Shown here one piece after another: positions 1 to 24,000 of a DNA stretch of 24,000 nucleotides; the first letter of the stretch is position 1; each line of letters begins with the position of its first letter. Below the pieces are notes generated by a model, which made no database searches, was not told the DNA's origin, and worked only from the letters and a program-made list of their open reading frames with translations. The stretch is taken from contig FR879709.1 of NCBI GenBank assembly GCA_000435055.1, forward strand, positions 129,961 through 153,960, given 5' to 3'. This DNA is from Clostridium sp. CAG:138 (GTDB lineage Bacteria; Bacillota; Clostridia; Christensenellales; CAG-138). The position numbers and the translations under genes are program-made.

Positions 1-44
1 CCGAGCAGCCCCGTCAACCCATAACTTGTGATTCTTGCCAGCAT
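1..44 (-). CDS. possible 5' end of an unidentified CDS running off the left edge
   Basis: ATG at 44 on the minus strand is preceded by an SD-like AAAGGGGGAAAT run. Only 14 codons (MLARITSYGLTGLL) are visible, so no product can be called. Confidence 0.2.
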   Translation of the reverse strand, partial: MLARITSYGLTGLL

Positions 45-64
45 ATTTCCCCCTTTGTCCGAAT

Positions 65-96
65 AAAGCCATACCGAGTGATTTTTTCACTCGGTA
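65..96 (-). terminator. probable intrinsic terminator after gtrA
   Basis: A perfect 10-bp stem (TACCGAGTGA/TCACTCGGTA, 72-81 and 87-96) encloses a TTTTT loop. On the minus strand it is followed by TGGCTTTATTC. It lies 24 nt downstream of the gtrA stop. Confidence 0.55.
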
Positions 97-119
97 AGCC
101 GTTAAACGAGTATTAACAT

Positions 120-671
120 TTAATCTTCAGTGTTCAGATTGACTTTTTTCTCTTTTTCGTCGTTTTTCATGGAAGGAGCCTCAGCAGGTTTGAACACAAA
201 AAGCTTGTTGCCGACGAAGTTTACGATTATGCAAATGCAGGTCGAAAGCAGCATGCACGCTCTTTCGCCGTTAATTATCTTTGTGAGCCACTGCGGAAGC
301 CCAAGACTCATCCACCAATCATCAATATGCAAAGCATTGGTAAACAGCCAGATAAGACCGAGCGAAACAAGCAATACACCCAGATTAACTGCAATAAAGC
401 TTATGATTTCGCGCGCATCCTGTCTGCGCTCTTCTTTAAATGTCCAACGGCTGTTCAGAATATAGCTGTTCAGAATGCCGGCACAATAGCCGACAACTTT
501 TGAAACATAAACCGTCCAACCGCCCGTAAACGGTATTGCAAGCACGATGCTCAGCACCGTGCTGATGACCATGTCTATAAGTGTGTTGCCGATTCCCACC
601 AAGCCGAATTTAATCAGCTGGAAAAAGCTTTTTTTTGCGGCTGTGCCGCCGTTTTTTTCGTTTGAACTCAT
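120..671 (-). CDS. gtrA: GtrA-family membrane protein (polyprenyl-phosphate-sugar translocation family)
   Basis: 183 aa with four hydrophobic helices. The GtrA-like N-terminal motif FFQLIKFGLVGIGNTLIDMV and C-terminal GNKLFVFK are present. ATG at 671 has AAGGAG upstream. Confidence 0.8.
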   Translation of the reverse strand: MSSNEKNGGTAAKKSFFQLIKFGLVGIGNTLIDMVISTVLSIVLAIPFTGGWTVYVSKVVGYCAGILNSYILNSRWTFKEERRQDAREIISFIAVNLGVLLVSLGLIWLFTNALHIDDWWMSLGLPQWLTKIINGERACMLLSTCICIIVNFVGNKLFVFKPAEAPSMKNDEKEKKVNLNTED

Positions 672-825
672 TATTGAAACTTACTCCTTTACGCGGCAGC
701 GAACAATATGCCCGCCCAAAAGCCGGCTGCGACAGGTTTTCTGTCGAATTGTCCGCCGCACGCATTATCTTCTTCACCCCGTCCGCACCGGAAGCACGGG
801 CATCGGGCTTGTGTTCGGTATTTTT

Positions 826-3591
826 TTACCAAGTGCCGAAGAATGTCCATGTGGGCAGCCATTCAAGTGCACGTATATATTCCCTGCTGACCTGAATGCC
901 GCTGATTACGGGATAGAAAACCGCAAACAGCACGATCGCAGCAGCAAGCCAAATGAACTTGATCTTCGGAACGAATTTTGCTCCGCCGGAAATCATGTCG
1001 CCGCGTTCGAGCGGTATGTAGTAGAACTTATCCTCATAGTGCTTGAGCACATATACAGAGGCAAGTATTATCATCGGCACGGTCGCAAAGTAATGATATA
1101 CGAACACGCAGCGGGAAATCAGCATCCAGGGCAGCATGGACGATGCCATGCAGGCAAAGATGAAGAATATCTCCGCATTGAGCCTGAACCTGTTGCGCAG
1201 GAACATGATGAACAGCGTCAACGTGCCTGCAAAGCAGATCCACCATACCGCGGGGTTGCCGAAAGTTGAAATGGTTCCGAACTTTGTTGTGTCCGGATTC
1301 TGTCCTCCGGAATAGAACCACACCGGGCGGTTTCCGAGAGGCCATTCATACCATGCGGACTGATACGGATGCGTTGAATTGAGCCCGCTGTGGTAACTGA
1401 ACATATATTTTTGATTGTCAATAACGCCGTCCACATAAGTCTTGACCTTTTCGGAGAAGGTCAAAACTTCGCCCTCGGGTTCCTCATTGTACTCGAGCTG
1501 TCCGGCGGCACGAAGGCGTGCAATCTTTGTTTGCTCCGCATTAGGCTTCCATTGCGCCGTGTAATACGGTCTGTATGCTGCCGAGTAAATCGCAACGGGA
1601 ATGATGATGAAGAACAGGAGACAGAACAGGCAGGTTTTTATGAACCGTGCCGGGAACTTTCTCGCGTTCGCAACCGCAGGATCGGCCTCTTCCGCTTTTG
1701 TGAGCTTGGCATTTTTAATCTTGTTTGCCTTTACCCAAAGGGTTATCATCTTAACAAAGAACATAACCGCAAGCGCAGCACCGGTATATATGCAGATCCA
1801 TTTGCTTGCGCAGCCCAAACCGAAGAACAAACCCGAAAGCCCGAGCGGTATAAGAGTGTCCTTAAGGCTGTCGCCGAGATCCATCTTTATGAATTTGTAC
1901 ATGTAGTACGTCATGCACATATTGAAGAACACGCCGTATACGTCAATGGTCGAAATTCGAGTCTGCGAAAAATGCATGAAATCGAATGCAAACAACCCCG
2001 CCGCAAGCAGCGCAAGCTCGGGACGCTTGAACATGCGCTTGCCGAACGCATACATCAGGGGAATCATTGCAACGCCGAACAGCGCACCCATGATTCGCCA
2101 GCCGAAGGGATTCATGCCGAATATCGCAACGCCGACGGAAATGATTATTTTTCCGAGCGGAGGATGCGAAACCTCGTAGACACTAAGATTATGCAGATGT
2201 TCATATGCGGTTCGTGCGTGGTAGAGCTCATCGAAATACATGCCGGTCATGTAACTTGGGTATTCCGGCACGCAGTCCTGTTCATCGACAAGAGCCGCTG
2301 CGGATGCATCGTTCACCGTAACATGAAGCAGGTTGCCTGCCGTGTCAAAGAACGCAAGCTCGTTTATCCATGCTTCGCCGCTCACAACTGTCAGCGTGAT
2401 GTTTTTTGTTGTGCTGTGCAGGCTGCTGTTGCGAACCCACCTGTACATTGTTCCGAAACGCTGGTCGATTTCGACTGATTTGCCGTCATCTCCGGTGAGC
2501 TTGAATACAGTCGTTCCTTTTGAGCCGCTGCCGCCGGTAATTCCACCGTCATGCCAAACACTGCTGATGGTAACCGTATCATCAAATGTCAGCGTTACGG
2601 TTGTGCCCGGCGTTCCCTTCCATTCGCTGTCCGGTGCTTTTGTGGAGCCGAGATTCGTGACGGCAAGAATGCCGTAAACAAGAGTCAATGCAATAACGAA
2701 TATCCAGTCTTTTTTTGTATAGTGAAGCTTTGTATCCGTTTTTTGGGGGATAACAGGCTTTGTGTCAAAAATGCTCGGAGCAAGCTGCGCAGGGGTTTTG
2801 ATGGGATCGCCTTTGCGCGCCTTGTCCATTGATTTTTCAAGCTTGAGCAGGAAATAGATCGCAATGGGCAAAAGGATGTAAATGCAGAGCATGATAACGA
2901 TCATCTTTGTTCTTGCGGCGTATTCCGCATCACTCATACCCGTTGTGTTATCCGAGGATTGTGATGATGAAGTCTTTGTTTCAAAGCTTTGAATTTCGCC
3001 GTTGTAGCTTGTGAGCTTTTCAATTTTAAAATCGTCAAAGTAGGCAATGCCCATGCTCGTGCTGCTGAAATTGCCGAGTCTGCATCCGATTTTAAGTTTG
3101 GACTGTCCGCTTCCGGTTTTGCCGACAAGCTCAACCATTGTCCAATCAGTTGTGCCGAGAACAGGCGTTGAATAACAGGTTCGGTCCTCAAGAGCAATAT
3201 TTGCACCCGCTCCGCCGCTTACATTTTCGGTTTTGATGTAGCAGCTGAGTTTGTAAATCGTGTTTGCCTGAACGGAAACTGTCTGCGTGAAGTGTGCATC
3301 ATCAAGTTCTGCATTCGTGAGCTTCACGACATTGCCGCGCGCAGCATCCTTCACTACAACCGCGTTTGACACGGAAGTATCGTTTAAATAGGATGTGTAT
3401 TCCCACCCCTTCGGCATAAGGCCGCTTGAGTCGAGGCTTTCGAAGCTGCCGTTCGCAATGTTTGCGCTTCCTCCGCTTTTCGGGGAAGCAAGCAGCAGAA
3501 CGATGCCGAAAATAACACATACTGCCGCAATAATTGCAAGGCTGACAGTGAGTGTCTTTTTGTTTATCTTTTTCATTTCGTTTACTCTCAT
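826..3591 (-). CDS. GT39/PMT-family polyprenyl-phosphate-sugar-dependent glycosyltransferase with an N-terminal CBM4/9-like module and a beta-rich insertion in loop 1
   Basis: 921 aa. The loop-1 catalytic motif YFDELYHARTAYEHL is followed by SHPPLGK and many TM helices, as in the PMT_2 core with a C-terminal 4-TM region. Residues ~45-193 (ANGSFE...W...FDDFKIEKL) resemble a carbohydrate-binding beta-sandwich that sits behind an N-terminal signal-anchor helix. The start overlaps the upstream stop as ATGA. Confidence 0.8.
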   Translation of the reverse strand: MRVNEMKKINKKTLTVSLAIIAAVCVIFGIVLLLASPKSGGSANIANGSFESLDSSGLMPKGWEYTSYLNDTSVSNAVVVKDAARGNVVKLTNAELDDAHFTQTVSVQANTIYKLSCYIKTENVSGGAGANIALEDRTCYSTPVLGTTDWTMVELVGKTGSGQSKLKIGCRLGNFSSTSMGIAYFDDFKIEKLTSYNGEIQSFETKTSSSQSSDNTTGMSDAEYAARTKMIVIMLCIYILLPIAIYFLLKLEKSMDKARKGDPIKTPAQLAPSIFDTKPVIPQKTDTKLHYTKKDWIFVIALTLVYGILAVTNLGSTKAPDSEWKGTPGTTVTLTFDDTVTISSVWHDGGITGGSGSKGTTVFKLTGDDGKSVEIDQRFGTMYRWVRNSSLHSTTKNITLTVVSGEAWINELAFFDTAGNLLHVTVNDASAAALVDEQDCVPEYPSYMTGMYFDELYHARTAYEHLHNLSVYEVSHPPLGKIIISVGVAIFGMNPFGWRIMGALFGVAMIPLMYAFGKRMFKRPELALLAAGLFAFDFMHFSQTRISTIDVYGVFFNMCMTYYMYKFIKMDLGDSLKDTLIPLGLSGLFFGLGCASKWICIYTGAALAVMFFVKMITLWVKANKIKNAKLTKAEEADPAVANARKFPARFIKTCLFCLLFFIIIPVAIYSAAYRPYYTAQWKPNAEQTKIARLRAAGQLEYNEEPEGEVLTFSEKVKTYVDGVIDNQKYMFSYHSGLNSTHPYQSAWYEWPLGNRPVWFYSGGQNPDTTKFGTISTFGNPAVWWICFAGTLTLFIMFLRNRFRLNAEIFFIFACMASSMLPWMLISRCVFVYHYFATVPMIILASVYVLKHYEDKFYYIPLERGDMISGGAKFVPKIKFIWLAAAIVLFAVFYPVISGIQVSREYIRALEWLPTWTFFGTW

Positions 3592-5102
3592 TTCTCTGCT
3601 TTTCGTGCAGGAACAGTTTTTTGTGGTTTCGCCGAAGCATCATCATCCGCGAAAACATCGGCTTTTACTCTTCCGCGGAGCATAATATCCGTGCAAATGC
3701 CGCAGAATATTATAAACAATATGACGTTTGCAAGTGAGCACCAGAACACAAGGCGTTCATCCCAATAGAGGTGGTACTCATGCAGTTTGCTGTAATAAAA
3801 TGCTGCAATGCAGTTCACAAGCGTTGTTGCGCTCCAGCACATGAACATGCTGATAAGTCGCCTGTCGCCGTAGCTGATGTAAGCAACAAGCAGCAGAAGC
3901 AGCACGGGAAACAGGTAGCGTTCGTGCATGTAGTGGCCGAGAGTGAAAAGCGAGGCGAATGTGAATGCGGTTGCAAGACTCAACGCGCCGGAATGCTTTT
4001 TCCTGCCGAAGAAATACAGAACACCGCCGAAACCGACTGAAAGAACCATCAGAACGGTGCCGAGCTGGCCGTAAGTCAGCCCGAGAATTGCCTTCTCGGT
4101 TATCGGGGTCCAATTCTTTCCGAACAATGTGTAAATATTGTATGCATTTACGCTTGCGTATTTATAAGAAGTAGCGGTTCCCATATATTTTTGAAGGATA
4201 ATGGAATACCACGGCATGGTGTCATCGGCAAACGGAATTACGGACACAATGATAAGTGCGCAGGCGCAGGCGACCGCAGCAACGGTTTTCATTATTCGCG
4301 TTCCGACTCCGTCCGCACATTTTCTGCCTGTCGGACTGAAGAAATCCGGATCGAAAATATAGCAGAAATATGCAATCGCAAGAAGGGGACCCGCCATCAA
4401 AGCCTGCGGCTTGAGCAGGATTGATAATCCGTAAACAAAACCCGCAAGAATCGGTTTGTTCGAATTGAGCAGAATAATGCTTATTACAAGCAGGATCGAA
4501 AGAATCTGATCGATCTGTCCCCATCCTCCGGAAACATAGATGAAAACGGGGCAGAATGCTGCAAGGCACATAAGAAGGTACGCGGCCTCAAAGCGAAGTT
4601 TTTTGCGCGCAAGCCTGTAAACAAGATACGCCGAGCCTATATCGGCAATTATCGACGGGAGTTTTATCATTGTGACATAGAATATGTCGTACGAGCCGTC
4701 CGCCGCATAAACGCCGTGACCGAAAAGATCCGCTATGCGCGCCATCAACCCCAAAACATACATATATCCCGGCGGATAATCCGGAAAATTGGTTTGAGGA
4801 TTATAGAAGTTTTGAAAGCCGTTTCTGAATATTTTGTTTCCCCACGATGTGAAACAGCCTATATCGGTTTTGTGTCCGACAATATAGTAGGAAAAAAGAA
4901 TATGCAGCAGCAGCGAAGCAAGCAGCGTCCACACAACAAGGAGATTGTCTGATTTGTCGCGTACACCGTTCACAAGAACGGCTCTGCTTTTTTTGATGCT
5001 TACATAGACCATGTAGATCAGCAAAAAGGCAATCGTTGCCAAAATGGAAGCGATCAGTATTTGCTCGGTCGGAAATTTGGTCGGCGTCATATTGAATGCC
5101 AT
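3588..5102 (-). CDS. GT-C fold integral-membrane glycosyltransferase (Gpi18/PIG-V-like or ArnT-like, exact family uncertain)
   Basis: Polytopic membrane protein. Its first external loop carries FTSWGNKIF...FYNPQTNFPDYPPGYMYVLGL, a motif I associate with COG5542-type mannosyltransferase-like GT-C enzymes. The ORF is open to an ATG at 5180, which has no SD. TAAGGAGG lies directly before the ATG at 5102, with another ATG at 5090, so the true start is probably 5102 or 5090. Confidence 0.7.
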   Translation of the reverse strand: MAFNMTPTKFPTEQILIASILATIAFLLIYMVYVSIKKSRAVLVNGVRDKSDNLLVVWTLLASLLLHILFSYYIVGHKTDIGCFTSWGNKIFRNGFQNFYNPQTNFPDYPPGYMYVLGLMARIADLFGHGVYAADGSYDIFYVTMIKLPSIIADIGSAYLVYRLARKKLRFEAAYLLMCLAAFCPVFIYVSGGWGQIDQILSILLVISIILLNSNKPILAGFVYGLSILLKPQALMAGPLLAIAYFCYIFDPDFFSPTGRKCADGVGTRIMKTVAAVACACALIIVSVIPFADDTMPWYSIILQKYMGTATSYKYASVNAYNIYTLFGKNWTPITEKAILGLTYGQLGTVLMVLSVGFGGVLYFFGRKKHSGALSLATAFTFASLFTLGHYMHERYLFPVLLLLLVAYISYGDRRLISMFMCWSATTLVNCIAAFYYSKLHEYHLYWDERLVFWCSLANVILFIIFCGICTDIMLRGRVKADVFADDDASAKPQKTVPARKAEK

Positions 5103-5186
5103 CCTCCTTATGAAAGCCTGCTGTAAGATGCCGAATGCGTCCGGCTGACCTCTGTCACACCGCTCACGTTCGCGCATCATACACCG

Positions 5187-5216
5187 ATTTTATTTATTTT
5201 ACCATATTATGTTCAA
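5187..5216 (-). promoter_or_regulatory. candidate sigma-A promoter of the glycosylation cluster
   Basis: The minus strand reads TTGAAC-18 nt-TAAAAT, and the spacer also contains an extended -10, TGGTAAAAT. The site lies just downstream of the yraN terminator. The predicted TSS near 5180 argues against the ATG at 5180 as the start codon. Confidence 0.4.
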
Positions 5217-5235
5217 AATTTGAAGTGCCGAACGC

Positions 5236-5270
5236 AAAAAAAAGCAGCAAACAACAAAATTGAAAGCTGC
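5236..5270 (-). terminator. probable intrinsic terminator after yraN
   Basis: The minus strand reads GCAGC...GCTGC, with an interrupted stem that has inner CAA/TTG pairs, followed by a run of eight T. The weak stem lowers confidence. Confidence 0.45.
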
Positions 5271-5302
5271 GGGAAAAGTCGATAACGGATTTTTTATTTT
5301 GT

Positions 5303-5680
5303 TTAAATCGTAAATGCATTTTCTATATGTCTGATTTTATGTTCCGAAAGTATCACTTCAATTATATCGAAGCGATAGTAAACCGCCTTTTGCCTGTAAT
5401 TTGCCGCAAAATACTTTGCAGCGTAAGCCATGTTTGCTCTTTTTGCAGAACCGACACGCAGCATCGGCGGCAGCTCCTTTGAATCGAGAGCGGTCTTGAC
5501 CTCGACAAAGGCAACGGTGCTTCCTTTTTTTGCGATTATATCAATCTCCTTGTGTGCAACACGGTAATTGCGCTGAAGGATTCGGTACCCGTGCAAACGA
5601 AGGTAAAGCCTTGCCAAACGCTCCCCTCTTGCACCGATGCGCTGCTGTTTGCTTCCGTTTTCAATATTCAGCCGTTCCAA
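5303..5680 (-). CDS. yraN: YraN-family (UPF0102) endonuclease-like protein
   Basis: The YraN signature GARGERLARLYLRLHGYRILQRNYRVAHKEIDIIAKKGSTVAFVEVKT is present. The track ORF extends to 5797, where it overlaps rnhB. GGAGG-5 nt-TTG at 5680 gives a typical ~125-aa product. Confidence 0.85.
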   Translation of the reverse strand: MERLNIENGSKQQRIGARGERLARLYLRLHGYRILQRNYRVAHKEIDIIAKKGSTVAFVEVKTALDSKELPPMLRVGSAKRANMAYAAKYFAANYRQKAVYYRFDIIEVILSEHKIRHIENAFTI

Positions 5681-5714
5681 TTGCACCTCCGATCGGGTGT
5701 ATACAGCAACGCGG

Positions 5715-6374
5715 TCAGCATTCACCGCGTTCCGCAAGAATTTTTTTGATGAAGCTGCGCCTGTGAAGTTCGCACGGACCGAATTCACGAAGCGCATCCA
5801 TATGCTGCTTTGTTCCGTAACCGACGTTTTTTTCGAAACCGTACTGCGGAAATTTCTCCGCTGCGGCGATCATGTATCTGTCTCTTTCCACTTTTGCAAC
5901 TATGCTTGCCGCCGCAATGGAATAACACAATGCATCGCCGTGGATAAGGCTGTGCTGCACGGCGGGAATATCAAGTTCTTTAACGGCATCAACAAAAACG
6001 TCGCTGCACACGTAATCGCCCGGGCAATGCGCCAAAGCATTCCTGTAAGCTTCGGCAAACGCCTTTTTTGTTGCCTGAAGAATATTTATCTCATCAATTT
6101 CCTTTTGAAACACCCATCCTGTGCCGAAAGCTGTCGCTCCGCCTGTAATAAGCGGGTAAAGCTTTTCCATGCGCTTCTTTGTAAGCTTTTTGGAATCGTT
6201 CACGCCCTCTGTCACAAATCCCGGAGGAAGGATCACGCATGCGGCAACAACGGGGCCCGCGAGCGGTCCGCGCCCGACTTCATCCATTCCCGCAACGGCG
6301 ATACCGCGTTCCCAGAACGGGCGTTCGTATTGAGTCATTTGTTCAAGCCGTTCGGCCTCGTTAATCTTTTTCAT
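5715..6374 (-). CDS. rnhB: ribonuclease HII
   Basis: GMDEVGRGPLAGPVVAACVIL with DSKKL motifs, 219 aa. It sits in the conserved position after rbgA. Confidence 0.95.
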   Translation of the reverse strand: MKKINEAERLEQMTQYERPFWERGIAVAGMDEVGRGPLAGPVVAACVILPPGFVTEGVNDSKKLTKKRMEKLYPLITGGATAFGTGWVFQKEIDEINILQATKKAFAEAYRNALAHCPGDYVCSDVFVDAVKELDIPAVQHSLIHGDALCYSIAAASIVAKVERDRYMIAAAEKFPQYGFEKNVGYGTKQHMDALREFGPCELHRRSFIKKILAERGEC

Positions 6375-7263
6375 TGTTTATATCGGTTTGCTCCGCTTGC
6401 TGGGGTTCGAAATTATCCGTGGGGTTTTCAAGAGCAACGGCGGCAATTTTGCCCGCACGATACTCATCAAGAACTATTCTTGCGCCGCGTTCCGTATCAA
6501 AAACTCCGCCCGAAAGAATAAACCCGCGGCTGCGGCACACGCCTTCCAGCAGAAGCTCGGGAATATCCTGTTTCGGATCAAGCTTTTTGTATCTTGCCGT
6601 CAAAGCCTCCGGGCATATGCGCACAAGGTCAAAAAGCAGCAGGGCCGAAATTTCCTCGATATCAAGCACATCATCCCGAATCGAACCAATATATGCAAGA
6701 TGCTTTGCAAGTATCTCGTTATCCAACTTGCCCCAAAGCAAACCCGGAGTGTCAAGAAGCTCGAGATAGTCCGAAACTTTGACCCATTGCTTTGACCGCG
6801 TAACGCCCGGACGATCGCCGACCTGCGCTCTTGCCGCGCCCGCAATACGATTGATGAAAGTGGATTTTCCGACATTCGGAACGCCGACGACCATTGCGCG
6901 CAAAGTTTTTTTAATGCCTTTTTCGCGATACCGCCGAACGGTCTCCTCCCCCGTTTTTTCAATAAGCTCAATTGCACGTTTGCGTGTTGAGGGCTGAGTT
7001 GAGATAAACTCCGCAGCTGTGATTCCCTGCTTTGCAAAATAACTTATCCATGCGCGATTCTGAGTTTTTGATGAAAGGTCACTTTTATTAAGAACAACAA
7101 CACGCAGCTTGTTTTTGAAAAGAGCTTCGAAATCGGGATTGCGGCAAGCCATCGGTGCGCGTGCATCGACAATTTCGATTATCATGTCAACAAGCTTTAA
7201 GTTGTCCTCCAGCATACGTCTGGCTTTTGCCATGTGCCCGGGATACCAATTTATCGTGTGCAT
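6361..7263 (-). CDS. rbgA: ribosome biogenesis GTPase A (YlqF/RbgA)
   Basis: The N-terminus is INWYPGHMAKA. The G motifs are circularly permuted (NKSDL before GVPNVGKST, then DTPG). GGAGGTAAAACCC lies before the ATG. Confidence 0.95.
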   Translation of the reverse strand: MHTINWYPGHMAKARRMLEDNLKLVDMIIEIVDARAPMACRNPDFEALFKNKLRVVVLNKSDLSSKTQNRAWISYFAKQGITAAEFISTQPSTRKRAIELIEKTGEETVRRYREKGIKKTLRAMVVGVPNVGKSTFINRIAGAARAQVGDRPGVTRSKQWVKVSDYLELLDTPGLLWGKLDNEILAKHLAYIGSIRDDVLDIEEISALLLFDLVRICPEALTARYKKLDPKQDIPELLLEGVCRSRGFILSGGVFDTERGARIVLDEYRAGKIAAVALENPTDNFEPQQAEQTDINNEKD

Positions 7264-7380
7264 GGGTTTTACCTCCGAAACAGGTTGATAATTCTTTTTT
7301 TGCGGCAGTCATCGGCGCGAAACGGAATTCGGCAGCTTTTTGCAGCGGCGGCAAAGCCCCGCAATGCCTGCGCAAAATCG

Positions 7381-7420
7381 ATATAAAATCAGCCTCCTTC
7401 CCCGTTTGGGTCGGGAGGCC
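7381..7420 (-). terminator. possible intrinsic terminator after rplS
   Basis: The minus strand has an interrupted GC-rich hairpin, GGCCTCCCGACCCAAACGGGGAAGGAGGC, followed by TGATTTTATATCGATTTT. Confidence 0.45.
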
Positions 7421-7444
7421 TTTTCAGAAAAAGGAAAATCTTGA

Positions 7445-7798
7445 TTACTTGGTAACGATGCGTTCTTTGATCTTTGCAGCCTTACCGGTCCTCTCACGGA
7501 GGTAATAGAGCTTCGCCCTGCGGACAACGCCGTGGCGAACAACTTCAATCCTGCCGATGCGCGGGCTGTGATAGGGGAAAGTCCTCTCAACACCTACACC
7601 GTAGCTGATACGGCGAACGGTGAAAGTCTTGCGGATGCCGCCGCCCTGCATTTTGATGACGATGCCTTCAAAATTCTGGAGCCTTTCGCGGTTTCCTTCA
7701 ACGACCTTAACGTATACGCGAACGGTGTCACCGATTTCGAGCTTGGGAAGATCGGAACGAAGCTGCTCTTTTTCGAGTTCTCTGATGATGTCTGACAT
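7445..7798 (-). CDS. rplS: 50S ribosomal protein L19
   Basis: [13 protein letters not shown]...[27 protein letters not shown] matches L19. AAGGAGATTACT precedes the ATG at 7798. The longer ORF to 7855 is an upstream extension artefact. Confidence 0.95.
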
Positions 7799-7866
7799 AG
7801 TAATCTCCTTATTTACAGATGTTCTTAGCCGACCTGCGACCAGCGGACCATCCAATTAACCATAGA

Positions 7867-7895
7867 ATTATAGCATTTTTCTGCACAGAATGCAA
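7867..7895 (-). promoter_or_regulatory. sigma-A promoter for rplS
   Basis: The minus strand reads TTGCAT-17 nt-TATAAT, with TGC immediately 5' of the -10. It lies ~60 nt upstream of the rplS RBS. Confidence 0.7.
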
Positions 7896-7934
7896 GAGCA
7901 ATTTTTCAAAAAATGAGCAGAGACGCAATATATA

Positions 7935-8666
7935 TTACTCATTTTCCAACGATTGCAGGTATTTTTTATCCGCCGCAGTCAGATTTGCCCTTTCAAGAAG
8001 GTCCGGACGCATCTGTTTTGTTTTTTTGAGAGCTTCCTGCCTCCGCCAACGCAGAATTTCGGCATGGTTGCCGTTCAGCAGCACGGGCGGAACCTCTCTG
8101 CCCCTGAAATTCGCGGGACGCGTGTACTGAGGGTATTCCAGCAGTCCCCAGTCGGAAAAGCTTTCCTCCTCGGTTGATTCGGAGCTTCCGAGCACACCGG
8201 GAATGAACCTTGAAACGCAGTCGATAACGACCATTGCGGGCAATTCGCCGCCCGTCAGAACATAGTCGCCGATTGAAATTTCATCATCGATAAGTTCCGA
8301 TACGCGTTCGTCAATGCCTTCATAATGCCCCGCAAGGAAAAGAAGACGCTTCTCCGAAGCGAGTTCTTTTGCAAGTGCCGGTGTCAGCACTCTGCCGCGC
8401 GGACTCATCACAATGCAGCGCGGCTTTTCAGGAGCTTCGGCTGCGACGCTTTCGATGCAGTCAAAAATCGGCTGCGCAAGCATGACCATGCCCGCCCCGC
8501 CTCCGAACGGATAATCATCGGTATTACGGTGCTTGTTCTGCGAAAAATCACGTATATTATGCGTTTTGAATTCCAAAATGCCCTTTGATGCCGCCCTGCC
8601 GAGAATGCTTGATGACAGGATATTGCTGAACATTTCGGGAAAAATTGTAAGAATATCAATCCTCAA
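7935..8666 (-). CDS. trmD: tRNA (guanine37-N1)-methyltransferase
   Basis: RIDILTIFPEMF, DDYPFGGGAGMVM and GHYEGIDERV motifs are present. The likely TTG start at 8666 lies 9 nt after GGAGG and overlaps the rimM stop. The track ORF to 8726 is over-extended. Confidence 0.95.
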   Translation of the reverse strand: MRIDILTIFPEMFSNILSSSILGRAASKGILEFKTHNIRDFSQNKHRNTDDYPFGGGAGMVMLAQPIFDCIESVAAEAPEKPRCIVMSPRGRVLTPALAKELASEKRLLFLAGHYEGIDERVSELIDDEISIGDYVLTGGELPAMVVIDCVSRFIPGVLGSSESTEEESFSDWGLLEYPQYTRPANFRGREVPPVLLNGNHAEILRWRRQEALKKTKQMRPDLLERANLTAADKKYLQSLENE

Positions 8667-9177
8667 ACAGTCCAACCTCCGCAAGAATTTCGGAATCAAA
8701 AACAATTCGCTTGTTTTCGATATCAACGCTTGAAAGCAGTTTTTTCAGTGCAGGAACGGAAAGCCTTTTTGCGCCTTTGATAACATAAACGTCCGTTGAC
8801 GGTGTTTCGTACACATCGACCACTCTGCCGAGTGCATCACCCAATGTCGAAAAAACCTCACAGCCTATGATGTCCTTCACAAAATATGCACCTGCGGGAA
8901 GCTTTACGGCGTGTTCTCTGTCCACGCAAAGGTATTTGTCGCGAAGTTTTTCGGCGGCTTCAACGGTGTCAATTCCCTTGAGTTTAATTATCACGGAATT
9001 CTCGGCGGCAACCCTTGCGCTTTCCGCGGTGACTGTTTGATAAACGCCCTCGGGCGCCTCGATAAAGGCATCCGAAAGGCGTGCAAATCGTTTTAAATCA
9101 TCGGTCAAGGGGAGCAATTTCAGCTCACCCTTGATGCCGTGCGGGCGCAGAAACAGCCCGATACGAAAATAATCCAT
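8656..9177 (-). CDS. rimM: 16S rRNA processing protein RimM
   Basis: MDYFRIGLFLRPHGIKGELKL followed by a PRC-barrel-like C-terminus, in the conserved position. The track start at 9183 is TTG, and an ATG is at 9177. Confidence 0.9.
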   Translation of the reverse strand: MDYFRIGLFLRPHGIKGELKLLPLTDDLKRFARLSDAFIEAPEGVYQTVTAESARVAAENSVIIKLKGIDTVEAAEKLRDKYLCVDREHAVKLPAGAYFVKDIIGCEVFSTLGDALGRVVDVYETPSTDVYVIKGAKRLSVPALKKLLSSVDIENKRIVFDSEILAEVGLFED

Positions 9178-9204
9178 AGACAAAACTTGTGAGTTCCGGT
9201 ACGG

Positions 9205-9477
9205 TTACAGAATGTCAACTCTGTATTTCTTTTCGCTTTTTACCGAAGCGGCGCGAACAACGGTGCGGATTGCTTTTGCGATACGCCCCTGTTTGCCAAT
9301 AACTTTGCCCATATCGTCCTTGGCAACGGAAAGCTCAATTGTGGTTTCCTCGCCTGCTTCGTCAGCCTTGACGGCAACCTTTACCTCGCTCGGTTCGTCA
9401 ACAAGACTCTTTGCAATGAATTCAACAAGAGCCGCAATATCGGGAACCTGAGTTTCGGTAATGATTTCTTCGCTCAT
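9205..9477 (-). CDS. ylqC: KH-domain RNA-binding protein (YlqC/UPF0109 family)
   Basis: The GKVIGKQGRIAKAIRTVV GXXG KH motif is present. The ATG at 9477 overlaps the rpsP stop as ATGA. The position between rpsP and rimM is conserved. Confidence 0.85.
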   Translation of the reverse strand: MSEEIITETQVPDIAALVEFIAKSLVDEPSEVKVAVKADEAGEETTIELSVAKDDMGKVIGKQGRIAKAIRTVVRAASVKSEKKYRVDIL

Positions 9478-9719
9478 CAGTCGATAACGCCGTGCTTTTT
9501 GAACAGACCGCGAACGGTTTCCGTGGGCTGCGCACCGTTCTTGATCCACTGCTTTGCCTTGTCGCCGTCAACAACGACCTGTTCGGGATCGGTGAGGGGG
9601 TTGTAATAGCCGATTTCCTCTACGAAAGCACCGTCACGGGGTGCGCGGGAATCCGCAACAACGATACGATAGAAAGGAGCCTTCTTTGCGCCCATTCTGC
9701 GAAGCCTGATTTTAAGCAT
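9477..9719 (-). CDS. rpsP: 30S ribosomal protein S16
   Basis: [30 protein letters not shown] matches S16. GGAGGAACTATC precedes the ATG. Confidence 0.97.
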
Positions 9720-9828
9720 GATAGTTCCTCCAAATTAAATAGAAAGTCTTTGTTGAATATCCAATCGGGCATAAGCCCGCTGTTGGTGATTTTGTTGTTT
9801 GATGCAGATTGAAAAACCTTTTGCTGCA

Positions 9829-11166
9829 TCAGAAGCCGAAGAAGCCTTTGCGCCTGCCTGATTTTTTGCGGCCCATTCCCGCAAATCTCTTCATCAGCTG
9901 GCGTGACTGTTCAAATTGTTTGAGCAGTCGGTTAACTTCCTGAACGGTCGTTCCGCTGCCCGCCGCAATGCGTTTTTTGCGGCTTGCATTCAAAAGTTCC
10001 GGATTGCGTCGTTCACGCGGAGTCATTGAACGAATGATCGCCTCGACTCTTGCGGTTGCCTTTTGGTCAATTTTTGCATCCTTGAGCTTGCTTGCATCGA
10101 CCCCGGGCATCATGCCGAGAATCTCTTCCATTGAGCCGAGTTTTTTGACCTGTTGGAACTGCTCGAGGAAGTCCTCAAGAGTAAACTTGTCATTTTTAAT
10201 CTTTTTGGTGAGCTCTTCCGCCTGTTTTTCGTCGAAAGCCTGTTCCGCCTTTTCAATCAAAGTGAGAACATCGCCCATGCCAAGAATTCTTGAAGCCATT
10301 CTGTCGGGATAGAACGGTTCGATATCGGTAAGCTTTTCACCTATGCCGGAGAATTTGATGGGTTTGCCCGTAACACTGCGAACGCTCAGCGCCGCACCGC
10401 CTCTTGTGTCACCGTCAAGCTTTGTGAGTATAACGCCGGTTATGCCGAGTTTTTCGTTAAAGGAGCTTGCAACGTTGACAGCGTCCTGACCTGTCATTGC
10501 ATCAACAACAAGCAGCGTTTCCGCCGGGTTAACGGCTTGTTTGACGGCGGCGATCTCGTCCATCATGTTCTCGTCAATGTGCAGGCGGCCTGCCGTATCG
10601 ATTATAACAAGATCGTAGAAGTTGCGGGAAGCATATTCAATTGCTTCCTTTGCGGTTTTAACGGGATCCTGCGTCCCGCGTTCGAAAACGGGAACATTGA
10701 CCTTTTCACCCACGACCTGAAGCTGGGTGATCGCGGCAGGGCGATATATGTCGCATGCAACAAGCAGCGGTTTTTTGCCCTGAGTCTTTGCAAGGTAGGC
10801 AGCAAGTTTGCCCGCCATTGTGGTTTTGCCCGCACCTTGAAGACCCGCAAGCAGGAAAACAGAGGGTTTGCGCGGCCCGAACTCAACCTTCACAACGCTG
10901 CCGCCGATGAGCTGAGTCAGCTCCTCATTGACAATTTTGATTATTTGCTGGGACGGATTGAGGCTTTGGAGAACATCCGAACCCACTGCCCGCGCCGAAA
11001 CAGTGTTTATAAAGGATTTCACAACCGAAAAGTTAACATCCGCCTCGAGCAGCGCAAGCTTTATCTCGCGCATTGCCTCTTTGACTTCTTTTTCGGTCAA
11101 CTTGCCCTTTCCGCCCAGTTTTCTGAATATGTTCTGAAGTTTTGAAGAAAGTCCTTCAAATGCCAT
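9829..11166 (-). CDS. ffh: signal recognition particle protein Ffh
   Basis: The SRP54 N and G domains (GLQGAGKTT, DTAGR, TKLDGD) and a Met-rich M domain (LGMGD...GMMPG) are present. GGAGGG lies 5 nt before the ATG. Confidence 0.97.
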   Translation of the reverse strand: MAFEGLSSKLQNIFRKLGGKGKLTEKEVKEAMREIKLALLEADVNFSVVKSFINTVSARAVGSDVLQSLNPSQQIIKIVNEELTQLIGGSVVKVEFGPRKPSVFLLAGLQGAGKTTMAGKLAAYLAKTQGKKPLLVACDIYRPAAITQLQVVGEKVNVPVFERGTQDPVKTAKEAIEYASRNFYDLVIIDTAGRLHIDENMMDEIAAVKQAVNPAETLLVVDAMTGQDAVNVASSFNEKLGITGVILTKLDGDTRGGAALSVRSVTGKPIKFSGIGEKLTDIEPFYPDRMASRILGMGDVLTLIEKAEQAFDEKQAEELTKKIKNDKFTLEDFLEQFQQVKKLGSMEEILGMMPGVDASKLKDAKIDQKATARVEAIIRSMTPRERRNPELLNASRKKRIAAGSGTTVQEVNRLLKQFEQSRQLMKRFAGMGRKKSGRRKGFFGF

Positions 11167-11512
11167 CTTTGCCCTCCGTGATTTCAGTCAGTTGTGATAA
11201 CAGAGTGTTGATTCTTTCCCGAGCGGCTTCATTGAAGGTGCACCTGCGAACCTCTGCCGAAAGCTCCGCAATTAAAACTTTCAGCCGCCTGTCCCTTGCG
11301 GCAAGACCGAGTTTTTCTTCCATTTCGAGAAGGATTTTTTCACCGCGCTGCAATGCATCGCGCACACCCTGCCGCGAAATGCCCTTCTGCTCTGCAATTT
11401 CCGCAAGGGAAAAATCCTCCTCGCAGTTGAGCTTCAGCATCTCGCACTGGTTATCGGTTAAAAACGCGCCGTAGTAATCAATGAGAAGGCTTAATTCGAG
11501 TTTGTTCTGCAT
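11156..11512 (-). CDS. ylxM: YlxM-family (UPF0122) putative DNA-binding protein
   Basis: LLIDYYGAFLTDNQCEMLKLNCEEDFSLAEIAEQKGISRQGV is a sigma-70 region-4-like HTH. The gene overlaps the ffh start, and TAAGGAGG precedes its ATG. Confidence 0.9.
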   Translation of the reverse strand: MQNKLELSLLIDYYGAFLTDNQCEMLKLNCEEDFSLAEIAEQKGISRQGVRDALQRGEKILLEMEEKLGLAARDRRLKVLIAELSAEVRRCTFNEAARERINTLLSQLTEITEGKDGI

Positions 11513-11572
11513 ATATGCCTCCTTAATGTTCTATGCGGCACTGTTGTAAAGGCGCAAAGCTTTACAAGCATG

Positions 11573-11601
11573 ATTATAACGCCGCCAAGGTGGAAAGTCA
11601 A
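11573..11601 (-). promoter_or_regulatory. sigma-A promoter of the ylxM-ffh operon
   Basis: The minus strand reads TTGACT-17 nt-TATAAT. The predicted transcript begins inside an 8-bp hairpin (TTGTAAAG/CTTTACAA, 11544-11567). Confidence 0.7.
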
Positions 11602-11661
11602 TCCCCTTTACAGTGTCTTTCTAAATATACTTCGTTCAATAATTGTCCGCAGCAGCAAAAC

Positions 11662-12129
11662 TCAACACTCAGCCAGGCTTTCAATGTATCTTTTCAGCAC
11701 GGGGCGATTGGGCGGCGTCAGCTCGTTTTCGGGCGGCATTTCGGAGGCGGAAAAGAAACGCAGCTCCGACACTTCACTTGCCTGCGGCGTAAGCTCTCCG
11801 GAATAACTGCGGCAAAGGTAAACAATATCAATATTTGAAACCTCGTCGCCGTTCGGATAGGTATAATGCAGGATTTTTCCCGAAAAAACACCAAAAAGTT
11901 CAAGCTCGTTCGCAAAAAGTCCCGTCTCTTCAAAAAGTTCGCGCATTGCCGCTTTTTCAACTTCCTCATCAAGCTCCACAGAACCGCCTGCATAGCCCCA
12001 AAGTCCGTTATCGCGCCGTTTCTGCAAGAGTATTCGACCCTCGGAATCGACAACAATAACGCTCGCACCGACCTGAAGCAGCGGACGATGCCCGACAGTT
12101 TTTCTCAAATCAAGTATATATTCCGACAT
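11662..12129 (-). CDS. NUDIX hydrolase
   Basis: A complete Nudix box, GSVELDEEVEKAAMRELFEETGL (GX5EX7REUXEEXGU), is present. The ATG lies 2 nt after the upstream stop. Confidence 0.85.
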   Translation of the reverse strand: MSEYILDLRKTVGHRPLLQVGASVIVVDSEGRILLQKRRDNGLWGYAGGSVELDEEVEKAAMRELFEETGLFANELELFGVFSGKILHYTYPNGDEVSNIDIVYLCRSYSGELTPQASEVSELRFFSASEMPPENELTPPNRPVLKRYIESLAEC

Positions 12130-12131
12130 GA

Positions 12132-12653
12132 TTAATCCAAGTACCCCTCTTCACGCAGCATTTCAAGAACGCGCGCTTCGCGTTCAAGCATTGTTTGATT
12201 TTTTGGCCCGTGAACTCTGTTTCTGTTAACATCAATTGCATGTTCTGCCTCAACAAATTCCAAAGTAAATCGTTCCCGCGCCTCATAATCATCGAGTTTC
12301 TGCGCTCCCGGCTCCGGTTCCGCTTCGCAAAAATAGTAGAAATTATTCTGAACAAAAACCGAAATCCCCGGTTTGTCGCTCTTTTCGATTCTGCGAACGC
12401 AGCCGTATTCCTGAATCGAATCAGGGACAACGCACAAGCCGGATTCTTCGGCAGTTTCGCGAATCAGTGCCTGATGCCGAGTTTCACCGCTCTCGATGCC
12501 GCCCCCGGGGAACTTATAGTAATCATACATCAGGCTGTGAACCATTGCAACCCTGCCGCCGCGAATGATAATGCTCCGAACGGACGGACGGTAAAAAACT
12601 TTTCCGCTCGAGTCGTAGTTCTTTTTATCCATTTCGAACAATGTTCTCATCAT
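12132..12653 (-). CDS. NUDIX hydrolase (second, dissimilar paralog)
   Basis: The Nudix box is GGIESGETRHQALIRETAEESGL. GGAGGAT precedes the ATGATG at 12653/12650. The track ORF to 12734 is probably over-extended. Confidence 0.85.
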   Translation of the reverse strand: MMRTLFEMDKKNYDSSGKVFYRPSVRSIIIRGGRVAMVHSLMYDYYKFPGGGIESGETRHQALIRETAEESGLCVVPDSIQEYGCVRRIEKSDKPGISVFVQNNFYYFCEAEPEPGAQKLDDYEARERFTLEFVEAEHAIDVNRNRVHGPKNQTMLEREARVLEMLREEGYLD

Positions 12654-12752
12654 ATCCTCCCGAATAAACCTGCGGCAAAAAACCGAAGCCGCAATTTGTG
12701 CCGAATATGTTAGGCATTGGCAATGAAGCCGCACAGTATATATATCAAATTA

Positions 12753-12785
12753 CAAAAAGAAAACTCCATCGTAAATTCGATGGAG
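12753..12785 (-). terminator. intrinsic terminator of the tRNA array
   Basis: The minus strand reads CTCCATCG-AATTTA-CGATGGAG, a perfect 8-bp stem, followed by TTTTCTTTTTG. It lies directly after tRNA-Cys. Confidence 0.8.
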
Positions 12786-12791
12786 CTGATT

Positions 12792-12865
12792 TGGAGGCAC
12801 CATCCGGAATCGAACCGGAGATGGCGATTTTGCAGACCGCTGCCTTACCGCTTGGCTATGGTGCC
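12792..12865 (-). tRNA. tRNA-Cys (GCA)
   Basis: The reverse complement GGCACCATAGCCAAGCGGTAAGGCAGCGGTCTGCAAAATCGCCATCTCCGGTTCGATTCCGGATGGTGCCTCCA folds as a cloverleaf. The anticodon loop is CUGCAAA, and CCA is encoded. Confidence 0.93.
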
Positions 12866-12906
12866 GTTTGGCCGCGTAAAAGGAGGAAACGCAGCCGTTA
12901 AAAAAA

Positions 12907-12982
12907 TGGAGCGGGAAACGGGGCTCGAACCCGCCACCTCCGCCTTGGCAAGGCGGCGCTCTACCAAATGAGCTATTCCCGC
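12907..12982 (-). tRNA. tRNA-Gly (GCC)
   Basis: The reverse complement runs GCGGGAATAGCTCATTTGGTAGAGC...CCGCCTTGCCAAGGCGG...GGTTCGAGCCC...TTCCCGCTCCA. The anticodon loop is UUGCCAA, and CCA is encoded. Confidence 0.93.
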
Positions 12983-12986
12983 AGCA

Positions 12987-13062
12987 TGGTGCCTCAGAGT
13001 GGAGTCGAACCACCGACACAGGGATTTTCAGTCCCTTGCTCTACCAGCTGAGCTACCGAGGC
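12987..13062 (-). tRNA. tRNA-Phe (GAA)
   Basis: The reverse complement runs GCCTCGGTAGCTCAGCTGGTAGAGCAAGGGACTGAAAATCCCT...GGTTCGACTCC...CTGAGGCACCA, with anticodon GAA. Confidence 0.93.
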
Positions 13063-13066
13063 AAAA

Positions 13067-13143
13067 TGGCGATCCGAAGGGGGCTCGAACCCCTGACCTC
13101 CAGCGTGACAGGCTGGCATTCTAACCAACTGAACTACCGGACC
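13067..13143 (-). tRNA. tRNA-Asp (GUC)
   Basis: The reverse complement runs GGTCCGGTAGTTCAGTTGGTTAGAATGCCAGCCTGTCACGCTGG...GGTTCGAGCCCC...TCGGATCGCCA, with anticodon GTC. Confidence 0.93.
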
Positions 13144-13146
13144 GCG

Positions 13147-13222
13147 TGGTGGGAACAACAGGGCTCGAACCTGTGACCCTCTGCTTGTAAGGCAGATGCT
13201 CTCCCAGCTGAGCTATGCTCCC
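13147..13222 (-). tRNA. tRNA-Val (UAC)
   Basis: The reverse complement runs GGGAGCATAGCTCAGCTGGGAGAGCATCTGCCTTACAAGCAGA...GGTTCGAGCCC...TGTTCCCACCA, with anticodon TAC. Confidence 0.93.
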
Positions 13223-13254
13223 ATCCATTGTGCCGCTCTTCAAGCGACTTCCAT

Positions 13255-13283
13255 ATTATACTCAATTGGGTCTCATTTGTCAA
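13255..13283 (-). promoter_or_regulatory. consensus sigma-A promoter of the tRNA array
   Basis: The minus strand reads TTGACA-17 nt-TATAAT, a perfect consensus. An A/T-rich UP-element-like tract (AAAAATAATTTGAAAAA) lies upstream. The -10 is ~30 nt upstream of tRNA-Val. Confidence 0.85.
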
Positions 13284-13382
13284 CCCCTTTTTCAAATTAT
13301 TTTTAACTATATATAACACTCTGTTTTTTCAGCATATACATGCAAATTCGAACGGTTTCATCCGATTATTACGCGTACGGTG

Positions 13383-13411
13383 TTGAAAAATTTTTCGTTC
13401 GGCATTATCAT
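13383..13411 (+). promoter_or_regulatory. candidate promoter for the barnase-barstar unit
   Basis: The plus strand reads TTGAAA-17 nt-TATCAT, ~135 nt upstream of the RNase start. This rests on motif evidence only. Confidence 0.35.
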
Positions 13412-13547
13412 ATATCCGTATTCGCTCCGTTCAAAGCATATTCGGAGTGGGTCCGATACCGCACCGGATGAAGGCTGCCTGCGAGCGAAGTTTTTTGCGT
13501 AAATGCCTTTTGGCTTTACCTTTTTCCGAACAAGGAGGCAAATCATA

Positions 13548-14135
13548 TTGAAACATGCTGATTTAAGAATCTTAAGGCGCATTGCGGCGTTTTTGCTTGT
13601 GGTTTTGAGCATTGCGGGCATTGCAGCCTGCACCGTACCCGAAGAGGTTTTCCCGCCCGATACCCCGACAGCTGCAATATCGGATGTATTGCACACAACC
13701 GAACCCACGGAAATCGGAACAGCCGCCGAAATTGAGCTCTCCGCAAAGCCGACTGCACCTCCGCAGGAACCGACTTCATCGCCGGTGAAAGAAAGCGGCG
13801 AATACAGTTCCCGTGATGAAGTTGCTCTGTACATCCACCTTTTCGGACATCTCCCCGCAAATTTCATAACAAAGAAACAGGCGCGGGAACTCGGCTGGCA
13901 GGGCGGCAGGCTTCAGGATTTTGCGCCCGGCTGCTCCATCGGAGGGGACAGGTTCGGCAACTACGAGGGGCTTTTGCCGCAAGCGGAAGGAAGGTTTTAT
14001 ACCGAATGCGATATCGACACCTGCGGAGCACCCTCACGCGGGGCAAAACGCATAGTTTTTTCGAATGACGGATTGATTTTTTATACCGATGACCATTATC
14101 AAAGCTTTATTAAGCTTTACGACGCGGACAATTAA
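13548..14135 (+). CDS. secreted barnase-family (microbial N1/T1-type) ribonuclease, predicted lipoprotein
   Basis: The C-terminal ~110 aa align by eye with barnase (ITKKQARELGW, APGCSIGGDRFGNYEGLLP, YTECDI, KRIVFS, YTDDHYQSF), with Glu/Arg/His equivalents of E73/R87/H102 present. The N-terminus MKHADLRILRRIAAFLLVVLSIAGIAAC is a signal peptide with a lipobox (IAAC). AGGAGG lies 9 nt before the TTG at 13548. The track ORF starts at 13503. Confidence 0.85.
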   Translation: MKHADLRILRRIAAFLLVVLSIAGIAACTVPEEVFPPDTPTAAISDVLHTTEPTEIGTAAEIELSAKPTAPPQEPTSSPVKESGEYSSRDEVALYIHLFGHLPANFITKKQARELGWQGGRLQDFAPGCSIGGDRFGNYEGLLPQAEGRFYTECDIDTCGAPSRGAKRIVFSNDGLIFYTDDHYQSFIKLYDADN

Positions 14136-14182
14136 ACCGCGGGTTTTTGAGAATTTTTAGGGATAATTGAGGATAATTGACC

Positions 14183-14512
14183 ATGACCGTATCGGATAAC
14201 AATTTCACACACAACTCCGGTTCCGAACAAAGCGGCGGCATTAAGAATATCCGCATTGACTTTACGGCGATTGCGGGAATTACCGATGCGCATCTGCGTA
14301 TTGCCGAGGCATTGCAGTTTCCGGATCATTACGGAAAAAACCTTGATGCACTCTTTGACTGCCTTGCGGAAATATGCAAACCCGTTGCAGTGACTCTCTT
14401 CGGAACGAGCGCACTGACTGCCGCCCTCGGCAGCTACGGGAGCATGATGCTGCGCGTGTTTTCGGACGCGGCAGCCGAAAACCCGAATCTTTCCGTTGAA
14501 ATCGCCGATTAG
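14183..14512 (+). CDS. barstar-family ribonuclease inhibitor
   Basis: FPDHYGKNLDALFDCL matches the barstar core (YYGENLDALWDCL), including the Asp39 equivalent. The gene lies 47 nt downstream of the RNase. The ATG is at 14183, and the track start at 14177 is TTG. Confidence 0.85.
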   Translation: MTVSDNNFTHNSGSEQSGGIKNIRIDFTAIAGITDAHLRIAEALQFPDHYGKNLDALFDCLAEICKPVAVTLFGTSALTAALGSYGSMMLRVFSDAAAENPNLSVEIAD

Positions 14513-14566
14513 TTTTATCGCATTCGATTTGTTAAAGTTTCAATGTTTTGGTTTTAAAACGGAAGC

Positions 14567-14596
14567 GGCAGACAGGATTTTTCCCGTCTGCCTTTT
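14567..14596. terminator. bidirectional intrinsic terminator between convergent genes
   Basis: GGCAGACAGG-ATTTTT-CCCGTCTGCC (9 of 10 bp paired) is followed by TTTT on the plus strand. On the minus strand it is followed by GCTTCCGTTTTAAAA. It lies between the barstar stop and the stop of the HTH-repeat gene. Confidence 0.7.
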
Positions 14597-14688
14597 GCCG
14601 AATATACGAAACCGAGTGTTGTTTAATTGCTTTTTATGCCGTTCCGAGTGCTGCTTTGCCGCTTGTTTTCAAAGACCGGAACCAATCC

Positions 14689-15948
14689 TCAGCCTTTGTA
14701 AATTATTCGGCTGCCTGCTTCGGCACTGCCCTTAATTGTTTTGCATTCAATACTGCCGCGAGCCTCCGCATGTCCCGCGATATCGCCGCAGCTTATATTG
14801 CCTCCGCAGTCAACGTTTCCGTCAACATTTCCGCAATTCATGCTCCCGCTTGTCTTCGCATGTCCGAGTATATCACCGCAGTTCACATCTTTGCCCGCAT
14901 TGACATCGCCGCTGACTTTGCCGCATTCAACACTTCCGCCGGTTCCAACATCGCCGCCGACATCCGCACAGCCGACATTTCCGCCCGCATTGACATCGCC
15001 GCCGATACTGCCGCATTCAATGCTTCCGCCCACTGAAATGTCTCCGCCGATATCAGCGCAGTTCACATTGCCGCCCGCGCCGACATCACCGCCGATTTCA
15101 CCGCAGTTCACATTTCCGCCCGCATATACATCACCGTTAACACTGCCGTTGATATCGGCATTGCCCCAAATTTCAACATTTATCGAGCAATCGGTGCGTC
15201 CGCCTTTCCTGCCGAACATACCCGCCGTTCCGTTCTCTTTTTCATATTTCAGTTCAACGGGAATGCAAACCGCAGGATCGTATTCCTGACTTGACACGAT
15301 CTGTTTTCCGCGCATCAGCACAACGCGCAGGGTATTATCATCCGGCATTTCGTCAATCATGATATTGCTCCATTCGAAACGATTTCCGTAATTACGGGTC
15401 GAAGAACGCGAATGTTTTTTTGCGCTTTTTTCAAATGCGCAGCCCGCTTTTTCAGCTTTTTTCTTTGCCATTCTCTCGATTTTTCTGCCGAATTCCTCGA
15501 TAGCATCCGTGTTGACGCTTACAATGCCGTTTCTGCCCTTTTTCACAAAGATGCAGCTGCCGTCATCATCTTCTTCATCGTCATCGTCATTTTCATCGTC
15601 ATCGTCTTCTTCATCGTCCCCGTCATTTTCATCGTCGTTTTCGTCCTCGTATTCGACTTCAACCGATTCCGGGTTGCAGGCAGCATCGCATTGCTGTTCG
15701 GCATCGGTATGAATTTCTTCACCCGCATCAATGTTTTTCTCGTTCTTAACATCGCGCAGCAGCTCATCCAGCGAAACGCCGAAAAGATCCGCAATTCGCG
15801 GCATCAACTCAATATCGGGATAGGAAGCCGCCGTTTCCCATTTGCTGACGGCCTGAACGGACACTCCGAATTCGGCAGCAAGCTGTTCCTGTGTCATTCC
15901 GCTTGCCTTACGCAGCTCGCGCAGTTTGATTGCAAAGTTTTCTTTCAT
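14689..15948 (-). CDS. XRE-family HTH protein with a poly-acidic linker and a C-terminal Cys-containing 15-residue repeat (beta-solenoid-like) domain
   Basis: The N-terminus MKENFAIKLRELRKASGMTQEQLAAEFGVSVQAVSKWETAASYPDIELMPRIADLFGVSLDELL is a canonical Cro/C1-type HTH. AGAGGGAA precedes the ATG at 15948, while the track ORF starts at 15987. There is no TM segment. See the findings for the repeat domain. Confidence 0.85.
   Translation of the reverse strand: MKENFAIKLRELRKASGMTQEQLAAEFGVSVQAVSKWETAASYPDIELMPRIADLFGVSLDELLRDVKNEKNIDAGEEIHTDAEQQCDAACNPESVEVEYEDENDDENDGDDEEDDDDENDDDDEEDDDGSCIFVKKGRNGIVSVNTDAIEEFGRKIERMAKKKAEKAGCAFEKSAKKHSRSSTRNYGNRFEWSNIMIDEMPDDNTLRVVLMRGKQIVSSQEYDPAVCIPVELKYEKENGTAGMFGRKGGRTDCSINVEIWGNADINGSVNGDVYAGGNVNCGEIGGDVGAGGNVNCADIGGDISVGGSIECGSIGGDVNAGGNVGCADVGGDVGTGGSVECGKVSGDVNAGKDVNCGDILGHAKTSGSMNCGNVDGNVDCGGNISCGDIAGHAEARGSIECKTIKGSAEAGSRIIYKG
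14692..15192 (-). repeat. about 10 degenerate tandem 45-bp repeats, coding (15-aa units)
   Basis: A recurring ...TTCCGCC(C/G)...CATC(G/A)CCGCCGA... unit appears every 45 bp. Translated, it gives GGDVxAGGNVxCxxI repeats. Confidence 0.85.
15562..15663 (-). repeat. GAT/GAA/GAC-rich triplet low-complexity tract encoding a run of D/E/N
   Basis: The plus strand reads GTCATCATCTTCTTCATCGTCATCGTCATTTTCATCGTCATCGTCTTCTTCATCGTC..., with TCATCGTCATCGTC occurring twice. It translates to YEDENDDENDGDDEEDDDDENDDDDEEDDDG. Confidence 0.8.
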
Positions 15949-15999
15949 GGTATTTTCCCTCTTTCTGATTTTCGTGAGTCGCCGCACCGCATATCTGTT

Positions 16000-16014
16000 A
16001 CGTTTGGAAAACGT
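16000..16014. promoter_or_regulatory. 6-3-6 inverted repeat ACGTTT-GGA-AAACGT in the predicted 5' UTR of the HTH gene (candidate operator)
   Basis: The palindrome has perfect arms and lies between the predicted TSS (~16041) and the start codon at 15948. Confidence 0.3.
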
Positions 16015-16047
16015 TTTTGTGTTTCGCCAACTCTTAATTTCGCGCTC

Positions 16048-16076
16048 ATTTTAGCAACGCAAGCTTTTCATGACAA
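16048..16076 (-). promoter_or_regulatory. candidate sigma-A promoter of the HTH-repeat gene
   Basis: The minus strand reads TTGTCA-17 nt-TAAAAT, with TGC extending the -10. Confidence 0.55.
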
Positions 16077-16109
16077 TAAAGCGGTGGTTGAAAACCCCAA
16101 AAAATCTGC

Positions 16110-16124
16110 TCAACCGTTGGTTGA
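16110..16124. promoter_or_regulatory. inverted repeat TCAACC-GTT-GGTTGA
   Basis: Perfect 6-bp arms with a 3-bp spacer. On the minus strand, TTTTTT follows 5 nt later. The site lies ~35 bp upstream of the -35 of the HTH-gene promoter. Confidence 0.35.
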
Positions 16125-16236
16125 ATCCCGTGCCGCCGCAAATTATTTATTCCTTTCGGTTTGTTTTGCGTGTTTCTTTAAAATTATTTCTGACTGAAAT
16201 CTTTTTTTCACAGATATATCTGCATTTATCAGCAAA

Positions 16237-16251
16237 TCAACCAAAGGTTGA
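16237..16251. promoter_or_regulatory. second copy of the same inverted repeat, TCAACC-AAA-GGTTGA
   Basis: The arms are identical to those at 16110-16124. A further GGTTGA half-site is at 16086-16091, and a CAGATATATCTG palindrome is at 16211-16222. Confidence 0.35.
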
Positions 16252-16300
16252 ATCGCATATCATTGCGAAACTCTCTTTGGTGTTTGCGCAAGAAGCTGTT

Positions 16301-17968
16301 TTATCGCCGCATTCCGCGCCCGCTGCGCTGCGAATTCACGGAAAAAGAACTTGCGATGCAGCGGAACATTCGTTCCGAAGCAAGGCGCAGACGCGTCTCA
16401 GCATCACAGTCTCCGTCCGCATTCGACTGTTCATCCGTAACAATTGTTGAAAAAACTCCCGCATTCGCAAGCTCGTAAATATGTTCATAACCCCTTCCGA
16501 GCCTTCCCGCAACAATAAACACGGGCACGGCGCCGCCGGAATTTGCGGCGCAGCGTTTCACAACCTCGCCGACGGCCTTCCCGTTGTCCGCACTTGATGC
16601 ATCAAGCTGCCCTTCTCCGGTTATGACAAGATCGGTGTCCCCAAGCAATGCATCAAAGCCGACCGCATTGAGCACCGCCGCCGAGCCGTGAGTCAATTCC
16701 GCGCCCAAAAGAGCCGACAGCATTGCACCCATGCCTCCCGCCGCGCCCGCACCGCATTCGGCGGACACTTTTCTCCCTGCCTCAGCGTCATACAAGGCCG
16801 CAATGTTTTTCATCCCGTCTTCAAGAGTGTTTAATGCTTCGGCGTCCGCGCCTTTTTGCGGTCCGTAGGTGTACGTCGCACCGTTTTTGCCTGTAAGAGG
16901 ATTATCAACATCACACATAACGGTTATCTTTGCCTCGAAAACATCTCTGCGCAAGCCTGACAAATCAATTTTACGCACCAAGGCAAGCTCTCGGCCGCAG
17001 CCCGAAAGCTCATTGCCGTCCGCATCCAGAAACTTAACGCCGAGAGCCGCTGCCGCACCCATTCCGCCGTCGTTGGTTGCGGAACCGCCTATACCGATCA
17101 AAATATTCCTTATCCCCTCGTTCAATGCTGAAGCGATAAGTTCGCCCGTCCCCCTGCTCGTTGCAGCAAGCGGATCCAATGCATTTTCATCCATCAATGC
17201 AAGCCCCGATGCCTTTGCCATTTCAATAACCGCTGTGGCGCCCGCCGTTTTTTCACCGAATGAGGTCAGAACACCGTATTCGGCAGCAATTTTCCTGCCG
17301 TCCGGCGCAGTAACATTCACCGAACGCATATTCCCGTTAAAGGCACGAGTAAGCGTTTCGGCCGTGCCGTCCCCCCCGTCCGCAATCGGAAGCGTTCTCA
17401 CACTGCATCCGGGAAGGTATTGCCGCGCTGCATTTTTGATAATCGTGCAAACTCTCTGTGCATCCATGCTGCCCTTGAACTTGTCCGGAGAAATAAGCAT
17501 CCGAATACCTGCGCCGACAGGGTCAATACGCCTTCCGCCGTATTCTTCAAAAGGGTTCACGGCAGGTTTTTCCGTTTTTTTGCAGCCGCACTCCGCCAAG
17601 TCTTTTTCATTAAAGACAAGGGTTCCGTTTTCGTCAAATCTGCCGTAAAAAGCCAGCTTCTCCGCCCGTCTGAGCGCATTCGTCTGAACGACGGGCCTGT
17701 ATTCCGCAAGCGCACCCGAAACGAGCGGATTGTCGTTCAGCTTTTCAAACAGACTGCGTGTTTGTTTTATGCCGCCGCCTGCAAATGCAACCGTGAATAT
17801 GTTTTTATCGTCGCTTTCATCAACCGGAAAATGACCCGCAAACAATTGAAGTCCACGAACGTCCGCCCTTTCAATTGCCGAAAAAATAAGGTTGAACGCA
17901 TGTTCGCGTTCATCTCCGTTTTCAACAGAATCGAATCTGAATCCGATACCGAAGCGTGAAATATTCAT
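16301..17968 (-). CDS. glycerate kinase family protein with an unrecognised ~156-aa N-terminal extension
   Basis: From residue 157, MLISPDKFKGSMDA...LPIADGGDGTAETL...IGIGGSATNDGG...LVITGEGQLD matches the glycerate kinase (GlxK/GarK) family. The ATG at 17968 has GAGGT 9 nt upstream, overlapping the stop of the clpC-like gene. Confidence 0.85.
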   Translation of the reverse strand: MNISRFGIGFRFDSVENGDEREHAFNLIFSAIERADVRGLQLFAGHFPVDESDDKNIFTVAFAGGGIKQTRSLFEKLNDNPLVSGALAEYRPVVQTNALRRAEKLAFYGRFDENGTLVFNEKDLAECGCKKTEKPAVNPFEEYGGRRIDPVGAGIRMLISPDKFKGSMDAQRVCTIIKNAARQYLPGCSVRTLPIADGGDGTAETLTRAFNGNMRSVNVTAPDGRKIAAEYGVLTSFGEKTAGATAVIEMAKASGLALMDENALDPLAATSRGTGELIASALNEGIRNILIGIGGSATNDGGMGAAAALGVKFLDADGNELSGCGRELALVRKIDLSGLRRDVFEAKITVMCDVDNPLTGKNGATYTYGPQKGADAEALNTLEDGMKNIAALYDAEAGRKVSAECGAGAAGGMGAMLSALLGAELTHGSAAVLNAVGFDALLGDTDLVITGEGQLDASSADNGKAVGEVVKRCAANSGGAVPVFIVAGRLGRGYEHIYELANAGVFSTIVTDEQSNADGDCDAETRLRLASERMFRCIASSFSVNSQRSGRGMRR

Positions 17969-17980
17969 AGTTCTGTGACC

Positions 17981-20536
17981 TCAACTTTCTTTTGTATTGT
18001 GCGGAACAATGCAAAGCCCCGTCCCGCCGTTTTCAACCTCTACCGTGCAGTCGTTGCAGCAGTATGCATCTTCAAGCAGCTTTTCGCTGATAAAATCCTC
18101 GCATTCGTTCGAAACGCAGCGTGCAACAGCCCATGCACCGTTTTTTTCAAGTTCGACTTCATCGATTTTGCTTGCAATGTAATTTGCGGCGGAAGCGCCG
18201 AAACGAACCGTTCTGCCCGTTTTTTGGAGTTTATCGGACAGATCATCCAGCATCAGTTTTGCAATCTCGGGAACAGCGGCTTGAGCCGCAGGCAAAAGCG
18301 CAGCAACGCAATCCGCATCGGAAGCGATTTCCGGCGGAAGTATCTGCCTTGCGTCCCGTTCGTCGCGGCTGCCGTTCAGCGCATTTGCCTCATCCGAAAA
18401 GCCCGCCCTGCGCTGTTTAAAGCTGTCGCCTTCACCGCAGGTGACGAATACAATCGCATTGCGGAAGCTTACATTTTTACCCTTTGCATCAGTCAAAACA
18501 CCGCACCGCATGATGCTTTGAACGAGCGAACGCACGGCAGCGTTTGCGTATTGAATGTCGTCAAACAGCACCACTGCAAAAGGCTTCCGCCGCACGGCTT
18601 CGGTCAGTCTTCCGCCGGAGACAGAACCCGCAGGCGATCCCGTCAATGTGCTGATCGCCGAATAGTCGGAATACTCGCGCATGTCAAACCGCAAAAGTGC
18701 ATTTTCGCCCGGATACAATGTCTCTGCAAGCACTGCTGCAAGCTTGGTTTTTCCCGAACCTGCCGCTCCGGTTACTGCAATTGCGGCACGCGGACGGTCG
18801 GGATCGTTCCGCCATGTGAAAGCGGAACGAAGGGCTTTGCACACGGAAGCAACTGCGGTCTCCTGCCCGACTATGTGCGCATTGATCAACGAATCCAGTT
18901 TTGAGAGCCGTGAACGGACGGTGCCGTCAAGACTGCTTACGGGAATCCCCGTCAATTCGTGAACAGTCTGTGCAACATCGCCGGCAGTGACGATCGGACG
19001 ACAGCTCTTTTTTAAAGAAGCCGCAGTGAATGCCGAATTCTCCGCTCCCGCATGAAGTGCATCCGCTGTTCTCGGCCCGCCGAGCTGCTTTTCCTGTTTT
19101 CTTAATTCAGCCGCAAGTGTAAAATCCCGCTCATTCAATGCATCCTCAATACGCATTCGGAGGCTTGCCCTTTCCTGCCGCAGTTCCGCTGTATTCTGCG
19201 GAGCAAGCCGCCGGCGGGAAGCTGTTTCATCCATTATATCTATCGCCTTATCCGGAAGAAATCGCTCCGGAATGCAGCGAACAGACATATCAACACAGGC
19301 TTCCGCTGCCTCGTCCGTAATCGAAACGCCGTGATGCGCCTCGTATTTCGGACGCAAACCGCGAAGGATTGCGATCGCTTCCTCCCGCGTGGGTTCTTTT
19401 ACGACTATCGGTGAAAAACGCCGTTCCAGCGCGGCATCTTTTTCGATATAGAGCCTGTATTCATCAAACGTTGTTGCGCCGATCAGCTTCAACCCGCCGC
19501 GAGCAAGCGCGGGTTTCAGGATATTGGCAGCATCGAGACTGCCCTCGCCCGCACCTGCGCCGATTATCGTATGTATTTCGTCAATAAAAAGAATTGTTTC
19601 GGGAGTTGTTTCGTCAAGAAGTGCTTTCAGTCTTTCCTCAAATTCGCCCCTGTATTTTGTTCCCGCAACGAGTGCGCCCAAGTCAAGCCGCAGCACCCGC
19701 GACGAACGCAGCTCGACAGGAACATCACCCGAAACTATCCTTTGAGCAAATCCCTCAACGACAGCCGATTTTCCGACGCCGGGACTTCCCGTAAGCACAG
19801 GGTTATTCTTGCTCCGCCTAAGCAGCGTCTGAATCAACCTGTTCAGCTGCGCTTCACAGCCTGTCAACGGATCAAGCTCCCCCCGCGCCGCCCTTGCCGT
19901 AAGGTCATCGGTATAGCTTTCCAACATCGGCGAACTCTGTCCGCCCCGAGGCTTATTTTTCCCGCGGGATACGTTTTCATCATGCGGCTGTCTTTCGGCC
20001 GAATCACTTTTTAAAGAATCATTCGCATTGCCTTTTGTTTTTTCGGCTGCGCTTTCATCATGGAGCAGCTCCGACTTTCGGCTTTCGCGCCCGTTCGAAC
20101 CGAGTTCCCGCGATTCATCGTTCAAAAGCTTTTTCAGCATCTGCCTGTCCAGCCCGATGGAATCGAGAATGCGTGATGCAAAACAGTCCGTCTCGCGCAA
20201 AACAGCAAGAAGGATATGTTTCGTGCAGATTGTGCGGCTTGCATATGCTTTTGCTTCATACAGCGCAAGCTCCAATACGCGTTTTGCAGGCGGTGCGAAC
20301 CCCCTGCTGTCCGTGAAAATATGTCTTCCGCCGCCGACAAGGGTGTCCGCATACGGAAACACCATGCTTTCATCCGCACCGCATTTGCGAAGGCACTCCC
20401 CCGCCGTGCCCGGCGCACGGAGCAGACCTATCAAAATGTGCTCCGTGCCGATGAAGCCGTGATGCAGCTCCTCCGCCGCAGCCTGTGCCGCATCAAGAGC
20501 TGCGGATGCATTTTCGCTGTAACCTTCCCAATTCAT
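17981..20536 (-). CDS. ClpC-type double-ring AAA+ (Clp/Hsp100) protein with a divergent second nucleotide-binding domain
   Basis: It has two Clp_N repeats (GTEHILIGLLR, CTKHILLAVLRE). D1 is conserved: GSPGVGKS, AGTKYRGEFEERL, ILFIDEIHTIIGAG, ALERRF. A UVR-like linker (RDFTLAAELRKQEKQL) follows. D2 has a GAAGSGKT P-loop. The ATG is at 20536, and the track ORF begins at a TTG at 20581 with no SD. Confidence 0.85.
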   Translation of the reverse strand: MNWEGYSENASAALDAAQAAAEELHHGFIGTEHILIGLLRAPGTAGECLRKCGADESMVFPYADTLVGGGRHIFTDSRGFAPPAKRVLELALYEAKAYASRTICTKHILLAVLRETDCFASRILDSIGLDRQMLKKLLNDESRELGSNGRESRKSELLHDESAAEKTKGNANDSLKSDSAERQPHDENVSRGKNKPRGGQSSPMLESYTDDLTARAARGELDPLTGCEAQLNRLIQTLLRRSKNNPVLTGSPGVGKSAVVEGFAQRIVSGDVPVELRSSRVLRLDLGALVAGTKYRGEFEERLKALLDETTPETILFIDEIHTIIGAGAGEGSLDAANILKPALARGGLKLIGATTFDEYRLYIEKDAALERRFSPIVVKEPTREEAIAILRGLRPKYEAHHGVSITDEAAEACVDMSVRCIPERFLPDKAIDIMDETASRRRLAPQNTAELRQERASLRMRIEDALNERDFTLAAELRKQEKQLGGPRTADALHAGAENSAFTAASLKKSCRPIVTAGDVAQTVHELTGIPVSSLDGTVRSRLSKLDSLINAHIVGQETAVASVCKALRSAFTWRNDPDRPRAAIAVTGAAGSGKTKLAAVLAETLYPGENALLRFDMREYSDYSAISTLTGSPAGSVSGGRLTEAVRRKPFAVVLFDDIQYANAAVRSLVQSIMRCGVLTDAKGKNVSFRNAIVFVTCGEGDSFKQRRAGFSDEANALNGSRDERDARQILPPEIASDADCVAALLPAAQAAVPEIAKLMLDDLSDKLQKTGRTVRFGASAANYIASKIDEVELEKNGAWAVARCVSNECEDFISEKLLEDAYCCNDCTVEVENGGTGLCIVPHNTKES

Positions 20537-20545
20537 TTTTTCACC

Positions 20546-20575
20546 GTTAATTCGTATGGCTGTTAATTCGTATGG
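20546..20575. repeat. perfect 14-bp direct repeat GTTAATTCGTATGG x2, 2-bp spacer
   Basis: The copies are at 20546-20559 and 20562-20575. On the minus strand this is CCATACGAATTAAC-AG-CCATACGAATTAAC, ending 9 nt before the clpC-like ATG. Confidence 0.8.
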
Positions 20576-20661
20576 ATTCAAATCCGATTAATCTCTCAAT
20601 CAAATCGAGCGATTGAGCGGACACTTCGAATACCGCCCCGCAAAACATGCTTTTCTGTTTT

Positions 20662-21870
20662 TTAAACAACGACCGTCTTGCCGTTTTCTCGTATTTTGTC
20701 ATGCTTCCGTTTTCGTTTCATCGGACGACGCATATAGACGTTCAGAACAATGCCCACACCTATCATGTTTGTGAGCATATTCGACCCGCCGTAGCTTATA
20801 AACGGCAGCGGAATTCCCGTAACGGGCATTATTCCCATCGTCATGCCGATATTTTCGAAAATATGTGCCGCAAGCATTGCGCTGACACCCGTAACAAGGC
20901 AGGTGCCGAAATTATCCCGCGCTTTTATTGCAATATACATCCAGCGGAAAAGCAGTGCAAAGAAAACAATAATCAGTATCGTACTGCCGATGAATCCGAC
21001 CGCCTCCGTTATGCCGCTGAATATGAAATCCGTGTGCCTTGCCGGAACATAGCGAAGCTGTGCCAGCGTCTGCTCACCGAAAAAGCCCTTGCCCGTGAGC
21101 CGTCCGGAACCTATTGCCATCTGCGACTGTCCGACATGGTACTTTGCATCGTCGCTTGCGGCGGACGGATTCAGAAAAACATCGATTCTGTCGCGCTGCT
21201 TCGGGGTCAAAACAAAAAAGTACATCAGCGGAAGCCCCACCCCGGCTCCGACAGCGGCAAAGATTATATAAATCCACTTTATCTGCGCAACGAAGAATGT
21301 CACAACCATGATAACAAGCAATACAATCGCCGTTCCGTAATCAGGTTGGAGAACTATCAGCATGAACGGAACGAATGTTATGCCGAGAGCAATCATAACG
21401 TCCTTGAATTTCAGCAATCGCCCGTCCCTGTCCATTGCGGCAGAGACGTATTTTGAAAGCATCACGATCAATGCGATCTTGCTCAGCTCGCCCGGCTGTA
21501 TTGCCCTTTCAAGCGTGTCGAAAACAAACCAGCCCTGCGCACCGCCGCGCACCTTGCCGAAAATGAAAAGCAGCATCAGCAAGCCTATTATGCCGATGTA
21601 TGCCCACATTGCAAAAGTTTTGAATATGCTGTAATCAAAAACAAGAAATATTATCATTGCAGCAAGTCCTACAAGGAAGTTTGTTATATGCTTCTGCAGG
21701 TATTCCATGTTGAGCTTGTCCATATAATCCGCAATGCCGTGTTCCGTGCCGTCAAAAGGCTTTGCCTGAACAGAGGCAAGTGCGATCGTGCCGAACACAA
21801 CGAGCGCAAGCACGATTCCGACCGTTACCCAGTCTATTCTTTTCAGGTATTTCTTATCAAAAAGGCTCAT
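20662..21870 (-). CDS. FtsW/RodA/SpoVE (SEDS) family peptidoglycan polymerase
   Basis: 402 aa and polytopic. It carries QPGELSKIALIV, RHTDFIFSGITEAVGFIGS and MPVTGIPLPFISYGGSNMLTNMIGVGIVLNV. The three subfamilies cannot be told apart by eye. Confidence 0.9.
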   Translation of the reverse strand: MSLFDKKYLKRIDWVTVGIVLALVVFGTIALASVQAKPFDGTEHGIADYMDKLNMEYLQKHITNFLVGLAAMIIFLVFDYSIFKTFAMWAYIGIIGLLMLLFIFGKVRGGAQGWFVFDTLERAIQPGELSKIALIVMLSKYVSAAMDRDGRLLKFKDVMIALGITFVPFMLIVLQPDYGTAIVLLVIMVVTFFVAQIKWIYIIFAAVGAGVGLPLMYFFVLTPKQRDRIDVFLNPSAASDDAKYHVGQSQMAIGSGRLTGKGFFGEQTLAQLRYVPARHTDFIFSGITEAVGFIGSTILIIVFFALLFRWMYIAIKARDNFGTCLVTGVSAMLAAHIFENIGMTMGIMPVTGIPLPFISYGGSNMLTNMIGVGIVLNVYMRRPMKRKRKHDKIRENGKTVVV

Positions 21871-21936
21871 TCAAAAGCCGCGCCGCGCCCGCAAGTGGCT
21901 TCGGCAATCCTTTCGTGTTTATGTGTTTACAAGATC

Positions 21937-21973
21937 TGCGGTGCGATACGAAAAGCCGTTTCCCCGCACCGCA
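21937..21973. terminator. hairpin after pgi, possible terminator of uncertain orientation
   Basis: A perfect 9-bp stem (TGCGGTGCG/CGCACCGCA) encloses a 19-nt loop. The T-run (CTTTTTGT) follows it on the plus strand, not on the pgi (minus) strand. Confidence 0.35.
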
Positions 21974-21989
21974 CTTTTTGTCCGCCGCA

Positions 21990-23417
21990 TCAAACGATGA
22001 GTTTTTTCTTTGCCTTTTCGGCATTTTTCAATTCGTCGAGTTTGGCTTCGTATCCGGGTTTTCCGAGCAGGGCATAAGTTGCATTCTTTCCCTCCTCGAC
22101 TCCGGGCTGATCGAATGCATCGATGCCCAGCAGCTCCCCTGCGAATGCCGTCTGCATTTCAAACAGCATTATAAGCTGCCCGAGAGTGAATTCGTTGACT
22201 TCGGGCATGATGATGTTTTTGTTCATATGTCCGCTGACGGTTACGGCGTGTTCGGTTGCACGGAATTCGGCGGAAATCAGCTCACCCAAGCTGTGTCCCG
22301 ATAAAAACGCAATCCCCGGAATGTCGTCAAAAACATGCGGAACAGCAACATCACTGCGGTATTTTTCAACAGAGATGAAAGTTATTGTTTTGTCAAAAGG
22401 TCCGTCGGTGTAAAGCTGAACCTGCGAATGCTGATCCGTAACGCCGAGAGATTTTACCGGAGTCTGTCCGAATCGCAAAACCTTTCCGTCCTTCACGAGC
22501 TTTTTGCCCAGCGATTCCGCCCAAAGCTGCGCATACCAATCCGCCATGAATTTCAGCGAATCCGCATAGGGCATCAGCACGCCGATGTTTGCGCCGTGCT
22601 TTTCCGCCGCAATGATTTCAAGCAGGGCAAGCATCAATCCGGGGTTCCTTTTCACATCGGCGTTTGAGCAAAGCTCATCCATGTATCCCGCGCCCGCAAG
22701 CAGCGCGCGAACATCCGCTCCGCCGACGGCAGCCGCAACAAGCCCGACAGGACAGAGTTCGGAAAATCTTCCCCCTACGCCGTCCGGAATAATAAAAGTG
22801 CGCAGGTTGTATTTTTTTGCAATGCCTATCAGGTTGCCCTTTTGTTTGTCGGTTGTTGCAATCAAGTGATCGCGCAGCCCTTCTTCGCCGTAACGGTCAA
22901 TAAGCATTCGCGTTATAATAAGCAGCTGCGCCATGGTTTCGCTTGTGCTGCCCGATTTTGTGATAACGTTGAACACGGTTCGGTCAGTATCAATCACATC
23001 GAGCAATGCAGCCATGCGCTCGGGATCAACATTGTCTTCCACAAAAAGGCGCGGAGATTTTCGTTTTTCGGAAGGAAGATCGTTATGATAGAGATGATTC
23101 AGCGCACGATGCACCGCAATCGGACCCAGTGCGCTTCCGCCGATGCCCAGAATCACGAAATTATCCGCTTTTGACCTGACGAATTCCGCTGCCTCTTCAA
23201 CGGCGGGAAGGATTTCAAGCTGAGTTTCTGGCAGAAGCCGCCAGCGCATTTCACCGCGCTTTTTTTCAACACCCGCAAATGCACCCTCTGCACGCGGCAT
23301 CATTTCCGATATTTCCTCCGCCGTGATGCCGTGTTTGCCGACAGCCTCGGCGAGCATATTGCCGCAATCGATGCGAACACGCATTTTTTCACAGTATTCT
23401 TTTGAAAACACGCTCAT
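21990..23417 (-). CDS. pgi: glucose-6-phosphate isomerase (short bacterial/archaeal type)
   Basis: 475 aa with NFVILGIGGSALGP, ITKSGSTSETMAQ, VTDQHSQVQLYTDGP and GIDAFDQPGVEEGK motifs. Confidence 0.93.
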   Translation of the reverse strand: MSVFSKEYCEKMRVRIDCGNMLAEAVGKHGITAEEISEMMPRAEGAFAGVEKKRGEMRWRLLPETQLEILPAVEEAAEFVRSKADNFVILGIGGSALGPIAVHRALNHLYHNDLPSEKRKSPRLFVEDNVDPERMAALLDVIDTDRTVFNVITKSGSTSETMAQLLIITRMLIDRYGEEGLRDHLIATTDKQKGNLIGIAKKYNLRTFIIPDGVGGRFSELCPVGLVAAAVGGADVRALLAGAGYMDELCSNADVKRNPGLMLALLEIIAAEKHGANIGVLMPYADSLKFMADWYAQLWAESLGKKLVKDGKVLRFGQTPVKSLGVTDQHSQVQLYTDGPFDKTITFISVEKYRSDVAVPHVFDDIPGIAFLSGHSLGELISAEFRATEHAVTVSGHMNKNIIMPEVNEFTLGQLIMLFEMQTAFAGELLGIDAFDQPGVEEGKNATYALLGKPGYEAKLDELKNAEKAKKKLIV

Positions 23418-23522
23418 TTATTTTTCCGTTCCTTTCTGTCCCGCAGAGGGATTTGTTCGGCCGAATTCCGCCGCCGCAAAGTCGTGTTCAATTCACTGAC
23501 AGCGGTATATTCAGCCAATCAT

Positions 23523-23531
23523 ATTATACCA
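23523..23531 (-). promoter_or_regulatory. possible extended -10 element upstream of pgi
   Basis: The minus strand reads TGGTATAAT with only a weak -35 (GAGCAA), ~105 nt upstream of the pgi ATG. Confidence 0.3.
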
Positions 23532-23637
23532 CATGTTCACGCCGTTTGCTCATGTTTTTTTCGGAACGAAATTGCGGAAATCCGTGCATATCCGAATGCC
23601 GTCTGCCGTCCGCTCCGTTTGAAACATATTATATCCG

Positions 23638-24000
23638 TTAAATCAAATCAAAATATTCTTTGATAACGTTCACAAGCACATCGGCTTCCGCAGGGGAATA
23701 GCGCGGCGAAACGGCAAGCGAAGCAAAATCATATTCGGCCGATGCCGAAAACTCGGTGTAGTCATCAAAAACTTTGAAGTCCACTCTCGGTTCAATGCCG
23801 TTTTTTGCTTCAAAAAGTTTCGAAACAAAGCTTGAAAGCCGAATGAATTCATATTCTCCGCAGCCGCGCTGATTTTCCTGTTCACATCGGAATGCAAATT
23901 GCGGAATGTCCGGACGAGACTTCGGGTTTCGAACATTTTCAAGGCGTGAAATCCACCGAAATGCAAGCGCAAACAAAAGATAATTTGCTTCATCGAGCTG
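23638..24000 (-). CDS. hypothetical protein, 3' portion of a CDS that probably continues beyond the right edge
   Basis: The reading frame stays open from 23976 to base 24000 (QLDEANYLLFALAFRW...). The track start at 23976 is a TTG. I recognise no family from the 120 visible residues. Confidence 0.5.
   Translation of the reverse strand, partial: QLDEANYLLFALAFRWISRLENVRNPKSRPDIPQFAFRCEQENQRGCGEYEFIRLSSFVSKLFEAKNGIEPRVDFKVFDDYTEFSASAEYDFASLAVSPRYSPAEADVLVNVIKEYFDLI

What the first reader, a model, noticed from the sequence alone, without database searches (positions are those of the whole stretch)
14689..15948. Transcription-factor HTH fused to a poly-acidic tract and a nine-rung cysteine ladder of exact 15-residue repeats
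In ORF-track numbering, residues 14-78 are a textbook XRE/Cro HTH and residues ~112-142 are almost purely D/E/N. Residues ~266-432 are about 10 tandem 15-residue units with consensus GGDVxAGGNVxCxxI. Cys occurs at 295, 310, 325, 340, 355, 370, 385, 400 and 415, which is exactly every 15 residues for nine turns. There is no signal peptide or TM helix, so the protein is cytoplasmic. A 15-residue period reads as three pentads, each closed by V/I, which suggests a triangular beta-solenoid with one coil per repeat and all nine cysteines stacked along one edge. The solenoid families I know have other periods: hexapeptide LbH 18, pentapeptide 20, and bactofilin, as I recall it, about 17-18. The 15-residue coil I do recall is the spruce budworm antifreeze fold. 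A stacked thiol ladder on a DNA-binding protein could be a redox or metal sensor or a polymerisation surface. The acidic run could be an intramolecular DNA mimic gating the HTH. I do not recognise this architecture as a named family.
Basis: partly seen in the sequence, partly recalled or inferred. Interest (0 to 1): 0.7.

Follow-up and report, generated by a model that had tools for sequence, protein, structure and literature searches.

The report
Clostridial repressor-type regulator with cysteine-laddered beta-solenoid
This gene encodes a DNA-binding regulator whose tail is an unusual, very regular protein coil with one cysteine per turn; it belongs to a widespread, unstudied family of gut-type Clostridia that carries a shared DNA control site in front of each gene, so its DNA-binding function can now be tested directly.

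Summary
The gene on the minus strand (14689-15948) encodes 419 aa. It has an XRE/Cro HTH, a 33-residue D/E/N tract, and ten 15-residue coils with Cys exactly every 15 residues, nine times.

AlphaFold2 predicts a confident, regular beta-solenoid (pLDDT 92-98). The module is not a private expansion. Hundreds of Clostridia proteins share HTH, an N-terminal cap ('PDDxxLRVVQ...EIWG') and the same coil, G-[DNS]-V-x-A-G-G-x-[VI]-x-C-G-[ND]-[VI]-G. Cys is present in 918 of 931 in-register coils.

The poly-acidic tract and the coil number are lineage-specific and vary in length. The query itself matches no solenoid family. Relatives hit bactofilin or FapA only at the borderline, and profile-profile comparison with solved bactofilins is insignificant.

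New here is a palindrome, TCAAC-N5-GTTGA. It occurs 69 times in 708 kb of family loci, always upstream of a family gene. It is followed in helical phase by a weaker copy that abuts a -35/-10 promoter. The window has three such sites.

Best reading: an autoregulated, cooperatively binding XRE regulator. The acidic solenoid is most likely a scaffold or oligomerisation module with a buried structural Cys stack. A redox, metal or polymerisation role is not excluded.

The parts
14689..15948 (-). CDS of the regulator: 419 aa from the ATG at 15948, stop codon at 14689-14691
15760..15924 (-). XRE/Cro-C1 HTH domain (Pfam HTH_3, residues 9-63). The recognition helix 'VSVQAVSKWE' is nearly invariant in the family.
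15349..15747 (-). Lineage-specific linker, residues 68-200. It is mostly predicted disordered and includes a basic helix at residues 147-167.
15556..15654 (-). Poly-D/E/N tract, residues 99-131, net charge -26. It is encoded by 12/18/36-nt DNA repeats and ranges from 22 to 44 residues among close strains.
15175..15348 (-). Conserved N-terminal cap of the module, residues 201-258 ('PDDNTLRVV...IPVEL...'). It leads into 'EIWGNADI'.
14692..15174 (-). Acidic beta-solenoid, residues 259-419: about ten coils of 15 residues. Ladder Cys lie at ATG residues 282, 297, ..., 402. The C-terminal motif is 'RIIYKG'.
15957..15962 (-). Ribosome-binding site AGAGGG
16048..16076 (-). Promoter-like site: -35 TTGTCA (16071-16076), 17-nt spacer, TG-extended -10 TAAAAT (16048-16053)
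16077..16091 (-). Proximal degenerate operator O_C, TCAACCACCGCTTTA (2 mismatches). It abuts the -35 and lies 33 bp from O_B.
16110..16124 (.). Perfect palindromic operator O_B, TCAACCGTTGGTTGA (TCAAC-N5-GTTGA)
16237..16251 (.). Second perfect palindrome O_A, TCAACCAAAGGTTGA, 127 bp upstream of O_B
14567..14592 (-). Terminator-like hairpin downstream of the stop codon (11-bp stem). The gene appears monocistronic.

Best explanation
The gene encodes a cytoplasmic XRE-family transcription regulator that controls at least its own promoter.

Proposed DNA binding. The HTH binds as a symmetric dimer to the 15-bp palindrome TCAAC-N5-GTTGA, whose half-sites are one helical turn apart. A high-affinity distal site (O_B) and a weaker proximal site (O_C) lie an integral number of helical turns apart. 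The proximal site abuts the -35 hexamer. This is the geometry used by lambda CI at PRM and by restriction-modification controller (C) proteins. It implies cooperative dimer-dimer binding and feedback on the gene's own expression.

Proposed role of the C-terminal module. The module consists of the cap plus a 15-residue-per-coil, strongly acidic beta-solenoid. It is most likely the rigid scaffold or oligomerisation domain that supports this cooperativity. The one-Cys-per-coil ladder is most likely a buried packing stack, at the small inward position ending the V-x-C strand, and not a ligand site.

Variable parts. The poly-acidic linker and the exact coil number are fast-evolving, lineage-specific length variables.

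What is shown in silico: the domain architecture, the predicted solenoid, family-wide conservation of the Cys register, and the conserved operator/promoter layout. What is inferred: DNA binding to that palindrome, cooperativity, the direction of regulation, the role of the solenoid, and burial of the Cys.
For: HTH:
- HTH_3 scores 59.8 bits.
- AF2 predicts a five-helix HTH with pLDDT above 90. Foldseek matches it to ImmR, C.BclI, C.AhdI and ClgR with target-normalised TM 0.7-0.85.

Solenoid:
- AF2 gives pLDDT 87 and pTM 0.80, with strands V-x-A, V-x-C and I recurring every 15 residues.

Family:
- 730 clusters at 90% identity reach E<=1e-5, and almost all listed hits carry HTH_3.
- 692 representatives at 50% identity reach E<=1e-10.
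- 72 species-level loci were found. All but one are labelled Clostridia or Bacillota; one MAG is labelled Bacteroides.
- The coil logo has Cys in 918 of 931 in-register coils. Nine of the 13 exceptions are Ser. The positions predicted to face inward are V/A, A, V/I, C and V/I, and the predicted outward positions are variable.
- The solenoid carries a net charge of about -1.8 per coil in all 103 members measured.

Operator:
- There are 69 exact TCAAC-N5-GTTGA matches in 708,537 nt. Sixty lie within 450 nt upstream of an identified family start. The other nine also lie upstream of family genes or family matches: eight in loci where my script missed the start, and one in L012, which holds tandem copies. 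About 0.7 matches are expected by chance, by my own arithmetic.
- The spacer is always 5 nt, and 39 of 51 non-redundant 160-nt upstream regions carry the site.
- The only two matches in the 24-kb window are upstream of this gene.
- Position 6 pairs as C..A in several operators, so an RNA hairpin is unlikely.
- A second site with at most 2 mismatches lies 21-22, 33, 36 or 42 bp downstream in 16 regions (15 when two near-identical L026/L046 upstream regions count once). About 1.2 are expected.
- The best promoter-like match starts 35-37 or 46-48 nt after the perfect site in 27 of the 38 regions whose match scores at least 8.5.
- The whole block aligns from the window to distant members.

Context and precedent:
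- No conserved neighbouring gene, the gene is monocistronic, no viral loci were found, and PADLOC matches only the HTH.
- Structural Cys ladders inside solenoids have precedent in FdlA and InlJ.
Against: - No experiment supports any step. The promoter, the transcription start and the operators are pattern-based.
- In the window, the perfect sites lie upstream of the predicted -35 and do not overlap it, so the sign of regulation is open.
- Another, unidentified factor could bind the palindrome.
- The orientation of the Cys could not be read from coordinates.
- Position 11 is essentially never Ala, Val or Thr (0 of 931), whereas the equivalent small position 5 tolerates A, C and S. That is stronger conservation than simple packing would predict, and it leaves room for thiol chemistry.
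- Nothing shows that the solenoid oligomerises. Whole-coil indels would also fit a passive spacer.
Confidence: 0.6

Rival explanations
1. Thiol-ladder sensor. The stacked cysteines, about 4.8 A apart, act as a redox or soft-metal sensor. Oxidation or metal binding distorts or unfolds the solenoid and switches DNA binding. This would be useful to strict anaerobes.
For: Cys is kept in about 99% of in-register coils across proteins only 30-45% identical, and Ala, Val and Thr are never seen there. All hosts are anaerobic Clostridia. The protein is predicted to be cytoplasmic.
Against: The Cys ends a V-x-C strand and so probably faces the core (inference). There is no CxxC or His/Cys cluster. Nine of the 13 replacements are the isosteric Ser. 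Coil number, and so thiol number, varies freely between strains. No redox or metal genes are conserved nearby. Structural Cys ladders have precedent.
Confidence: 0.2
2. Bactofilin-type polymer. The solenoid stacks end to end into filaments or long oligomers. The protein is then a DNA-anchored cytoskeletal or nucleoid scaffold and not a simple regulator.
For: Thirteen of 63 relatives hit Pfam Bactofilin at E<0.01. P0071 scores 62.5 bits against a cut-off of 27.9, but that score is summed over several modules. Eight relatives hit the FapA solenoid. The C-terminal end of the solenoid is predicted to be uncapped and ends in a conserved aromatic residue (IIY), reminiscent of the Phe at the bactofilin C-C interface. 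Multi-module and FtsK-gamma variants exist.
Against: The query has no bactofilin hit even at E<=1. hhalign against solved BacA/TtBac and against 120 of their homologues gives probabilities of 2-3%. Foldseek does not retrieve bactofilin structures. Windings have 15 residues, not about 17. The surface is uniformly acidic and lacks the E/K/R network described for bactofilins. The N-terminal end carries a cap.
Confidence: 0.12
3. DNA mimic. The acidic rod, together with the poly-D/E tract in this lineage, mimics DNA. It either autoinhibits the HTH or acts as a decoy for another DNA-binding protein.
For: The solenoid has a net charge of -13 here and a median of -17 in the family, never neutral. The tract has a net charge of -26. 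Beta-helical DNA mimics exist, such as the pentapeptide-repeat proteins MfpA and Qnr (my own knowledge).
Against: The poly-acidic tract is absent from distant homologues and varies in length. The HTH domain itself is acidic (net -3), so electrostatic autoinhibition is not obvious. There is no pentapeptide signature and no Pfam hit. Acidic surfaces are also simple negative design against aggregation.
Confidence: 0.08

Closest known systems
XRE/Cro-C1 autoregulators with tandem operators (lambda CI at OR1/OR2-PRM; restriction-modification controller proteins such as C.AhdI and C.BclI)
   Same: HTH_3 fold. The target is palindromic with half-sites about 10 bp apart. A strong distal site and a weaker proximal site sit an integral number of helical turns apart, and the proximal site abuts the -35 of the regulator's own promoter.
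   Different: The C-terminal domain is a long acidic beta-solenoid and not a helical or LexA-like dimerisation domain. The gene is not phage- or R-M-linked. DNA binding has not been tested.
Bactofilin (Pfam PF04519; BacA 2N3D, TtBac 6RIA)
   Same: A small beta-helix is predicted, with three short strands per winding, Gly at the corners and a V/I/A core. Some relatives reach the Pfam threshold.
   Different: It has 15-residue windings, not about 17, and 4-11 of them, not 6. Each winding has one Cys. The surface is acidic, with no E/K/R network. There is an N-terminal cap and an HTH, not a membrane-targeting tail. hhalign probability is 2-3%.
FapA/DUF342 beta-solenoid (Pfam PF03961)
   Same: Eight of 63 relatives match at E<0.01. 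The best is P0070, with 35.2 bits against a cut-off of 31.
   Different: The query itself does not match. The matches cover the irregular, Cys-poor first coils of long paralogues. The FapA N-terminal domain is absent.
Structural cysteine ladders in solenoids (InlJ leucine-rich repeat; fucoidan lyase FdlA beta-helix)
   Same: One Cys per coil is stacked in register at a core position. In those proteins the ladder is interpreted as stabilising.
   Different: Those proteins are extracellular, not DNA-binding regulators, and have different repeat types. Their ladders are shorter (five Cys in FdlA).
Spruce budworm antifreeze protein (CfAFP, 1M8N), a 15-residue-per-coil beta-helix
   Same: The coil length of 15 residues (three sides of five).
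   Different: No T-x-T ice-binding face and no disulfides. Foldseek gives E=3 with TM 0.12-0.17. CfAFP is a eukaryotic secreted protein.

Membership tests
XRE/Cro-C1 HTH (Pfam HTH_3, PF01381) | Profile match above the Pfam gathering score | tested here: met
   59.8 bits against a cut-off of 23, E=2.6e-16, residues 9-63. All 63 aligned relatives match.
XRE/Cro-C1 HTH (Pfam HTH_3, PF01381) | Five-helix bundle fold resembling solved XRE repressors | tested here: met
   AF2 predicts helices 2-16, 20-27, 31-38, 46-56 and 60-64 with pLDDT above 90. Foldseek matches ImmR, C.BclI, C.AhdI and ClgR with target-normalised TM 0.7-0.85.
XRE/Cro-C1 HTH (Pfam HTH_3, PF01381) | Sequence-specific binding to a palindromic operator | not testable with these tools
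   Only comparative evidence is available. TCAAC-N5-GTTGA occurs 69 times in 708 kb, always upstream of family genes.
Bactofilin (PF04519) | Profile match above the gathering score (27.9 bits) | tested here: not met
   The query gives no hit even at E<=1. Relatives score 26-28 bits, except the multi-module P0071 at 62.5 bits.
Bactofilin (PF04519) | Profile-profile homology to solved bactofilins | tested here: not met
   hhalign of A2 against BacA+TtBac gives probability 1.8%. Against 120 of their homologues it gives 3.1%. The A2 profile finds no PDB sequence at E<=10.
Bactofilin (PF04519) | Six windings of about 17 residues in a right-handed triangular beta-helix | tested here: inconclusive
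   The model has a solenoid with three strands per coil. It has 15 residues per coil and 4-11 coils. Handedness could not be read from the tool output.
Bactofilin (PF04519) | End-to-end polymerisation into non-polar filaments | not testable with these tools
   No multimer prediction or experiment was available.
Spruce budworm AFP-type 15-residue beta-helix | T-x-T face, disulfide-braced coils, structural similarity | tested here: not met
   No TxT motif is present and there is one Cys per coil. For 1M8N, Foldseek gives E=3 with TM of at most 0.17.
Pentapeptide repeat (20-residue coil) and hexapeptide LbH (18-residue coil) | Pfam repeat signature and coil period | tested here: not met
   No Pfam hit at E<=1. 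The period is 15, or 16 in one subclade.
Lambda-CI / C-protein type autoregulatory switch (works like, not a protein family) | A strong distal and a weak proximal operator in helical phase, with the proximal one abutting the -35 of the regulator's own promoter | tested here: met
   Site spacings are 21-22, 33, 36 or 42 bp. The -35 starts 35-37 or 46-48 nt after the perfect site in 27 of 38 regions. The blocks align across the family. The promoter is pattern-based only.

The most novel reading that the evidence does not exclude
This would be a previously unrecognised class of Clostridial transcription factor. In it, a cysteine-laddered, bactofilin-like beta-helix is the regulatory element itself. 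Either it polymerises or stacks to build cooperative nucleoprotein assemblies on phased operators, or its buried thiol ladder acts as a fold-switch that reports oxidants or soft metals to the HTH.
Probability: 0.2. Interest if true: 0.8.

Novelty: new variant of a known kind. Interest (0 to 1): 0.6.

Why it matters
XRE regulators are everywhere, but their C-terminal domains decide what they sense and how they assemble. This one has a beta-solenoid with a 15-residue coil and a near-invariant cysteine ladder. The module is not covered by Pfam or NCBIfam. It is present in hundreds of gut and rumen Clostridia lineages and, in the literature held here, has not been described as a fusion to a DNA-binding domain.

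The predicted operator (WTCAACYNNNRGTTGAW) and its phased two-site promoter layout make the family directly testable. They also give a handle for finding its regulon in uncultured gut anaerobes.

The module would also interest protein engineers. It is a minimal, highly regular, soluble beta-helix whose length changes by whole coils in nature.

Tried and rejected
1. PDB sequence searches gave nothing relevant. The query's C-terminus and the A2 profile found no hits. P0071's third module found only a collagen-like repeat at E=0.11.
2. Foldseek against PDB with the full-length model returned only HTH matches. With the C-terminal model, nothing scored better than E=0.36, and the hits were generic beta-helices.
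4. Bactofilin homology was rejected at the profile-profile level.
5. No operon partner was found. All-against-all clustering of neighbours in 72 loci gave no conserved gene. The ABC ATPase and histidine kinase clusters (12 and 9 loci) are not consistently adjacent to the family gene.
6. A phage or defence origin was rejected. No viral contigs were found, and PADLOC matches only the HTH.
7. Rfam gave no credible match in 14400-16500.
This is the chance background of a 14-base pattern in a very large, mostly environmental collection, so it says nothing either way.
9. A literature search for the motif found only the actinobacterial ClpC2 operator CGTCAAC-n5-GTTGACG, which I judge a coincidence.
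10. Giant proteins hit by the solenoid profile are Cys-free, Ca-binding-type repeats and are not family members.
11. Linker length against operator spacing gave rho 0.50, p 0.10, n=12, which is not significant.
12. Literature searches found no paper describing an HTH-bactofilin fusion.
Full report
OBSERVATION

The minus-strand ORF 14689..15987 is 432 aa from a GTG. The real start is almost certainly the ATG at 15948, giving 419 aa. An AGAGGG ribosome-binding site lies 8 nt upstream, all close homologues begin MKENF, and independent gene calls on metagenome contigs give the same 419-aa product. ATG numbering is ORF-track numbering minus 13.

- Pfam HTH_3 matches residues 9-63 with E=2.6e-16.
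- A 33-residue D/E/N tract has a net charge of -26.
- Ten 15-residue units follow, with Cys at ORF-track 295, 310..., 415, plus one extra Cys at 394.
- There is no hydrophobic segment. The highest 19-residue Kyte-Doolittle mean is 0.92.

The 45-nt units are only 60% identical to each other on average at the DNA level, with a maximum of 78%. TRF sees 45- and 90-nt periods. The array is therefore old and not a fresh amplification. The exact allele is indexed in 175 blocks of the assembly collection. It was confirmed on 23 contigs, the five examined in detail being 169-363 kb long with identical synteny.

STRUCTURE

AlphaFold2 on a 63-sequence alignment gives four regions:
- a confident five-helix HTH (pLDDT above 90);
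- a disordered stretch at residues 68-147, covering the first part of the linker;
- a helix at residues 147-167;
- a very confident C-terminal solenoid (pLDDT 92-98).

The C-terminal module alone (residues 202-419, 19-sequence alignment) gives mean pLDDT 87 and pTM 0.80. Its strands recur every 15 residues as V-x-A, V-x-C and I. The Cys closes a three-residue strand that opens with the conserved Val, and the residue between them is variable and polar. The Cys should therefore point into the core, like Val and Ala.

Cysteine ladders used as internal packing stacks have precedent in the FdlA beta-helix, and a cysteine ladder was reported for the InlJ leucine-rich repeat.

FAMILY

The module is not private to this genome. 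A full-length search found 194 relatives. A profile of the C-terminal module alone found 730 clusters at 90% identity, and almost all the listed hits carry HTH_3. An exhaustive profile search of 1.84 billion representatives gave 692 hits at E<=1e-10 and 151 at E<=1e-30. The giant proteins among those hits are Cys-free, Ca-binding-type repeats and are spurious.

A scan of one genome per species gave 72 loci. All but one are labelled Clostridia or Bacillota: Oscillospiraceae, Lachnospiraceae, Christensenellaceae, Ruminiclostridium and others. One MAG is labelled Bacteroides. Sources name these proteins only 'helix-turn-helix domain-containing protein' or 'transcriptional regulator with XRE-family HTH domain'.

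The typical member is about 250 aa. It has an HTH, a short linker, a conserved cap ('PDDxxLRVVQxxG...EIWG[NS]ADI') and about seven coils.

Coil statistics:
- Of 172 non-redundant proteins, 135 have a dominant Cys spacing of 15 and six a spacing of 16.
- Within ladders, 918 of 931 coils carry the Cys. Nine of the 13 exceptions are Ser.
- The coil logo is G-[DNS]-V-x-A-G-G-x-[VI]-x-C-G-[ND]-[VI]-G.

The solenoid is always acidic, with a median net charge of -17, or about -1.8 per coil.

The long linker with the poly-D/E tract is different. It is specific to the query's lineage. Among 49 complete close relatives the non-repeat part is invariably 238 aa. The tract ranges from 22 to 44 residues. 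The solenoid takes lengths of 102, 117, 132 or 147 residues, which are whole-coil steps.

RELATION TO KNOWN SOLENOIDS

The query gives no solenoid hit in Pfam at E<=1, in NCBIfam or in PDB sequences. The family profile finds nothing in PDB.

Among 63 relatives, 13 touch Pfam Bactofilin and eight touch FapA at E<0.01. Most sit just below the curated thresholds. P0071 scores 62.5 bits, but only by summing several modules.

I recovered the BacA and TtBac bactofilin-domain sequences from PDB alignments and ran profile-profile comparisons. Against those two the probability was 1.8%. Against 120 of their homologues it was 3.1%.

Foldseek of the C-terminal model against PDB gave nothing better than E=0.36, and the hits were generic beta-helices. 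The spruce-budworm AFP scored E=3 with TM of at most 0.17.

Published bactofilins have six windings of about 17 residues, a core described as exclusively hydrophobic, an E/K/R surface network and a membrane-binding N-terminal tail. This module has 15-residue windings in variable number, one Cys per winding, a purely acidic surface, a cap and an HTH. I therefore describe it as bactofilin-like at most, and I do not file it as a bactofilin.

GENOMIC CONTEXT

The window is ordinary chromosome. It holds ffh, ylxM, two NUDIX genes, a barnase/barstar pair, glycerate kinase, a Clp ATPase, FtsW/RodA and PGI.

The gene has its own promoter-like site: TTGTCA, 17 nt, TG-extended TAAAAT, at 16076-16048. 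It also has a terminator-like hairpin at 14592-14567.

Clustering of neighbours across the 72 loci found no conserved partner gene. Some Lachnospiraceae carry two to four tandem paralogues. No relatives were found in viral contigs. Defence-system models match only the HTH. Rfam finds nothing credible.

NEW FINDING: A FAMILY-WIDE OPERATOR

I screened the 160 nt upstream of 51 non-redundant family genes for inverted repeats. The half-site TCAAC appeared in 39 of them, against a null maximum of about 5. It is always arranged as TCAAC-N5-GTTGA.

In all 708,537 nt held, there are 69 exact matches:
- Sixty lie within 450 nt upstream of an identified family start.
- The other nine also lie upstream of family genes or family matches. 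Eight are in loci where my script missed the start, and one is in L012, which holds tandem copies.
- About 0.7 matches are expected by chance (my own arithmetic).

In the 24-kb window, the only two matches allowing one mismatch are 16110-16124 and 16237-16251. Both lie in the 350-bp region upstream of this gene.

Position 6 is Y on the left and R on the right but often non-complementary (C..A). That argues for a protein-DNA half-site and against an RNA hairpin.

A second, degenerate copy (TCAAA or TAAAC, N5, GTTTA; at most 2 mismatches) lies 21-22, 33, 36 or 42 bp downstream in 16 regions, or 15 when two near-identical L026/L046 upstream regions count once. About 1.2 are expected.

The best -35/-10 match begins 35-37 or 46-48 nt after the perfect site in 27 of the 38 regions whose match scores at least 8.5. 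It therefore starts immediately after the second site.

The whole block aligns from the window to distant members. Its order is: perfect site, spacer, degenerate site, TTGnnn, 17 nt, TGnTAnAAT. The window carries a 12-nt insertion between the two sites. In the window the proximal site is 16077-16091 (TCAACCACCGCTTTA), abutting the -35 at 16071-16076.

MECHANISM

The recognition helix 'VSVQAVSKWE' is nearly invariant in the family, and the palindrome is nearly invariant upstream of the genes. The simplest reading is that these proteins bind their own promoters as symmetric dimers.

A strong distal site and a weak proximal site sit an integral number of helical turns apart, and the proximal one touches the -35. 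This is the layout of lambda CI at OR1/OR2-PRM and of restriction-modification controller proteins (my own knowledge of those systems). It implies cooperative dimer-dimer contacts. The only conserved part of the protein available for such contacts is the cap-plus-solenoid module.

I therefore propose that the solenoid is a rigid, soluble oligomerisation scaffold and that the Cys ladder is a packing element. I rate the DNA-binding and autoregulation part at about 0.85, the scaffold and structural-ladder part at about 0.5, and the whole at 0.6.

One observation is not fully explained. Position 11 never accepts Ala, Val or Thr (0 of 931), whereas the comparable small position 5 accepts A, C and S. 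This keeps a thiol-chemistry role alive, at about 0.2. A polymerising, bactofilin-like role (about 0.12) and a DNA-mimic role (about 0.08) are not excluded.

VERDICT

This is a new variant of a known kind: an XRE-family autoregulator with an undescribed cysteine-laddered 15-residue beta-solenoid, belonging to a sizeable, unstudied Clostridial family. The predicted operator makes it directly testable. Interest: 0.6.

Noticed in passing
window 13503-14135 (+) and 14177-14512 (+): A barnase-type ribonuclease (Pfam Ribonuclease; its N-terminal ~115 residues are not covered by the domain) is followed by its inhibitor barstar. The pair is convergent with the regulator gene.
   Followed up: no
window 16301-17968 (-): The glycerate kinase ORF is 555 aa, but the Gly_kinase domain covers only residues 157-538. 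The N-terminal extension of about 155 residues is unexplained. The same 555-aa product is called on other contigs.
   Followed up: no
window 16109-16125 (-): The 'terminator-like' hairpin reported by the pattern scan is the operator palindrome O_B. It may not be a terminator for the glycerate kinase gene.
   Followed up: partly
P0071, P0179-P0184 (proteins): Some family members carry three or four complete [cap + solenoid] modules behind a single HTH. The module therefore behaves as an autonomous unit.
   Followed up: partly
P0080, P0081, P0092; P0067, P0068, P0070, P0082: One subgroup adds a C-terminal FtsK-gamma winged helix, which would be a second DNA-binding domain. Another ends in a conserved tail, 'DLSNLGDYISRTVNDAMEAAFGKKK', that looks like an amphipathic helix.
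   Followed up: no
L012, L025, L033, L051 (around 5100-6700 in each locus): A Lachnospiraceae subclade has a 16-residue coil (C-x-G-D-I...) and two to four tandem paralogues per locus.
   Followed up: partly
window 14548-15036 (+), 14741-15289 (+), 15412-16197 (+): Long plus-strand ORFs overlapping the gene are antisense shadows of the repeats (A/S/P-rich or F/I/V-rich low complexity) and are not genes.
   Followed up: partly
family upstream regions (L001-L072): Longer HTH-to-cap linkers tend to go with longer spacing between the two operators: 33-42 bp against 21-22 bp. The trend is not significant (rho 0.50, p 0.10, n=12, not phylogenetically corrected).
   Followed up: partly
literature: PMC10030653: The actinobacterial ClpC2 autorepressor uses the operator CGTCAAC-n5-GTTGACG, which has the same core half-site and spacing. 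The phylum and the protein are different, so this is probably a coincidence.
   Followed up: partly
P0001 cluster: The 90%-identity cluster of the query's lineage holds 1698 distinct sequences of 285-448 aa. This points to a prevalent uncultured species and extensive length polymorphism in this one gene.
   Followed up: partly
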